Shown: one piece after another, positions 1 through 64,000 of the stretch
Position numbering within the stretch: the first letter of the stretch is position 1
Layout of the letters: each line of letters opens with the position of its first letter
IMG/VR virus record: IMGVR_UViG_3300042939_001032
Span: 24,749-88,748 of that record
Length of the DNA stretch: 64,000 nt
Source: a virus
Lineage: Duplodnaviria; Caudoviricetes
Direction: 5' to 3' (one strand)
Notes under the pieces: generated by a model
Database searches by the model: none
Told to the model about the DNA's origin: nothing
Seen by the model: only the letters and a program-made list of their open reading frames with translations
Made by a program: the position numbers and the translations under genes

Positions 1-3000
1 TAGCCGAATGGCACAACAATGTCCGCCGGTGGGGCAGGAAGTTCCGTATCCTGCGAGAACGGACTACCTGGAGAGGGCGAGGACGAAGCCTTAACGTACA
101 GGGTCTCTCCGAAACTCAACCCGGCACCCTGATCGACTCGCAGGTACTGGTAGGCTCCATTCATGACCAGTTTTATCTGCACGAGCCGATCGGCAACGTT
201 GCCACCTGTGGGGGAGGGGATGACACCCGCCCGGCTCACCCTGGCACCTGAGGAGTCGGTGATGGAGGACGGAAGCGTTCCACCGAGCTGGAAGTGGTTG
301 TAGTACACCTGGCAGTTACTGTACACTCCCACGGGCTTTGACGGGGTGAAGGTCACTCTGCCGGTCGATGCGTCGTACGAGGTGACTCTTCTTACCGTCG
401 CGTCACCCGCGAAGTAGATCTCGGAACCGATATACTGACTGTTGTTGCTACCGGCGGAGTCCGGGGAGAATACACCTCCCGACGTGGTGATCGTAGTATC
501 TCCAGAGTTCACTGTTAGCGTAACACTAGCGAACGAGGTTCTCTGCACACCTATCAGACCGTAGAAGCTGTAGTCCGTTGTCCCCTTCCTGAAGGCCACC
601 GTGAAGGCCGACTTGGAGAGGTGGTTTCTGACGGAACCTCCGAGCGCCAACTGAGCCACCACCCCAGTGGTATCGTAGGTGAAGGTGGTACCATCCCACG
701 ATCCGTAGGAGAAACGACCCTGACCATCCACCTCCTCGTAGAGGACTCTGATCGTGCCGGGGTTGAAGTCGGGATCGGAGGGTAGTTTGGTGGGGGTGAG
801 GGCGGAGATATTCTGCCTGGAGATGTTGGAGAATGTTGTGGAGTTGTCCGCCATGTGCAGGGCCTTACCGTAGTTGGTGAGGGTTGCGGTGTCTATAACC
901 CCTAGGTCGTTTGTGGGGAACCCGGTGATTATCACGTTACCGCCAAACCCGGCCTGATTCTCTATCACCTCCATAAAGGTGTAGTTGGCGCCGTCCTTGC
1001 GAACCTCCCCGGGCACTAGGTTCTTGCCGGAGTAGGGAGAGGTGGTGCCGATCTCGGCAACGGTGCCCTTCCTCTGCCTCCCGATCATCAGAAGCTTGGA
1101 GTGGTTGTAGTCGTAGTCCCTCTGAGCGGCCGCGGTTGTGATGGAGTTGGGCAGCATTCCATCGTACCGGTCAGTGCCGTAGGTATTCAGCTCCGGCAGA
1201 TTTCCGAATTTGGCTTTGTACAGGCCCAGATTCTGCTCAAAGGGTACTTTGGAGGGGTCGGGGTTGACGAAGTTCGCCCCCACCCCGTCCAACATGTCGT
1301 AGACGGATTTGTACTTCCCGGTTTGGTTGGGATTGAAGAGGAATCTCTGCCAGAGCGACTCGTCGTACTTCAGCTCTGTGGTTGGTATGACGGTGCGGGG
1401 ACGGTTCTTCACCACCACCCAGATCTTCTGCCCGTCGGTGGGTGATAGGCCGGAGATGGAGAACTTGGAGTAGGTGACTCCGAGCACGGGGTCCGTCTTG
1501 GTAGCGATGGTGAGAGCCGAGGGTACGTTGTATCCCAATACACTTCCGGGTTGGGAAGCGCCGATGAAAGTGTAACCTACGACCTCGAAGAATTCGCTGA
1601 AGTTGACAAAGTTGGCTTCGGCGGCAGCGCTACCACCAGCTGACGTATCCACCTCCCAGGCACTCTGCGCAGTACTCCAAGTAACTCTGAGTTGCGAGGA
1701 GTAATCATTCCAGCTCGGAAGATCCACCGGGTTGATATTGGTCTCTATGGACTGGATGAAGAAACCCGCAGGGCCTAGGGGTTTGTTGGTAAGTATGTTT
1801 GTCTGGGCCGGGTCGGTGGATGGCTGACCGTACCAGAACCTCACAACCACGGGAACGTAATCCCCATTGAAGTTCGATACGGGATTCCCCTCCCTATCGG
1901 AGTAGGTCTTGCTGAAGTCAAACGCCGAACCGTCCGCCAGGCTTCTCTGAGCTGGGAGGGTTCCCGTTCCAGAGCCCAGGGGCATCGTCGGTCCGCCCTG
2001 GATGTAGTGGATCTGGCTACCTAGGGCGTTGGGTGCGGCCACCTCCTTGGAGACCTGGACGTAGTAGGTGGAGGGATCGGCGGTATTTACCGCGGTTCTC
2101 CAGGTACCCTCCACGGCCCCAGTGGTGGGGTTATAGCCACTCTTATCGAAGTAATCGACGCGGATGTGCCCGTTTACCTGAGCCGACAGCCTCCTCAGAG
2201 TGGTACCCGAGATGGCTCCCTTCGCCATCCACATATCAAACCTCAACCCCCAGTTGTACTTGGTGTTGATACCACGCAGGGGGATCTGGTCGAATCTCAT
2301 GTTACCGTCGCGAACGATCGGAAACTTGGGGTTTGTCAGAGCGGATTCCGTCTGACTGCCGTACTCGTTGGCGCTGAGAAAGTCGTAGTTGTACTCCCCA
2401 CTCCACCAGTACTCATTTTCGACATCAGGCACGAATGCTCCGTCCTTGACATACCCTACACGGTGAGTCTCGGCGATCTGCGTATCCGTAAGGGGCACAA
2501 AGTCCGCGGAGTTGAATGCCGTGGAGGTGATGGCCTCAGTGAAAAATGGCGGTAGGTTGGTGTGGGAGTACTTGTTCGTCGAGCCGGTAGGTTGGTCTGC
2601 CGGAACGTAGTACTTGAAGAGCACCGATCCCTGGCCCTGGTAGATCGTCCCCCTTCCGGCAAATCCCTCGGCCTGGGTTATGCGGTCGGCGATACGCTGT
2701 CGTGGGCTGACCAACGGTGCAGACACGCCCTGCTCGTCCAGAGCGTTGATGGAGGCGCCGCTCAGCACCTCAAAATCCTCCCGCTTCAGACCGAATCTGA
2801 AAATACCGTCGAGGATCTGTATGTCCGGGGGCCCGAAGTTACCGAGGGTGGAGGCCTCGGCCGGGTCCTGGATGTCCTTCAGTACCCCGGCCAGCGCCTC
2901 GTCGTTGGAGGTCAGGTCGCCGAGCGCTTCGTCCCTAAGCAGACCGAAGTACTTCACCTCGGTCTCAGCACGGTCCTTCTGCAGGAACAGTTGAGGCTGG

Positions 3001-3044
3001 GTGCGGGAAACTCTCAGTCTTCCGCCGGTCTTTTGCTTAGGCAT
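1..3044 (-). CDS. Large virion structural protein (tail/fibre-associated), over 1014 aa, running off the left edge; absent from the ORF track
   Basis: ATG at 3044 (MPKQKTGGRLRVSRTQPQLFLQKDRAETEVKYFGLLRDEALGDL...); read by hand as open to position 1 (...PPADIVVPFG); G/S/T/Y-rich; GTTTAAGG box upstream at 3071-3078. Confidence 0.8.
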   Translation of the reverse strand, partial: MPKQKTGGRLRVSRTQPQLFLQKDRAETEVKYFGLLRDEALGDLTSNDEALAGVLKDIQDPAEASTLGNFGPPDIQILDGIFRFGLKREDFEVLSGASINALDEQGVSAPLVSPRQRIADRITQAEGFAGRGTIYQGQGSVLFKYYVPADQPTGSTNKYSHTNLPPFFTEAITSTAFNSADFVPLTDTQIAETHRVGYVKDGAFVPDVENEYWWSGEYNYDFLSANEYGSQTESALTNPKFPIVRDGNMRFDQIPLRGINTKYNWGLRFDMWMAKGAISGTTLRRLSAQVNGHIRVDYFDKSGYNPTTGAVEGTWRTAVNTADPSTYYVQVSKEVAAPNALGSQIHYIQGGPTMPLGSGTGTLPAQRSLADGSAFDFSKTYSDREGNPVSNFNGDYVPVVVRFWYGQPSTDPAQTNILTNKPLGPAGFFIQSIETNINPVDLPSWNDYSSQLRVTWSTAQSAWEVDTSAGGSAAAEANFVNFSEFFEVVGYTFIGASQPGSVLGYNVPSALTIATKTDPVLGVTYSKFSISGLSPTDGQKIWVVVKNRPRTVIPTTELKYDESLWQRFLFNPNQTGKYKSVYDMLDGVGANFVNPDPSKVPFEQNLGLYKAKFGNLPELNTYGTDRYDGMLPNSITTAAAQRDYDYNHSKLLMIGRQRKGTVAEIGTTSPYSGKNLVPGEVRKDGANYTFMEVIENQAGFGGNVIITGFPTNDLGVIDTATLTNYGKALHMADNSTTFSNISRQNISALTPTKLPSDPDFNPGTIRVLYEEVDGQGRFSYGSWDGTTFTYDTTGVVAQLALGGSVRNHLSKSAFTVAFRKGTTDYSFYGLIGVQRTSFASVTLTVNSGDTTITTSGGVFSPDSAGSNNSQYIGSEIYFAGDATVRRVTSYDASTGRVTFTPSKPVGVYSNCQVYYNHFQLGGTLPSSITDSSGARVSRAGVIPSPTGGNVADRLVQIKLVMNGAYQYLRVDQGAGLSFGETLYVKASSSPSPGSPFSQDTELPAPPADIVVPFG

Positions 3045-3070
3045 CTTCTCAAAGCACTACTTCTAGTATA

Positions 3071-3078
3071 CCTTAAAC
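3071..3078 (-). promoter_or_regulatory. Putative phage late promoter box GTTTAAGG
   Basis: Variant of the GTTTAAAG motif recurring before structural genes; 26 nt upstream of ATG 3044. Confidence 0.55.
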
Positions 3079-3086
3079 CTCCTCTA

Positions 3087-3830
3087 TCACCTGGAGACGT
3101 ACAGGTCCGAGTAGGCCCGGATCACCGACTGGACAAAACTCGACCTCTCTATGTCATCGAACCCGAACTCCACGTGACCCACCTCTGGGAGGAGTTTGAG
3201 CCGTCTTAGGGCGTCGGAAAGACCATCCCCGCCGAACTTGCCTGACAGATCCCTCTGCACCACGTCCCCGAGCAGGGCGATGCTCGATCCGTCGCCTAGA
3301 CGTGTGAGAATCGTCATGAGGCTGTGGGTGGTGGTGTTCTGCATCTCGTCGGCAATGACTACGCAACGGTGCAGCGAACGTCCTCTCAGGTGCTCGATCG
3401 GCAGGAACTCGATGTACTTCTTCGAGAGGAGGTACTCCGCTTTGCCTTTGGGCATGAACACCTCCAACGAGTCGCGGACCGGGCAGATGTGCGGTGCGAT
3501 CTTCTCTTCGAGGTTACCGGGTAGGAAGCCAAGCCCCTGTTCTCCGGGGACATCGACCACGGGCTTTACGTAGTAGATCTTGTCGATCTCGCGCTTTGCC
3601 AGCTTCTCGCAGGCTACGTACGTCGCGAGAAGGGTCTTAGCGGTGCCAGGCGGTCCCGAGAGCATCGTGAGAGTCTTGGTACGCAGGTATCTCATCGCAT
3701 CCACCTGGTTCGGATTGCGGGGCATCAGCGTCCTATTCTCCTGGAATTTGGGCTGGGCGGGGGCGCTCTCCGTCGAGAGAAGGTGGTTGTCCTCTAATTG
3801 GCGTTGTTTCCGTGTTGATTTTCTAGCCAT
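3087..3830 (-). CDS. phoH: PhoH-family ATPase
   Basis: GPPGTAKT Walker A, LGFLPGNLEEK, LRGRSL, DEMQN, TRLGDGS, GDVVQRD. Confidence 0.95.
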   Translation of the reverse strand: MARKSTRKQRQLEDNHLLSTESAPAQPKFQENRTLMPRNPNQVDAMRYLRTKTLTMLSGPPGTAKTLLATYVACEKLAKREIDKIYYVKPVVDVPGEQGLGFLPGNLEEKIAPHICPVRDSLEVFMPKGKAEYLLSKKYIEFLPIEHLRGRSLHRCVVIADEMQNTTTHSLMTILTRLGDGSSIALLGDVVQRDLSGKFGGDGLSDALRRLKLLPEVGHVEFGFDDIERSSFVQSVIRAYSDLYVSR

Positions 3831-3856
3831 GAGATTTGCGTCTGGGTACGGATACG

Positions 3857-3895
3857 AAAAAGGACCCCGGGGAGCGTAATAACTCCTAGGGTCCT
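3857..3895 (-). terminator. Intrinsic terminator-like hairpin
   Basis: Minus strand AGGACCC-TAGGAG-loop-CTCC-CCG-GGGTCCT followed by TTTT. Confidence 0.65.
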
Positions 3896-3954
3896 GGTAG
3901 TGGTGAAGCGCCTGGCTGTTTGGACATGCGCTATTGTTTTCGCATCCTGACAGA

Positions 3955-3962
3955 CTTTAAAC
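3955..3962 (-). promoter_or_regulatory. GTTTAAAG late-promoter box overlapping a stop codon
   Basis: Exact motif; contains the GTT TAA (Val-stop) of the upstream gene. Confidence 0.5.
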
Positions 3963-4298
3963 CACTCTGACTTTTAGTAGGTTTCCGGTCCTATACATAC
4001 CCCCGATGGCCACCGGGGGCACGGCCGCCGCGGCCGAGGCGTCATCGGTGAACTCCCTCAGGCCAGTGAAGCTCAGCCGGGAGAACGGGACGGAGGCCCT
4101 GTCCCCGAACCTTCTGGCCGTCCCGCTCGAGTCCACGTAGTACATCTCGTCGAGCGCCTCGTTGAGGAACAGCTCGCCTCTGTAGGCTGAGTTCTCGTCC
4201 TCGTCGTGCTGAATCTGGAGGTAGGGTAGGTTGTGGGTAGTGTCGGATGTAAATCTGACTCCCCAGCGATGGTAGGGAGGCTCGGGAGTAGCGGGCAT
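3957..4298 (-). CDS. Small virion/fibre-associated protein
   Basis: Likely start MPATPEPP at 4298, downstream of GTTTAAAG at 4329-4336; RGELFLNEALDEMYY resembles the GELxxN motif of fibre N-termini; C-terminal FTDDASAAAA..IGGMYRTGNLLKVRV. Confidence 0.6.
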   Translation of the reverse strand: MPATPEPPYHRWGVRFTSDTTHNLPYLQIQHDEDENSAYRGELFLNEALDEMYYVDSSGTARRFGDRASVPFSRLSFTGLREFTDDASAAAAVPPVAIGGMYRTGNLLKVRVV

Positions 4299-4412
4299 GT
4301 TCCTGCTCTGTTCAAGTATGTACAAGTACTTTAAACTCTAGTACGTTGGTAAAAAGTAATAGTAGAAAAGTTACGGTGCACGGGGCGCGGGCGCCTGCGC
4401 TCGAGCGCGCTC

Positions 4413-4442
4413 TTGACTGCGGGCCGGAATCCGTGATATAAT
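4413..4442 (+). promoter_or_regulatory. Sigma70-type early promoter
   Basis: TTGACT-18-TATAAT with extended TGn. Confidence 0.7.
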
Positions 4443-4451
4443 ACGAGTACT

Positions 4452-5039
4452 ATGATCTCACTTCCAATGTCCAGGCCCGTCACAGTAGTTCTGCTTGGAG
4501 CTGACAGAGTCGGCAAATCTACCATCATCGAGAACACCCTCAGGAGATTTCTGCACCGGAACATTCACGCCACCACCCTGCACTTCTCCGGCCCCCAACC
4601 CCACCACTCCAATCCCATCGAGCAGTACATCGGCCCCTTCGACTCCGTCCTAGAGAGGACGCCAGAGTTCGTGCTGTGCGATCGTGGGTTCTCAGAGGTC
4701 TGCTTCTACGACGAGTTTCGTAGGCGTATCTCCATCTCCCACGAGTGGGCTCAAGCCGCCGAATCCTACTTCCTGGAGCGCAGTTCGGACGTGAAGGTAT
4801 TCCTCCTCGAGCGGGAATGGAAGTGGAGTCAACCCCACCACCTTATCGAGGTACGAGAGGAGTATCCTGAGGCCACGGCCTGGTGGATCAAGAATAAGAT
4901 GAAGGCGCGGGAGGCCGAGCATTACGCCTACTACGACTACATGCATAACTACCTCAACCACTACTCCCTTCTCCCGCACACCGTTCTTCGCGACACTGAC
5001 AAGGACTTCAACCTGCTCGATCACCTTGTCTCTGTTTAA
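4452..5039 (+). CDS. Deoxynucleoside monophosphate kinase (thymidylate kinase-like)
   Basis: P-loop GADRVGKST and LCDRG (DR motif). Confidence 0.75.
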   Translation: MISLPMSRPVTVVLLGADRVGKSTIIENTLRRFLHRNIHATTLHFSGPQPHHSNPIEQYIGPFDSVLERTPEFVLCDRGFSEVCFYDEFRRRISISHEWAQAAESYFLERSSDVKVFLLEREWKWSQPHHLIEVREEYPEATAWWIKNKMKAREAEHYAYYDYMHNYLNHYSLLPHTVLRDTDKDFNLLDHLVSV

Positions 5040-5041
5040 AG
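5034..5041 (+). promoter_or_regulatory. GTTTAAAG late-promoter box
   Basis: Exact motif overlapping the kinase stop codon, upstream of a structural operon. Confidence 0.55.
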
Positions 5042-5085
5042 ATAGTCGATCCGCCCTATAAGGGCTCTAGAAGTATTACTTCACC

Positions 5086-5817
5086 ATGGCCAATATCCTC
5101 AACCAGGGCCTGTACCGTACCCTGGGAATCCAGTTTGAATACAAGATCAAATTCCAGGAGTTTCTAGACGAGGCCCGCACCTCCGCCCTTGTTGCGTCGT
5201 ACAGCGACGGTGACAACACCTCCGCCAGCAGACTCGCTCTATACAACAGTTTCGTGAAGGCGGGTCCGACGATGGGCTTCGAAGCCAAGAGGATCGCCTA
5301 CAGCCTACTCAAGTACATCGGTGACGCGCTTAACGCCAGCGCCGACGTGCCCGCCGAGGACAAAGCGCTGCTCGACGAGGGCCTCTTTAACGTCATCAGG
5401 TACGTTGGCATGGAGGGTGACGAGGACTTCCACTTCATGGTGGCAAGCTTCAACCTGGCCGAAGTGATCTCAGCGATCGTCGCCGAGGTCGTTCCGGCTC
5501 CTCAGGCCCCCGTGGGTGGGCTCGTAACACTCTCCCTGGAGAAGGCGGGAAGTGGCTACACCACCGACGGCACTCTGACGTCAGGCACAGTATCCGTCCT
5601 CGTAGAGTCCACAGAGACCACCAACCCCGCCGGTTACACTGCCGGTGAGGCCACAGTAACCATCACCGCCGGTAAAGTCACCGCGATCGGCGCGATCGCA
5701 ACCGCCGGCGATGGGTTCGAAGTCGGCCAGATCGTGGCCATCAATGTCGATGTTGCCGGGTCACCTGGCGCCACCCAGAAGACCGCGGCTCTGGCCAAAG
5801 TCGTCGCCGTAGTCTGA
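5086..5817 (+). CDS. Probable virion structural protein
   Basis: C-terminal GSGYT..ATVTITAGKVTAI..AGDGFEVG beta-rich repeat typical of cyanophage virion proteins. Confidence 0.55.
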   Translation: MANILNQGLYRTLGIQFEYKIKFQEFLDEARTSALVASYSDGDNTSASRLALYNSFVKAGPTMGFEAKRIAYSLLKYIGDALNASADVPAEDKALLDEGLFNVIRYVGMEGDEDFHFMVASFNLAEVISAIVAEVVPAPQAPVGGLVTLSLEKAGSGYTTDGTLTSGTVSVLVESTETTNPAGYTAGEATVTITAGKVTAIGAIATAGDGFEVGQIVAINVDVAGSPGATQKTAALAKVVAVV

Positions 5818-5829
5818 TAAGCGCCCGAT

Positions 5830-8800
5830 GTGTCGAGTCTGTACCGTTGCAGAGCCCGCGTAGGCTACCGTCCCTCCGGATCGGAGCAGCTTATCGTCTT
5901 CGACGAAAGGCAGATACAGGAGCTAAACGTAAAACTGAAGTGGAAGCCTAACGCGGCGTTCGCTAACGCGGACTCCTCGACGGAGGCTTCCGTCAGCACC
6001 AACGCACTCTCAGCCTCCACCTGCTCCGTAACGATCAGCGATCCCTACCTCACGGGACTGGCCTGGCCGGCGCTCTTCGACGCCGCCAGCCTGTACACGC
6101 AGTCCAATATCTTCTCCGCGAACAACATACTCCTTCCCCCGTGCGGGGAGAAGCAGGATCCCTACACCGACAAGTGCTTCAAGTACGTTGATAGCGAGTC
6201 GGACGGAACCACCTCCGTAAGCAAATTTCCCTTCCTCGTCCTGTCGCTGTGGTACGATGTCAAGGGGACGTCATTCGGCTCCGACTTCTACTTCAGGGTC
6301 AGTGGCCTCTCCATCTCCCACGGAGCTAGGTACCCGAGCGTGACCATTCGCGGGCAGGAAGCCCGCTCCATACTATTCAATCAGTCGCTGGTCAACATCT
6401 CCCTGGACGAGGGCCTGCCCATCGACAAGGCCCTGAAGGACCTAGCGGAAGGCCAGGGGTACTCGGTGTCCTTCTGCTCCAATACCAACTCCGATCCGAC
6501 CAAGAAGAGGATACTCCCCCGCACGGTGCGTTACACCGGGGTAACTGTCGACGAGGCGATTAAGAAAGTCCTCGACTCGGTCAGTGGTAACTTCCTCTCC
6601 ATGCCAACACGCGATTACGCGAACAAGATCTCCATGTGCTCCAGGGGCGAGATCAGTCAAGGGTGTTCCGTATTCTACCTCGGCAAAGGCCTCTACGAAG
6701 GGTACGAGATCAACGGCCAACCGGAACTGACCATCCTGCCACTCAACGCCGAGTCCGGCTCCAATCGGAATAACGCCGACCCCTACCTCTCCGAGGCTTT
6801 CAAAGCTTCCACCTACGTCCTGGGGGACATGGTGCCCCAGAAGAGAAAGAAGGCCATGGAGAAGGTCAAAAAGGTCGCCTTCCCCGGCCTCTTCGAGAAG
6901 GCCCCCAAGCACGTAAAGAACGCCCCCTCGACGACCGGGTACGTGTGGCGGGAGGCTAAGCCGGCTTCCTCCAACGCGAAGAGCGCGCAGGTGACCAACG
7001 AGGAGGCCACAAAGATCCAGAAGGATGGCCTGAAGCTCTTTGGCACGGCGCCCAACGGCACCACCTCCATCTCGTTTCTGAGCGGGGTGGTTCAGGAGGC
7101 CATCGAGGGGAGCGGGCGGGTACTCATCAAGACAAAATTTGCCCTGCAGATCTGTGAGAAGGAAGGGAGCCAGAAGTGCTTCTTTAGGCCTGTGTTTCAG
7201 GAGTCCACCAACCTATCGTCGGTGAAGGTGAAGCCCAAGGATAAGGTGGAGATCAGTCAGGAGCTCGGCTCCTCCACCTCCGATAAGCCCGAGCTTGTCA
7301 GATTCTACATCATGGGGCATAACAACCAACTCACCGTCATCAATCCTAAGATCGTGTGGGAGTGGGCGTTCCCTGAGACTGATATACCAACCACCCAAAG
7401 TCCCGCTGTAGTGGGGTCTGGTGGTGGTGTAGTACCGTCAGCCCCCAAGCAGAATCTTAAAGACTGGAAGGCTACTACAACCAATAAACCTTCCAAAATA
7501 CTATTGATGGCGGGTCACGCCGATTTTACTTCCTCAGGCGCTCCCAATGAAGCGAAGTTAAACGTCGAACTTGTTAAGTGGGCGCAGCGAAACGCTAGCG
7601 CGTACGGTGTCTCGGACTTTGTAGAATTTTATTTACCCTCGTCAGGAAATATACCCGAGACTGATCCTAGATCCCAGTACATTAAAACTAGCGCTGGAGT
7701 ATCGGGAGGTAGACAGGTTATAGAGATACACAACGACGAGAAAGAGGGAAACAGTGGTGTTATTCCACCGACCGGAGGTAAACAAATCTGGCCGTTAGAC
7801 GACGCTCTTGCGTCCCAGTATGGGGCTTTCAATAAAAATTGGAGGCGTGGTCTAGCGGTTCCTAAGCGCGGCGGGACGATACTCGAGGTGGGAAGGATGG
7901 ATGGTCCGACCTCTCGGATCTTTACGTCGGGAACCCCTGCTCAGAAGGAAGCGCTCTATAAGCAGCTGATGGATCCAACAATGAGAGCTATCGCCGCGGA
8001 GAAAGCCCGCAAGGCGGGCACTGCAACCACCTCGGCCTCCTCTGCTTCGTCATCGGCACCATCGGAAGGATTTATCGTCGGTAGAGTGGGGTCTACTGGG
8101 GAATCCTCAGGACCACACGTTCATATCCAGGAATCCACCAGCAGAACTCTCTCCGAGCAGCAATTACGCTCACTAGCATCCAAGTACGTTACTGTAGCTG
8201 GCAAGTCACTTACGTCCTATACGCAGGGCCAAGGATTCGGCGCTGGAAGAAATCATGCTGGAATAGACTACCCCATAAAAGCTGGAGAACCAGTAAGCGT
8301 GACCGGTACAATTGTAGCCGCTGGTCCCGGAGTGGGTGGAAGCGACTGCGGAAACGGTGTTGCTTTCAAACCTCCCGAAGGACCCGAATTACTGATATGC
8401 CATCTTCAGGATAAATCTATACCACCCAACCTGGCCGGAATGAGTGTTTCCTCCGGTGGAGGTAAGAGCAAACCAACAATATCCGGCTCCCCCGCCACCC
8501 AGGGCCTGACACTGGAAACGAGCTTTAAAGGCATTCCAAGGTCCCTGCGCATCATCCCGGGCAGAACCATCCTCTCGTTTATCACCGACTACGACGCCTG
8601 GGTGGAGGAGGGTAGGCCCGCGAGCAGGGATCCCGGCGTCTGGATCCCCAACCGGTTTAAGAACTGGTTCGTTAATGAGTGCGAGTATCGCTGGAGGGAG
8701 GGGGATCTGCGCGTGCAGATAGAGGCCGTAAGCGCGTGGGGGACTCAGCTGACCCGCGTACCTACCTTCACAAACTACCTCAAGAGCATGAGGGATTCCG

Positions 8801-9465
8801 GTGACGCCAAAATAACCAACAACTACTACGACTACATCAGGTCGTTGGGCGGGCTGAACTGGAAGGTGGATGGTAAGGACTCCACCGAACTCTACTGCCC
8901 CGAGGCCCAGAACCTCAGCGAGTTCCTCACCAAAGGTAGTGATTCTACGTCCCCTACGGATACCCAGGGAGCATACCCTGCTGCCAATTGTAAGACAGGA
9001 GATTCTACAAAGGATGCGATTATAAACGCGCTCTACTCGGCGGGATTGAAAACACCGAATGCATTTGCCGGGGCGCTAGGCAACATCCAAAAGGAGAGTC
9101 TATTTAACCCCAATATCCATAACACCCCCATTCAAGGATTTACTTGCGTTACAGACCGTAGCAATCCTCCGGCAGGCAGACCAGAAAAATGCTATGGATT
9201 GGTTCAATGGGGCGGAGAACGCAAAGTAAAAGCCCTGGCAAAATGTGGGCAAACAAGTACTCTGCTATGCCAACTCGAATTTATAGTGCAGGAACTCAAG
9301 AGCAGAGGCGGCGGAACGGTACAGGCTATGAACAACGCCACGTCGGCGTCCGCTGCCGCGGAGATCTGGAGAAGGCAGTACGAGGTAGCCAGCGGAGGTA
9401 TAGCAGAACGTCAGCAATTTGCTGAGCAGATCGTAAAGCAGATTAAGTGCGATAAACCCTCATGA
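5830..9465 (+). CDS. Baseplate hub / tail-associated lysin with degenerate LytM, Amidase_3, permuted M23 and phage tail lysozyme modules
   Basis: Hub-like N-terminus; amidase LMAGH..E..IEIHND..LEVG; GSTGESSGPHVH and HAGIDY; AGALGNIQKES..YGLVQWGGER. Confidence 0.8.
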   Translation: MSSLYRCRARVGYRPSGSEQLIVFDERQIQELNVKLKWKPNAAFANADSSTEASVSTNALSASTCSVTISDPYLTGLAWPALFDAASLYTQSNIFSANNILLPPCGEKQDPYTDKCFKYVDSESDGTTSVSKFPFLVLSLWYDVKGTSFGSDFYFRVSGLSISHGARYPSVTIRGQEARSILFNQSLVNISLDEGLPIDKALKDLAEGQGYSVSFCSNTNSDPTKKRILPRTVRYTGVTVDEAIKKVLDSVSGNFLSMPTRDYANKISMCSRGEISQGCSVFYLGKGLYEGYEINGQPELTILPLNAESGSNRNNADPYLSEAFKASTYVLGDMVPQKRKKAMEKVKKVAFPGLFEKAPKHVKNAPSTTGYVWREAKPASSNAKSAQVTNEEATKIQKDGLKLFGTAPNGTTSISFLSGVVQEAIEGSGRVLIKTKFALQICEKEGSQKCFFRPVFQESTNLSSVKVKPKDKVEISQELGSSTSDKPELVRFYIMGHNNQLTVINPKIVWEWAFPETDIPTTQSPAVVGSGGGVVPSAPKQNLKDWKATTTNKPSKILLMAGHADFTSSGAPNEAKLNVELVKWAQRNASAYGVSDFVEFYLPSSGNIPETDPRSQYIKTSAGVSGGRQVIEIHNDEKEGNSGVIPPTGGKQIWPLDDALASQYGAFNKNWRRGLAVPKRGGTILEVGRMDGPTSRIFTSGTPAQKEALYKQLMDPTMRAIAAEKARKAGTATTSASSASSSAPSEGFIVGRVGSTGESSGPHVHIQESTSRTLSEQQLRSLASKYVTVAGKSLTSYTQGQGFGAGRNHAGIDYPIKAGEPVSVTGTIVAAGPGVGGSDCGNGVAFKPPEGPELLICHLQDKSIPPNLAGMSVSSGGGKSKPTISGSPATQGLTLETSFKGIPRSLRIIPGRTILSFITDYDAWVEEGRPASRDPGVWIPNRFKNWFVNECEYRWREGDLRVQIEAVSAWGTQLTRVPTFTNYLKSMRDSGDAKITNNYYDYIRSLGGLNWKVDGKDSTELYCPEAQNLSEFLTKGSDSTSPTDTQGAYPAANCKTGDSTKDAIINALYSAGLKTPNAFAGALGNIQKESLFNPNIHNTPIQGFTCVTDRSNPPAGRPEKCYGLVQWGGERKVKALAKCGQTSTLLCQLEFIVQELKSRGGGTVQAMNNATSASAAAEIWRRQYEVASGGIAERQQFAEQIVKQIKCDKPS

Positions 9466-10160
9466 TCTACAGAGCTCTCGCCGGCGTAATAATGGGAGCG
9501 GTCCTTTCCTCCTCCAAGAAGGAGGTCATGGATACGGCCAGGAACCAGATCCTCCGTTCCCAGATGGAAGGTGTAAGGAAGGCCGCTCTCGCCCACGTTG
9601 CGGAGAAGTACACGGAGGAGGTTGAGTACAACCTCTCGCAGTACATCAGGGCGCTACAAGAGTCCAGCGTGGAGATCGAGTTTGAGGGCAAGCCCGGCGA
9701 GGCTCTCATCATGCGCGCCGAGAGCGCCGTGAAGGAACTCGAGGGGTACATAGAGGCGCAGAATCCCGACGGCGCCATCATCCAGTTCCTCAAGCGTAGG
9801 TACAAGGAGGAGGGCGTGAGAATCATATCGGGTAGGCTCTACGCCTCCCACTACGTCAACCGCAAGTCGCAGGGCGTGTACGAGATGACGAACAAGATGG
9901 GCTACGCCGGTGCTGTGGATAAGCGTAAGCCGTGGCTCAGCGCGCGGAAGACCGCGGAGGGGGTGGAGAGTATTATCGCCGACGCCGCCGCTGAGATCTT
10001 CGAGGTGATGTTCGATGACGTGGATCTCAGCTCGGAACTGGCCGGGTTGAAGTTCACAGGGCTCGGGGACGAGATAGCCGAGCGCAGTGGCTCCGGATTC
10101 GCCGTCGAGGGCAAAGCCCCCTCCAAGCCTAAGAAGAGCTCCAAGAAAAAGAAGCGCTAA
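9462..10160 (+). CDS. Hypothetical protein, possibly neck or tail completion
   Basis: ATGA overlap with hub gene; IISGRLYAS..YAGAVD resembles tail-completion proteins; basic C-terminal tail. Confidence 0.5.
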   Translation: MIYRALAGVIMGAVLSSSKKEVMDTARNQILRSQMEGVRKAALAHVAEKYTEEVEYNLSQYIRALQESSVEIEFEGKPGEALIMRAESAVKELEGYIEAQNPDGAIIQFLKRRYKEEGVRIISGRLYASHYVNRKSQGVYEMTNKMGYAGAVDKRKPWLSARKTAEGVESIIADAAAEIFEVMFDDVDLSSELAGLKFTGLGDEIAERSGSGFAVEGKAPSKPKKSSKKKKR

Positions 10161-10855
10161 CCGTAGTACTTGGCGCCCTTCTCAAGATTGGCCTTGGCGC
10201 TGAGCGCCTGCAACTGGGCGTTCATCATGTGATAATCGAACCAGCTTTCCGCCAGATCCGTGTCCTTAAAGTAACACTTCGTCCCCCTGCAGTACACGTC
10301 AACGTTCTCAAGATCCACCCTCTCATCCCTACACCACTCCTCCACAAGGTTCTTGAAGGGGTATCGGTGGTCTATGTGGAATTCGCCCGAGTTGATGAAC
10401 TCGCCACTTAGGGAGCATTTCAACGGCTTCTTTTTGAGCTGCCTGTTGACACTCGCGCGAAATGTCTTGATCTGAGGATCGATGATCTGCCTCATAGCGA
10501 CCAGGGCATCCTTCTTATTCCTCTTGTACTCGGGCAACTCGATCTTCCTGGGGAATAGTTCGTCGACCACTTTGCCCTTGCCCAACCAGACCTCGCGTTT
10601 AGACTTAGACGTGATCATGACGATCCCTCTTACGGCCTTGCCCTGGAACTTCTTACTGCGGATCTTGTACCTTACAGGCCCGCGGTCTTTCGTCACCTTC
10701 CACCGGGGAATGAGGTCAACAACGGAGTTCAGAAAGGCTTCGTCCTCCCCCCTCACAAAGTAATTGCACTCCGTCGCGGAGGTTACTTCACTCCACTTTT
10801 TTTCGAAGCCGCCTTTACTGTAGGGGGTTTCTTGGATGGTAACGGTCCGTCGCAT
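10157..10855 (-). CDS. Hypothetical protein with HNH-like C-terminus
   Basis: C..SGE..FHIDHRYPF...WFDYH...LQALSAKANL; overlaps the sigma gene 3' end by 73 nt. Confidence 0.55.
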   Translation of the reverse strand: MRRTVTIQETPYSKGGFEKKWSEVTSATECNYFVRGEDEAFLNSVVDLIPRWKVTKDRGPVRYKIRSKKFQGKAVRGIVMITSKSKREVWLGKGKVVDELFPRKIELPEYKRNKKDALVAMRQIIDPQIKTFRASVNRQLKKKPLKCSLSGEFINSGEFHIDHRYPFKNLVEEWCRDERVDLENVDVYCRGTKCYFKDTDLAESWFDYHMMNAQLQALSAKANLEKGAKYYG

Positions 10856-11535
10856 AGGATAAATTCTATCAGTTGTTCCGAGTAGCGCTTGATGTCCTCG
10901 GCGTTGCGTAGGTGGGGGTTCTTACGAACCAACGTGGATACGCTTCTCTTCTTCACCAGGTAGTCGGTGAGGAACGCCTCGTCCCCGGGCTCCAGTTCGG
11001 TGATCCTGCACAGCAGGTCGTTATGCGACCCCAGAAGGTCCGCGAAGGTCAGTTCCGTCTCGTAGTCGGGTTCGATGACATTTGAGTACTCCGTTATCTG
11101 CGAGAAGCTCATGGAGAAAGCCTGGCGCACCGCCCGGATCTTTTTCGCCGACACCTGGATCTTCTCGGAGATCTTGTCGTCGGTTATATCGGGGTCCTCT
11201 ATAAGGTACTTACGGATCTTTAGGTAGAGATCGGAGTAGGAGCGGGGGATCTTTACGAGCCGGCTATTGTCTCGGAGGTAGTTAAGCATGTGGAACTGGA
11301 GGCACCTATTCACCCATGTGGAGAAATTGGCCCCCTTACTCTGATCCCACGAGTCGTAGATCCTGACAATGTACTCGAGAGCCGCGTCCCTAAGCTCCTC
11401 GTAGGGCAACCCGGTAAAACTGGAGATCCGTCTCGCGACCTGGTTGGCCTTCCACATCTGCGAGATGATCTGACGGTCCCGCTCTGTCTCCTTTCTAGAG
11501 CCACGGCGGGGCGTTGTTGTAAAGTTCGTGTTCAT
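10783..11535 (-). CDS. Phage RNA polymerase sigma factor (SigF/SigB-like)
   Basis: Region 2 YEELRDAA..WDQSKGANFSTW..MLNYLRDNSRLVKIPR. Confidence 0.9.
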   Translation of the reverse strand: MNTNFTTTPRRGSRKETERDRQIISQMWKANQVARRISSFTGLPYEELRDAALEYIVRIYDSWDQSKGANFSTWVNRCLQFHMLNYLRDNSRLVKIPRSYSDLYLKIRKYLIEDPDITDDKISEKIQVSAKKIRAVRQAFSMSFSQITEYSNVIEPDYETELTFADLLGSHNDLLCRITELEPGDEAFLTDYLVKKRSVSTLVRKNPHLRNAEDIKRYSEQLIEFILCDGPLPSKKPPTVKAASKKSGVK

Positions 11536-11852
11536 TAGTTGTTGGTTTCTATGGCGCCCACGATGAAGTCCTTGAGTTGGGACTTAGCAAGAATGCCATC
11601 GGTATTTATACCTAGGAGCTCCGAGTCCTCGTCAAACACGGCGAAGTTCGGAGTGCCATCGCACTCGATCTGGTCGCAGAACTCCCACTCGTCTGTTGTA
11701 ACATCCCACTCGCCAAAACCTATGGAGTAGTGAGGGTACTCCTCGGAGAGTTCGTTAGCCGCCGCCGACCATACCGGCTTCATGGTGTTGCACGCAACAC
11801 AACCGGGCTGCTGAAAAAAGACCACCCGGTACTTGAACTGTTGATCTGTCAT
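11535..11852 (-). CDS. Thioredoxin-like protein
   Basis: CVAC active site, MKPVW, cis-Pro GTPNF. Confidence 0.85.
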   Translation of the reverse strand: MTDQQFKYRVVFFQQPGCVACNTMKPVWSAAANELSEEYPHYSIGFGEWDVTTDEWEFCDQIECDGTPNFAVFDEDSELLGINTDGILAKSQLKDFIVGAIETNN

Positions 11853-11885
11853 AATTTGTATATCCTTGCAAGGTGATACGAACGT

Positions 11886-11894
11886 ATTATACCA
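11886..11894 (-). promoter_or_regulatory. Extended -10 promoter for the thioredoxin-sigma operon
   Basis: TGGTATAAT on the minus strand, 33 nt upstream of ATG 11852. Confidence 0.6.
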
Positions 11895-11906
11895 TACAAA
11901 CGCTCG

Positions 11907-13520
11907 TTATAGGTAACGAGTGCCAGTGTACCCACGATCCATCCTGGTTCCCACCAATCCTATGTCGGTAGAGACTCTCCTACTTCCCCCGCGGTAGTAG
12001 GGATCATGGACCAACTGTGGCAGTCTACGCCTCTCCCCACCGTGCACGGCCTTCCCTCCCATAATCTCGTCCCTGTACACGGTGACACCGTAGACGAAAG
12101 CGTCCACGAAGTCGTCGTTTTTGATGTACGGGAAGGATGTAAGTTCGGCGATTCTATCCGCTAGGTTGGGCAGATTCTCGTACAGGGAGACGGCGCCACC
12201 CTCCACCACGGGGGCGATAGCGTTCGCCCTCAGCACCTTGTCCTTGTTAGGAACCAGCTCCTTGATGGAGATGTTAACCGAGCGTTTCAGGGTCTGGATG
12301 AGTGGTACGCCCTGCGCCCTGCCCTCGATGTATATGCACCGTATCTTCCACTGCTTGATGAGTTGCGGGAAGATCTTCTCAAGGTCGGGGAATTCTAGCC
12401 TCTCAAGGATGTAGTGGATGAGGTGGAGTTTGGTATTCGCTCTGTCATAACCCCAGATACATATCGCGGTGTAGTCGTTCATCCTCTCCGCCTTGTACGC
12501 GGTATCTATGGTGGCGTAGATGAATCCGTATTTCCCGAGATTCTTCGAGTGGTAGTCGAACCACGTCTCCTTGAAGATGGCCCCCTGCTCACCTGCAGGT
12601 CTCCCCTGATACAGAGAGTTGAAATCCCTGTCCCCGATAGACTTGCGTATGGCATGGAGATTCTGCACTGGGAAGAACTCGGGCCAGTGCGACTCCCCGA
12701 GCTCCCGCCCGAGCACGTCGTTCTCCTCGTCGATGCACAACGCCGGAACGTTGAGCTCCCTCCAGCCCTCTGGGTCGGCCTTCAGCAACCTGCCTATGAC
12801 ATCGTCGACGTGAAACCTCGTGCCCATGGAGATGATGGCGTGATTGGGCAGACCACGAGTAAGAAACTGCGTCTGCGTCCAGGCGAACGTAGACTCCATG
12901 ATGGTTGGGGAGTTACCATCCGCGAGAAGGTCATCCAGGATCCCGACACCCGGCAGTTCCTCATCGCTGATCACTCCGAAACCGAAACCTGTGACATTAC
13001 CCCCAGCCGAGGCGATCTTGATAAGCCCGCCATTGCCACTACGGATCGCCCCCAGGTTGCATTTATCCCTATCCACCTCGCACTCCGGAAAGATCCACTT
13101 GAACTGCTCGTGGGAGATGTACTCTATAACCGCTCTGGAGTTCTCGTTTGTAAGCTGGAGCGCGTACGAGCTCATGATAAACTGAGCCGACGGACTCCGG
13201 CCCAACTGCCAGGCCGGAAAGATCTTGGAGATGAGCAGGGATTTTCCCGTACGTGGGGGAAGGGAGACCGCCGTCTGCTTGTAGTCCTCCTCCCCGTCGC
13301 CGATGCGCTGCAGGAAATCCCCGATCTTGTAGTGGACTTTGAACGGTTTGAATGTCCCAGCGACCGGGACCTCGGATGTGATGTAACGCGCGAAGGTGAG
13401 AAAGTCCGTACGGCATTTCAGCCTTAGCAACTCCTGTTTGTCAGAGGGTGAGAGGGAGAGCACCTCCCCCTCCATCTCCTTAACAGTTTGCTTCTCCGCT
13501 TTGAGCTCGGCCTTGTTCAT
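11907..13520 (-). CDS. terL: Terminase large subunit
   Basis: PPRTGKS Walker A, GILDD Walker B, GTRFHVDD, LYQGRP, nuclease IDTA..DYTA..DDFVDA. Confidence 0.95.
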   Translation of the reverse strand: MNKAELKAEKQTVKEMEGEVLSLSPSDKQELLRLKCRTDFLTFARYITSEVPVAGTFKPFKVHYKIGDFLQRIGDGEEDYKQTAVSLPPRTGKSLLISKIFPAWQLGRSPSAQFIMSSYALQLTNENSRAVIEYISHEQFKWIFPECEVDRDKCNLGAIRSGNGGLIKIASAGGNVTGFGFGVISDEELPGVGILDDLLADGNSPTIMESTFAWTQTQFLTRGLPNHAIISMGTRFHVDDVIGRLLKADPEGWRELNVPALCIDEENDVLGRELGESHWPEFFPVQNLHAIRKSIGDRDFNSLYQGRPAGEQGAIFKETWFDYHSKNLGKYGFIYATIDTAYKAERMNDYTAICIWGYDRANTKLHLIHYILERLEFPDLEKIFPQLIKQWKIRCIYIEGRAQGVPLIQTLKRSVNISIKELVPNKDKVLRANAIAPVVEGGAVSLYENLPNLADRIAELTSFPYIKNDDFVDAFVYGVTVYRDEIMGGKAVHGGERRRLPQLVHDPYYRGGSRRVSTDIGLVGTRMDRGYTGTRYL

Positions 13521-16377
13521 AAGTTATCTGATCGAGTAGGGAGGGGATTCTGGGCGATTGGGGTAGTTTGGAGTCGAGAAGGGACTGGGGAGCTTGAGGG
13601 AACGGGGAGTTGATCTTGGACTCGAGGGAATCGCTCAGTACCTTATCCTTGTTGTTCTTAGTGAGGCACTTGTCGAATACGGCGGGTAGGTCCTTCGGCA
13701 CGATGCCTAGCACGAAGTCCGTCAGATCAACCAGTCCCTTGGCGGGGTTGAGATCCTTCCACTCCGCATCGGCGGATTTTAGAAACCTCTCGGTTATGAA
13801 GGTTGCCTCCTTCTTGGAGACGCCGTTGAGTTTGGCGATCCTGATGATGTTGTCGAAGACGTTGGATAGGTTTTCGGTGACCGTGACCCCAGCCCCTCCG
13901 CCTTTCTTCACTGCATCGAGTCTTCTCACGTACGTGTAGACGTCACGTATGGCTTTGGAGGTTGTTACTATGCTCAGTAGGGTCTGGGATAGAAAGGACT
14001 CATTTCCCACCATCAGTTTGTTGATGAGGCGATGCTGGGCGTCTATGAGTTTTCTTTCAACCGACTCCACCTTGGTTATGTTGTTATCGGTCTTCTTAAA
14101 GGCCTTCTCCACCGTCTCGAAGGTGTAGACCAACTCCGACCACAACTCAGGCCAGTCGGCGTCTTTGGCACTGTTGAGCCTGTCGGCCATCTCCCCGAGC
14201 CTTTTAACGTCCTGGATCATCTCCGTAAGATCCCAGGTGTTAGGAATGCAGAGCTCCTCACCCACCTTAGTGGCGATTTTCCCTAGCGTTTCCGCCACCT
14301 CGTTCTCGTTGTTGCGAGTAGGATCGCCCTCGGGCGAGTAGGCGCTGGCGCTATTCGCCACCACATTGCCACACTTCTCCAGCAGGTTGTTGCCATCGGA
14401 GTCCTTAAAATGCTCGGTCTTCCGGCACTTGGGGTCACAGGGGCACTCACCACCTCCTCCACCGAAGAGACCTGACGTCAGTCCTCCGAGCAATCCCACC
14501 ACAGGATTACCACCTAGAAGTTTGCCCAAACCCTCCAGCGAGATACCGCCCTTGAACACATCGAGGAACTGCTTGCCCAACTCCAGCGCCTGTAGGGCTG
14601 TGGAGGCGATCTGGGGGAGGTCCGCTACCCCGTCGAACTTGGGTATGCTGGGAAGGCTGGAGAAGGATGCCAGGGTCGAGGCCACCTCCCCAAGCTCCCC
14701 GGAATTGAGTGCGCTGGTGACCCCCGAGACCACCCCAGGGACCATGGGAACCACCTTCTGGAGTGTGGAGATGGCCTGGTCGAATGGGGCCGCTCCAGGT
14801 CCCCCTGTCGCGCTACCCACGAGCTTCTCCACGGCCTTGGGTTGCCGTCTGATCACGTCAGCACCGGCCTCCAGAGCCGGTCTGATCACGCTGTTCACCT
14901 CCTCGGGGATGACGGAGAGCTTGAGGGCCGAGGCAACGTCCATGGCCCCAGCTATGCCCCCCGCCATGTACCCGAAGTACACCGAGGAGGCCTCTGGGGA
15001 TAGGGTTTTTATGCTCTGGTTGAGAGCCTTGCGACCTATGATCTCCAGTGAATCATCCACTGTATTATTCCTCGCGCCTCTCAGCAACTGATCCCCCACT
15101 CCTCCGAGTGTCCTAAGCACCGCTGAAGTGTCGTCATCTATGACCCCCGAGGAACCGAGCGCGGACGTGATCTGGGAGACTATGCTACCCACCGGCAGAG
15201 TGGAGTTATTGACTATGACGGTCTTGGCGATGTCGGTCAGAAGTTTAGCTCCGTCGAAGCTTCCCGATAGAGCATTGGCGGCCTTGAGCGCTACGCCCAG
15301 GGGAGTTGTCTCCAGGGCGGCTGGTATGGCCTTAGCCGCCATCTTGAGGACATCCGGGGCCGAATTGCCCACAAAATCTCCGCCTCCCATCCCCGAACTC
15401 CCGTCCTTGAGCGCTGGTATGGGCTTGGCGCTCTTCAGAACCTCCTCCTTCGTCATAGGAGCGTCCTTTGAGTGGAGTTGGATGGGTTCTCGTTTGCCAG
15501 GATTGACCCACTTCAGCGCGCCCTGGTACCTCAGGCAGCTTATGCGCTGGGAGTTGATCCCGTCGTCCAGTACAGCGTCCATCCCGTGAATGGCGTCTGT
15601 GCAGTCTGGTAGTAGGCTTCTGATGAATATAGGGGTGGCACCCGCCGGCTTCCAGGTGAAGTTTCCGTTCTCATCTCTTCCGCACTTTATCTGGAAGGTT
15701 CTGAACTTCCGGTCCTCGGCAAAGTCCCTAACGTCCCCTTCCTGGGCCTGGTTGCACTGCGGTATGCCCTTCTTCTGAGAGAGGTCGGTGACGGTGGCGT
15801 CCTGGACTCCTGGATCGAAACCCTTCTCCACCCACTTGCTGCTGGTGAGGGATTTCCAGTTCCATACCTCCTCGCCCCCCTCCTGCGGGTTGTTGCGTCG
15901 CATGCAGACGACAACATCCTGGTTCATCTCACTCTCGAGCAGGTAAACCCTCCCCCCATTCCCCCTGTTACATCTCAGACCCTGATCGCCTGGCGAGGAG
16001 GAGGGGGCGCTGTAGGGCGCTACCTGCTCATTAAGCGTGGCGATCTGCACCGGGGCCCCACCCGAACCTACGTTGGGGTTCTTATTGAAAAACCCTAGGA
16101 TGAAAGCGTCTCCGGAGTTGCCATGGGCCTTCCCCACGAGGCAACTGGAGCCGATGAACTGAGCGCTAAGCAGTCCCTTGCCATTACCGAGTACGTAGGC
16201 CCAGTCGCTCGTCGTACCGTCCTGGTACTCCACCTTCACCCTACCGAGCTTCTTAGGATCACTTACCGAAACCACCGTGGCGATCTCGTTGAATGGGTCA
16301 GCGTACACTCCCCCCATGGCCTCCGCCAAGCGCGAGGAGAGTTCCTTTACCTGCTGAAGTTCCTCAAAAAATCCCAT
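13480..16377 (-). CDS. Baseplate spike, gp5/VgrG-like OB-fold protein with long extension
   Basis: IATVVSVSDPKKLGRVKV OB-fold signature; probable start MGFFEEL at 16377 (TAATG overlap). Confidence 0.75.
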   Translation of the reverse strand: MGFFEELQQVKELSSRLAEAMGGVYADPFNEIATVVSVSDPKKLGRVKVEYQDGTTSDWAYVLGNGKGLLSAQFIGSSCLVGKAHGNSGDAFILGFFNKNPNVGSGGAPVQIATLNEQVAPYSAPSSSPGDQGLRCNRGNGGRVYLLESEMNQDVVVCMRRNNPQEGGEEVWNWKSLTSSKWVEKGFDPGVQDATVTDLSQKKGIPQCNQAQEGDVRDFAEDRKFRTFQIKCGRDENGNFTWKPAGATPIFIRSLLPDCTDAIHGMDAVLDDGINSQRISCLRYQGALKWVNPGKREPIQLHSKDAPMTKEEVLKSAKPIPALKDGSSGMGGGDFVGNSAPDVLKMAAKAIPAALETTPLGVALKAANALSGSFDGAKLLTDIAKTVIVNNSTLPVGSIVSQITSALGSSGVIDDDTSAVLRTLGGVGDQLLRGARNNTVDDSLEIIGRKALNQSIKTLSPEASSVYFGYMAGGIAGAMDVASALKLSVIPEEVNSVIRPALEAGADVIRRQPKAVEKLVGSATGGPGAAPFDQAISTLQKVVPMVPGVVSGVTSALNSGELGEVASTLASFSSLPSIPKFDGVADLPQIASTALQALELGKQFLDVFKGGISLEGLGKLLGGNPVVGLLGGLTSGLFGGGGGECPCDPKCRKTEHFKDSDGNNLLEKCGNVVANSASAYSPEGDPTRNNENEVAETLGKIATKVGEELCIPNTWDLTEMIQDVKRLGEMADRLNSAKDADWPELWSELVYTFETVEKAFKKTDNNITKVESVERKLIDAQHRLINKLMVGNESFLSQTLLSIVTTSKAIRDVYTYVRRLDAVKKGGGAGVTVTENLSNVFDNIIRIAKLNGVSKKEATFITERFLKSADAEWKDLNPAKGLVDLTDFVLGIVPKDLPAVFDKCLTKNNKDKVLSDSLESKINSPFPQAPQSLLDSKLPQSPRIPSLLDQITYEQGRAQSGEANC

Positions 16378-18503
16378 TACCCTGCCTGCAGATCGCTTAC
16401 GTTGACATCGGGCTCGAAGAACGCGTCCCCAACCTTCCACAGGCCGGCGGACAGGTACGCGTACTGCACCCGAACGTTCAGGTTAGATGGCATCCAGTTC
16501 TGGGCTATGTACGTCACCGCGTCCCACGACTTCCCGTCCCTATTGTAGTAGTAGGGTACTCTGAAGAATACGTTTTTGCTATCCTCAACGCTACTGACTC
16601 TGCTCACTCCCGCCACGAGTTGGTTGGTGTAGTTGCCAACGCTGGCGTCAACGAGGTTCCCCACCTGCAACACCTCGCTCTTGTACGGGAGGAGTACCGG
16701 GGCGTCTATCTCCGCGGATCTGAGTCCGGTCCTAGGCCTCAGTAGCTTTCTTTCAGCGTCCACTACCTCGAGCTCCTTGGAGGAGTGAGACTTTAACCCG
16801 AAAAGCGAACTAAGAAACACCGCACCAAGCAGGCTCCCTTTGGCTTCCATCAGTCCGTTCCAGAGAGACTTGTCCACTGTCACCTGGTCCGTAGGCGTTA
16901 GAGATACCTTCTCGTCGGTGTCGGAGTACGTCTTTACCTTCACCAGGCTGAGTGGCTCGATGCGGGTTATCTGACCCGACCCTGGATCCCTGAAAAGGTC
17001 TATAGTCTCGATCTCGTCCAGTTTTATGCCCAGTAGATTGTCCGTAGTTCCGTTCCACTCGGGGTTTGTGAAAGGAAGGTGCTCCAGCGCCCCACCCTTC
17101 ATGGTCAGTACCTCGCCCAGAGTGGGGAAGGTTTCGCTGACCTCCCTATCCCACCAGCCAAAGGAGTTCTTGATGAGCGCCCTCTTGACCTTATTATCCC
17201 AGTTGGAATTCCACAGTTCCCCAAAAAGTCCTACGTGCTGGGCCAGCCAATCGAGTAGGCCTGGACTGCACGTGTCAGGATCGAGGTAATCGGAGTAGAA
17301 CGCCGCCACCTCTTCTTTCTTGGAGGATAGGAACTCGTCCGCGCCACTGGTCAACCACCGAGCCGGCTCGTCCTCCCCCTCCTCAACAGACCACTTGAGG
17401 TACGCTTCCGCGAGTCCTGGGAGACGTGAGTAGACGGGCCTGGATATACTGTCTCTGCCGTAGGAGATTCTGGGGGCGGAGAGCGAACTCCCCGTGACCT
17501 GAATCACGCTCCCCAGCAATGTCTTGACCCGGTCAAACACCACCGAGACGAACTCCAACCCGCTCCAACCGCTTCCGAACTCCTCCTCCACGATCTGGTT
17601 ACACCTACCCGACCACTCAACCTCGAGCCCCTCGAAAGCACCCACGAGGGCGTCCCGGATCTCCTCGGAGGCGGGGGACTGTAGGTGGTTGTTGAGGAAA
17701 CCCTCGGAGACTCCGGGGTACGCTGAGGCCAGGATCCTCTGCACGAATCTGGGCTTTCTGCTCTCCACGCCCACGAGGTCCGTAGTTGGCTTTAGGGCAA
17801 CATCCACCAACCTGGAGTCGGTTCGATCTATCTCCGAGTCGATGAAGTCGTCGGAGTAGTAGAATTTTGGCGGGAGGTAGATTTTGCACGTTACGCTCGC
17901 CGGGCTTGTCACGCTCACTGTGCGAACCTCGCCCTCCGGACCGTAGGTGTAGTGGTCGCCTCTAACTATGGTTCTGAGAGCGACGGATTTCTCCGCGGGT
18001 AGGTAGTAGGTTATGGGGAGTGAGTCGTCGCCATATGTACTCGAGGAAGTGTACCTCCACTTACTATCATTCACACGCTCCAGAGTTCCTATAACGCAAC
18101 CACCCGGATCGCATACGGAATCCGTACCGGCGCCAGCCCTGCACCGAAGGCCCGATCTCGAGCAACTCTCCATGCCCGCATTATCCCCACCAAGCGGGTG
18201 GCCGTGAGCGTAGATCTCGTAGGAGTACTCCTCCCCGGTCCGCGGGACCACCTCACTGGAGGTGTACACGTGCCCGACATTCTTGTACTTGAATCCTTCC
18301 GATGAGACGTTTCCTATCTCCGAGTCTATGACCTTCTGCCTATCCGAGGCTATATCTCTCCTCTCGGAGAAGTCCACCTTTCCGAGCCTGTGCGCAAATA
18401 TCCTCGACTTCCTCGTCCGGGGAAAGTCCACGATGAGGTGGGCTGGAGATAGCGCCGGATTACGTCTCCTACCGGCCGAACCGTTCCACGCTGAGTAGTT
18501 CAT
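16377..18503 (-). CDS. Baseplate wedge protein (P2 gpI-like domain)
   Basis: YLDPDTCSPGLLDWLAQHVG motif; follows the baseplate J gene. Confidence 0.75.
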   Translation of the reverse strand: MNYSAWNGSAGRRRNPALSPAHLIVDFPRTRKSRIFAHRLGKVDFSERRDIASDRQKVIDSEIGNVSSEGFKYKNVGHVYTSSEVVPRTGEEYSYEIYAHGHPLGGDNAGMESCSRSGLRCRAGAGTDSVCDPGGCVIGTLERVNDSKWRYTSSSTYGDDSLPITYYLPAEKSVALRTIVRGDHYTYGPEGEVRTVSVTSPASVTCKIYLPPKFYYSDDFIDSEIDRTDSRLVDVALKPTTDLVGVESRKPRFVQRILASAYPGVSEGFLNNHLQSPASEEIRDALVGAFEGLEVEWSGRCNQIVEEEFGSGWSGLEFVSVVFDRVKTLLGSVIQVTGSSLSAPRISYGRDSISRPVYSRLPGLAEAYLKWSVEEGEDEPARWLTSGADEFLSSKKEEVAAFYSDYLDPDTCSPGLLDWLAQHVGLFGELWNSNWDNKVKRALIKNSFGWWDREVSETFPTLGEVLTMKGGALEHLPFTNPEWNGTTDNLLGIKLDEIETIDLFRDPGSGQITRIEPLSLVKVKTYSDTDEKVSLTPTDQVTVDKSLWNGLMEAKGSLLGAVFLSSLFGLKSHSSKELEVVDAERKLLRPRTGLRSAEIDAPVLLPYKSEVLQVGNLVDASVGNYTNQLVAGVSRVSSVEDSKNVFFRVPYYYNRDGKSWDAVTYIAQNWMPSNLNVRVQYAYLSAGLWKVGDAFFEPDVNVSDLQAG

Positions 18504-19783
18504 GGGGTGTACAGATTATCGTAGTAGAATGTCAGCGGGGAGAAGTCATTGATAGAGGTGAATCCTATCTGCGCCCTGTAAAGCTTGTACGAGGTTATCG
18601 CGGAGGGTGAGGGCAGGGTCTGATTGTCGAAGTTAATCACATCCAGGTAGTTGTAATTGCATCCAGTGCTTGTCTCCTCACCAGAGAAGCCAGCGCAGAA
18701 TCCCTCAATCACGGACTCGTCCCTGAGCATGAGCTTCGCGTTCATGTTATTGACCGATCTCACAAAATCGAATTCGTAGAGGAGTTTGAGCATGTCCTGG
18801 TAGTTCAGGTCCGATCCGAGTGGTATATTCGCGGGATTTATGTAGTTTCTCAGCGTCTCAAGCACCTGCGAAGCCAGGTAGTCCGTGCTAACACTCATCT
18901 GAGTCGGGTCGTAGAGGATCTCCACGGACACGTCGATTGGGACGATGTTCGGCGAAACAAAGGAGATGTTCGTGCCCATAGTCACCCTGGACCTCATGGA
19001 GCTTACAAGGTACTCCAGGTTGGAAGCGCTCAGGCCCCCACCATCACTATCCCCCACGCAGATCACAACGTTCCCCGAGAGAGCGCTGGTGAGCCTGTAC
19101 CTTTCCTCGTACGTTAGCGCTTTCACTATGCTCGCTTCGGGCACGAGGGTGATCACCTCGTTCTCAAAATCCTGAGAGGTGGTCAGGTTTCTCCTGCTGA
19201 GAACCTCGAACGCTCTGGACTTCATGCCAGCCACCGACTCCGTATCAGTCCCTCCAACAGCGGGCGACTCGTTCCTCAGGAATTCCAACCCGGCAAAGTT
19301 CCTCTCGATCTTGTTTATCTCTCCCTCCCCGACGTTATACGCCGATCCCCACCTCTCCGACTGGCAGGATACCGTGACCGAGTTATCCGTCTCCGATATG
19401 CGGACTTCCGCGAGTGTCACGAACATCTGCCCGCCACTCGCGATAAGCTTCGTCCCTCGCGGGATGATAAGCACTCTCTGGTAACCGGGGACTTTGTAAA
19501 AGGTGACATCGGCCAGGGCCCTGCTACCTATCTTCCTCTGCACCCCCAACTGCCTCAGCCACTGCAAACTGAACGCCTCGGGTAGGTTGTTGAGGTAGTA
19601 GAGAAGCTCGGCTTGGGCGAAAGCTTGCCCCTCCACTATCGCCGATAGGGGCGAGGCTGGGGTGAAGTCGTTGAGCTTCCCATCCGACTCCAGGAATATC
19701 CTCGACTGCAGAGCGCGCACCAGCGCCTCCGTATTACGACTATCTAACTGGAGCGGGAGAATTGGACCGTAGATGTTAGCCAT
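18500..19783 (-). CDS. Baseplate J-like wedge protein
   Basis: NDFTPASPLSAIVE, LGVQRK, GGTDTES, LTTSQDFE. Confidence 0.9.
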   Translation of the reverse strand: MANIYGPILPLQLDSRNTEALVRALQSRIFLESDGKLNDFTPASPLSAIVEGQAFAQAELLYYLNNLPEAFSLQWLRQLGVQRKIGSRALADVTFYKVPGYQRVLIIPRGTKLIASGGQMFVTLAEVRISETDNSVTVSCQSERWGSAYNVGEGEINKIERNFAGLEFLRNESPAVGGTDTESVAGMKSRAFEVLSRRNLTTSQDFENEVITLVPEASIVKALTYEERYRLTSALSGNVVICVGDSDGGGLSASNLEYLVSSMRSRVTMGTNISFVSPNIVPIDVSVEILYDPTQMSVSTDYLASQVLETLRNYINPANIPLGSDLNYQDMLKLLYEFDFVRSVNNMNAKLMLRDESVIEGFCAGFSGEETSTGCNYNYLDVINFDNQTLPSPSAITSYKLYRAQIGFTSINDFSPLTFYYDNLYTP

Positions 19784-20805
19784 TAGAATGCCGGAGAGAA
19801 GTCTTTGCGAGCGGAAGGTATAAGCCCACCCTGAGGATCCGCGTTATCCTCCTCGAAGTTGGGTACCTGGGACGTATCCAGTAGATCACCATTTGACATG
19901 GTGGCGGGGTCGAAGGTGGTGAATCCGTTTAACCGCTCCCCTATCAGTGAGATGGAGAAGACGTTGCTGTCAGCCTGCGGGTTGTCCGGGAACTGACTGA
20001 GGAGCGAGGACGAGTAGGGGGAGTTGACGGCTGTGTCGGAGACGGAGAGCGCCCCCGATGGGTTGTACAGACTCTCCAGTGGGGTGGATGACAGGTACCC
20101 CGTGTAACCATTCACCACGGAGTCTCTCACACTATCCTCCATCGCGGAACCGGTCATGCCTGGGTAGGCCACATCGTTCCAGTAGTCGGTGGGGGTGATA
20201 TAGCCGGTGGGGATGTCGACTCCGCGGTAGTCGTACCCCAACTCCACCGAATTATCCAGATCTACTCTGGAGTTGAGCGGGGGCACCGACAGTTTTGTCT
20301 GGGGGTTATTGGACACCAACCTCGTCATGAGTTTTGCGTCCTCGCCTCTCAAAGGCTCCTCCGTTACCCTGTCGCACACGGCCGAGATGAGCGCATCGGC
20401 CACGGAACCCGCTCCGAACAGACCCTCCACCACGAACCCTACGTAGTCGGAGAGCGAGAGCCCGTAACCCTCCACCGAATCCACGCTACCGAAGAAGGAT
20501 CTTTCCGCCCCGGTTGCCACGCTCTGCCTCCAGTTAGGTCCGTACCTTACATCAACGTAGTCGGTGAACTCCGGGTTGTCAGAGTACTGAGTCTCCAGAG
20601 CGTCCATGATGAGGTCGGTGAGGACCTTTCTCGAGCCGAAGAAACTCTCGAGTACGTCGGACGGTCTCTGCAGGTCCAGGAACCGGGAGGGGGACTGAAA
20701 GTACACCTGGTTCTGCACCTCGCGAAAGTACTCCGGGTCGCCGTAGGCCACCGACGCTAGCCCTCCCAGGGTGCTAAAATTGTCCGTGATGTATCCAGTT
20801 TTCAA
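19783..20805 (-). CDS. Baseplate-associated protein (LysM/gpX-like N-terminus)
   Basis: TLGGLASVAYGDPEYFREV; TTG start; first gene of the baseplate operon. Confidence 0.55.
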   Translation of the reverse strand: MKTGYITDNFSTLGGLASVAYGDPEYFREVQNQVYFQSPSRFLDLQRPSDVLESFFGSRKVLTDLIMDALETQYSDNPEFTDYVDVRYGPNWRQSVATGAERSFFGSVDSVEGYGLSLSDYVGFVVEGLFGAGSVADALISAVCDRVTEEPLRGEDAKLMTRLVSNNPQTKLSVPPLNSRVDLDNSVELGYDYRGVDIPTGYITPTDYWNDVAYPGMTGSAMEDSVRDSVVNGYTGYLSSTPLESLYNPSGALSVSDTAVNSPYSSSLLSQFPDNPQADSNVFSISLIGERLNGFTTFDPATMSNGDLLDTSQVPNFEEDNADPQGGLIPSARKDFSPAF

Positions 20806-20829
20806 GGTTTTACATCCCTCTCTACTATA

Positions 20830-20856
20830 ATTTAAACCGCGAAGGGTAGGTTAAAG
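20830..20856. promoter_or_regulatory. Back-to-back late promoter boxes (GTTTAAAT minus, GGTTAAAG plus)
   Basis: Two motif variants in the 77-nt gap between divergent structural operons. Confidence 0.55.
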
Positions 20857-20882
20857 GTTATCAGACGCATTACCCGCTGTCA

Positions 20883-21446
20883 ATGGCTGAAGCAACGCAC
20901 CAGCAGATCACCACCTCGCTTCCGGGAGAAGAGCCGTTTATCGGCGACCTGGACGAGGGAGAGATCTGCATCAACGTTGCTGACGGAAGAATCTGGTCTG
21001 GGGATTCCATAGGTACCCCGGTGGAGTTAGGTGGGGCTGTGAAGAACCACCCGATGGGTCCTCTTCTCACATCCAACTACCTTGACGTGGATATTACATC
21101 CGCGGACAACCTACCCGTGGCTAACACGAATCCGCTCGATATACCGGTCGGGTTCCACAGAAGCCATCGTATCCTCCTGAGATTCACTCAGATCCCGCTC
21201 GAGAACTTCCAGACTTACTTCGACTACCCGGTGAATTGGGGAGTGGAGTCATCGTGGAAGTTCGGAACGTCCGTTATTACGTGGGGAGGAGACGTTAATC
21301 AGCTGGATTTTACCGCCACCAACCCCGTAGATTTCTATAAAGCCCAAGGAAGAAGGATACTTATAGAGCTCAGTTCCTTCGGCCCCAGTACGGAGTGGAT
21401 CGGAAGACTACTCTGGGTTAGTTCAATCTCAACCCCTCAAGAATAA
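20883..21446 (+). CDS. Tail fibre-associated protein
   Basis: LDEGEICINVADGRIWSGD fibre N-terminal motif; precedes the large fibre gene. Confidence 0.6.
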   Translation: MAEATHQQITTSLPGEEPFIGDLDEGEICINVADGRIWSGDSIGTPVELGGAVKNHPMGPLLTSNYLDVDITSADNLPVANTNPLDIPVGFHRSHRILLRFTQIPLENFQTYFDYPVNWGVESSWKFGTSVITWGGDVNQLDFTATNPVDFYKAQGRRILIELSSFGPSTEWIGRLLWVSSISTPQE

Positions 21447-21457
21447 AGTTTCCCACC

Positions 21458-24400
21458 ATGCTAGACAAGATTCAGTTCCAAAACGGATCGATCGTAACAG
21501 AAGAATATCTCAACGAGGTGCAGAAGGGGACGAGTTTCTCCGCCACGACGGACCGCGCCGACTACTACTCGGAGCCGACGGAGGGCGAGCACAGCGGTTG
21601 GAAGATCGGCCAGCGCGATCGTCTTAAGGACTGGGAGATCGCCGATCCACGTAAGGACAATGAGACCTCCGTCGGTCGTCTAGCTCACGACGGTATCGTT
21701 CTCAACTCCTACGACCCTACCACACTCGAGAAGGTATGGGGCCCACCCGCTCTCGTGGAGACGAGCGCCGGAAGCGGTGTGTACGGCGTGTGGGTCGAGG
21801 CTGGCAGTGTCATCCTCACCGATGGCCTCCCCGTCTCCTGGGGTACGCAGTTCGTGCAACTGCTCAGCGGCCAGGAAGTAAACTATATCTATCTCGACGA
21901 GGAGAGCGCAAGGGGGGACATCACCGCCCTCGCTGAGGTGGGACTGACCATCGGCTCCTCCCTGCCCTCGGCGTCACGCCCCCACGTCCCCCTTGCTAAG
22001 ATCACTCTCAACGCCGACGGAACGTCCCTAGCTACGAACGAGGACGGTAGTGTTGTAGGGGCCGGGTACGTTGATCTACGCCCCAACCTCTACGTTGGTA
22101 ACCTGAACACCTACCCACGCATCCTCCGCAACACCGAGATCAAGAGGGACTCGCTCGTTGCCCAGAGCTGGGAGAGAGTGATCGTCGACACCTCCAACGG
22201 CTCTCTCATCGTATCCCTACCGGAATCCCCCACCGACTCCGACCGGATCGCCATCGTCGACATCTCCGGGACTTTCGACAGATTCCCCGTGGTCATCAGG
22301 CCCGGTGACGGAACCAAGATCTCCAACTCCGTCGATGACTGGATCATCAATATCCGCGACGCTCACGTCGACCTCTTCTACCACGCTGCCACCATGGAGT
22401 GGAAGTTTGAGGAGACCCCCGGCGGCGAATGCACACCCATACTGGGAAGCTTCCTGAGCTGCGGTGGGCGTGAGTTCATCGGCCAGAGACTACCCAGTGA
22501 GTGCGTGGACGGGCAGATCATCCCTCCCGTATACCCCAACGCACCGGACGGGGTCTACCGTTACGAACCCTCCACCTCCAAGTGCTACAAGGAATTCTAC
22601 TCGAGCGTGGCGGTGTACGCCGACGGTCAGGGCGGACTCATCAAGGTACAGGACGCTCCACGTTGCAACAGACTGGGGCGCTCGGCTGACCCGACCGTAA
22701 AGAATATCATCTACGTCGACCCGGCTACCGGCGACGATTCCATCTCTAATAACGGATTCGACAACAACGTTCCGTTCCGTTCCATCGAGCGAGCTATCAT
22801 CGAGGCCGTGCGGGAGAGCCGCAGAGCCGGTCAGTACAACGACCGCTACGACAAAGTTGTCATCGAGTTGGCTCCAGGCGACTACTACGTGGACAACAGC
22901 CCGGGATCCGGAAGCGTTCCCGGCCTGACCGCGGCCGAAGGCCTCATCCAGCGTGTCCCATCGGGCTTCGACATCCTGAACGTGGAGAAGCTCGACCGAG
23001 CCACAGTCATCCAGGTAGATTCACTCAGTCCGTCCCAGAGCCAACCTCCCAGGGTCTTCAACCTCGGAAGGATCCTGTACTCCCAGAGCGGTGGCGTCGG
23101 TAATATCGCCAAGGTGGAGAAGGAGAGTCTCAACTCATCGATCTGGAAGATCACGCTCGAGTACGTTCGCGGTAACTTCTCCCAGAACGACCAACTCTAC
23201 TACGACGGACTGTCACTCATAAACCCGACCGGTGGTGGTCTGATCGTACCCCGCGGTGTTTCCATCAACGGTGTCGACCTGCGTAAGGTGCGCGTTCGCC
23301 CGATGTACGTGCCCGAACTCAACCCGGTGCAGAGCGAACCGCAGAGGGAGAAGACGGGGATCTTTAAGGTTACGGGTGGTAGCTACATCTCCCTGATCAC
23401 CTTCACCGACAACCCTCAGATCTCCAGAAGCCACAATACCGTGGAGTCGGTAGGATTCGCGTCCCAGGCTGAGATGTTCGGAACATCGTCGGAGACCTCC
23501 TACTACTCGAAGATTAACAGTCTCTTCGGTCAGTACGATAACTGGGGCGCGGAGGGTCTTGAGGCCATACAGGCGGAGACGACTATCGTAGCACCGATCT
23601 ACGACTCCAAGAACCTGAGGCAGACCGACTCCGAGGAGAACCAGACCGGTATCCCTGGAGGCGACTCGCGCACCAACGCTCCGGTGGCCTACCCAGGAGC
23701 CACAAGGATCAGAAATCAGTCCTCCAGCGACCAGAGAATCTTCGATCTCCCGGACATCAACTCCACAAGATCGTCGTCTCCGTACGTATTCAACTGCTCC
23801 GTGAGATCCATCTTCGGTCTCAACGGTCTCCACGCCGACGGGGCCCTGGTCGCAGGATTCAAGTCGATGGTGACGGCTAACTTCACCCAGGTGTCACTGC
23901 AGACCGACCCGACTTGCTTCACCGAGGAATCCTACTACCTGGACCCTCCGACAAACAAGGATCAGGGAACAGGCAAGCAGTACAAGCCCTGCCCAGCCGA
24001 CCCACTTAAGTACCGCCACTTTGGCTTCAAAGGTAGTAATAACGCCACCATCCAGATCGTTAGTTGCTTTGTTATCGGTAACGCGGATCACTTCGTGTCT
24101 ATCGGTGGCGCCGATCTATCGATCACTAACTCCTGCTCGGACTTTGGTGACGTATCGCTGAGATCCATAGGTTACAAGACCAAGTCATTTAGCCAGGACG
24201 AGGGCGTATCTTCGGGCAACTACGGTGGGACCAGGATCTCCGAGATCATCGCGCCCAAACCGCTATCCTATACTCCACTACTGGGCGGGGGATCGCCCAC
24301 TCTCGTGGACACGGAGATCAACACCGGCCTGGTATTCGACTACGACAAAACCAAGCAGTGGTACGTATCGAACTCCTCCGACGGAGTCGGTCCTAGTGTA

Positions 24401-27088
24401 ATCAGGATCTACTTCAATAACTCCAACTCGAAGGCCCCGTTTGGAGCCACCGGTTCCGTTCCGACCGCCTCCTCTATGGGATCCGGTCAGTTCACCTACA
24501 CAAGGAAGAAATCGGACGGGACGTACATGCTCTCTGGCGGAGCGGCCAGAGCCAACAGAAAGAGAATCTACTTCAAAGGCTTCGACTCAGATGGCAACTC
24601 CGTCCTGTACGCTGGTGACATCAAACTGGTAACAGCTACAACCTCACCGGGCTTCTCTGTACTGAATGACTCCTCCAAGATCTTCGTGTGGGATCAGCAG
24701 AGATCGTGCTGGTACGTTGAGGTCACTACAGCTAACGTTGTCGAGGAGGCCACGGACACCGACGGTGATGGTTACCTGCTCAAGAGGGTGGACTTTGCCT
24801 TCAAGTACAAGATCCTAACCTCGCCCAACACCACCGAGACTTTCCTCGCCAGTCAGGACTACGTCTACAAGAAGTCCCCTCTGACCATAGTGAGAGGCGT
24901 GGATAGAAGAAGAGCCGATGACCGCGTATACCGCGTGGTTCTGGAAGGGTTTGTCAAGAGCAACGGTCTGAGAAGACCACAGAACTTCTACATCCTTGAG
25001 AAGCAACTCGGTGTGAGTGGTTACCCACTTAACGGTTCCTCCACCCTCTCCGAGGATCCCCTGACGATCGCTCAGATCCGCGACTACGACGAGGTATTCG
25101 ATCCCGAAGCTTACAAAGCAAGAAGGCTGAGTAAGGGTGAGTCCGATGGCAGATTTGTCTGCTACATGACTCAGGCCTCGCAGGCTCGCAGAGTTGCGGC
25201 CGGCGAGATCTACCCCTCACTGGACTTCGACGAACCCGAACTGACCTCCGACCCTCTGGACTCCTTCACCCGTGTAGCCGCGGCGGAGTTTGCCAATAGG
25301 CCCGGAGTGCACCTCTCCACGTCCTTGGAGCCTAACGTCAACCCGATAGTACTCAAAGTACGCTCGAGTTCCTCCGTCTCCGGCATCCCAATCGGTCTTC
25401 GCAGACCGTCCGTGATCAGAGCCTCAGGCCACACGTGGGAGTGGACTGGGTACCTGAACTACGACACAGCCTTCCCAACCTTCCAGGGAGATCCCCTGGA
25501 GCAGGACTTTGCCCTCGGCAAGATCATCGTGGAGGACATGGGTGGTAAGGTTTACGCCACCGGAATGAACGAGGAGGGTAGTTTCTACATCGGTACCACC
25601 GTCTTCGATCTGAGAACCGGCGAGCAGTTCGCTATCCCTCTGGAGGCGGATAACGAGCCTGGAACCGTTACCAACCAGATCTTGAATAATGTGCTCGTGA
25701 AGGAGAGCCTAGCGCTAACAGACGGTGCTACGATGTTCTTCGGCAACGACACTGCTATCTACTTTGGCCCCTCCACCACATTTAACACGACCTCCGGTCC
25801 CATAACCGCTAACCAGAGTCCCCTCCCCGAGGTGTACGCTAGCACGGAGAAAGCCGGACTAGTGCAGTTGGCTGATGAGTCTGTTATCAGAGGCTCCAGG
25901 GGTTCCACCAATAGCCAGGGCGTAGCCGCCAAGGCCGTGGTAACGGCCGCTGACCTCTCTAGAGAACTAAACGTAAGATTCGACAATGCCGTCGTCGCGG
26001 GTACCGGAATAGAGGTTCAGTCCGTAGTCCAGAACCCGGAAGATGGTGACCCACTAGACCCGACGGACGACGTAACCAAGTTCCTGGTATCGGCCAAGGT
26101 GGCCTCCAGCACCCAGCAAGGTATAATCGAGATCGCCACGGCCGAGGAGGTACGGGAATTCGCCTCAGCCACGCTCGCGGTAACGCCAGCGACGCTGGTC
26201 CAGGCCCTGGGAGACTCCGTCAAGAACGTTGTGAACCTGAGACTGAGTCTCAGCCCCACGTCCCCCGTCCCCGACTCGGATCAGAGTGGCACGAGCATCT
26301 TCGTCCATCCGTGGAATGGTAACGAGATCGCTCTGTACGAGCCCGCTGGAACATACCCGAGATGGTACGTTCTCAAGTTCGATGCTGACACGGTGCCGGA
26401 GTTCCCGTTAGCAGGACTCGGCGCCAATACGGTCTACGACGTGTACCTGTGGAACTCGGGGACTATAAGCCAGCCCGTGCTGGCCATGGACTTCTCGGCG
26501 TGGCCCACCGCCCTAACCCCTCCTGGCAGGGGGAAAAAGGATGGTATCCAGCACAAGCTAGGGGATGTTAGAAAGAGATTCGTGGGAGTTCTTCGTACCA
26601 CGGCGTCGGGGCAGAGTCAGATCTCCCTGGGCGGGGTGTACGGCGCTGGTTCCGGCGATTTCCCCAAGATGTACCTCGCCAATCTTTACAATCCCTACGA
26701 TGCACGAGCCGTCTTCTTCTTCGGAACTCCTTGGAATCAACCTGCGGGCGATTGGTCGGTTCCTCCGGGTTACGCTGCTGCTCCAAGAGTTAGTTTTGTG
26801 CAGGCAAGTAACACTCTCGTTATAGCATTCCTGGATCTTTATAGTAATCCGGCCGTTAGCGAACCGGGCGCAACCGTATGTTACGTAGGCCCCGGCATTA
26901 ACTCAACCACGGCTCCGCCTGACGCGTTCTACGGAGAAGGTGGTGGATTTAACCAAACATCAGGCAGTCAATGGGCGCGAAGCTTGAGCAGCGGTTTAAA
27001 TGAAATTTACTACCTTTACAAGCAGGGTGGTTCTAACCTTATTAACGAGCACCCAGCTCATGGTATAATAGTGATTGCCAAGATCTGA
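21458..27088 (+). CDS. Large tail fibre protein (1876 aa)
   Basis: gp34-like VDTSNGSLIVSLPESP..DRIAIVD; IYVDPATGDD..PFRSIERA beta-helix lead-in; IRASGHTWEWTGY; repeats ASTEKAGLVQLA and ASSTQQGIIEIAT. Confidence 0.85.
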   Translation: MLDKIQFQNGSIVTEEYLNEVQKGTSFSATTDRADYYSEPTEGEHSGWKIGQRDRLKDWEIADPRKDNETSVGRLAHDGIVLNSYDPTTLEKVWGPPALVETSAGSGVYGVWVEAGSVILTDGLPVSWGTQFVQLLSGQEVNYIYLDEESARGDITALAEVGLTIGSSLPSASRPHVPLAKITLNADGTSLATNEDGSVVGAGYVDLRPNLYVGNLNTYPRILRNTEIKRDSLVAQSWERVIVDTSNGSLIVSLPESPTDSDRIAIVDISGTFDRFPVVIRPGDGTKISNSVDDWIINIRDAHVDLFYHAATMEWKFEETPGGECTPILGSFLSCGGREFIGQRLPSECVDGQIIPPVYPNAPDGVYRYEPSTSKCYKEFYSSVAVYADGQGGLIKVQDAPRCNRLGRSADPTVKNIIYVDPATGDDSISNNGFDNNVPFRSIERAIIEAVRESRRAGQYNDRYDKVVIELAPGDYYVDNSPGSGSVPGLTAAEGLIQRVPSGFDILNVEKLDRATVIQVDSLSPSQSQPPRVFNLGRILYSQSGGVGNIAKVEKESLNSSIWKITLEYVRGNFSQNDQLYYDGLSLINPTGGGLIVPRGVSINGVDLRKVRVRPMYVPELNPVQSEPQREKTGIFKVTGGSYISLITFTDNPQISRSHNTVESVGFASQAEMFGTSSETSYYSKINSLFGQYDNWGAEGLEAIQAETTIVAPIYDSKNLRQTDSEENQTGIPGGDSRTNAPVAYPGATRIRNQSSSDQRIFDLPDINSTRSSSPYVFNCSVRSIFGLNGLHADGALVAGFKSMVTANFTQVSLQTDPTCFTEESYYLDPPTNKDQGTGKQYKPCPADPLKYRHFGFKGSNNATIQIVSCFVIGNADHFVSIGGADLSITNSCSDFGDVSLRSIGYKTKSFSQDEGVSSGNYGGTRISEIIAPKPLSYTPLLGGGSPTLVDTEINTGLVFDYDKTKQWYVSNSSDGVGPSVIRIYFNNSNSKAPFGATGSVPTASSMGSGQFTYTRKKSDGTYMLSGGAARANRKRIYFKGFDSDGNSVLYAGDIKLVTATTSPGFSVLNDSSKIFVWDQQRSCWYVEVTTANVVEEATDTDGDGYLLKRVDFAFKYKILTSPNTTETFLASQDYVYKKSPLTIVRGVDRRRADDRVYRVVLEGFVKSNGLRRPQNFYILEKQLGVSGYPLNGSSTLSEDPLTIAQIRDYDEVFDPEAYKARRLSKGESDGRFVCYMTQASQARRVAAGEIYPSLDFDEPELTSDPLDSFTRVAAAEFANRPGVHLSTSLEPNVNPIVLKVRSSSSVSGIPIGLRRPSVIRASGHTWEWTGYLNYDTAFPTFQGDPLEQDFALGKIIVEDMGGKVYATGMNEEGSFYIGTTVFDLRTGEQFAIPLEADNEPGTVTNQILNNVLVKESLALTDGATMFFGNDTAIYFGPSTTFNTTSGPITANQSPLPEVYASTEKAGLVQLADESVIRGSRGSTNSQGVAAKAVVTAADLSRELNVRFDNAVVAGTGIEVQSVVQNPEDGDPLDPTDDVTKFLVSAKVASSTQQGIIEIATAEEVREFASATLAVTPATLVQALGDSVKNVVNLRLSLSPTSPVPDSDQSGTSIFVHPWNGNEIALYEPAGTYPRWYVLKFDADTVPEFPLAGLGANTVYDVYLWNSGTISQPVLAMDFSAWPTALTPPGRGKKDGIQHKLGDVRKRFVGVLRTTASGQSQISLGGVYGAGSGDFPKMYLANLYNPYDARAVFFFGTPWNQPAGDWSVPPGYAAAPRVSFVQASNTLVIAFLDLYSNPAVSEPGATVCYVGPGINSTTAPPDAFYGEGGGFNQTSGSQWARSLSSGLNEIYYLYKQGGSNLINEHPAHGIIVIAKI

Positions 27089-27093
27089 TTTAC

Positions 27094-27417
27094 ATGATCA
27101 GCTTCTCTAGATCCGCCTCCGGCAAGAGGGCTAGAGCGCCGCGTTGGTGGGGGAGGATGGTGGACCTGCTTCCATCCTTTTCCGCGCCGTGGCTCGAGCC
27201 ACACGCGTGGACGGAGGACTTAGCTAAGAAGTGGGTGGATTCCATCCCCTCAAAATGCCCTTTCGAGCGCCAAGTGTGGTGGGGAGATACACTGCTGCTT
27301 TACGTCCCGCCACTCTGCCCACTCAATCCCCTATCCTCCCAGCTCTACTCCATCAGACTCGAGGCCCAGACCTACCTCGCTACCCTCCAATCCGGCCGTA
27401 GCCAGTTTAAAGACTAA
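27094..27417 (+). CDS. Mo-dependent nitrogenase C-terminal domain-like protein (cyanobacterial family)
   Basis: IPSKCPFER...VPPLCPLNPL..QL..IRLEA..YLA matches the family pattern IPxxCPFER..IPPLCKLNPLY. Confidence 0.8.
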   Translation: MISFSRSASGKRARAPRWWGRMVDLLPSFSAPWLEPHAWTEDLAKKWVDSIPSKCPFERQVWWGDTLLLYVPPLCPLNPLSSQLYSIRLEAQTYLATLQSGRSQFKD

Positions 27418-27449
27418 CATACAGCGACTACCCCAATGCGGGGTTTTCG

Positions 27450-27458
27450 TGGTATAAT
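27450..27458 (+). promoter_or_regulatory. Extended -10 promoter
   Basis: TGGTATAAT upstream of the SSB-like gene; GTTTAAAG also at 27405-27412. Confidence 0.6.
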
Positions 27459-27518
27459 ACTAGAGAGTCGAAGAGAGAAACTTCACTCCCAAGAGACACC
27501 TACACAGTGAGAACCACA

Positions 27519-28457
27519 ATGTCCACAGCTACATTTTCCGTCACGACCATTGACCTGAGCACCAACGCTCCGCAGCTTGCCCCCCTCAGTGGCCGGGAAT
27601 ACACCTCCGAGTACACCTCGCTCCCCAACGCTAACCTGCCTAAGGCGATGCGTAAGGACCTGGACACCGTCTTCCAGTTCCTGACCGGCGAGGAACTCCC
27701 CCTCGACGAGAACACCTTCCTCATCAAGTCCCGCGACGGCGTCTACTTCCGCCTCTTCGGTCCTGTGCTTAAGGCCGGTGCTGAGGGCGTCGAAGCCACC
27801 GAGGATGGCAAGCTCTACATCCAGTGGGGCCCGCGCTACCTTCCTCTGAACGTGGTTAAGGGTGGTTTTACCAAGCCCGACGGTACCGAGATCGAGGCCG
27901 AGTTCGGCTCCTACAACTTCTCCGGCCGTGGAGAGGACCCCGCTCTGTTCCTGAGCGTCGACACCGAGGATGGCCAACTCGTACTGCCGGTGGCCGTTCG
28001 CTTCAGCGACTGGGAGAATCCCACCGAACCCAAGGCTCTCAACGCCCTCCTGAAGAAGAAGCCCGACGACGTCATCGCCCTGGTGCAGAAAGTCACCGTG
28101 AAGGGTGGTGGATCGGGTGGGGCCCGCGTCGAGGCCGATAGCGAGATCGACTTCCGCGACCTGGATGTGAACGTCCCCTACGAGGTGATCAACTACTACC
28201 AGTGCAAGACCTCGTACGGTCTGACCTACCGCATCATGATCAACAACTACCCCGCAGAGGGTCAGGTTGCTGGTGCATGGGCCCACTCCTCCATCCGTCC
28301 GCTCCTCTCCACTAAGCCCGAGATCACTCGCGAGAAACCCGCGACGCTGACCCTGCGCTCCAAGGAGGAACTGGAGAACAACAAGATCCGGATTCGCTCC
28401 ACTCTGCTGCTCTCCCGCCAGGAAGCTTCCGACGAAGACCTCAACCTGGACTTCTGA
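27519..28457 (+). CDS. Probable single-stranded DNA-binding protein
   Basis: Beta-rich, acidic tail ending in an aromatic residue (EASDEDLNLDF); strong codon bias; own promoter and terminator. Confidence 0.5.
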   Translation: MSTATFSVTTIDLSTNAPQLAPLSGREYTSEYTSLPNANLPKAMRKDLDTVFQFLTGEELPLDENTFLIKSRDGVYFRLFGPVLKAGAEGVEATEDGKLYIQWGPRYLPLNVVKGGFTKPDGTEIEAEFGSYNFSGRGEDPALFLSVDTEDGQLVLPVAVRFSDWENPTEPKALNALLKKKPDDVIALVQKVTVKGGGSGGARVEADSEIDFRDLDVNVPYEVINYYQCKTSYGLTYRIMINNYPAEGQVAGAWAHSSIRPLLSTKPEITREKPATLTLRSKEELENNKIRIRSTLLLSRQEASDEDLNLDF

Positions 28458-28481
28458 CCCGCTCACGGGCATAGAACCACT

Positions 28482-28516
28482 ACTCCCCCGGCTTCGGCTA
28501 GGGGAGTTTTTCTTTT
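28482..28516 (+). terminator. Intrinsic terminator
   Basis: ACTCCCC-CGGC-TTCG-GCTA-GGGGAGT followed by TTTTCTTTT. Confidence 0.85.
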
Positions 28517-28518
28517 GG

Positions 28519-28526
28519 GTTTAAAG
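28519..28526 (+). promoter_or_regulatory. GTTTAAAG late-promoter box
   Basis: Exact motif 25 nt upstream of ATG 28552. Confidence 0.6.
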
Positions 28527-28551
28527 ATCTAACACGGTACTTAATCTCTCA

Positions 28552-29106
28552 ATGGATCACGAACTTCATATCCCCGAGGGCTGGGTCGCGGCGAATTACG
28601 CCGAGCCCGGATCCGACACGGGGAAGACCAACAAAAACCTGGGGTTAGTCGAGCCGGGTCCTCAGACCGGCGAGGATGACTACCACTCCAAGTACGTTGA
28701 TCCTGAGGGAAAATTCGGAGCCACCAGTGTGGGAGGAGGAGAACCCTCATCCTACGAGGGTCCCCACGACAAAGACCTGAATCCAGAAGGCAAGGCGGGA
28801 TACGACGTGGGGCAGCTCCATGTCGCTCCCGGCGAGATCGTTGTGGAGCAGGGTGTGCAGCACAGACGTCCCTACTACCTCGTCACCCACCCCGACGAGG
28901 AGTACTTCTACTCCGTGGTTCCTAAAGTGAAAAGTACTTCTGAGGAGTACCGTAGTCCGAGGAAGAGAACCCGCTCCGAGGCGCTAGAGATGGCGTACAA
29001 GGTGCTCAATGCCACTCTCCCCGAGTCCGTCTCTGACCAGATGCACTACACCTACCCAGAGACCGAGATCGTGGTCAAGTCCACGGCCGGCCAGCAGCAT
29101 ATGTGA
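28552..29106 (+). CDS. Hypothetical protein with N-terminal IPEGW tag
   Basis: MDHELHIPEGWVAANYAE leader. Confidence 0.7.
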   Translation: MDHELHIPEGWVAANYAEPGSDTGKTNKNLGLVEPGPQTGEDDYHSKYVDPEGKFGATSVGGGEPSSYEGPHDKDLNPEGKAGYDVGQLHVAPGEIVVEQGVQHRRPYYLVTHPDEEYFYSVVPKVKSTSEEYRSPRKRTRSEALEMAYKVLNATLPESVSDQMHYTYPETEIVVKSTAGQQHM

Positions 29107-29170
29107 CCACCACCAACCCGCCATGGGATCCCATCCGTGGTAGAATGGTGGTAATCAGACGCCAACCGTA

Positions 29171-29908
29171 GTGCAGAACGTCCTGCTGATCTCCGACATC
29201 CACTCCCGCGACGACGCGCTGGAGCGCCTCCTGGACCGGCTCTCAAAGCCACTCAGCCAGGGCGCCCATCTTGTCTTCCTGGGGGATCTGTCGGACTGCA
29301 GGGATAAATTGTACAGGCCGAAGTGCTCCTTTCTAAAGGTCTACCGTCTCGTGCGGCAGCTTTGCGACGAGGGTTACGCTACCCTCCTCCACTCCAATCA
29401 CGCTCAGAACCTAACCGATCTGTTTCTTGAGAGGAGGGATGTTCGCAAGAGCATAGCGGGCTTCAAAAATACTATAGATGAAATCCGGACTTTGGACGAA
29501 CCTACTCGGGACGAACTGATCCTGTGGTTGGATTCAAGGCCTTTAACATTTACTTATAATTCCGGCAACGGAAAAACATACAAAGCCGCTCACGCCTTCT
29601 ACCAGAAGGATTTTGAGGCGAAGTACTCCGAGGGTGGGCTCACACCCACGGAGATCAACTCCACCCTACGCGGTCGCGAGTCATCGTGGCTGTGGCAGGG
29701 TAAAAAGATAACCAAGCGCACGGGGTTCTGGCGCAACCCACAACGGTGGGGTGCCACTGGCACCGACGTACTCTGCTCGGGGCACTGGGCCAGGGTTCTT
29801 GTCGAGGACAATTGCGTTGTGAACGACCCCGGCGGGGACGCCACCGACGGAACTCTAGGAGTATTCGACTGCGATAACCACAACCTCACCATCCACGAAA
29901 ACAAATGA
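29171..29908 (+). CDS. Calcineurin-like metallophosphoesterase
   Basis: SDIH, GDLSD, SNH, AH, GHW; TGGTAGAAT promoter at 29138-29146. Confidence 0.9.
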   Translation: MQNVLLISDIHSRDDALERLLDRLSKPLSQGAHLVFLGDLSDCRDKLYRPKCSFLKVYRLVRQLCDEGYATLLHSNHAQNLTDLFLERRDVRKSIAGFKNTIDEIRTLDEPTRDELILWLDSRPLTFTYNSGNGKTYKAAHAFYQKDFEAKYSEGGLTPTEINSTLRGRESSWLWQGKKITKRTGFWRNPQRWGATGTDVLCSGHWARVLVEDNCVVNDPGGDATDGTLGVFDCDNHNLTIHENK

Positions 29909-30915
29909 GCATCAGCATCCTCGAGCACAACAAGATGGTCTTCAAGAAGGACGACGGGTTCGATTACCCGGAGTTCTACGACTACTACGAGAACACCGTA
30001 GCCTCCGTATGGCGGCACGCGGAGGTACCTATGGAGGGAGATCTGCGAGATTGGCAATTCAACTCAACACCCGACGAAAGAGCGGTTATAGCCGGGATTC
30101 TAAAGGGCTTTGTAAGCGCGGAATTGGGTATAGGTTGTTACTGGGCGGATGAGGTCTGCCGGATTTTCCCTAAGCCGGAGATCCAGTCCATGGCCCGGGC
30201 CTTCTCGTTTTTTGAGACGATCCACGCCGCCGCCTACTCGTACCTCAACGACGTCCTCGGCCTCAAGGACTACGAGGAGTTCATCAACGATCCCGTGGCG
30301 TGCTCTAAGATCGACACCTTCTTCCAGAAGTACCCCGACAAGGTCGCCCTAGCTGTCTTCTCCGGAGCTGGCGAGGGTGTTTCCCTGTTCAGTTCCTTCG
30401 CCGTACTACTGAGCTTTAACAAGGATGGACGTTACAAAGGCCTCGCGCAGATTATCTCGTGGTCCGCTATCGACGAGCAAACTCACTCGGAGGCTGGGTG
30501 CAAGCTTTTCCGCTATCTTGTCAACGAGACGGGACTCACGGATGCTGAGGAGCAGGCGATTTACGAGGGCTTCCGCCTCGTGGTGGATAAGGAGTTCGCT
30601 TTTATTGACCACATTTTTAACGCTGCATATATTGGCTCAATCGATGCGGATGAGTTGAAAGCTTACATAACCAACCGCGCCAATGAACAGCTCGTCACGC
30701 TCGGACTTCGGCAGATCTTCCATCTGTCCACCGAGGAACTCTCAAGAGCAAAGTCCATCAGTGCCTGGTTCGAGCCCATGATCAAAGGGGCTAGTAGTTC
30801 GGATTTCTTCGCGCAGGGCAAGTCGGGCGACAACTACGTTGCCAAACCCACTCAGGACTACATGAGTGTCGATCTCACAGCGCTAGATCTGGACTCCTGC
30901 CTCTCCTACCACTAA
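29905..30915 (+). CDS. nrdB: Ribonucleotide reductase class I beta subunit
   Basis: W..EV.M..D..DW, ETIHAAAY, EGVSLFSSF, DEQTH, DFF. Confidence 0.95.
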   Translation: MSISILEHNKMVFKKDDGFDYPEFYDYYENTVASVWRHAEVPMEGDLRDWQFNSTPDERAVIAGILKGFVSAELGIGCYWADEVCRIFPKPEIQSMARAFSFFETIHAAAYSYLNDVLGLKDYEEFINDPVACSKIDTFFQKYPDKVALAVFSGAGEGVSLFSSFAVLLSFNKDGRYKGLAQIISWSAIDEQTHSEAGCKLFRYLVNETGLTDAEEQAIYEGFRLVVDKEFAFIDHIFNAAYIGSIDADELKAYITNRANEQLVTLGLRQIFHLSTEELSRAKSISAWFEPMIKGASSSDFFAQGKSGDNYVAKPTQDYMSVDLTALDLDSCLSYH

Positions 30916-30929
30916 TGTAAGGAGGGTCC

Positions 30930-31091
30930 ATGTCTATCTCCAAGCCGGTAAGCATAACCAACGGAAAGTGGTTGGTGCAGACCTCAAATGGCCACAAGAT
31001 CTTCGAGGACGGCGAGACAGCCCAAGATTTCTACCTGATAAACAAGCACAGAGAAAACCAGAAAGCCCATGGCGATTCACCCAAACCCTGA
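30930..31091 (+). CDS. Small hypothetical protein (53 aa), not in ORF track
   Basis: AAGGAGG Shine-Dalgarno; MSISKPVSITNGKWLVQTSNGHKIFEDGETAQDFYLINK... Confidence 0.6.
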   Translation: MSISKPVSITNGKWLVQTSNGHKIFEDGETAQDFYLINKHRENQKAHGDSPKP

Positions 31092-31275
31092 TAGAGACAG
31101 CAAGCTTATGGTAGCCGATCACGGCACCGTGTGCCTCATCACCGACCGCAAAGCCGACCTCTACATCCAACGCTACAGAAAGAACATGATCACCTCCCCA
31201 CCGCCTGACAGGTTCTCAAGACCCTGCGGCGGGATGGGTGGCTTCGACGACTACGTGGAAAGATGGCATGAGTGA
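31069..31275 (+). CDS. Small hypothetical protein
   Basis: Coupled overlaps on both sides; PCGGMGGFDDYVERWHE. Confidence 0.6.
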   Translation: MAIHPNPDRDSKLMVADHGTVCLITDRKADLYIQRYRKNMITSPPPDRFSRPCGGMGGFDDYVERWHE

Positions 31276-31684
31276 CTTTGTAAGACCCGATGGCTGGAGG
31301 GTCAGAGGGCGGGATCAGGGAGGGCGTAACTACGCCGACTCTGGCGAACAATGGAAGCAGTGGAAGGACTCCCCCTACGAAGTCAGTAGTGGGGGGAAAG
31401 TTCGTCGTAAGGGAGACACCCAGAACCGCAAGCCACGCGACGACGATCGCAAGCACCAGAGAATGAACCTCACCTGGGGAGGGAAGAGGGAGGAGCCCCC
31501 AATCCACCAGATGGTGATGGAGCTATTCGGCCCTCCCAAGCCCCAAGGAGAGCATATCGTAATCCTGCACAAGGACAACGACGGAACCAACAACTCCATC
31601 TCCAATCTGAAGTGGGGTACGAGATCCGAGAACGTTCAGCAGGCCCACGACGACGGCCTTATCCGCTCCAAGAAAAAGAAGTGA
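31268..31684 (+). CDS. NUMOD4-HNH endonuclease with RPDGW/NYAD leader
   Basis: EQWK..YEVSSGGKVR (NUMOD4); IHQMVMELF, ILHKDNDGTNNSISNLKWGTRSEN (HNH). Confidence 0.85.
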   Translation: MSDFVRPDGWRVRGRDQGGRNYADSGEQWKQWKDSPYEVSSGGKVRRKGDTQNRKPRDDDRKHQRMNLTWGGKREEPPIHQMVMELFGPPKPQGEHIVILHKDNDGTNNSISNLKWGTRSENVQQAHDDGLIRSKKKK

Positions 31685-31779
31685 TGGGTGGTTGGTTAGT
31701 TGGTAGGTAATTGTTAGTTACCAAGCTGCTACGCTACGCCTTATTTTTGTTAGAATAAACGACCAGGAAGCCAGCCATT

Positions 31780-33693
31780 ATGTCCGAGTTACAAGTCCCC
31801 GAGTGGATGTCCAAGGAAGCCATCAAAACTCTCTCAAAAGGCTACCTGTATCAGGGCGAGACGCCCAGGGGGATGTACGAGCGTGTGGCCAACCAGGCCG
31901 CCAAACTGCTCAACTACCCCGAGATCTCAGGAGACATCTTCGAGGTGCTCTGGCGTGGGTTTCTGGGACTTGCCACTCCCGTGGCTAGTAACTTCGGCAC
32001 CTCGCGTGGCCTGCCTATCAGCTGCTACTCGAATGATATTTCGGACTCCGTGCGCTCCATCTACTCCCACCTCAAGGAGTCGGCGGCGCTCTCCCAGTAC
32101 GGTGGCGGGGTGGGAACCTACTTCGGCAATATCAGACCCTCCGGGGCACCCATCTCGTCTGGTGGGAAGAGCACCGGCGTGGTGCCGTGGATGAGGCAGT
32201 ATGACCAGTGCGCCGCTGTGGTGTCTCAGGGTGGGGTGAGGCGTGGCAGTTTCGCTCTCTACCTCCCCATCGACCACCCCGATCTTCCGGAGGTTTTACG
32301 CTCCAAGGACCACTCGCAGGGCGACCCACGTGACTTCATCGACAGCAACATCGCCATCACCATCACCGATGAGTGGGTAGAGAGCCTGCTTGCCGGGGAT
32401 AGGGACAAGCAGAAGTTGTTCGGCGAGGTGCTGAAGTCTAGACTGGTGTCAGGGTCTCCATACATCATCTTTATCGACAACGCCAACAAGGCCAATCCGG
32501 AATGCTACACTCAGAGAGGACTGAGTGTTAAGCTCAGCAATCTCTGCTCGGAGATCTTCCTGCACACCGACGAGAACCACACCTTCGTCTGCGTTCTCTC
32601 CTCTATCAACCTAGCACGCTGGGAGGAGTGGAAGGACTGGACCGGCCCGGCCACTGGCAAAACCGTCCCCGAACTGGCCGTGTACCTCCTCGACGCTGTT
32701 GTGGAGGAGTTCTGCCACAAGGCCGATCGCATCACCTCCATGGGAAGAGCGGTAAGGTTCGCTCGCAAGTCCAGGGCACTGGGCCTGGGGACCATGGGCC
32801 TCCACGCTCTCTACCAGTCCAAGAACCTCCCCTTCGCCTCCGCCGAGGCCCGCCAACTCAACGAGAAGGTTCACAGGTACGTCAAGGAGAAGGCGCAGAA
32901 AGCCTCCCGTGAGATGGCCGTCACCTATGGCGAGCCGGAATGGTGCCAGGGTACCGGGCTCCGTCACACCCACCTCATGGCCATCGCCCCCACCAAATCC
33001 AACTCCGTAATCTGCGGAGCGGGAAGCGAGGGTATCGAGCCCATCGACGCGAACTACTACGTTGCAAAGCAGGCCAAGGGGACCTTCGTTCGCAAGAACA
33101 AGTACCTTGTGGAACACCTCGAAAAGATCGGAAAGAATACCGACGAGACGTGGGAGTCGATTCTGGAGTTCAGAGGATCGATCCAGCATCTCAAGTTCAT
33201 CGACGACCACACCAAGGAGGTGTTCAGGACGGCGCGTGAGATCGACCAGTTTGAGATCATCAGGCAGGCCGCGGACCGGCAGAAGTACGTCTGCCAGGGT
33301 CAGTCCATCAACCTCTTCGTCGATCCCGAGTCCTCGCCGGAGTACCTCTTCAAGCTCCACCTGAGCGCTTGGAAGGGTGGCCTCAAGTCCCTCTACTATC
33401 TGAAGAGTTCGTCCCTGCTCGTGAAGAAGAAGCCTCCTGGCCAGCAGAAGGTCGCGAAGATCATCACCAAGCAGGAGTGCCCCTACTGCTCCATGGCCAA
33501 GTCCCTCCTCCGTAGCCAGGGCTGGACCATCAACGAGGTGGATAGGGCCGATGTCCCCGACTCCGAGTGGGTGTGGAAGACCGTGCCCCAGATCTGGCTC
33601 AATGACCAGTACGTTGGAGGCTACACCGACCTCGCCGAGAAGCTAGGTCAGGGGGAGAAGACATACAGCGAGTGTGCCGCCTGCGAGGGTTGA
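31780..33693 (+). CDS. nrdA: Ribonucleotide reductase class I alpha subunit fused to glutaredoxin
   Basis: ATPV, SCY, GGGVG, SNLCSEI, AIAPT, SLYY, then a CPYC..TVPQIW..GGY Grx domain and terminal CAACEG. Confidence 0.95.
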   Translation: MSELQVPEWMSKEAIKTLSKGYLYQGETPRGMYERVANQAAKLLNYPEISGDIFEVLWRGFLGLATPVASNFGTSRGLPISCYSNDISDSVRSIYSHLKESAALSQYGGGVGTYFGNIRPSGAPISSGGKSTGVVPWMRQYDQCAAVVSQGGVRRGSFALYLPIDHPDLPEVLRSKDHSQGDPRDFIDSNIAITITDEWVESLLAGDRDKQKLFGEVLKSRLVSGSPYIIFIDNANKANPECYTQRGLSVKLSNLCSEIFLHTDENHTFVCVLSSINLARWEEWKDWTGPATGKTVPELAVYLLDAVVEEFCHKADRITSMGRAVRFARKSRALGLGTMGLHALYQSKNLPFASAEARQLNEKVHRYVKEKAQKASREMAVTYGEPEWCQGTGLRHTHLMAIAPTKSNSVICGAGSEGIEPIDANYYVAKQAKGTFVRKNKYLVEHLEKIGKNTDETWESILEFRGSIQHLKFIDDHTKEVFRTAREIDQFEIIRQAADRQKYVCQGQSINLFVDPESSPEYLFKLHLSAWKGGLKSLYYLKSSSLLVKKKPPGQQKVAKIITKQECPYCSMAKSLLRSQGWTINEVDRADVPDSEWVWKTVPQIWLNDQYVGGYTDLAEKLGQGEKTYSECAACEG

Positions 33694-33718
33694 CATCCTC
33701 CCCGATCCATGATATGAT
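33690..33718 (+). promoter_or_regulatory. Sigma70-type promoter
   Basis: TTGACA-17-TATGAT with extended TG. Confidence 0.75.
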
Positions 33719-33742
33719 CTCTAGAGAAAGTTCTGTAAGCCA

Positions 33743-34225
33743 ATGAGTTTCGATTACGTCAAGTTCATCAACGATGGCTTCGAGGCGCAGGAGAAGTACG
33801 CCGCCAAAGTCGGTGGTGTCGGGCCTGAGATGCTGATGAAGTACGAGGCGGCGCACGGTTACCTCAACGAGGACTGGCTCTGCTACCGCTACGAGAAAGT
33901 CATCGAGTACTTCGGCCACCTCATGGAGGAAGCGATCGAAGCCCGGGTGTACGTCCCCCGCCGCTCTTGGAAGAACAAAGAGCGGAGTTACATGGACTCA
34001 CCCGAACTCCGCCGGGAGTTTATAGCTGAGATGTATGACATCCTTCTCTTCCACCGAGCCATCCTGGCCTACGCCGGCGTGACCGGCGAGGAGTTCTCCG
34101 CCATCGCCGCGGAGAAGCAGGCCTACAATCAGGTCCGGCCGGATCATAACGTGAACGGAGACGCCTCCGTCACCGCGTCCCCCTCCGAAGAGCTTCAGGG
34201 TATCTGCGACTCAGCATCGTTCTAA
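33743..34225 (+). CDS. All-alpha NTP pyrophosphohydrolase (dimeric dUTPase/dCTPase-like)
   Basis: EEAIEA..RRSWK..EFIAEMYDILLF..EK.AYN..R pattern. Confidence 0.75.
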   Translation: MSFDYVKFINDGFEAQEKYAAKVGGVGPEMLMKYEAAHGYLNEDWLCYRYEKVIEYFGHLMEEAIEARVYVPRRSWKNKERSYMDSPELRREFIAEMYDILLFHRAILAYAGVTGEEFSAIAAEKQAYNQVRPDHNVNGDASVTASPSEELQGICDSASF

Positions 34226-34229
34226 ACCC

Positions 34230-34412
34230 ATGGCCCCCGTCCCCCGCCAACGCCTCATCAGTAAGATCGACAAATCATCCTGTAGGAACTGCGCTGGCAG
34301 GGGATTCCTCGTTATCGAGAAAAACTCGCCCGACGGGCGTGTATTACCCAACGAAATAGTAGAATGTGGAGTCTGCGATGGCACCGGAAAACGTCAAACA
34401 GATCAGGCCTAA
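34230..34412 (+). CDS. DnaJ-type zinc finger protein
   Basis: CRNCAGRG and CGVCDGTG. Confidence 0.7.
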   Translation: MAPVPRQRLISKIDKSSCRNCAGRGFLVIEKNSPDGRVLPNEIVECGVCDGTGKRQTDQA

Positions 34413-34863
34413 CACCCAGGTCCTAGTGCTCAACGCGTCCTACGAACCTCTCCATGTCACGAGCTGGAAGAGAGCCATCATCCTCCTGCTCAAGGAGAAA
34501 GCCCTGATCGTATCGGCTAAAGTCATCCGGCTCACCGAGTACATAAGGATACCCTTCTCCAGGATCAACTCGCTCAAACCCTCCCGCAGCCTCATATACA
34601 AGCGTGACGGGCACAAGTGCCAGTACTGCGGATCGACAAGACGCCTGACCATCGACCACGTGATCCCCAGGAGCAGGGGAGGCAAGGACACGTGGGAGAA
34701 TCTGGTCGTGGCGTGCTCGACATGCAATACGCGTAAGGGCGACATCCCGCTCGAGCAGACAGGGATGAGACTGACTAGAAAGCCAAGCGCGCCCGCGAAT
34801 AGGTTCCTGTTAAGTCTGATAGACTCCGGGTCTCCGGAGTGGCTTCAGTACGCATTCGATTAA
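34378..34863 (+). CDS. HNH endonuclease (McrA-like)
   Basis: VLVLNASYEPL, RDGHKCQYCG, TIDHVIPRSRGG..WENLVVACSTCN.RKG. Confidence 0.92.
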   Translation: MAPENVKQIRPNTQVLVLNASYEPLHVTSWKRAIILLLKEKALIVSAKVIRLTEYIRIPFSRINSLKPSRSLIYKRDGHKCQYCGSTRRLTIDHVIPRSRGGKDTWENLVVACSTCNTRKGDIPLEQTGMRLTRKPSAPANRFLLSLIDSGSPEWLQYAFD

Positions 34864-34873
34864 AGAAACATAG

Positions 34874-34978
34874 ATCGTTCATTGGAGAGGCATCTCCCTC
34901 TCCGACGGAAGTAGGCCGACTCGGAACGGACCGTTCAGCCACAACTCACGTGGCCGCAAAAGCCGACTGAAGGAACGC
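34874..34978 (+). ncRNA. Tandem glutamine riboswitch (glnA / Downstream-peptide class)
   Basis: Two units, each CGTTCA-hairpin-(CGGAAGTAG or CGCAAAA)-GCCGACT-(CG or GAAG)-GAACG, with P1 = CGTTC/GAACG; directly upstream of a YRGV peptide. Confidence 0.8.
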
Positions 34979-35011
34979 ACCAATACCCTAACAAGTAAAG
35001 GAGCAAACCTA

Positions 35012-35137
35012 ATGTCCAAAGCAGTCTATCGCGGTGTGTCTTACGACACCCAGAAGCGTCTCCAGTACCAGCAGCAGATGCAACTTCAGCACTCCGAAGT
35101 GTACAGAGGAGTCAAGTTCGTGAAGGAGGACAAGTGA
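35012..35137 (+). CDS. DUF4278-like peptide (41 aa), not in ORF track
   Basis: AAGGAG SD; MSKAVYRGVSYDTQKRLQYQQQMQLQHSEVYRGVKFVKEDK with two YRGV motifs. Confidence 0.85.
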   Translation: MSKAVYRGVSYDTQKRLQYQQQMQLQHSEVYRGVKFVKEDK

Positions 35138-35232
35138 TGAAGATTAACGTCCTCCAGCTCATCAAGGAGCAGAAGCAAAAGCAGGATAGGCGCCACAAGG
35201 CCTCTATAGCTCAACTTATCCGGTCCAAGTAG
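35137..35232 (+). CDS. Basic 31-aa peptide, translationally coupled; not in ORF track
   Basis: TGATG overlap, AAGGAGG SD; MKINVLQLIKEQKQKQDRRHKASIAQLIRSK. Confidence 0.7.
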   Translation: MKINVLQLIKEQKQKQDRRHKASIAQLIRSK

Positions 35233-35243
35233 ACCGGTTCTTC

Positions 35244-35275
35244 GGAGGGAGGTACGCTTCCCTCCTTTCTTTTTT
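35244..35275 (+). terminator. Intrinsic terminator closing the riboswitch-peptide unit
   Basis: GGAGGGAGG-TACG-CTTCCCTCC followed by TTTCTTTTTT. Confidence 0.85.
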
Positions 35276-35284
35276 CTACCAGTA

Positions 35285-35851
35285 ATGGATTTTTACTTTT
35301 CGTTCGGGAAGAAGAGACCATCGGAGAGGGGCCTCGTCATCCAGGCCGCCGTGCTGTGGGGCCTGCTCGAACCCGCCCTCGACCTCATCCTAGACTTCGT
35401 CAACAGGAAGGCGATAAAGCGCATCGGTGCCAGGAACCTTAAGACGCTCTTCGACGAGCTGGACATCTTCTGGTTGAGAAATGCCGAGCACAAGAACTAC
35501 TCCGAGTCGCAGACCCGGCTCATCATCTCCATGCTACTGAAAGCCGTGGAGGACGAGAATCTCACCCGGAAGGAACTGCTCGCCCTTGTGGACTTTGTCC
35601 AGCGCAAGTGGGTTCAGTCGGAAGCGCTTCACAAGACCTTCACTATGACCGACGAGGTCATCGAGGCGCGAGTCGAAGCCACAGTGGACCAGGCCATCGA
35701 GCTCTACGAGAAGACATACGAGGAAAGGCCACAGACCCCAGAGGAGTTCGTGGCCAGTACCGCGGAGATCATCTTCCACGAGCCGGACGGGAGCGAGGCT
35801 CAGGCCCTGCTCGGTGGGATGATGCAGATCAAAAACAAACTGGTGTACTGA
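35285..35851 (+). CDS. Hypothetical protein, probable paralogue of 63355..63807
   Basis: Shared pattern K.G..(L/V)KT....D....S....A..D..L...E....V.....W. Confidence 0.6.
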   Translation: MDFYFSFGKKRPSERGLVIQAAVLWGLLEPALDLILDFVNRKAIKRIGARNLKTLFDELDIFWLRNAEHKNYSESQTRLIISMLLKAVEDENLTRKELLALVDFVQRKWVQSEALHKTFTMTDEVIEARVEATVDQAIELYEKTYEERPQTPEEFVASTAEIIFHEPDGSEAQALLGGMMQIKNKLVY

Positions 35852-35855
35852 GCGC

Positions 35856-37055
35856 TCAGAGCGCCCAGATCGGCTCCATGACGTTCGCGGAGGTGGTATT
35901 GTTCTGCCTCAGGATGGCGCCATTGGGCCTCTCAACCCACTCACGGTTGCCCTTGAGCGCTTCCTCCACCTCCAGGATCCAGTCACGGGCGGTGCAGGCC
36001 GGGACGTTCTGGCAGATTACGTTGCTGTGCTTGGTGGGGATGTGGACTTTCGCCGCGTAGTCTTTCGGGAATCCCATCAGAGCGAGGCCCTCAGCCACCG
36101 TGAGCCAACGGTCCTCGTGGGGATGCATGAGGTAGGGGAGTGACTTCCACATCAGGCTCTGCGTCCTATACCACGCCAGTTTCATGCTTCCATCCATGAT
36201 GTTCTTTCCGGCGCGCTTCTTCTCGAGTGTGTAGTTAAGCCACCGACTAGCCTTCTCATCCTTGACCACTCTAGCGGCCTCCTCCAACCATCCCGACTCG
36301 TAGATAACGTTCCAGACGGACGTCATGCGGTTCGCCGCCACCTTGGAGAGGATGTCCTGCTTCGTGTATCCAGCATACTTCCCCTCGATAAACTGCCAGA
36401 GCGGATCGGTGCTAGGCACACCCTTGGAGTTGACGGGCTCGGACTTAGCAAACCCTCCCGCCTTGAGGAATTTGTGAAATGGCTCGAAGTCCCGCTTTAC
36501 AGGTGCGAGCACAGGGACTTTGTCACCCTGCCATAGGAAGAAGAACGAACGAGTCCGTTCCTGGGGCACCCCGTGATTGATCGAGGTGGTCTTCACCAGG
36601 CTCATGGAGTAGCCATGCTCGGCGGCTAGGGAGTTGATTCTCTCCGCAAACTCCTCTCCCATCTTCGAGTAGAGGGCCGGCGCATTCTCCACCATCATGG
36701 CCTTAGGCTTGATCTTCGTCATGGCGAACTCAGCCGCGTGGTACATGTGCATGTTGCTGGGCGCCGAGCAACCACGCGGGTTGTTCACCTTCTCACCAGA
36801 GGTGGTATTGGCCATGGAGAGGCCGGCGCAGGGCGGCAGGGACGTAACAATATCAACGTACTTGGTGGGGTAGTTACCCTCATCGAGGTTGTGGAAGGGG
36901 GTCTTGTCGAAGTACTTCAGGCAGTACTGATCGTTGGCGCCGAAGGAATCGCTCCAGGACGCGATCCACTCGGGATCCTTCTCCAGGGCCAGGGTCGTGC
37001 CGACCACGCTCCCTCCTACCAGGGGGATGATGTGGCCGTGGGTGTATGATGACAT
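35856..37055 (-). CDS. C5-cytosine DNA methyltransferase-like protein with non-canonical motif I
   Basis: PPCAGLS (IV), VENA (VI), VPQERTR (VIII), RWLTVAEGLALMGFP (IX), CQNVP (X); motif I reads IPLVGG. Confidence 0.8.
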   Translation of the reverse strand: MSSYTHGHIIPLVGGSVVGTTLALEKDPEWIASWSDSFGANDQYCLKYFDKTPFHNLDEGNYPTKYVDIVTSLPPCAGLSMANTTSGEKVNNPRGCSAPSNMHMYHAAEFAMTKIKPKAMMVENAPALYSKMGEEFAERINSLAAEHGYSMSLVKTTSINHGVPQERTRSFFFLWQGDKVPVLAPVKRDFEPFHKFLKAGGFAKSEPVNSKGVPSTDPLWQFIEGKYAGYTKQDILSKVAANRMTSVWNVIYESGWLEEAARVVKDEKASRWLNYTLEKKRAGKNIMDGSMKLAWYRTQSLMWKSLPYLMHPHEDRWLTVAEGLALMGFPKDYAAKVHIPTKHSNVICQNVPACTARDWILEVEEALKGNREWVERPNGAILRQNNTTSANVMEPIWAL

Positions 37056-37077
37056 GGTAGAATTGGTTTACGGAGGT

Positions 37078-37105
37078 CTTTAGACTGAAAGACACGGGTT
37101 TAAAG
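37078..37105. promoter_or_regulatory. Divergent late-type boxes (GTCTAAAG minus, GTTTAAAG plus)
   Basis: Motifs at 37078-37085 (minus) and 37098-37105 (plus). Confidence 0.5.
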
Positions 37106-37126
37106 ACTAGGTAGTAGAGCTTGAGT

Positions 37127-39298
37127 ATGCTTGGGGACTATGCCCCCTCGGATTGGGGAATCGCGGATAAAACTGAGTGGGTGGCGGAACAGCCGCTGGA
37201 GGGCGAGGCTAGAATGCCCGCGCTGGAGGGTAGAGATGTTGTTGGGTTTTCTGAGGCAGTTAGCTTTGCTGTTGGGCAACTAAAGCAACAGCCGGCTCAT
37301 GGCAACAGGAAGCAGGCGGCTATGGTCCATAAATGCGACCCTGGATTCCATGCTCAAGGTAACCAGTGCGTTCAAAGTAGCACAGCTCCTAAGCCAAAAG
37401 GTAGTGTAAGAACTCTTCCTCAAAAAAGAACCGGGGCGCAGATTCAGGAGGGAATGGCAAAAGCTCTCGATAGAAAAGGAGTAACTGAAGAAACGCAATC
37501 GCAACCTAAGCAAGAAGCGCAACCCAAACCAAAACCAGAACCAGAACCTAAATCAGAAAAGCAGCCAAAGCCCAGCGAAGAAGCAACTGGATCTACTACT
37601 TTAAATCAAGCTCACTCCCAGAGAGAAGCTTTTCTAAAAGATCGTAATCGTGACCCGTCTATGTACATAGACACACAAATGGTCGGTAGAGGGAAAGAAA
37701 GAACAACTATCAGAAACTACATAGAATCAAGGTTAGGCAGTAATCCAAAACTCAAAGATGCTGCAACTAGTGCGTTAGAATTTATGTCTCTGTGGGTAGA
37801 CGGAGACGGAAAAAGAATATCCGGTGATGCTATAAAGGAAGGCAAAACCGCTCAGGACGTAAAACAATTTAGTCTAGAATACAAATTAAATTCAGATGGA
37901 TCAGTATCACAGATAGATCCAAGTGAAGAAGGGGAACAGAGAGCGTTTAGAAATTATAATGAACTAGAGTCCGTACTAAATGGCCCTATTAAGAAAGCCC
38001 TATTAGCCGCTGGATTAACAGAGGAAGATCTATCAGAGCATCCTCCACAGAAACCCAATTTGAAAGGGCTCCCTAAAGAACAGAAAGAGGCTGTTAAAGC
38101 AGAATATGAACAAAAACTCTCCGCCTATAACCAGAGGGAAAAGAAAAGAGCAGCGTTGGCGGAAAACCTCTCCTCCGATGTAATGCAGGAGCACCTGCAG
38201 GAATCCGAGAGAAAGACCTTCGGATCCCCGCTGGATTCGTTCAAGGATTTGACTCCCGAAGAGCAGGATCAAATAGTTGACATTATCTATCCGCTTCTGC
38301 CCCCCACTCTTAAAGGCAGGTTCGATAAGGTTGGAAGTCCTAGGAAAAACATATTTGGCGGATACGAAATCCAAGATGGCAAAAAAACACCAGTTTACGC
38401 TGACAAAATTACCTCAACTCGCGGTAAAGGTATGCTAAAAAAATACCTTGTTCAAGGAGGAATAGATGGATACACCCAAGATCCAACCATTATGGGTCCT
38501 TTTACTTTAACGCTTGATCACGTACTTCCGTCAGCTAAGGGCGGTGGGGATCATCCTGATAATGGAGTCTTTACGCGAGGAGGGTTGAACACCCATCTAA
38601 GCGATAATAATTTCCTGTGGCTATATAGATCAGCATTAGGAGAGAAGGAAAGGCTTAATCAACTTTCCGAGAATCCAGAGGAACAAAAACGCTTATACAA
38701 TGACGCTCAAAGTGCCGCGTATAAATCTCAATTTGGAACTTCGGTGGCGTTATCGCAGGCTGGCACCGGTAAAAAATTAAGCGAGGGTGCTCTTAATAAC
38801 TCAAGGGGTAATTTGACTGGAGATATGCGAAAGGACATTGGAATGATCTCAAAAAACGTTCTTGATAACGATCTTCGAGAAGCAAATGCAACTTCTTTGG
38901 ATCCATCTTCGGCGGAAGTGCAAGAATTTGTTAAGAAACAAACTCTTAAGATCCTTGGAATATCATATTTTGGAACTTCTCACCCCAACGCACCAGCCCC
39001 AAGCGAAAAAGGCATGTCTTCTCCAATGCAAAATCTACTCTGGGGAGGAATATCTTCCAAACTTAAAGAAGGGCAATCCTTCGATGAAATAAATAACGCG
39101 ATATCAGATATCAAAAACACTTTAGCAGCCTCTTTGCTATCAGGGACGGTGGCAGGAAATAGATACCTATCTAAGATAGGCGGTGCATCTGATCAAGATA
39201 CAGAGAGTGTCTTTAAAGCGGGAGTTGAAAAACTTTCTCAATTCATCGGAAGGAATGTTTCCGATGCCGAAATCAACATGCTCAGGAGCCAATTCTAA
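37127..39298 (+). CDS. Large protein with a short leader, P/K/E linker and HNH-like nuclease domain
   Basis: LTLDHVLPSAKGGGDHPDNGVFTRGGLN; leader YAPSDWGI..GFSE; body visibly AT-richer than the genome. Confidence 0.7.
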   Translation: MLGDYAPSDWGIADKTEWVAEQPLEGEARMPALEGRDVVGFSEAVSFAVGQLKQQPAHGNRKQAAMVHKCDPGFHAQGNQCVQSSTAPKPKGSVRTLPQKRTGAQIQEGMAKALDRKGVTEETQSQPKQEAQPKPKPEPEPKSEKQPKPSEEATGSTTLNQAHSQREAFLKDRNRDPSMYIDTQMVGRGKERTTIRNYIESRLGSNPKLKDAATSALEFMSLWVDGDGKRISGDAIKEGKTAQDVKQFSLEYKLNSDGSVSQIDPSEEGEQRAFRNYNELESVLNGPIKKALLAAGLTEEDLSEHPPQKPNLKGLPKEQKEAVKAEYEQKLSAYNQREKKRAALAENLSSDVMQEHLQESERKTFGSPLDSFKDLTPEEQDQIVDIIYPLLPPTLKGRFDKVGSPRKNIFGGYEIQDGKKTPVYADKITSTRGKGMLKKYLVQGGIDGYTQDPTIMGPFTLTLDHVLPSAKGGGDHPDNGVFTRGGLNTHLSDNNFLWLYRSALGEKERLNQLSENPEEQKRLYNDAQSAAYKSQFGTSVALSQAGTGKKLSEGALNNSRGNLTGDMRKDIGMISKNVLDNDLREANATSLDPSSAEVQEFVKKQTLKILGISYFGTSHPNAPAPSEKGMSSPMQNLLWGGISSKLKEGQSFDEINNAISDIKNTLAASLLSGTVAGNRYLSKIGGASDQDTESVFKAGVEKLSQFIGRNVSDAEINMLRSQF

Positions 39299-39774
39299 TG
39301 GGAATAAAAGACTGGAAAAACTCCATATTTCAGTATTTGAAGGATTCTGGGGTAAAAGATCCCAAGTCCGTGATGTCAAAGCATGAGAGTCTGTTAAACT
39401 ACTTCTATATCAAGAAGATGTTGCCAGAAGACGTAAATCTATTCTTTGGCGATAAGTTAACAAAACTCTCCCAGGCGGACTATATGGAAATCCTTAGGGC
39501 TAAGCGGGGCTCATCCGCCTCCAATGCCGAAGGCAGGGGTACCAATTACGCCGATTCCATGGTATTCTATAAGGGGAAAGTGCTGGGGCGTTGCCCGGCA
39601 GGAACAACGCGCTCCGGTAAGACGTGCGTTCCTGGCGCCTCAGCCACGCCGAAAGGCCCCGGGTACAACACCCCAGACCTAGGTGGACTGACTCTGGCCC
39701 AAGTTAGGGCGCTCTCCAAAGCCAAGTCCACCGACGATATTATCAAAGCTCACCAAAAACAAGATAGACAATGA
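39298..39774 (+). CDS. Hypothetical protein with NYAD site and CPAG..GKTCVP minidomain
   Basis: TAATG coupling to the upstream gene; motif shared with 37127 (CDPG..GNQCV). Confidence 0.65.
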   Translation: MGIKDWKNSIFQYLKDSGVKDPKSVMSKHESLLNYFYIKKMLPEDVNLFFGDKLTKLSQADYMEILRAKRGSSASNAEGRGTNYADSMVFYKGKVLGRCPAGTTRSGKTCVPGASATPKGPGYNTPDLGGLTLAQVRALSKAKSTDDIIKAHQKQDRQ

Positions 39775-40010
39775 TCGAACGTATCACAAAGCCCATCCGC
39801 TTTGATAAGGATGTGCCATGGCTCGTAGTGGCCCACGACGGGGAGAAGTTCTTCGTCGCCAAGGAGGATGTCATCGCCGAGGACCCGCAGATGGAACTCA
39901 TCGAGATGGGGAGTCGGTCCCTGCTCCAGTGGGCCATGGAGTACGACTACCCTCTCCGTAAGTTCGTTAAGCTCCAGCGCCTCCTCATTGACAAGTATTT
40001 CGGGGCCTAG
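39771..40010 (+). CDS. Hypothetical protein
   Basis: ATGA overlap; phage-like codon usage. Confidence 0.6.
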   Translation: MIERITKPIRFDKDVPWLVVAHDGEKFFVAKEDVIAEDPQMELIEMGSRSLLQWAMEYDYPLRKFVKLQRLLIDKYFGA

Positions 40011-40063
40011 ACAAACCCCACCGGGGTGTGATAGAATGGACTCATAACCCCTAAAGTGAGTCC

Positions 40064-40909
40064 ATGCCCCAACCCCTCCTCCCCTTCGACCTCCAGTACA
40101 TCAAGATCGCTCGAGAGATCCTCGACGAGGGCACTGAGGTCGTAGGCCGCAATAACCTCCGCTACAAGCAGATGTTCGGCCAGACCATCAAGGTCGACCT
40201 GCGACTGGGCTTCCCCGCTCTCACGCTGCGCAAGATGCCCGTCCGCAACCTCTTCCGGGAGTTCATGTGGGACGTCAATGGGGACTACAGGGTCAGCAAT
40301 CTCGGCCCCGCCAAGCACTTCTGGGACTTCCTCGCCGACGCCGAAGGCCGCCTGGCTGGAGCCTACGGACGAAGCTGGCGAGCCTGGCCTCAAGTCTGCC
40401 CCGAGCAGAACATGCAGTGGGAGAACTTCCGTGCCGAACCATTCGACCAACTCAAGTGGATCTGGGAGCAGCTCCGCACCAACCCGACAAATCGCCAACT
40501 GGTGCTTCAGACTTTTAACCCTGCTTACGATTCTCTTCACTGCCCTCCTTGTCATCCTAACCTCACTTTTTCTAGCGATGGGGCTTATCTTGATCTGATG
40601 GTCAATGCCCGGAGCAACGACATGGCCACCGGGGTGCCGTTGGATATGTTCCGCTACGGCCTCCTTGTCACCAAGATGGCGCAGGACGCCGGGTTGGTAC
40701 CGCGCTACGTGATGTTCGCCTCGGCCAACAACCACATCTACTCCCAGAACGAACTCGCCATCAAGTCCATCATCACCAACTCCCCCATGGCCTCTTGCGA
40801 CGTCTGGATCAACAACACCAAACCCATCTTCGACCTCGATCCGGAGACCGACTTCGAGCTCATCGACTACCGCTCCCATCCCGCCACGAAGATGGACGTT
40901 GCTAACTGA
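40064..40909 (+). CDS. Thymidylate synthase homologue, predicted dCMP (hydroxy)methylase
   Basis: GFP.LT.RK, YG..WR, DQL, PPCH, RSND..GVPLD (Asp at the dUMP-specifying Asn site), HIY; TAGACA-18-TAGAAT promoter. Confidence 0.8.
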   Translation: MPQPLLPFDLQYIKIAREILDEGTEVVGRNNLRYKQMFGQTIKVDLRLGFPALTLRKMPVRNLFREFMWDVNGDYRVSNLGPAKHFWDFLADAEGRLAGAYGRSWRAWPQVCPEQNMQWENFRAEPFDQLKWIWEQLRTNPTNRQLVLQTFNPAYDSLHCPPCHPNLTFSSDGAYLDLMVNARSNDMATGVPLDMFRYGLLVTKMAQDAGLVPRYVMFASANNHIYSQNELAIKSIITNSPMASCDVWINNTKPIFDLDPETDFELIDYRSHPATKMDVAN

Positions 40910-42183
40910 TGCCCCTACCGGAATACGACCACACCACCACTCTACTCGAAGATGTATTTGAGCCCCTCCTCGATCCTCATTGTCCGGTCTACGTCATTGA
41001 TTTCAAGGTTTGTGCGCACTTCGTATGTAATTACGCGGAGGCGGCTGAGGATGCTTCGCGTGGGTCAGAGGAGGAGCTCAGGAAGATCCTGAGAGCAATG
41101 TGGGCCTACAGACTCAACCGAGGCCCTGACATGCTCCCTCCTATGCCCTTCGTGGGCCTGCTGGCGGACGATTTCAAGGGAGTGTTGTCGGAGGATTTCT
41201 CCGAGGCCGCGGTGAGTGGCAAGGGGTACTGGAGGCATATCGAGGCGCACAAGCTCTCCATGCCAGAGTACAAGGGCGGGAGGGGCGAAAAAACGGCCTT
41301 CTTCGATCTTGTTCAGGAGGAGGGGTACAAGTACATCAACTCCCCCGGCTCCACCTTCCACTACTTCGCCAAGGAGTTCTTCGAAGCGGACGACATCGCC
41401 GGCCACGTCTGCAGGCTGAAGCGCAAAGCCCGCAAGAGTTCCAAGCTGGGCAAACGCCAGATCCTCCTAGGTACTCTGGACGGGGATTGGCAGGGGCTCG
41501 TCTCCGACCACCACGACATCATCTGGGCCAATACCGGCCCCTGGCTTCCGCGACTTCGCTCGGAGCGCGAGGTCTGCGACTACTACCTCCGTAAGGAGGG
41601 AATGCATATCACCTCCGCCAGAGGCTGCTACGACTTCAAAGTGGAGTACGGCGATCTTGGCGACAACCTCTACCCAGGCACACCTTTACGATTTTTCGAC
41701 CTATATGACGAGGACACTGAATGGCGTTTTACGGACAAAGATACCCGGCGCTTACTCAAAGTACTTAACAGCACAACTCCATCCAACCGGCCGGATCACA
41801 TGGAATCCGCGCGAGTCTTCCTGCTTCGCAGAGGACTCTTCCTCCCTGAGATCCCTGCTACCTGGCACGAGGATAAGAACTCCTACTTTAAGAGGGCCAG
41901 CAAAGCCCGACTCGAGAACTCCCACCCCGACCTCACCGGGCGGAATCGGACTCTTTGCATGGAGAGAGTCTCCGACATTGAGGTTTTTGAGAAGTGCAAA
42001 GATCTCGCTATCGAGGACTCTAAGGCCCACTCCGAGATAAAGAGGGAGACGGAGAACCTGCGGCAGTGCCGCGAAGCCGAGGACAAGAAGTGCGTCAAGG
42101 AGCTGCGGACCCTGCTCCGCGGCCTCAAGGACCTCCGCTCCTCCATCAAGGAGCAACTTTCACAACTGGTTACGGGTTCTTGA
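40909..42183 (+). CDS. 5'-3' exonuclease / flap endonuclease (T4 RNase H-like)
   Basis: YKGGR, FEADDIAG, DGDWQGL, GDLGDNL. Confidence 0.85.
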   Translation: MPLPEYDHTTTLLEDVFEPLLDPHCPVYVIDFKVCAHFVCNYAEAAEDASRGSEEELRKILRAMWAYRLNRGPDMLPPMPFVGLLADDFKGVLSEDFSEAAVSGKGYWRHIEAHKLSMPEYKGGRGEKTAFFDLVQEEGYKYINSPGSTFHYFAKEFFEADDIAGHVCRLKRKARKSSKLGKRQILLGTLDGDWQGLVSDHHDIIWANTGPWLPRLRSEREVCDYYLRKEGMHITSARGCYDFKVEYGDLGDNLYPGTPLRFFDLYDEDTEWRFTDKDTRRLLKVLNSTTPSNRPDHMESARVFLLRRGLFLPEIPATWHEDKNSYFKRASKARLENSHPDLTGRNRTLCMERVSDIEVFEKCKDLAIEDSKAHSEIKRETENLRQCREAEDKKCVKELRTLLRGLKDLRSSIKEQLSQLVTGS

Positions 42184-42208
42184 CTCGGGCCTCCAACTGA
42201 TCTATAAT
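42180..42208 (+). promoter_or_regulatory. Sigma70-type promoter
   Basis: TTGACT-17-TATAAT. Confidence 0.75.
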
Positions 42209-42239
42209 AGTCCCATCTAGCGTGGGACTTTTTTACTAC

Positions 42240-44084
42240 ATGGCGGAATCGAAAAACCAAGGGCACTCCTCCGCGAAGGACACCCTAGCCTCGGGGGCCA
42301 TCGGCCCCTCAAGGATGTACAAGCGGATCCTGGCCTGGGCCGAGAATCGCGGCTACTACCTCCGGTTTAACTACGACGCCAAACTGACAGGCTACCACTC
42401 CCTCTACGAGGAGCACAACCCGGCCAAGGACCCCCTCTCTCCCAAGTCCGTGAAGTTCCCGGACTGGTTCCAGTTCCTCGTGCCAGCGTCCGAGATCCGG
42501 CTGGAGACCGCGCAGGAAACAATCCTGGACGATGATGTGCTCCACGAGATCAGTGCCGACGAGCAGGAGTTCGCCACCCCGCTCTTCGTATATCGCTCCG
42601 GGCGTAGCAGCGAGATCACCGACCATGTCCTCGGCGTCGAGAACCTCAAGGCCATGAGGCACCGGAAGTTGGGTGGTGGGCAGTACCAGCTCGGTATCGC
42701 TCACTCCCCGGCAACCATGCAGGGTAAGAAGGACGCCGTTCGTGAGACCTACGCCTACGTTCCTGAGAAGGAGTGGTTCGATGAAGGCCTTAGAGACCTG
42801 GAGTTTGAAGATATTATCCGCATCTTCCCCCACCACGAGGCGCAGATGATGAAACTGATCATCGGCCGGGCGTGTGTAGGCCGGACCGGCGCCATCCACC
42901 CCGGCACCCACAAGCTCCTCGAGCACGGGTTCAGGAAAGCCGGTGTGGTGATCGGTGAGCCCGGAGTCGGCAAGACTCTCACCCTCAATGGCATCCTCAA
43001 CGCCATGAAGTACGTCGGTTATGACGTTTCCTCCATGGGCGACTTCGGCGCCCGCTTCAACCAGGGAAACGTAGTCACCTCCCACCTCGCCTACAACGAC
43101 GACCTCACCCTCGATAGCCTGGAACGGATGTTGAAGGCGCACAGCTTCAAGTCCGTGGTTACCGGGGGTACGGAGAAGATCGAGAATAAGGGCGTGGACG
43201 CCATCGAGGTGGTCGCCAACACCGTCATTCTGGCGAACTGCAACGAGTGGAAACCCGAGATCACCTACTCGCTCGATAGCGGGGCGATCAGCCGCCTGGC
43301 GCCCATCTCCACCTACCGACTCTTCGAGCTGGAGGAGATCAGCGAAATCAAGCGCCACGACGTCCACCCCGGCTCGCACATCCCGTGGCTCTGTAAGAAG
43401 TACGACACCGACCCGATGTCGCTCTACCTCCGTGTGCTACGCGACTGCACGGACTTCTTCATGAGTAGGTGCCAGGAATCCGAGGACGTCCACTTCTACT
43501 CCGAGTCCCTGCTCCCCTACATGCGAATCCAGATCCACAAGAACTCGCTGGAGTGCTTCATCCGCTTCGGTTTCCTGGCCTACGCCATCCGCCAGCGCCA
43601 GGCCAAGGGAGGATGGTTGCCCGAGCTCACTCTCGGGTCACTGGCCGAAGTGCTGGAGGCTACACGTTTCCTGATGATTGACAAGAGAGCGAACAACTTC
43701 CGCAACCTTCTCAAGGACGACTGGAATGGCCGTAAGAGGTCGCAGTGGCACCCTTACTGGGCACAGCGCAAGCTCCTCATCACGTCCATCGACAAAGCCT
43801 ACGAGATCTTCAACGCCTACAAGAACGATAAGGACGTGGCCCTGACTACAGAGAACGTGTTCGAGGTACTTCGCCTTCGCGACGGCTTCTCCATGGGTAA
43901 GAAGATGACGCACATCGTCCGCACCTGGGAGATGGTGAAAGGCGAGAAGAACAAGATCTACGAACTCGCGGAATCCATCGTGGAGCAGATGACGGAGGCG
44001 GAGTTGGAGCCGATCTTCTCAGACACTACCAAGGCCAGCGTGGAGTGGATCTACGACCCAACCTACGACCCTCAAAAAGTATAA
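42240..44084 (+). CDS. SF3 / D5-like helicase
   Basis: GEPGVGKT, YNDD Walker B, KSVVTGG..IENKG, ILANCN. Confidence 0.8.
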   Translation: MAESKNQGHSSAKDTLASGAIGPSRMYKRILAWAENRGYYLRFNYDAKLTGYHSLYEEHNPAKDPLSPKSVKFPDWFQFLVPASEIRLETAQETILDDDVLHEISADEQEFATPLFVYRSGRSSEITDHVLGVENLKAMRHRKLGGGQYQLGIAHSPATMQGKKDAVRETYAYVPEKEWFDEGLRDLEFEDIIRIFPHHEAQMMKLIIGRACVGRTGAIHPGTHKLLEHGFRKAGVVIGEPGVGKTLTLNGILNAMKYVGYDVSSMGDFGARFNQGNVVTSHLAYNDDLTLDSLERMLKAHSFKSVVTGGTEKIENKGVDAIEVVANTVILANCNEWKPEITYSLDSGAISRLAPISTYRLFELEEISEIKRHDVHPGSHIPWLCKKYDTDPMSLYLRVLRDCTDFFMSRCQESEDVHFYSESLLPYMRIQIHKNSLECFIRFGFLAYAIRQRQAKGGWLPELTLGSLAEVLEATRFLMIDKRANNFRNLLKDDWNGRKRSQWHPYWAQRKLLITSIDKAYEIFNAYKNDKDVALTTENVFEVLRLRDGFSMGKKMTHIVRTWEMVKGEKNKIYELAESIVEQMTEAELEPIFSDTTKASVEWIYDPTYDPQKV

Positions 44085-44128
44085 ATAATAATAGTTTATA
44101 GAATATATTATCTGCGCTTTGCTACCCC

Positions 44129-44266
44129 ATGAGAAAAGCATCCACTAAAATCATCCAGGTGGACGAATTGCTCCATCAACAACTGCTCATCCTCAAAGCT
44201 TCCAATGGCTTTAAAAACCTCTCTCAGACGATCAAGTACTATCTGGACAAAGCGGATAGAGGATGA
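44129..44266 (+). CDS. Ribbon-helix-helix-like small protein (45 aa), not in ORF track
   Basis: MRKASTKIIQVDELLHQQLLILKASNGFKNLSQTIKYYLDKADRG; ATGA coupling to the endonuclease. Confidence 0.65.
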   Translation: MRKASTKIIQVDELLHQQLLILKASNGFKNLSQTIKYYLDKADRG

Positions 44267-44838
44267 ACTACCTGAGAACCTACGTAAGACTTATCAGGAA
44301 GTTCCAGAATCAACCCGAACCAGAAACGTACGAAAAGCACCACGTTTTTCCTAAGAGCATTTATGGCAAAAATAACTACGTTGTGAAGTTGACTCCTAGG
44401 CAGCATTACATTGCTCATGCGCTGCTGTACAAGGGGCTCGTGAAAAGGTACGGGCCCTCCGACTGGAGAACAAAGAAGATGATGCACGCCTTTTGGTTTA
44501 TGCACGCTTTAGGTCCAAGACACAACGGAAGATATACTAGTGCCCGGCTCTACGAGACTATCAGAGTAGACTTTGTCAAGTCTTTGAGGGAGCAAAACAT
44601 GAAAAAGGAACGCAATCCTTTCTTTGGTCAAAAACACTCCGTTTTAACTAGACGTAAGCTTAGTCTTATGAACGGAGGAACTGGCCAAGTAGACGGGTTA
44701 TTCGAGTACTTTGACGAGAAATTCACAAAATTCTTGGATAGAGAACACCCGGCCGATTGGAAGCGTAGCAAGAAAAAGCTTAAGTGCAAACTAGGTCAGT
44801 TAGAGGACGTATTGAGATCTCTTTCCGTAGCGATCTAG
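44263..44838 (+). mobile_element. Free-standing HNH homing endonuclease with NUMOD3-like repeat
   Basis: YEKHHVFPKS..N..VKLTPRQHYIAH.LL; NPFFGQKHS..TRRKLS; AT-rich gene and flanks. Confidence 0.85.
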
Positions 44839-44935
44839 TATAAAAAGTTATAAATTTACGATCTCACACATTGTCACAGTTTAGGTTTGTAAAAAATGTG
44901 AGGGGGGGTCCTTCCCCCCATCCTATAATAACTCC

Positions 44936-45925
44936 ATGAAACCATCAGCGCTAATCTCCCTCGACCACGAGCAGTGGGACCACAAACCGTCCATCAAGCT
45001 CCAGTACAGGGACCAGGTAGACAAGTTCGGTAACCCACGCTCGGAGGTCCGTGTCATCGGCGCCCGTATCGGCTCCGATGTGGAGAAGGTTACCCCAACC
45101 TCCCTGGCCCGATTCGTCTCGCGAGGGCAGACCTGGAGCCCCTTCGTCTTCAACGAGTGCCCGCAGTGGAAACGACCACGACGCGTCGAAGCCCTCTTCA
45201 AGAGTTGCCAGGTGTTTGCGCTGGACTTCGATAATGGTGAGAGCGTAAAGGATGTGGTGGCTCAGGCGGAGGCTCTGGGCCTCTCTTTCAACCTCATCCA
45301 CCACTCGTTCTCCAGCACCCCGGAGCACTTCAAGCTCCGCGGGATTCTGTTCGTCGAGAAGGAGATCGTGGAGTTTGACACCGCTCGGCTCTACTCCACG
45401 GCCCTCGCTCACGCTTTCGGTGGGGCGGATAAGCAGTGCATTGACGTCGCCCGGCTCTACTTCGGCTCACGCGCCGATTCCATCGTCAGCGTGAGTTCCG
45501 ACTCAGTGGTGGAGGTGGCTACTCTGGAGAGGATCGCCAGCTCCGTGGGAGCGGAGAGGTTCCTGGTGAAGGGGGAGCGGAATGTCTCCAAGCCGGACAG
45601 CACCGAGTGGGGGGATGCCAAGGTGCAGCGCTCCCTCCTCGCCGGTCTCACTCCTTCCAAGAGGGCCTACGTCAAACGTAAGGTGCTCGGGATCCTCAAG
45701 GACGTGGAGGCTTTCGATGGCTCCAAGGGATCGAGGTACGAGTGCGTGTGGCGTAACGCGAGCCGACTGTCCCGAATGCCGGAGGTGGTGGGGAGCGCCG
45801 TGTACCAGTGGATGCTCGAGTCCATCGAGAAGAACCCGCACTTCGCCAACTGGGACTGGGATGCTAGTAGCGTCGTCATGAACGCCATCGAGTGGAGCAG
45901 CACCCACGCCGACGACCCGGTTTAA
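44936..45925 (+). CDS. Primase (AEP / primase-polymerase-like)
   Basis: ALDFDNG, HHSFSS..KLR, DKQCIDVARLYFG; near the helicase. Confidence 0.75.
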   Translation: MKPSALISLDHEQWDHKPSIKLQYRDQVDKFGNPRSEVRVIGARIGSDVEKVTPTSLARFVSRGQTWSPFVFNECPQWKRPRRVEALFKSCQVFALDFDNGESVKDVVAQAEALGLSFNLIHHSFSSTPEHFKLRGILFVEKEIVEFDTARLYSTALAHAFGGADKQCIDVARLYFGSRADSIVSVSSDSVVEVATLERIASSVGAERFLVKGERNVSKPDSTEWGDAKVQRSLLAGLTPSKRAYVKRKVLGILKDVEAFDGSKGSRYECVWRNASRLSRMPEVVGSAVYQWMLESIEKNPHFANWDWDASSVVMNAIEWSSTHADDPV

Positions 45926-45933
45926 AGTTGAGG

Positions 45934-46203
45934 ATGTACAACGCGTTCTCGTCGACCAACTTCGATCTTAAGTTAGGAAGCAACTTCTCCGTACCTAAAA
46001 CAACTTTTGATTTCAGAGCCGCGGCCGATTTTGACGGCGCGAGAGCTTTCAGAGACCCCAATCTGAGGAACTTCAATCTGGGTCTTGAAAATCTCAACTT
46101 CAACGCCGACTACTCCACGGCTTTCGCGGCAGAAAACGTCGAGGCCTCAAGCCCCGAACCCTCTCCCCCTTCCACTCGCCCTTACATCTGGAAGTACCAA
46201 TGA
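45934..46203 (+). CDS. Hypothetical Phe/Asn-rich protein
   Basis: ATG 6 nt after GTTTAAAG (45920-45927). Confidence 0.5.
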   Translation: MYNAFSSTNFDLKLGSNFSVPKTTFDFRAAADFDGARAFRDPNLRNFNLGLENLNFNADYSTAFAAENVEASSPEPSPPSTRPYIWKYQ

Positions 46204-46212
46204 CGGGTTAGG

Positions 46213-46220
46213 GTTTAAAG
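46213..46220 (+). promoter_or_regulatory. GTTTAAAG late-promoter box
   Basis: Exact motif 30 nt upstream of the tail operon. Confidence 0.6.
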
Positions 46221-46250
46221 ACTCAGTATAGTGCCAGTAGGCCGAGTCTG

Positions 46251-48101
46251 ATGCCCGGAAGAGACGAACTCATCCAACAGAATACGGCGAGAGTTCGTGC
46301 CAACTCCCAGGCTCCTAAACCCCAGGAGAGGGAAGGCAAAACCTCCTCGAGTATGTTGGGGCCCCGTAGTTACTTAGGCGGGAACTACGACGTATACTCC
46401 AAACTAGACAAAGTGGAGTTCCAGGGGATACTCGGGGACTTCTCGATGAGGGGCAATGTGGCGTACATTCGCCGGTGGAAGCGTCAGGGCAGTGAGCAGC
46501 AGTCCGCCTCCGCGCCATCGTCGGCTGTGGCCGATATACCCGACTCCCAGAAGCAATTAGAGGATGCGCTCGAGGCTGCTCAAGATAACTTTGACGCGGT
46601 GGCTAATAATTTCAATCCTAGAAAGCAAGAATACAACTACAACCCCTACGGCGATGTGGATAATCCCATCGAAGTAGCCGAGGCCAACCTCCAGATCGCA
46701 GAGAATAATCTAAACGCTGAGAAGCAGAGGGCCCTGTCCGCGCAGACACCAACCTCCTCTGCCCCTTCCGCCTCGCCAAACGCCGCACCAGCCCCAACCT
46801 CCACCACCACTGGGCCAAAAGCAACGCCCGTGGGCACTGTCAAGTCCGCCAACCCCAGCGGTTTCGGATTCGCTGTATCCAGAGCGGGCCGAGCGGTCGC
46901 TGGAGTAAGCCCAGAAAAAATAGCCTACTCCGGCGCGGCGATGAATGGTGGTGGTGGTGGAGGAGCGGGAGCAGGCAACGCTTCGGAGAGCGCGATGTGG
47001 CAGTTCCTCTTCAACCCCTCGGAGTTGGAGCTGGATGTCGGCCCGGAGTTCAAGAGCTCCGAGACCTGGGGCGTGAGCGATAAGGGCAATTCCGGCCAAC
47101 CCCTGCACTGGAGCCACAACACCAACGCCCAGCTCAAATTCAACTCCGTACTGCTCAATGGGTACGTTTTTGGCCGCAAGGTGGAGGCGTTGGAGCAGGG
47201 TCTTGTGGAACTGTTTATGGCCAGGGATGGTCAGGGGCAGCATGGCCCCTACATCCTAGAGTTCGTGTGGGGGAAGAGAGTGTTTGGCCCGTGCGTGATC
47301 AAGAACGTAAATATCAAGGAGAAGATGTGGGATGAGGGCGAGGTGGTTAACGCCGAGCTTTCATTCACGCTTGAGCAGGTGCCGGAGTGGACCATCAATG
47401 ACGGCTTTGTGGATGTTGCCAGGCCGGGTCGCCTAGCCGTAGAGGGCGATCCCACAAAAACCTCCACCTCTACCACAACGACCCCAACTACCACAACCGG
47501 ACAGGATAAACCTAACCCAGGAGGTGGTGGGAGTCCCGGCCAAAAACCTTCGCAAAGACAGGATCCCTCAGCCGATGGAAGCGCCTACAGAACCTGTCAA
47601 AAAGCTTTTGAATTGGCGGAGGTTTTTTCCCAGATAGAAATTAGCGGAAATAACGTCCTGTTTCTGCCGGCACAACCTACAATACTTGAAGGGCTATTTA
47701 CAAAGTACGAGGCGGCTTACGCTGCAGGAAATTCTTCTGTTGGTGTTAATTTCATAAATAGAGTACCAGCTCAACAAAAACCAGGGTCGATATGGAAATC
47801 TATTCAAGCTATGGTAGAGGCGGATGCTCCCTACTCGTCGATGGTAAATATAATCAGAAACGCTGCTTTAAAATGTAAAGCTGCAATGCTAAACGTGTAT
47901 AATAAAGATTGCAAAAAGTTACTTGCTGATGGTAAAACCGCTCAAGTAAAAACTCAAAACGCAAACAATAATCAGGCTCTATGCAGAGGTATAATTATTG
48001 GCAAGCCATGCAATATTGGAGCCGGTAATTTTAGTCCGAAGAACCCGTGCTCTGGCAAAGTGCTTAGATGCAATGGTCGTGGAAAGTACGAGGCGATATA
48101 A
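46251..48101 (+). CDS. Tail tube initiator / contractile-tube-like protein with extensions
   Basis: WQFLFNPSEL...EFVWGKRVFGPCVIKNVNIKE...AELSFTLEQV; precedes the tape measure gene. Confidence 0.7.
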   Translation: MPGRDELIQQNTARVRANSQAPKPQEREGKTSSSMLGPRSYLGGNYDVYSKLDKVEFQGILGDFSMRGNVAYIRRWKRQGSEQQSASAPSSAVADIPDSQKQLEDALEAAQDNFDAVANNFNPRKQEYNYNPYGDVDNPIEVAEANLQIAENNLNAEKQRALSAQTPTSSAPSASPNAAPAPTSTTTGPKATPVGTVKSANPSGFGFAVSRAGRAVAGVSPEKIAYSGAAMNGGGGGGAGAGNASESAMWQFLFNPSELELDVGPEFKSSETWGVSDKGNSGQPLHWSHNTNAQLKFNSVLLNGYVFGRKVEALEQGLVELFMARDGQGQHGPYILEFVWGKRVFGPCVIKNVNIKEKMWDEGEVVNAELSFTLEQVPEWTINDGFVDVARPGRLAVEGDPTKTSTSTTTTPTTTTGQDKPNPGGGGSPGQKPSQRQDPSADGSAYRTCQKAFELAEVFSQIEISGNNVLFLPAQPTILEGLFTKYEAAYAAGNSSVGVNFINRVPAQQKPGSIWKSIQAMVEADAPYSSMVNIIRNAALKCKAAMLNVYNKDCKKLLADGKTAQVKTQNANNNQALCRGIIIGKPCNIGAGNFSPKNPCSGKVLRCNGRGKYEAI

Positions 48102-48104
48102 CCC

Positions 48105-50891
48105 ATGGCAGTAACATCCATCGTCCTTGACATTAAGGCCAACACGGACCGGGCCCTTAACGACTTCAAGAGATTCTCCGCCCAACTCGATAACAAGTTC
48201 CTCGTCAGTGGTCTCAAACTCGACGTGGTCCGCAACGCGCTTGGGCAGATCAACCGCGAGTTCCAGAAAGCCATAGGGGAGCAAGGGCTCCAGGCCGGTC
48301 AGTCCCTCCGCGCCGCCCAAAACCAAGCCGCTCTGCTCATAGACACCTTCAAGAGCATCGGCCCCGCGGCCTCTGAGGCCATCGCGAATGACTTCTCGTC
48401 TGCGTTCAGCGAGATCGCGGTGAGGGCTGGGGGCACGGCCAAGGACATCCAGAAAGCGCTCTCCGCCGTCCCGTTCATCTCCACCGACCTCCCGGAGGAT
48501 ATGCGCCAGGCCCTGGGTAGGGGCGTGATGGAGTTCCAGCGGGACTTCTCGCGTGCGGGCCTCGGCGACACCTACGGCAACATTGTTAAGGAGTTCCTGT
48601 CTGGGCAGGTAACAGCGGGCGAGCTGACCAACTCCACCGACGCCCTGAGATCGCGGTTGGGAGCGGAATTCACCAGGCTTGGCGGTGGCCCAAACCTGCT
48701 AACGGACGCACAGCGGAGATCGCAGGTGGTGGCCGACTTCCAGAACTCCAAGGAGCTCAGGGATACGCTCGATAAGATGGTGGACAGGGCCAACTACGGC
48801 CAGTTCATCATACAGGATCTCAATACCAGGCTATTCAATCCTGAGAAGGGTGTGTTCGGCACTCTCCGCCAGATAACGATGTCCGTCAAGGACAAGACCA
48901 CCATCTTTATGGAGACGAGGAGCCTCATAGACTCCGTATTCGGCAAGCAGGGGCTCTTTGTCAACTTCTTCCAGCAGATAGGTAAGATCTTCGGCATCGA
49001 GGATCCGCTGAGGATCGTCATAATCGGCATCAGGTTCATCACTAAGCAGTTCGAAGCTCTCAATAAATTCGTCCAGAGCCCCGAATTCCAGCAGGTGATC
49101 GGCTTCGCGAGGGATACGTTCACGCGCATCAAGGACTTCTTTACGTCTCTGTCCGCCGAGGTGTCCAAAGGCACGTTCGATAAGCAGTCCGTCATCGGCG
49201 GTATAAGGAAGATTGGGGAGAGCGTGCGCTCTTACATCGGGAAGATAGGGGATGCCATAGGATCCACGGACATATCAAACGAGACCGAGGCGGGCTCAAG
49301 TATCGTTGGCACGATTGTCGAGGAGATGGGTAAGACCCTAGTCGCTCTGGTGAGGGACGTGGGCGGCGCTCTGCTGCTCAAAGCTCCGCAGATAGGCCTG
49401 AGTCTCACCGGGGAATTGATAAAAGCGGTGGGTGGGGTGCTCAAGGAGGCCTTCTCCGACCCTCTTACGGGGACATTGGCCGGAGGACTTCTCGCCTACG
49501 GGGGCGTGAGGGCCACCACCGGGGCCCTGAGGGCCGTAGGTGGGGTGAGGGACGTACTAGCTTCTAGGGGTGATGATAGAGGTGGTCTTCGCGGAAGGCT
49601 AAATAGAGCTCTGGGTAGTCCTTTCGGAAGAGGACCGCGTATACTGGAGGGTAGAGAGGCCGCCGGCAGTACTCAGTCCTTCTACGCGCGAGTTCTTGGG
49701 TACCTTGAGCGAATCGCAAACTGCGTATGTGGAGGGGGAGGTGGCGTTGATATAGACGGGGATACCCGTCAGTCCCGTAGGGAGAGGGTGAGAAGAGGTA
49801 AAGGTCCCCGTGGTCCCTCGATGCGTCCTCCTGCTTCGCTCCCTCCGCTGGATGACAGTACCGATCTCCTCGCGGACGGACTCGATGAGCTGGACGGACC
49901 GGACGAAAGACGTTACCGTAGCGAGAGAGATTGGAATAGAGAGAGAGATAGAAGATATAGGAAGAAATACGGTCAAGGGGCGATCGCTAGAAGAAATATA
50001 GGCAATCTTGTGGGCAGAATCCCCAGAATTGGCAAGCTTGGTCTTGGTCTTCTTGCACTGGGCGGAGTGGGTGCCATGATAAATGCAGGCGGCGTCAAGG
50101 CTTCAGAAAGGAAAGAATTCGACCCGGCCACTGGCGAATTCATCACCCAAGAAGTTCCTCAGCCTCAGCCTCAGCCCGGCGCTGGCGAAGCGTGGGGTAA
50201 AGTCGGTATGGGAGCCGCGGAGGGCGCGCTGACCGGGGCGATGTTTGGGCCCTGGGGCGCTGCGATAGGTGGAGTGATTGGCGGAGGAGTTGCCCTACTC
50301 GATAAGGGCGTAAGGGATGCCATCGGCAAGTCCATAGTCAACTTTGGGGCGGGGATAGGCAATAGCGCGAGGAAGTTGTGGGAAGGGCTCGTTGGCAATG
50401 TAATGAAAGCCTTCGACGGGATAAAGAACTTTACTAAAGGCATAGACTGGAAGAACATTCTCTTAGATACCTTCCTGCCCGGCCGTGGACTGATAAGAAC
50501 CGCGGCTCAAGCAGCAGGGTTGAGTAGGGAGAGTGGTGAGGGGGGTCCTCTTTCAGGATTAAAGAATTGGCTCGCAGAAGCGCTAGGTATAGGTGGTAGG
50601 GAACTGGGAGGCCAGGTGATAAAAGGAACCTCGTATATTGTCGGGGAGAGAGGCCCAGAAATCTTCACTCCGGGCCGAACAGGAACCATCATGTCAAACA
50701 GGGAGCTGACGGCTCTCAACTCGAGAGGGTACGCCGGCTCCACGGTCTCCGCGAACTTCAACATCTCCATCAATGTCACCGGCGCCATGACCCCGGAGAA
50801 CACGGAGGCGCTCAGAGGACCGATCCTCCGTGTAATCGAGGAGGCCTGGGCCTCAGCCACGCAGGGTTCCGTATCTAGAGGAGTAGTATGA
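48105..50891 (+). CDS. Tape measure protein
   Basis: Long helical protein; GAMFGPWGAAIGGVIGG; RELGGQV..YIVGERGPEIFTP. Confidence 0.85.
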   Translation: MAVTSIVLDIKANTDRALNDFKRFSAQLDNKFLVSGLKLDVVRNALGQINREFQKAIGEQGLQAGQSLRAAQNQAALLIDTFKSIGPAASEAIANDFSSAFSEIAVRAGGTAKDIQKALSAVPFISTDLPEDMRQALGRGVMEFQRDFSRAGLGDTYGNIVKEFLSGQVTAGELTNSTDALRSRLGAEFTRLGGGPNLLTDAQRRSQVVADFQNSKELRDTLDKMVDRANYGQFIIQDLNTRLFNPEKGVFGTLRQITMSVKDKTTIFMETRSLIDSVFGKQGLFVNFFQQIGKIFGIEDPLRIVIIGIRFITKQFEALNKFVQSPEFQQVIGFARDTFTRIKDFFTSLSAEVSKGTFDKQSVIGGIRKIGESVRSYIGKIGDAIGSTDISNETEAGSSIVGTIVEEMGKTLVALVRDVGGALLLKAPQIGLSLTGELIKAVGGVLKEAFSDPLTGTLAGGLLAYGGVRATTGALRAVGGVRDVLASRGDDRGGLRGRLNRALGSPFGRGPRILEGREAAGSTQSFYARVLGYLERIANCVCGGGGGVDIDGDTRQSRRERVRRGKGPRGPSMRPPASLPPLDDSTDLLADGLDELDGPDERRYRSERDWNRERDRRYRKKYGQGAIARRNIGNLVGRIPRIGKLGLGLLALGGVGAMINAGGVKASERKEFDPATGEFITQEVPQPQPQPGAGEAWGKVGMGAAEGALTGAMFGPWGAAIGGVIGGGVALLDKGVRDAIGKSIVNFGAGIGNSARKLWEGLVGNVMKAFDGIKNFTKGIDWKNILLDTFLPGRGLIRTAAQAAGLSRESGEGGPLSGLKNWLAEALGIGGRELGGQVIKGTSYIVGERGPEIFTPGRTGTIMSNRELTALNSRGYAGSTVSANFNISINVTGAMTPENTEALRGPILRVIEEAWASATQGSVSRGVV

Positions 50892-51418
50892 TGTCCGAGC
50901 AATTCCAGCAGATCGCCTCACGCGTCGACTCTGAGGAACTTACTAAGATCAAGAATACGCTGGCGCTCCGCGACCGCGCCAACGCCGACCGCTACGAGCT
51001 AACACAGAGGGAGCGCAGGAACCCCGGGGTCCTATTCGGCGACTACTCCTCTCCGTCATCGGTTACCGAGAGCACTCTACAGGGCCTCAAGTACCCCTTA
51101 GAACTGGATGGTAAGGGCGGGTTCAAGCTCTCCGCGAACTACGACAGGGTGGGAGAGCAGATACTCGAGGTGCTTAGCACCCGCATCGGGGAGAGGGCCT
51201 ACCGACCCTTCTTCGGCCTCCAGGAGATGATGTTCGAGACGATCGACGAGTACACGCTCGCCCAGAGCATACGCTCCAAACTACTCGCCTTCATCCCGCT
51301 TGTGTCGGAGTTGGATGTTAACGTATCCCTCGATGAGAACGGCACCGCTGGTATAGTAGTGCTCTACTCAGTTGAAGGTAGTGAACAGGCGCAGGTGCGC
51401 TACTCCTTCTCACTATAA
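50888..51418 (+). CDS. Baseplate wedge gp25/GpW-like protein
   Basis: GLKYPL..ILEVLSTRIGERAYRPFFG. Confidence 0.85.
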   Translation: MMSEQFQQIASRVDSEELTKIKNTLALRDRANADRYELTQRERRNPGVLFGDYSSPSSVTESTLQGLKYPLELDGKGGFKLSANYDRVGEQILEVLSTRIGERAYRPFFGLQEMMFETIDEYTLAQSIRSKLLAFIPLVSELDVNVSLDENGTAGIVVLYSVEGSEQAQVRYSFSL

Positions 51419-51430
51419 GAGACTCTTCCG

Positions 51431-51862
51431 ATGACCCGAACAAAGATACACAAGAACTTCGCGGAATTCGGGGCCGATGCTCAGCAGATGATCATAGACC
51501 AACTGCAGAACATCGACCTGGAGAAGATCGGCCCTAAGTCCATAGCGCATATCGGGAAGACACTCATCTCCCTCGTCAAATCATCCAACCAACTCCAGGA
51601 GGAAGTGGAGGGGGAGGAGGTCAGGGACAACTGGATCACCATTAGAGAGCTATCGCACATCATCCTCGTCGAGATCCTAGACAAATTCGACGTCCTCAGT
51701 TCCCAGGGGCAGATCCCGGAGTGGGAGAGGGCGAACGTGCTGAGCCTTCTCCAGGAGATAACCAAAGTCTGCCACTCGGAGGAGAAGAGAGACGCTCTCG
51801 CCGAGATCAATAGTGGAAAGATTATCGAGGACAAGATCCTCGACGAGATGCTAGGTATCTAG
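51431..51862 (+). CDS. Hypothetical helical protein
   Basis: ORF within the late operon. Confidence 0.6.
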   Translation: MTRTKIHKNFAEFGADAQQMIIDQLQNIDLEKIGPKSIAHIGKTLISLVKSSNQLQEEVEGEEVRDNWITIRELSHIILVEILDKFDVLSSQGQIPEWERANVLSLLQEITKVCHSEEKRDALAEINSGKIIEDKILDEMLGI

Positions 51863-51864
51863 GT

Positions 51865-52035
51865 ATGATGAATATGGACCAAGCCCGCGCCGGTGGCGAG
51901 GGGCTCGTAGGCGTTAAGAAGAAACCCAAGGGCAAGGATAAGAACCTGGAGATGGACGAATCCTCACCCATATTCCAGGGAGAGGAGAAACCGCTGCGGC
52001 TCTCCGTGCCCGAGGGTTGGTCAGTCAAGGAGTAG
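51865..52035 (+). CDS. 56-aa protein with C-terminal SVPEGW tag; not in ORF track
   Basis: MMNMDQARAGGEGLVGVKKKPKGKDKNLEMDESSPIFQGEEKPLRLSVPEGWSVKE. Confidence 0.7.
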   Translation: MMNMDQARAGGEGLVGVKKKPKGKDKNLEMDESSPIFQGEEKPLRLSVPEGWSVKE

Positions 52036-52039
52036 GGAG

Positions 52040-52234
52040 ATGCCACGAGAGTGGAACACCCCGGATAGGGAGTGCTGGAACACCCCGATACACAACATTC
52101 TCAAGGCCATAGACAATCACACGTCACTGTACTTCAAGACCGGTGACACCTGGCACCTCGAGCAGGCTCAGTTGCTCCGCGAGTACGTCGCGGGGCTGAA
52201 GACCTGGATACACAAGCAGGAGCGAGGAGTTTAA
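52040..52234 (+). CDS. Small hypothetical protein
   Basis: SD upstream; MPREWNTPDRECWNTPIHNILKAIDNH. Confidence 0.7.
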   Translation: MPREWNTPDRECWNTPIHNILKAIDNHTSLYFKTGDTWHLEQAQLLREYVAGLKTWIHKQERGV

Positions 52235-52263
52235 AGTCTCAATAGCACCGATCTTTACCACCC

Positions 52264-52554
52264 ATGCCACTCAGAGAGGGCTCGTCCGACAAGGTTATCA
52301 GCGACAATATCAGCTGCATCCTCAACAAGGACGGGTGCGGGTACGACCCGCCGTACAAAGATCCCGCTCGTAAGGAGTACACACCGGCCCAGGCCGCCGC
52401 TATAGCCTACGCTAAGGCGGGCAAACGCAAGGCCAAAGCCGAGACCCTGAAGGGCAACAAACAGACAAAGTCCAAGGAAACCTCCAACAACTCCGAGATG
52501 GAGTCGTTCTCGGTGCCCGAGGGTTGGAGAGTCGCCGGCAAACCCGTAGAGTAA
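52264..52554 (+). CDS. Small protein with C-terminal SVPEGW tag
   Basis: [39 protein letters not shown]; GTTTAAAG at 52229-52236. Confidence 0.75.
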
Positions 52555-52558
52555 CACC

Positions 52559-53185
52559 ATGCCACTGAAATCAGGATCGAGTCAGGATACCGTCTCTGAG
52601 AACATCAAAACTGAGATGAAGGCGGGCAAGCCGCAGAAGCAGGCCATCGCCATCGCCCTTGACAAAGCCGGGAAGTCCAAGGACTCCTCGGATAACGCCG
52701 AGCCCGAGGAAGGGCAGATGGCGCAGGGGGACATCCGGTCCATCGTGGCAATGGCCAAGAAGATCGACGGTATGGTGTCAGAGATGACCGACCTGCCCGA
52801 GTGGGTCCAGGCCAAAATCACCAAGGCCCAGGACTACCTGACGGCCGTGACCCAGCACCTCTCCCACCCCGGCGAGGACGAGAAGGCGGAGGATATGAGC
52901 GAGGGCAAGGACCACGACAAGGACGGGGATGTGGACTCGGAGGACTGGAAGATGGCCAGAGACAAAGCCATCAAGGGCGCTACCACCGAGGCCGGTGAGG
53001 ACTCCGACCCCTGCTGGAAGGACTACGAGATGGTGGGGATGAAGAAGGGCAAAGGTGGCGGCAAGGTTCCCAACTGCGTGCCTAAATCCTCGGATAGCGG
53101 TGAGTGCGACTGCGACGAGTCCTCCTACTCCGAGATCTCGGTGCCCGCGGGTTGGAGTGTAAGCGAAGGTGTCTACCGCGATTAG
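52559..53185 (+). CDS. Multi-module charged protein with C-terminal SVPAGW tag
   Basis: Modules [47 protein letters not shown]. Confidence 0.75.
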
Positions 53186-54158
53186 TGTGCCCGAGGGCTG
53201 GGGAGTTAAACCCCCGGAGTTCTCGGTGAAGCTTAAGGACGGGAAGCCGGAGGGGGCGACTAGCTGGTTCGATGTGAGTGGCCGGCCGGTGGTGAAGGTT
53301 GGTAACACCTGGAAACTGCAGAGGCAGAAGCCCGCTCCGCCGAAAAAACTCAGTCCAGAGGAGGTAGCTAAGAGAGGCGGGCGTGACGCGCAACCGCGTC
53401 AGCCCAAAACCAGCTCTGGTGGGGATACTAAGCTCACTCCTCAGGAGGCGGAGCACTACAGTAAGTTCCTAGAACCGGTAAGGGAGAAGCTCAAGGAGGG
53501 CAGTCGAGCCTCCTTCTATCCCGACCCGGAGCAGAGTAGGCAGGACATGGAGAATAGGAAGCGTAGGTACGCTCCGTACGTCGCGCTGTCAGAGGACCAA
53601 CTCTCGTCGGTCGGTGCCTACACCACTCAGTGGGACACGAACATGAACTCGCTTCTCAGAACGGGGAAGATAGAGAAATCAGCTGGCCAGCAACTCGGCA
53701 GCAAGCTGACGCCCTCGGAGACCCAAGTACGAAAGGCGATTAGCGACCTGACAAGCGCGCTCGAGTCCCTCCCAAACGCCCCTGCGGGGGTCTTTCACAG
53801 AGCCGTGAGTGGGTCTCTCTGGAAGGAGGACGGGCTCGGTCGCGATGCCAGCCCCTTCATGAAACAACTCCAGTCACTGGAGCCGGGTGACACTATCGAC
53901 GACCCTGGCTTCTCGAGTTTTACCAGCGGCGGCGCGCCGGTGATAGATCGGTTTCTGAAAGGCGATCCCGACTCCGACCAGAACGTAGTCTTCGAGGTGG
54001 AGAGCGATAAGATGAAGAACATCTCTCCTATCAGCGGTTACGAGCAGGAGAAGGAGCACATGCTCCCTCCCGGTGCCAAGTTCCGTGTCGTGGGGAAGAG
54101 TGAGGGGTTAAGTAGAAACGCTGGTAAGCACACCATAATAAAACTACAGCAGATCTGA
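53169..54158 (+). CDS. ADP-ribosyltransferase (VIP2/Alt-like, R-S-E class) with N-terminal SVPEGW tag
   Basis: [36 protein letters not shown]. Confidence 0.88.
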
Positions 54159-54170
54159 TAGAATAGACTT

Positions 54171-54731
54171 ATGGACAACAAAGAAAAAGAGCAGTCCTCG
54201 CTAGGACGCAGAATGTCCGACATCGGCGGACTGAAGATCACCAAAGCAAAAGCGAGTTCGATGTCCGAACCAAAAGTCCCCGAAGGTTGGTCATTGGCCA
54301 GCTCCCATGGCGAGACTGTAGGCCCCAAGATCACCAAGGAATCCCACCTTCGCGGCGACCAGGACAAATCGGATATGCTCGACGCGGAGATGGATCCCGA
54401 CGACAACGCGGACATGTCCGATAACGAGTACGAGTACTGGCGCACCCTGGCCACGGGCGACCCGGTCACTCAGGGCGAGATCAAGTACGCCGACGATGGT
54501 AAGAAGTACACTCACACCTACAAGGACCGCAAGACGGGCAACACTCGCAAAGTTCGCTATGGAGCCAAGGGCTATAAAATTGCTCCAGGTACCCCCAGAG
54601 GCGACTCCTACTGCGCCCGGAGCGAAGGCGATATGAAGTCGGAGGGCATGGACTGCTCCGGGCCTGACCGCAACACTCCGATGTGCCTGTCGCGGAAGAA
54701 GTGGAGATGCCGCGGAGCAAAATCCGTATAG
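54171..54731 (+). CDS. Protein with internal KVPEGW tag and basic Cys-containing C-terminal domain
   Basis: SEPKVPEGWSL..HGE; KYAD then KVRYGAKG..SYCARS..SRKKWRC. Confidence 0.75.
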   Translation: MDNKEKEQSSLGRRMSDIGGLKITKAKASSMSEPKVPEGWSLASSHGETVGPKITKESHLRGDQDKSDMLDAEMDPDDNADMSDNEYEYWRTLATGDPVTQGEIKYADDGKKYTHTYKDRKTGNTRKVRYGAKGYKIAPGTPRGDSYCARSEGDMKSEGMDCSGPDRNTPMCLSRKKWRCRGAKSV

Positions 54732-54740
54732 CCGGAGGGG

Positions 54741-54769
54741 TTGACAGATTCGATCCCATGGTTTAAAGT
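54741..54769 (+). promoter_or_regulatory. Composite promoter: TTGACA-17-TAAAGT overlapping GTTTAAAG
   Basis: Both elements visible upstream of the lysis genes. Confidence 0.6.
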
Positions 54770-54804
54770 AGAAGTAGTAACGCTCACCGAGCGGGAGTTG
54801 CCCC

Positions 54805-55188
54805 ATGACCACAGTCTTCCTGTACGTGTTCGTATTCTCCACATGGGGGCTCGGCATAATCTCCTGGCTCGCTCTTCTGGGAGGTTCGCTGACGAAGTGG
54901 GAGCTCGAGCGCCAGGAGAAAGTACTGGATCTGGAGCAGAAGAAGCTCATGTTCGGGCGATTCAACTCGCTGACCAGCGGTAAGTTCCCCCCGAGCAAGA
55001 ACCAGGAGGCCAAAGATCAGCCCCTCGCGGAACTTGGCAAGGACATGATCCCGGAGAAGATCCGCGAACTGATGAAGTCCTCGCCCATGCACCCCGAGGT
55101 GGAGGAGATTGACAGCACCGACGAGATCCTCGGTGTGAGGTTCGAGGCCGAGAACTACCCACCCGGGTTCGGAGACGACGAGGAATGA
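54805..55188 (+). CDS. Membrane protein upstream of endolysin (possible holin/lysis accessory)
   Basis: N-terminal hydrophobic helix; ATGA overlap with the endolysin. Confidence 0.5.
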   Translation: MTTVFLYVFVFSTWGLGIISWLALLGGSLTKWELERQEKVLDLEQKKLMFGRFNSLTSGKFPPSKNQEAKDQPLAELGKDMIPEKIRELMKSSPMHPEVEEIDSTDEILGVRFEAENYPPGFGDDEE

Positions 55189-56477
55189 ACAAGATACCCA
55201 AGGCCGGCGTAGACCTCATCAAGAGGTTTGAGGGATGCCACCTGAAAGCGTACCCCGACCCTCTCACGAAGGGCAAACCCTACACCGTGGGGTGGGGATC
55301 GACCACCAGAAAGGATGGTTCGCCATTCAAACTGGGGGAGATCATAACTCAGGCCGAGGCCGACGAGCTTCTGGAGTACCACCTACAGGCCCACCTATCG
55401 CGACTACTTCAACTCCCGCACTCGCAGGAGATGTCCGAGGAGCAGTTGGGTGCCCTGCTCAGTTTCTCCTACAACCTAGGGGCGAACTTCTACGGATCCA
55501 ACGGGTTTGAGACCATCTCGCGAAGACTTCGCAACAAGGAGTGGGATCTAGTACCCTCCGCGTTACTACTCTACTGCAATCCCGGCACCAACGTCGAGAG
55601 CGGACTGAAGCGTCGCAGAGTAGCCGAGGGCGCTCTGTGGTCGTCAGGAGCAATCAAAAAAACCATGGCACAAATACAGATCATCGCGCTCCAGAACACA
55701 CTTCTGAAAAAAGAGCCTATCCAATCCTACCAACTCTCCTACAACCAGAGGAAGGAGGTGCAGAAGGGCAAGGGTTACAACGTACTGGACATCGTCGACG
55801 AGGGTTCCCACTCCAAGGTCACGCTTGACCACGGCGCTGGTGTGTGGTATATCTACAACCCTCACTGGCAGGTATCGCATAGTGGCACCGCTCGGCCCAA
55901 CGAGAGCGCTCCAGGTTCCCGTATCCTGACCGTCAAGTACTTCCCCCAGCGCGACAGCGCTACCACCCACGCTCACCGCATGTGCTTCTCCAGCTCGTGC
56001 GCTATGGCGGCGGACTACGTGAAACCCAACGCCATCCGCGTCTCCGAGCAGGAGGACGATTACTACATGAAGAACTACGTCTTCAGGCACGGTGATTCCA
56101 CCGACTCATCGGCGCAGATCGCCGCTCTCAGGGATCTCGGAATCAAGGCAACTTTCCGCCAGAACCTCAGCGAGAAGGACATCAAGGCGCAGATCGACAA
56201 GAACATTCCGGTACCCGTGGGTATACTCCACCATGGGCATGTGTCCGCGCCGCGTGGCGGAGGGCACTGGGTGTGCATTATCGGCTACGACGACAGCTTC
56301 AGAACGTACATAGTCCACGACCCCTACGGTGAGCTGGATCTGGTGAATGGCGGGTACTACGGCTCGACCAACGGATCAGGGATGAGGTACGGGTACAAAG
56401 ACTTCAATAGGAGGTGGATGGTGGCGGGGAACGGTAACTACGCTCCTGGCAACGGCTGGGGAGTAGTTATAGAGTGA
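55185..56477 (+). CDS. Endolysin: GH24 lysozyme plus C39-like peptidase
   Basis: IKRFEG..YPD..TVGWGST, GLKRRRVAE; QRD..CFSSSCAM, GHW..IIGY, HDPYG. Confidence 0.9.
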   Translation: MNKIPKAGVDLIKRFEGCHLKAYPDPLTKGKPYTVGWGSTTRKDGSPFKLGEIITQAEADELLEYHLQAHLSRLLQLPHSQEMSEEQLGALLSFSYNLGANFYGSNGFETISRRLRNKEWDLVPSALLLYCNPGTNVESGLKRRRVAEGALWSSGAIKKTMAQIQIIALQNTLLKKEPIQSYQLSYNQRKEVQKGKGYNVLDIVDEGSHSKVTLDHGAGVWYIYNPHWQVSHSGTARPNESAPGSRILTVKYFPQRDSATTHAHRMCFSSSCAMAADYVKPNAIRVSEQEDDYYMKNYVFRHGDSTDSSAQIAALRDLGIKATFRQNLSEKDIKAQIDKNIPVPVGILHHGHVSAPRGGGHWVCIIGYDDSFRTYIVHDPYGELDLVNGGYYGSTNGSGMRYGYKDFNRRWMVAGNGNYAPGNGWGVVIE

Positions 56478-56674
56478 GTTCGGACCGAGACCGACTACTC
56501 GTCTCGCTGGAGATGCTCTACTCCGCGAGATGGAATGTACCACGAGCAGCTGACCATTGCGGACTTCCGCACCACGAGATGAGAAAAATCTTCTCGGAGG
56601 AGGTCCGGAGTGGGAGATTACTACCTAAAAGGTGGGAACCCCCGAACTCCATTCAGCTGCGCCTTGGATTATAA
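56474..56674 (+). CDS. Small HTH-like protein
   Basis: WNVPRAADHCGL..EMRKIF. Confidence 0.55.
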   Translation: MSSDRDRLLVSLEMLYSARWNVPRAADHCGLPHHEMRKIFSEEVRSGRLLPKRWEPPNSIQLRLGL

Positions 56675-56736
56675 TATAGATAGGGAGGGCGCCTACTCGG
56701 ACCCTCCTACCTATTACGCTTATTCAAGGTAATCCA

Positions 56737-57198
56737 ATGATCGACATTTTCTTCGCAGCTCCACGATCCTACAAGCGATTCAACTCGGAGGCTTCCATGA
56801 AGCACGAGAGGGATCTACTCGACCTGGCTATGGGCATGGCCTACCCCTCGCAGCAGCAGCAGACATCGTTCCCCAAGCATAACGTGTACCAGATGCTAGA
56901 TGGTAGTCCCTACACCTACTTCATGGAGTTCGCGCTGGCGGGATACGACAAAGACTCCCTGGATGTCACGCTACTGAGCAGCGGTCATCTCCTAGTCTCA
57001 AGTAAGACCAACTCTGAGAGAAAAGAGGAGCGCTCGTACATCCACCGCGGCATGGCAAGGCGGGACTTCTCTACAAAGTTCTACGTTGGCAAGGATGTGG
57101 AAGTGAGAAACGCCACCTTCACCGACGGCCTCCTTACCGTGGAGCTGGAGAAGCTCGTGCCGGAGGAGCAGAAGCCCAGATCCGTCGAGATCCGGTAA
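56737..57198 (+). CDS. hsp20: Small heat-shock protein Hsp20
   Basis: FPKHNV, ALAGY, YIHRGMARRDF, ATFTDGLLTVELEK.VPEEQKP. Confidence 0.93.
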   Translation: MIDIFFAAPRSYKRFNSEASMKHERDLLDLAMGMAYPSQQQQTSFPKHNVYQMLDGSPYTYFMEFALAGYDKDSLDVTLLSSGHLLVSSKTNSERKEERSYIHRGMARRDFSTKFYVGKDVEVRNATFTDGLLTVELEKLVPEEQKPRSVEIR

Positions 57199-57254
57199 CT
57201 CCGTACCACGAGGTGGTCTTGTTCCGAGGGGCGCAAGCCCCGAGGCCACCCTAG

Positions 57255-57301
57255 GAACTGTCACACGGGGGCCCCACAAGGCCCCCTGTCTCTGGTATGA
57301 T
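57255..57301 (+). promoter_or_regulatory. Early promoter with upstream AACTGTCACA box
   Basis: GAACTGTCACAC, a GGGGGCC/GGCCCCC inverted repeat, then TGGTATGAT. Confidence 0.55.
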
Positions 57302-57338
57302 ATTCGGAGAATATCCGATCATCAGGTCCCCAGCGAAC

Positions 57339-58334
57339 ATGGCAACGATCTCCGAAGTATACTCCTCCCTCTCGAAGGTTATCTCGAAGGGTGTCAAGCA
57401 CTCCACCTTCCTGTGGGGCGCTCCGGGTATCGGCAAGTCCTCCATCGTGAGTAAGGTGGCCAAGGACCACGACCTCGAGCTCATCGACCTTCGCATCTCC
57501 CAACTCGCCCCCACGGACATCCGTGGTCTCCCCTACGTTGAGGATGGTCTGGCAAAGTTCGCCCCTCCCTCCTTCCTGCCCCGCGAGGGCAAGGGCATCC
57601 TCTTCGTCGACGAGTTCAACATGGCCTCCCCGGTGATGATGGGCATTGCTCAGCAACTCATCCTCGATCGCCAGATCGGTGATTACAAGGTCCCCGATGA
57701 GTGGTTTATTGTGGCGGCGGGGAACCGTACCGAGGACCGCGCGGCTGTGTCTCAGATGCCGGCCCCCGTGGCCAACCGTTTCATCCACTTCAATGTGGAA
57801 GTGGACATCTCCTCGTGGAAGGAGTACGCCATTAAGAGCGGGGTTAACGAGCAGATCATCTCCTTCATCAACTTCAGGCCCGAGTTGCTGTTCAACTTCA
57901 ACAAGAATGCCACGGCATGGCCCTCCCCTCGCAGTTGGGAGTTCGCGGACTCCCTGCTCGATATCGGCATCAGCATCGACTCCGCGGTTGGTGAGGGCAC
58001 AGCCGCCGAGTTCTACGCCTACCAGAGCATCTACTCGCGCCTTCCGGACGTCGACGCCATCCTCGCGGGTGGGAGTGTGGAGGTTCCTAAGGAACCCTCG
58101 CTGATGTACGCCGTCTGCGGTTCTCTGGTTTCCCGAGCCAAGTCCGCCCAGGCGTTCTTCAACGCTGCTAAGTGGCTGATCGGTGGCACCACGGAGGATT
58201 ACGTCGGCCTGTTCATGGGAGACGCTATGATCTCGATTAAGGCGAACAACCTCCAGGGCGCTTTCGTCAAGCTCGTGGCTAAGGATCCTCAGATCAAAGC
58301 CTTCATCACCAAGTACCAGGAGCTGCTGAAGTGA
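57339..58334 (+). CDS. MoxR-like AAA+ ATPase
   Basis: WGAPGIGKS, DIRGLP, LFVDEFN, AAGNR, NRFIH, SPRSW. Confidence 0.92.
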   Translation: MATISEVYSSLSKVISKGVKHSTFLWGAPGIGKSSIVSKVAKDHDLELIDLRISQLAPTDIRGLPYVEDGLAKFAPPSFLPREGKGILFVDEFNMASPVMMGIAQQLILDRQIGDYKVPDEWFIVAAGNRTEDRAAVSQMPAPVANRFIHFNVEVDISSWKEYAIKSGVNEQIISFINFRPELLFNFNKNATAWPSPRSWEFADSLLDIGISIDSAVGEGTAAEFYAYQSIYSRLPDVDAILAGGSVEVPKEPSLMYAVCGSLVSRAKSAQAFFNAAKWLIGGTTEDYVGLFMGDAMISIKANNLQGAFVKLVAKDPQIKAFITKYQELLK

Positions 58335-58636
58335 CGAGGGAGGAGTATCTACAACTGGAGCTCACACGCGCGGAAGTCGCGGAGCTCCACAACTTCCTCG
58401 CAGAGTTGCTGCCTCAGGTCATCAACTCCGGCCAGGACGTGCCCAACGAACTCGTCCTCGCCGTACGCAAGGTATCCGAAGTTTACGAGGATAACTGCAT
58501 TGTGTACGGTCTCACTCCCGAGTGTAAGGCTTACATCGATAAGTACGGCGAGACGCCCGCAGGCAACCCGAAGCGATGGGACGCGTTTTGTAAGAACTAC
58601 GATGCCCTTGTTGAGTTGGAGTTTCTGACACCGTGA
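58331..58636 (+). CDS. Hypothetical protein
   Basis: GTGA overlap with the ATPase. Confidence 0.6.
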   Translation: MTREEYLQLELTRAEVAELHNFLAELLPQVINSGQDVPNELVLAVRKVSEVYEDNCIVYGLTPECKAYIDKYGETPAGNPKRWDAFCKNYDALVELEFLTP

Positions 58637-58773
58637 GTTCTTTTCAGTTATCGGTGATTGTTATGAATGTCTGGCTGGCTATGCATACTAGGCACGATTC
58701 TCGCCAAACCGGGATTATGTGCTTGGCGTGGATGCTTTGCACAGCGTTTCTACTTGTAGTCCAATTCCACTAG
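58633..58773 (+). CDS. Small hydrophobic protein (46 aa), not in ORF track
   Basis: GTGA overlap; two hydrophobic segments. Confidence 0.45.
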   Translation: MSSFQLSVIVMNVWLAMHTRHDSRQTGIMCLAWMLCTAFLLVVQFH

Positions 58774-58780
58774 AGTAACA

Positions 58781-58996
58781 GTGAGCAAACTAACTGCTGC
58801 TGACCTAATGGTCATTGCAGATACCCTCAATCACAGCCTGCAATTCAAAAACTGGGGTCTAAACGGTGGCGGGTTTACCACGGAGACTCGAAAACAGACC
58901 ATGGAAGCTGTTATTGACATTATGGCGGATATGAGTTTGGAGGTTGTCTATGGTGCAGTAGAACCTGTTGTAATTGATGGTGACATCGGAGGATGA
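58781..58996 (+). CDS. Hypothetical protein
   Basis: Member of a tightly packed small-ORF run. Confidence 0.6.
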   Translation: MSKLTAADLMVIADTLNHSLQFKNWGLNGGGFTTETRKQTMEAVIDIMADMSLEVVYGAVEPVVIDGDIGG

Positions 58997-58997
58997 G

Positions 58998-59186
58998 ATG
59001 GCAAGAACAGTAAAATTCGTTCGGGTCAAAAGGACCATAGACCCTAAAACCAGAATCCACTACCTCGATGCGATTGACGAGAACGGAGTGCACTGGATGG
59101 CGCAGATGGATCATAAAACAGAACCGCATCTATGCTTCATAAGGGTATGGTATCAAGACCCGCAGCAACCTAAAATCTATGACTGA
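58998..59186 (+). CDS. Hypothetical protein
   Basis: GGAGG SD before ATG 58998; RTIDPKTRIHYLDAIDENGVHW. Confidence 0.65.
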   Translation: MARTVKFVRVKRTIDPKTRIHYLDAIDENGVHWMAQMDHKTEPHLCFIRVWYQDPQQPKIYD

Positions 59187-59355
59187 ACCAACAGACGCTG
59201 AGATCCTAGAATTCTTGCTCAACCAATTCCAGATGCACTCTCCTCAAATGAACGGACAGCACTCCTGGAGGTTTATGAGTAGTGGGTGGCCCATGCTTCA
59301 TGCCAAAGGCAGAAGCGCGAGGGACGCAGTAATTGCCTGCATGAGGGCAAAATGA
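59179..59355 (+). CDS. Hypothetical protein (58 aa), not in ORF track
   Basis: MTEPTDAEILEFLLNQF...; overlaps neighbours at both ends. Confidence 0.6.
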   Translation: MTEPTDAEILEFLLNQFQMHSPQMNGQHSWRFMSSGWPMLHAKGRSARDAVIACMRAK

Positions 59356-59576
59356 CAGCACCCCGCCACCCTACCAATGACTGGGAGTGGAGCAACACCG
59401 CCGAGGAAGAATTCGCCGAGTGGTTCCACGAACTCTTCAACTTCTCCTTCCGCAGTGAGTGGTTTTACACGGACTGCGAAACCAAAGACGAGAAAACACT
59501 CAAGGAGGCTATGTACAAATGGATCCATGCAGCGTACGTTGCGGGTTACGAAGCAGGACTGACGATCAATGACTGA
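59352..59576 (+). CDS. Hypothetical protein
   Basis: ATGA overlap; EEFAEWF..RSEWFY.DC..WIHAAY.AGY. Confidence 0.65.
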   Translation: MTAPRHPTNDWEWSNTAEEEFAEWFHELFNFSFRSEWFYTDCETKDEKTLKEAMYKWIHAAYVAGYEAGLTIND

Positions 59577-59643
59577 TATTCGCTTATTTGTGCAGGAAGG
59601 CTGCAGGCCTTGCATGTACATGGTGCGCAAGTACGGCTCGTAG
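59569..59643 (+). pseudogene. Truncated glutaredoxin/thioredoxin remnant (24 aa)
   Basis: MTDIRLFVQEGCRPCMY followed by an early stop. Confidence 0.55.
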
Positions 59644-59727
59644 CCACTTCACAAACCGGCCACAGAACGCCCCCCGAGGGCGTTTTTCAGTGTAGAATAG
59701 TGGTATACGCTCATCCCTCCCTCCCCC

Positions 59728-60897
59728 ATGGCCATAAAGGATCGCCTCGTAAAGTCCAGAGTCAAGCTCCTTCGCGAAGCGCCGTTCTTTGGCACCCTTC
59801 TCCTCAACTCCAGCTATCGTATCACGGACGAAGTCCCTACCGCCGCCACCGACGGGAACGTCCTCCTGCTCAACGAGGAGTTCATGGAGTCCCAGACCCA
59901 GGAGCACTTTCAGTCCATCCTGCTCCACGAGGTGCTGCACATGGCCCTGGAGCACATCGAGAGGATGAAAGATGTCTTCAAGTCCGACCCGATGACAGCC
60001 AATATCGCCGCGGACATCGTCGTCAATGGTATCATCAAGGACAATCGCATGTCCCTGCCCGAGAAGGCGATCTGCGATAACGACTTGAAGCACCTGAGCG
60101 TTCGCGAGATCTACAACATCCTTCGCCAGAAGCAACAGAAGGATCCAGACTACATGAAGAAGAAGTACGGCGTAGATAGCGACGACGTTAACTACTGCCT
60201 GAGCCCGGGAGGTGGTAAGCCGGGCGAGGACGGAGAAGGCGCGGAGGATGGTAAGGGTCCCGCTGTGAATTGGAAGGATGTTCTCAACAAAGCCTCCACT
60301 ATCGCCCGCTCCAAGTCCTTCGGGCTTCACGGCGCCGGGCTGAAGCGCGTGCTGAACGAGCTTCTCGAGCCTACCATCAACTGGAGGGACGCTCTGTACA
60401 AGTACATCACGAACTCCAGCACCGACTTCGAGGGTTTCGATCGCCGCTTCATAAGCAACGGAGCGTATCTTGACGATTTCGGCGGAGGTAAGATCCGCGT
60501 GGCGGTGTTCATGGACACCTCGGGTAGCGTGGACGAGGTCCTTCTCTCCGAGTTCGTCTCCGAGTTACGCTTCGCCATCAACTCACTGCCTCAGATCTGC
60601 GGGGAGATGTGGTACTTTGACACCTCCCTCTACTATGAGGGGGACATCCTCGACATCGACGGGCCACTCCAGCTCCGTGGTGGTGGTGGTACAAGCTTCG
60701 AGCCCGTAATGAGCAAGATCCAGGCACTCCACGAGGAGGATTCCACGGTGAGGACCCTGGGCCTGATCTTCACGGACGGTTACGCCTCCATGACAGGATT
60801 CAGTATCCCGGAGGCCCCGGTGATGTGGTGCATTAGCCCGGGCGGAGTGCCCGACGAGAGCCTCACTTTTGGCGAGGTGGTTAGGATCGTTAGGTGA
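59728..60897 (+). CDS. Metallopeptidase-VWA protein (DUF2201-like), MoxR partner
   Basis: TAATDG, HEVLH, NIAAD, DTSGS MIDAS, GGGGTSF, FTDGY. Confidence 0.9.
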   Translation: MAIKDRLVKSRVKLLREAPFFGTLLLNSSYRITDEVPTAATDGNVLLLNEEFMESQTQEHFQSILLHEVLHMALEHIERMKDVFKSDPMTANIAADIVVNGIIKDNRMSLPEKAICDNDLKHLSVREIYNILRQKQQKDPDYMKKKYGVDSDDVNYCLSPGGGKPGEDGEGAEDGKGPAVNWKDVLNKASTIARSKSFGLHGAGLKRVLNELLEPTINWRDALYKYITNSSTDFEGFDRRFISNGAYLDDFGGGKIRVAVFMDTSGSVDEVLLSEFVSELRFAINSLPQICGEMWYFDTSLYYEGDILDIDGPLQLRGGGGTSFEPVMSKIQALHEEDSTVRTLGLIFTDGYASMTGFSIPEAPVMWCISPGGVPDESLTFGEVVRIVR

Positions 60898-60929
60898 TCG
60901 TTTAAGGTACTACTATAGTAGTACTAAGC

Positions 60930-61142
60930 ATGGCAGATCCGGGATTTGAGAATGGCTGGGAGGTTCCTGGTCATAACTACCAGGAGCATAGTGGTGCCAC
61001 TGCTTCCCACGGTCCGACTCAGGTAATCTACAAGAAGGGCGGTAGCAGTGGCAAGGTGGTGGCCACGGAGACAATCACCTACGACGTTAGTAATAACATC
61101 GCCACCAGGTCAATAGCCTGGGAACCCGACATCTACGGATGA
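60930..61142 (+). CDS. Small late protein
   Basis: GTTTAAGG at 60900-60907; YKKGGSSGKVVAT.TITYD. Confidence 0.65.
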   Translation: MADPGFENGWEVPGHNYQEHSGATASHGPTQVIYKKGGSSGKVVATETITYDVSNNIATRSIAWEPDIYG

Positions 61143-61152
61143 GGGTTAAACC

Positions 61153-62553
61153 ATGCCATTCTACAGTAATCCTCGCGAGACCCACCCCATCGACGAGGCT
61201 ATCAGCGTAGCCAACAACAAGATGTTCTACGTGCATCAGCTCGCTGATACGCGTGGGGTGATCGTCGATCCGTACTCGATGTCCAGCTCGTCGTCGTCGT
61301 CGAGCGCCGGGTTTATAGACGCGTTTGGCAGGCAGAGAGTCTCCTCTCCGTTCACCATAGGAGACTACAAGCATCTCTACGCCATCGATCCTAACTTTCT
61401 GGATAAGCTGGAGAATGGTGGCTCGGTAACATTCGCCCCGAATAAAGCCGCGGCTACGCTAGCAACAACCAGCAACCCGGCGTCCAGAGCCGTCCACCAG
61501 ACAAAACTGTATCACCAGTACCAGCCTGGAAAGTCGCAGTTAATCTTCTCGTCGGTACTTTTCAAAGCGGCCGTTGTTAATGTAACCAAGCGCACCGGGT
61601 ACTTTGACGATAGAAACGGTATCTACTTCGAGCAGACCGGCGATGGCACGCTCAACTGGGTGATTAGGAACTACGTCACTGGTGCCCCAGTGGAGACCGG
61701 GAACAGGATCGCTCAGACAAACTGGAACGTGGATCCGTGCGATGGTACCGGCCCCAGCGGTTTCGACCTGGACATTACCAAGACCCAGCTCATCTTCGTC
61801 GACTTTCAGTGGTTGGGGGTCGGTAGGGTGAGGTGCGGATTCGTCCACAACGGGGCCATGATTATCGCCCACGAGTACTTCCACTCCAACGAGATCGACA
61901 CGGTGTACCTATCGTCCCCGAATCTACCGGTGCGGTGCGAGATCCTGAATACTGGCGCGACGGCGGGTGGATCGTTCGACCAGATCTGCTCCACGGTACA
62001 GAGCGAGGGAGGCTATCTGGAGACGGGTATTGACTGGGAGGTATCGAACTCCGCGATGAGATCCACTCCAACGCCCGGTGGTACCGCGCTTCCCGTCATC
62101 GCGATAAGACTCCGGAATACTTTCGGGGGGACAGAGAATCGCATCAGCGCGATCCTCTCTAACGTGGGACTTTACGTCGAGAGTAAGTCCGTCAAATACG
62201 AGATAGTCAAGTTACCTAGCGCCTCGAGCCTCTCCACAACCGCGCCCGGTGGCCTGGTGTGGACGGACGTGGATAGTCTAAGTAGTGGCATTCAGTACTG
62301 CACCAACGCCACGGGGTACGTGGCGGGTGACGCGGACCCGATGTTCGGTGGGTTCTCCTCCGCGGGTTCGTCGCAGAACTCCAGATCGGAGGTGGGGACG
62401 GGCGGACTGACAGGGTCCAGGAAGAACTTCATATCGCAGAATTACGACTCCAGTAGTTCGGAGGTATACGCTGTTATAGTGAGAACTATAAACACGGGGG
62501 TTAACGACTCCGCGACAGCGACCTGCTCGTTACAGTGGAGAGAGGTGTACTGA
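61153..62553 (+). CDS. Probable virion protein (beta-sandwich)
   Basis: DAFGRQRVS, YQPGKSQ, DFQWLGVGRVR, PNLPVR, WREVY. Confidence 0.65.
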   Translation: MPFYSNPRETHPIDEAISVANNKMFYVHQLADTRGVIVDPYSMSSSSSSSSAGFIDAFGRQRVSSPFTIGDYKHLYAIDPNFLDKLENGGSVTFAPNKAAATLATTSNPASRAVHQTKLYHQYQPGKSQLIFSSVLFKAAVVNVTKRTGYFDDRNGIYFEQTGDGTLNWVIRNYVTGAPVETGNRIAQTNWNVDPCDGTGPSGFDLDITKTQLIFVDFQWLGVGRVRCGFVHNGAMIIAHEYFHSNEIDTVYLSSPNLPVRCEILNTGATAGGSFDQICSTVQSEGGYLETGIDWEVSNSAMRSTPTPGGTALPVIAIRLRNTFGGTENRISAILSNVGLYVESKSVKYEIVKLPSASSLSTTAPGGLVWTDVDSLSSGIQYCTNATGYVAGDADPMFGGFSSAGSSQNSRSEVGTGGLTGSRKNFISQNYDSSSSEVYAVIVRTINTGVNDSATATCSLQWREVY

Positions 62554-62618
62554 CACCCTGTACATGACGCCCAGTCCGTGATAGAATCGAGGGGTATAGC
62601 AATCCCTCTTTCCCTACC

Positions 62619-63272
62619 ATGACCCAAGCCGTCAAGCTGATGTGGGTGACTCCAGAGGTCGAGCACCTCATCACGGACATGGCGCGTGTGTCCGCACCTA
62701 AGAACCAGGGGAACTACGAAACGGCCCCGCGACTCATCAAGTACCTGATCAAGCACAAGCACTGGAGCCCGTTTGAGATGGGCTCGATGTGCGTCGAGAT
62801 CAACACCACCCGCGACATCGCCGCTCAGATCATCAGGCACAAATCATTCAGCTTCCAGGAGTTCTCCCAGCGTTACGCTGACGTAAAGGACCTGGGTGAG
62901 ATCCCAATGCCCGAGCTTCGCCGCCAGGACTCGAAGAACCGTCAGAACTCCATCGCGGATCTTGACCCCGAGCTGGTAAAGGCTTTCGAGCGACGGATTA
63001 TGATGCTCTTCGCCGAATCCCAGGAACTCTACGACGACATGCTCGAGGCTGGCATCGCGAAGGAGAGCGCTCGCAAAGTCCTCCCCATGAACTCCCCCAG
63101 CAGGATCTATATGGTGGGCACGATTCGCTCGTGGATACACTACATCGACCTGCGCAGCGCCAACGGGACTCAGAAGGAGCATCGGGATATCGCCCTGGCC
63201 CTCTCCACCATCTTTGCAAAGCAGTTCCCCTCCATCCACCAGGCCCTTGAGGAGCTCGGAGAGGAGCCTTAG
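62619..63272 (+). CDS. thyX: FAD-dependent thymidylate synthase
   Basis: ARVS, HWSPFE, QIIRHKSFSFQEFSQRY, ESARKVLP, TQKEH; TGATAGAAT promoter. Confidence 0.95.
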   Translation: MTQAVKLMWVTPEVEHLITDMARVSAPKNQGNYETAPRLIKYLIKHKHWSPFEMGSMCVEINTTRDIAAQIIRHKSFSFQEFSQRYADVKDLGEIPMPELRRQDSKNRQNSIADLDPELVKAFERRIMMLFAESQELYDDMLEAGIAKESARKVLPMNSPSRIYMVGTIRSWIHYIDLRSANGTQKEHRDIALALSTIFAKQFPSIHQALEELGEEP

Positions 63273-63294
63273 GAGGTCCCTACCTCCACATACG

Positions 63295-63320
63295 AAAAAG
63301 CCCCCGAGGAGCCTCGGGGA
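63295..63320 (-). terminator. Intrinsic terminator between convergent genes
   Basis: Minus strand CCCCGAGG-CT-CCTCGGGG-GCTTTTT. Confidence 0.65.
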
Positions 63321-63354
63321 CGGGGGTTGTGGGCGAAGATCCTAGGCTTTCTGG

Positions 63355-63807
63355 TCAGCCTACGTAGAGCTTCTTGAGCAGGAGCAGAGTCTCGGGAGCG
63401 TTGATCGACTTGGAGTCGACGGCGCTTCTGATCTGCTCGGCCACGGCGAGTTCTTTCTCCCCGATGAGCCCTCTGGCGATCTTGTCCGATCCGATCTGCG
63501 GTACCCATCTCTGTGAGATGAGTTTTACGATGCGGTTGATCTCGTCGACCGAGAGTTTTCCGTCGTAGGCGACTTCCACGGCTAGGGAGACGGCGGTGTC
63601 GATGTCGCTATCTTTCCAGCCCTGCAGGCTTCCCTCAAGGATTGGGTCGATGATGTTATAGACGGTCTTGACAGACGGTCCTAGTTTGGATAGCAGCAGT
63701 TTTGCTGCGAGTTTATCCCAGCCCGCGAGGATGGCACCAGCAGCAGCACCGCTGGCCGCGCTGAGGATCGCAGGTAGGACCTGTGTTGAGAACCAAGTGG
63801 TGAGCAT
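63355..63807 (-). CDS. Hypothetical protein with N-terminal hydrophobic segment; probable paralogue of 35285..35851
   Basis: GTTTAAAG at 63829-63836 upstream; shared core pattern. Confidence 0.65.
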   Translation of the reverse strand: MLTTWFSTQVLPAILSAASGAAAGAILAGWDKLAAKLLLSKLGPSVKTVYNIIDPILEGSLQGWKDSDIDTAVSLAVEVAYDGKLSVDEINRIVKLISQRWVPQIGSDKIARGLIGEKELAVAEQIRSAVDSKSINAPETLLLLKKLYVG

Positions 63808-64000
63808 AATACAGTACCTCGTAGTCGTCTTTAAACAACGATGTCACAGCCTCGAGTATTTGCTAGAGGTGGCTGTAACCCCCACCCCCGAACTGTGACA
63901 ATCGACGCCCCACGTACGCTCGTAGAGCGCGTTGTGCCCGCCGGCCCGCCACGACCCCGGTGGCCCGGCCTCGACGCGTGGGCGCCGGATAAAAACCCAG

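Follow-up and report, generated by a model that had tools for sequence, protein, structure and literature searches.

The cassette and its insertion site

By the window we mean the whole stretch of 64,000 nucleotides that was analysed. It belongs to a phage contig related to cyanophage S-TIM5 (TerL is 66% identical), and the host phage of the cassette described here is a freshwater cyanophage and a relative of S-TIM5; S-TIM5 itself, the type phage of the lineage, has no match to the Rfam Glutamine family (RF01739). The features of interest all lie on the plus strand and consist of a riboswitch element, a leader with a Shine-Dalgarno (SD) sequence, genes for peptides of 41 and 31 aa, and an intrinsic terminator. 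They are placed behind an HNH endonuclease gene (34366-34863; Pfam HNH, E 1.3e-17) at about 57% G+C, the riboswitch starting 11 nt past the HNH stop codon, and form a roughly 370-nt insert between this gene and a conserved gene of 188 aa. Among the relatives compared, the cassette shows a presence/absence polymorphism at the insertion site, and in two close relatives (L131 and L132) the site is empty, with the same terminator directly after the HNH gene. In the window the terminator spans 35244-35275, with a stem at 35244-35265 of 9 pairs (6 of them G-C) and a 4-nt loop, followed by TTTCTTTTTT (-19.5 kcal/mol). Since the relatives with the empty site keep it, the terminator is a property of the site and not of the insert.

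The original prediction had described a self-contained unit, which is half right. Its parts, namely the SD, the 41-aa peptide with two YRGV motifs, the coupled 31-aa basic peptide and the terminator, are all present in the sequence, and the riboswitch elements it listed were all found at their coordinates; but the terminator is part of the site, the element adjoins neither a promoter nor an NtcA-type box, and RNA-library contigs enter from the HNH gene. The promoter scan of 34300-35900 gave no sigma-70-like sites, and no NtcA-type box (GTA-N8-TAC, at most one mismatch) was found within 34600-34873. The whole window holds 213 GTA-N8-TAC sites against 184 +/- 12.5 expected, the nearest exact one lying at 34539-34552 within the HNH gene; with none adjoining the element, an NtcA box for the cassette was dropped. 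The cassette sequence is present in RNA libraries, and in runs X15 and X16 the contigs are unbroken across 34300-35171, although these libraries, from two studies, may carry over DNA, and such contigs do not imply a single transcript. Transcription probably enters from the HNH gene, so that this gene and the riboswitch would be cotranscribed. The RNA contigs of X15, X16 and X17 all end near 35171-35176, at a low-complexity AGCAGAAGCAAAAGCAG stretch, an observation from which nothing is concluded.

A glutamine-I element built of two units

As had been suggested, the glnA covariance model recognises the element: RF01739 matches 34874-34981 with 37.1 bits, above its gathering score of 35 and with an E-value of 2e-4 over all 64 kb, and is the sole Rfam family to reach its threshold in the window. 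By this model the RNA of the window is a glutamine-I (glnA-type) riboswitch element. The other family proposed, Downstream-peptide (Glutamine-II, RF01704), does not fit, scoring 18.0 bits against a cut-off of 33 with its 5' part only. The best Infernal alignment to RF01739 joins the 5' half of the first unit to the 3' half of the second, which we call the outer core, across a 51-nt insert. The four close relatives that carry the cassette align in the same way, with scores of 36.7-43.1 bits. Scored alone, unit 2 reaches 35.0 bits and unit 1 reaches 20.7 bits, the stretch tested for unit 1 being cut at 34930.

Unit 1 opens with the 5' P1 strand CGTTC (34876-34880), which is invariant in all 21 elements of our alignment A1 and which the Rfam alignment pairs with 34973-34977. 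It is followed by the P2 hairpin (34882-34905; 34882-34890 with 34897-34905), with 9 pairs and a 6-nt loop, in which four of four counted pairs change on both sides, and by the junction CGG-AAGTA (34906-34913). By the assignments described in PMC6698751 and PMC5393176, G34907 is the counterpart of G22 in the ligand site; long-range pairing falls to G34908, and GAAGTA (34908-34913) is one strand of the E-loop. A mini-hairpin P3 of two pairs around CCGA (34914-34921; pairs 41-48 and 42-47 of A1, 97.6% paired) leads to the 3' P1 strand, GGAACG plus G34929 (34923-34929, with GAACG at 34924-34928), whose columns are invariant. This GGAACG is not preceded by GAAG, so unit 1 is without its own E-loop partner. 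Unit 2 has the 5' P1 strand CGTTC (34932-34936), seen in the sequence, the covariance model and the alignment, and a P2 hairpin (34938-34954; 34938-34942 with 34950-34954) of 5 pairs with a 7-nt loop, in which all five pairs change on both sides. Its junction CGC-AAA and mini-hairpin P3 (34955-34968) include C34957 as the long-range pairing base and, GTA being absent, no E-loop strand. The Rfam alignment and covariation define the last part (34969-34978) as GAAG, the second E-loop strand, then GAACG (34973-34977), the 3' P1 strand of unit 2, and C34978. The heptamer GCCGACT is present twice in the element.

Across the 21 aligned elements all 9 counted pairs of the P2 stems change on both sides and 99.4% of the cells are paired, a level reached in 0 of 500 shuffles, and the P1 strands CGUUC/GAACG are invariant. 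The unit 2 P2 loop contains a complete small ORF in 79 related loci.

The two units are probably interlocked

The reading of the element as a tandem glutamine riboswitch stood in part: it is of the glnA type and its unit is doubled, but its closing pairs are mismatched and its units hold one E-loop strand each, which argues against two self-standing aptamers. In the glutamine-I aptamer a long-range Watson-Crick pair is described as capping P1 beside the ligand site (PMC6698751). Within the units of the window the bases at this position do not match (G.G and C.C), G34908 being complementary to C34978 and not to G34929, while across the units they are complementary in both cases (G34908:C34978 and C34957:G34929). 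We surveyed this pair in 124 loci: besides the window, these were 3 phage isolates and 120 viral contigs retrieved by the junction motif. The search pattern fixed the 3' half of unit 1, so that the sample represents one subtype. Both halves were present in 107 loci, and in every one of these the unit 1 base after CG is complementary to the unit 2 base after GAACG (78 C/G, 29 G/C). The own 3' base of unit 1 is G in 106 of the 107, and the own 5' base of unit 2 is C in all of them. In A1 the cross-unit pair is CG in 16 elements and GC in 5, hence always paired, whereas 5 of the 21 elements leave each closing pair of the side-by-side structure unpaired. The inner pair G34929:C34957 (columns 56-90) is G:C in 21/21 elements of A1 and in 106/107 loci. 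A tree of 98 rows, based on the 170 nt that follow, requires at least three switches in the state of the closing pair; this is a small number, and it could be an overestimate if the riboswitch has recombined with the region used for the tree. Two loci of another junction type, outside the search pattern (L133 and L134), have C...C inside unit 1 and C:G across the units, with A.C as the inner pair.

The E-loop points the same way. Its strands in the glutamine-I aptamer are given as GAAGUAA and UGAAG (PMC5393176); the first occurs only in the unit 1 junction (34908-34913) and the second only before the 3' strand of unit 2 (34968-34972). Because the strands are split between the units, the E-loop is complete only if the units interlock. 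The nearest-neighbour energy is -33.6 kcal/mol for the nested fold vs -31.4 kcal/mol for the side-by-side fold. Both units have the same, invariant P1 strands, so the two folds are separated only by one covarying pair and the split E-loop. On this evidence, interlocking of the two units is the best-supported fold, and we consider it probable. The outer core would consist of the unit 1 5' half (P1 strand, P2, CGG, GAAGTA) and the unit 2 3' half (GAAG, GAACG, C34978), with 34876-34880 paired to 34973-34977, and would gain a complete E-loop and the G34908:C34978 closing pair. The inner core would be formed by GGAACG-G34929 joined through a 3-nt loop to the unit 2 CGTTC (34932-34936), together with the unit 2 P2 and C34957. 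The 3-nt loop that closes this P1 would also have to supply G34929 for the tertiary pair, a steric demand that weighs against this fold.

A classical tandem of two independent side-by-side aptamers, each with its own P1, each binding glutamine and together giving a steeper (pseudo-cooperative) response, would suit several observations: each unit has CGTTC...GAACG, a covarying P2 and the CG of the ligand site, unit 2 reaches the Rfam threshold by itself, and 157 doublets are counted as pseudo-cooperative in PMC9481103. The within-unit closing pairs are also Watson-Crick in 78/107 loci. True doublets with complete units do exist in other viral contigs, where a second pattern scan (GAAGGAACG...CGTTCA) gave 119 loci, 105 of them not riboswitch-like and 14 parsed as classical doublets, 12 of these with G..C/G..C. 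For the present subtype, however, we regard two independent aptamers as improbable, given that the window and 28 other loci combine two mismatched within-unit closing pairs (G.G, C.C) with perfect cross-unit pairs, that neither unit holds both E-loop strands, that unit 1 scores low alone, and that this fold is 2.2 kcal/mol worse than the nested one. A single working aptamer is a little easier to entertain, though still unlikely; here the outer core would bind, and the inner part (34914-34968) would be a structured P3 insert without a ligand site. In a variant of this reading, the inner pairing would be the ligand-free competitor of the side-by-side fold. The 51 nt that Infernal treats as an insert, the A.C mismatch of the inner pair in L133 and L134, and an inner core without an E-loop are in keeping with it. 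Yet CGC, GGAACG-G and CGTTCA of the inner core show no variation in 21/21 elements and the inner pair is almost always G:C, neither of which a passive insert would need, and Glutamine-II aptamers are described as binding without an E-loop (PMC6698751).

Taking the interlocked fold further, it can be hypothesized that the cyanophage "tandem" switch is one interlocked two-core sensor built around a circularly closed inner core, with a phage-specific micro-protein pair as payload in which the basic peptide 2 is more persistent than the DUF4278 peptide; we would give this fuller picture an even chance. Since the P2 loops of most relatives hold whole small genes, with start and stop codons in aptamer strands, an interlocked sensor would tie ligand sensing directly to translation. 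Our literature search found no description of the interlocked fold, and one may be contained in Ames and Breaker 2011 or Ren et al. 2015.

Two coupled micro-proteins

Peptide 1 (35012-35137) has 41 aa and is DUF4278-like, with two YRG motifs, both YRGV, flanking a Gln-rich linker. Its score against Pfam DUF4278 (PF14105), 21.7 bits (E 2.6e-4), falls short of the cut-off of 25.3, while all 16 of 16 relatives match DUF4278 (E up to 0.01, best 1e-6); it also matches phrog_5049 (E 6e-11), and its neighbours in the protein atlas are DUF4278 clusters at 0.93 and 0.91. The ATG of peptide 2 (35137-35232), a basic peptide of 31 aa from a 17-member family alignment (A3), shares one base with the TGA of peptide 1 (TGATG) and has its own SD, AAGGAGG, at 35123-35129. 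The window copy of peptide 2 has no match to phrog_545, a family without an assigned function, and 11 of 17 aligned relatives do match it (best E 4.8e-6); the protein atlas gave no usable match. Substitutions in peptide 1 fall mostly at third codon positions, and the differences between peptide 2 and its L049 relative are 7/4/23 by codon position. These substitution patterns, typical of coding sequence, show both peptides to be under coding selection. Relatives include natural fusions of the two peptides as well as peptide-2-only forms: L127 and L128 retain only the peptide-2 form, and L075 and L095 have a peptide-2-like ORF directly behind the switch. A structure prediction of the complex of the two peptides (alignments A2 and A3) returned a score of 0.00, "no answer", which is neutral as evidence.

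That the peptides act on a nitrogen-related host factor is quite possible, somewhat short of an even chance; that this factor is glutamine synthetase itself, one of the targets originally proposed, is unlikely. The link between DUF4278 and riboswitch control was correctly stated, being a published cyanobacterial pattern (PMC6212724) into which the DUF4278-like peptide 1 falls. Phage-made inhibitors of the host glutamine synthetase that act like IF17/IF7 would agree with a DUF4278-like peptide 1, DUF4278 being part of IF17, and with glutamine-aptamer control as in gifB. Short Prochlorococcus DUF4278 proteins are, however, described by Klahn et al. (PMC6212724) as lacking the residues of the C-terminal, IF7-like region on which the binding of IF17 to glutamine synthetase depends. 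At 41 aa the phage peptide is shorter still, with room for the DUF4278 part only, and peptide 1 is dispensable in the four relatives just named, so that we consider such inhibitors doubtful.

Leader and regulation

The leader (34979-35011) carries the SD AAGGAG (34998-35003), which is separated by 8 nt from the peptide 1 ATG (35012). Neither an anti-SD nor an expression platform was found in the window leader by RNAduplex and constrained folding, and the predicted SD/AUG accessibility is equal for free, nested and side-by-side aptamers (0.50; 0.62-0.64), so that the regulated step is not visible in the window. The best duplex, pairing of the SD with the unit 1 P2 region, was rejected as it is not common to the T4-like phage DSL-LC02, whose leader is the same. 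A subgroup of relatives with a CUCUUUA leader does have an anti-SD helix (-9.8 to -10.4 kcal/mol), and this helix begins with the base that closes the outer core. For Synechocystis sp. PCC 6803, Klahn et al. (2018, PMC6212724) describe the gifB (IF17) leader as a translational ON switch, in which the ribosome-binding site is proposed to pair with the base after P1 and those next to it. By analogy with that leader, glutamine binding would stabilise the interlocked fold, and high glutamine would raise the translation of peptide 1 and, via coupling, of peptide 2; this ON response at high glutamine may apply to the phage cassette, and we would put it at the balance point.

It could also be argued that the element no longer regulates in the window, the aptamers being kept as a stable 5' structure and the peptides being made constitutively from the HNH transcript, as the expression platform, the promoter and the NtcA-type box are all unseen in the window. 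We consider this quite improbable. The bases of the ligand site are intact, as are both closing pairs, and DSL-LC02, a distant phage, has exactly the same letters between the unit 2 3' P1 strand and the ATG, while the surrounding coding parts differ at synonymous sites. This identity, outlasting synonymous coding divergence, indicates selection on the RNA.

Relation to known systems

Published work already covers glutamine riboswitches in phages, their tandem arrangement and the connection with DUF4278. With the gifB leader the phage cassette shares the aptamer family (RF01739), a DUF4278 protein gene downstream and, in the CUCUUUA-leader subgroup, the pairing with the ribosome-binding site; gifB differs in its single aptamer, its NtcA-repressed promoter and its product, which has 149 aa and includes a part for binding glutamine synthetase, whereas the window has two cores, probably interlocked, and a 41-aa product plus a second peptide, with no adjoining promoter or NtcA box and no anti-SD. 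The tandem glutamine riboswitches of PMC5066625 and PMC9481103 likewise have two glnA-type units a few nt apart with no expression platform between them. They are described there as separate, pseudo-cooperative aptamers, with "no benefit identified", and the binding in vitro is reportedly not cooperative (PMC5066625), which counts against our preferred explanation; in the phage subtype, by contrast, closing pairs and E-loop strands cross between the units. Counterparts are also known in the glnA RNAs of T4-like cyanophages (S-CREM1, annotated "riboswitch glnA"; P-TIM68, Table S7 of PMC9964418; S-PM2), which have the same cassette of double aptamer, peptide 1, peptide 2 and terminator, but these phages are Kyanoviridae and their cassette has its own promoter, whereas the window comes from an S-TIM5 relative. 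DUF4278 genes of Prochlorococcus and marine Synechococcus (yfr6) have Glutamine-II (RF01704) leaders, which also place an aptamer before a short DUF4278 peptide and have a C:G closing pair like that of the inner core; their architecture is a pseudoknot, and the window scores 18 bits on this model (cut-off 33). The Glutamine-II aptamer is described as splittable into two strands that associate on binding, and its strands were exchanged in the crystal (PMC6698751).

Should the interlocked fold be right, it would be a natural example of two ligand sites made of interleaved halves and would explain the purpose of having glutamine aptamers in tandem, a point open in the riboswitch literature. The two micro-proteins are candidate phage tools to read or alter host nitrogen status, with S-PM2, S-CREM1 and DSL-LC02 as cultured carriers.

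Distribution across phages

Riboswitches are regarded as rare in phages, and one survey lists two glutamine aptamers in cyanophage genomes (PMC5473149), yet well over a hundred viral contigs (at least 120, plus the three cultured carriers) have the cassette, and it is present in at least two unrelated cyanomyovirus lineages. The copy in the window is very probably a member of this conserved cyanophage module, in which a double glutamine-I aptamer element precedes two translationally coupled micro-proteins. A scan of a genome collection gave 17 matches, 13 of them chance matches in G+C-rich genomes; the 4 real ones are all single-cell or metagenome-bin contigs that resemble phage DNA. Homologous peptides are annotated in some phage records (S-PM2 p190/p191, DSL-LC02) and unannotated in P-RSM6, MED4-213 and P-RSM1.

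Riboswitch family and probable pairing between the two units

The Rfam scan returned a single at-threshold match across the whole 64-kb window, to the glutamine (glnA-type) riboswitch RF01739 on the + strand at 34874-34981, with a score of 37.1 bits (gathering score 35), as the original prediction had expected; the Downstream-peptide (Glutamine-II) model, also suggested there, reached 18 bits against a cut-off of 33. All the elements that had been listed are present in the sequence of 34874-35275. On the + strand, the two aptamer-like units are followed by a Shine-Dalgarno (SD) sequence (AAGGAG, 34998-35003), the 41-aa ORF of peptide 1 (35012-35137), a second SD (AAGGAGG, 35123-35129), the 31-aa ORF of peptide 2 (35137-35232), whose ATG overlaps the TGA of peptide 1, and a terminator of 9 pairs and a T run (35244-35275).

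Less well supported is the picture of two aptamers side by side. Published structures place the glutamine site at the P1 end, with the G22 triple and the C1:G59 pair as components; the third is a long-range Watson-Crick pair that joins the base following CG in the junction to the base following the 3' P1 strand (PMC6698751). The strands of the E-loop are GAAGUAA and UGAAG (PMC5393176). In the window these two bases are G34908 and G34929 in unit 1 and C34957 and C34978 in unit 2, giving G.G and C.C within the units and G:C and C:G across them. The E-loop strands are likewise split, with GAAGTA in the junction of unit 1 only and GAAG only ahead of the 3' strand of unit 2. A complete E-loop is found only in the outer core, formed by the 5' half of unit 1 and the 3' half of unit 2, and this is exactly the part aligned by Infernal, which reads the element as one aptamer with a 51-nt insert, joining those same two halves. 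Scanned alone against RF01739, unit 2 (34930-34981) scores 35.0 bits and unit 1, in a stretch ended at the cut at 34930, 20.7 bits.

Among the listed junction matches with both halves, where the 3' half of unit 1 is fixed by the search pattern, the junction base of unit 1 is complementary to the 3' base of unit 2 in 107 of 107 loci (78 C/G, 29 G/C), and at the second cross pair 106 of the 107 loci have C:G. A MAFFT alignment of 21 elements has this cross pair as CG in 16 and GC in 5 and never unpaired, whereas in the side-by-side structure neither closing pair can form in 5 of the 21. The cross pair switches state at least three times on a 98-row tree of the 170 nt that follow the element, likewise when only starred branches are counted, a number that recombination could inflate. 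Two 71% relatives (L133 and L134) carry, in the same genomic slot, an element with a different junction that the search pattern did not select; their closing bases are C...C within unit 1 and C:G across units, the inner pair being A.C. The P1 strands are invariant and the weight falls on one covarying pair, and the nested fold needs an inner P1 (3' strand of unit 1 with 5' strand of unit 2) closed by a 3-nt loop; by this pairing pattern, the two units look interlocked. Classical doublets do occur elsewhere in viral contigs (14 parsed among 119 loci, the other 105 not being riboswitch-like), and in these each unit is complete, with a G..C pair of its own and the two strands of the E-loop. Thus, judged by sequence, the cyanophage doublet type is a distinct variant.

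An alternative register is available at 34922-34933, where CGG (34922-34924) can pair with CCG (34931-34933), extended by GGC/GCC. In the G+C-rich window copy this register rivals the inner P1 when the minimum-energy fold is left unconstrained (-46.6 kcal/mol, vs -33.6 for the nested helices alone).

The glnA RNA, tandem forms included (PMC2864571), 157 glutamine riboswitch doublets (PMC9481103) and the link between the aptamer and DUF4278 (PMC6212724) are already published, and the tandem aptamers are described as having no cooperativity and no identified benefit (PMC5066625). Two glutamine riboswitches have been reported in cyanophages (PMC5473149), and phage cases are also given in PMC9004378 and in PMC9964418, in its main text and in Table S7, which lists S-CREM1 and P-TIM68. 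In the papers covered by our searches on glutamine riboswitches and on DUF4278 in phages, we came across no account of the interlocked fold, of the paired phage peptides or of a DUF4278 protein encoded by a phage.

Distribution of the cassette and genes inside the aptamer loops

Distant DNA matches to the riboswitch-peptide stretch also lie in T4-like cyanophages. S-CREM1 has a 99-nt annotated 'riboswitch glnA' at the matching stretch, and in S-PM2 two units, one of 24.4 and one of 33.3 bits, precede p190 and p191. By exact search, the motif that joins the two units (GCCGACTCGGAACG, 1-8 nt, CGTTCA) occurs in at least 120 viral contigs; the same motif has 17 matches in 185,579 species genomes, but only four of these look like riboswitches, each on a single-cell or bin contig resembling phage DNA. 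Adding the window and 3 phage isolates to the 120 viral contigs listed gave a set of 124 loci. Unit 1 has a simple P2 hairpin in 87 of these and lacks a local 5' half in 37, 17 of which have an in-frame small ORF instead; unit 2 has a simple hairpin in 28, an ORF of ~49-66 codons within the P2 loop in 79, and no 3' half found in 17, mostly at locus ends. A complete peptide 1 homologue lies downstream in 75 loci, is cut off by the locus end in 22 and was missed by the search pattern in 10 (2 too short, 5 with peptide 1 outside the pattern or search window, 1 with an early stop and 2 with a peptide-2-like ORF immediately 3' of the switch). Among the 75, a small ORF begins at the peptide 1 stop in 33, which we sorted by reading into 21 basic (the peptide 2 family), 8 hydrophobic, 1 second DUF4278 and 3 apparently spurious. 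By these matches, the cassette is conserved in cyanophages.

The ORF in the P2 loop of unit 2 is complete in DSL-LC02 (locus L002, 1310-1560) and in 79 of the listed viral-contig loci (L005-L124). Its ATG lies in the P2 5' strand, directly after CGTTCA, and its stop, the TGA of CTGAAGG in all parsed cases but one, always falls 8 nt before the unit end, so that the gene is enclosed by the aptamer and overlaps it. Unit 1 encloses an ORF of ~65 codons ending in Gly-Arg-Lys in 17 of the listed loci (e.g. L012, L022, L073, L115), with the TAA of the conserved AAGTAA junction as its stop; 20 further loci among the 124 have no local 5' half for unit 1.

The two peptides and their probable control

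Peptide 1 matches Pfam DUF4278 below the cut-off (E 2.6e-4, 21.7 bits against 25.3) and phrog_5049 at E 6e-11; all 16 of its aligned relatives match DUF4278, and its protein-atlas neighbours are DUF4278 clusters. The window copy of peptide 2 has no Pfam or PHROG match, and 11 of 17 aligned relatives match phrog_545. Differences from relatives fall mainly at third codon positions in both peptides, at 4/3/17 by codon position for peptide 1 against L133 and 7/4/23 for peptide 2 against L049, where 13 of the codon changes are synonymous and 10 non-synonymous, in a comparison between ~57% G+C in the window and ~40% in the relatives. The remaining two reading frames across the peptides are full of stops. 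On this codon pattern, both peptides are coding. In S-CREM1 (L001, 1610-1756) a single ORF fuses the first YRG motif of peptide 1 to the peptide-2 sequence, and in two 94-95% relatives of the window (L127 and L128, about 3200-3500) peptide 1 is reduced to Met-Ser-Lys fused to peptide 2, from which peptide 2 seems to be the more persistent product; L075 and L095 also have a peptide-2-like ORF immediately 3' of the switch. DUF4278 is part of IF17, and short homologues lack the residues for binding glutamine synthetase according to Klahn et al. (PMC6212724).

No terminator was found between the aptamers and peptide 1, and control is therefore likely to act at the level of translation, as PMC6212724 shows for gifB. 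In the subgroup whose leader opens with CUCUUUA, the base closing the outer core also begins an anti-SD helix of 7 pairs (-9.8 to -10.4 kcal/mol), as would suit an ON switch. The window leader has no anti-SD of this CUCUUUA type, and the accessibility of its SD and AUG is predicted to be independent of the aptamer state. Glutamine binding by the window element is something that we infer, as are its mechanism and direction of control. The window and the T4-like DSL-LC02 share an identical leader, from the unit 2 3' P1 strand through to the ATG, although the flanking coding sequence differs and overall identity is 76%, which suggests selection on the leader RNA.

Insertion site, transcription and neighbourhood

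The element begins 11 nt 3' of an HNH endonuclease gene (Pfam E 1.3e-17), and a conserved 188-aa gene lies downstream of the cassette. Through the latter we found ten relatives (L126-L135). Two carry the same cassette as the window (L126, L129), two only the switch and the peptide-2 form (L127, L128) and three other cassette versions (L133-L135), and one ends before the site (L130). In the remaining two (L131 and L132, 71% relatives, about 3400-3500) the site is empty: the riboswitch cassette is missing, and GATTAAAG follows the HNH gene and leads straight into the terminator that the window also has. The insert thus covers roughly 34869-35238 and leaves out the terminator, which is a feature of the site, so the self-contained unit that had been proposed is only half borne out. 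Present in some relatives and absent from others, the cassette is a polymorphism of this phage lineage, by insertion or deletion.

Neither a sigma-70-like promoter nor an NtcA-type box was found beside the element, and while the T4-like cassette versions start with TTGAC-type promoters, the window cassette has no promoter alongside. Contigs of freshwater RNA libraries span 34300-35171 without a break in one study (X15 and X16) and 34896-35176 in another (X17). Such coverage is consistent with transcription that runs from the HNH gene into the cassette, perhaps as one transcript, but may also include DNA carry-over. A 153-nt contig of the X17 library (record 7) matches the window at the junction only (34896-34937) and on both sides continues as another cassette type, with a different P2 and an enclosed ORF, and so represents the version of a second phage.

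The virus record holding the window has 88,748 bases (estimated completeness ~55%), and phage genes in the window include large terminase, baseplate, tail-fibre, ribonucleotide reductase, polymerase, primase and endolysin. The best match of the terminase among 50,697 phage records is to cyanophage S-TIM5 and its relatives (66% identity); S-TIM5 has no RF01739 match. DNA runs with the riboswitch stretch are lake or freshwater metagenomes.

Several minor features lie nearby. The large subunit of ribonucleotide reductase (31780-33693) has a C-terminal glutaredoxin domain (Pfam E 3.2e-8) in a single ORF. The start of the HNH gene is overlapped by a 60-aa ORF (34230-34412) that has CxxCxGxG zinc-finger motifs and a sub-threshold match to the DnaJ central domain (E 9.7e-6), and a C-5 cytosine DNA methylase gene (35856-37055, - strand) converges on the 188-aa gene. 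G+C falls to 0.46 at 38001-40000, within and after a 725-aa ORF (37121-39298), vs ~0.57 elsewhere.
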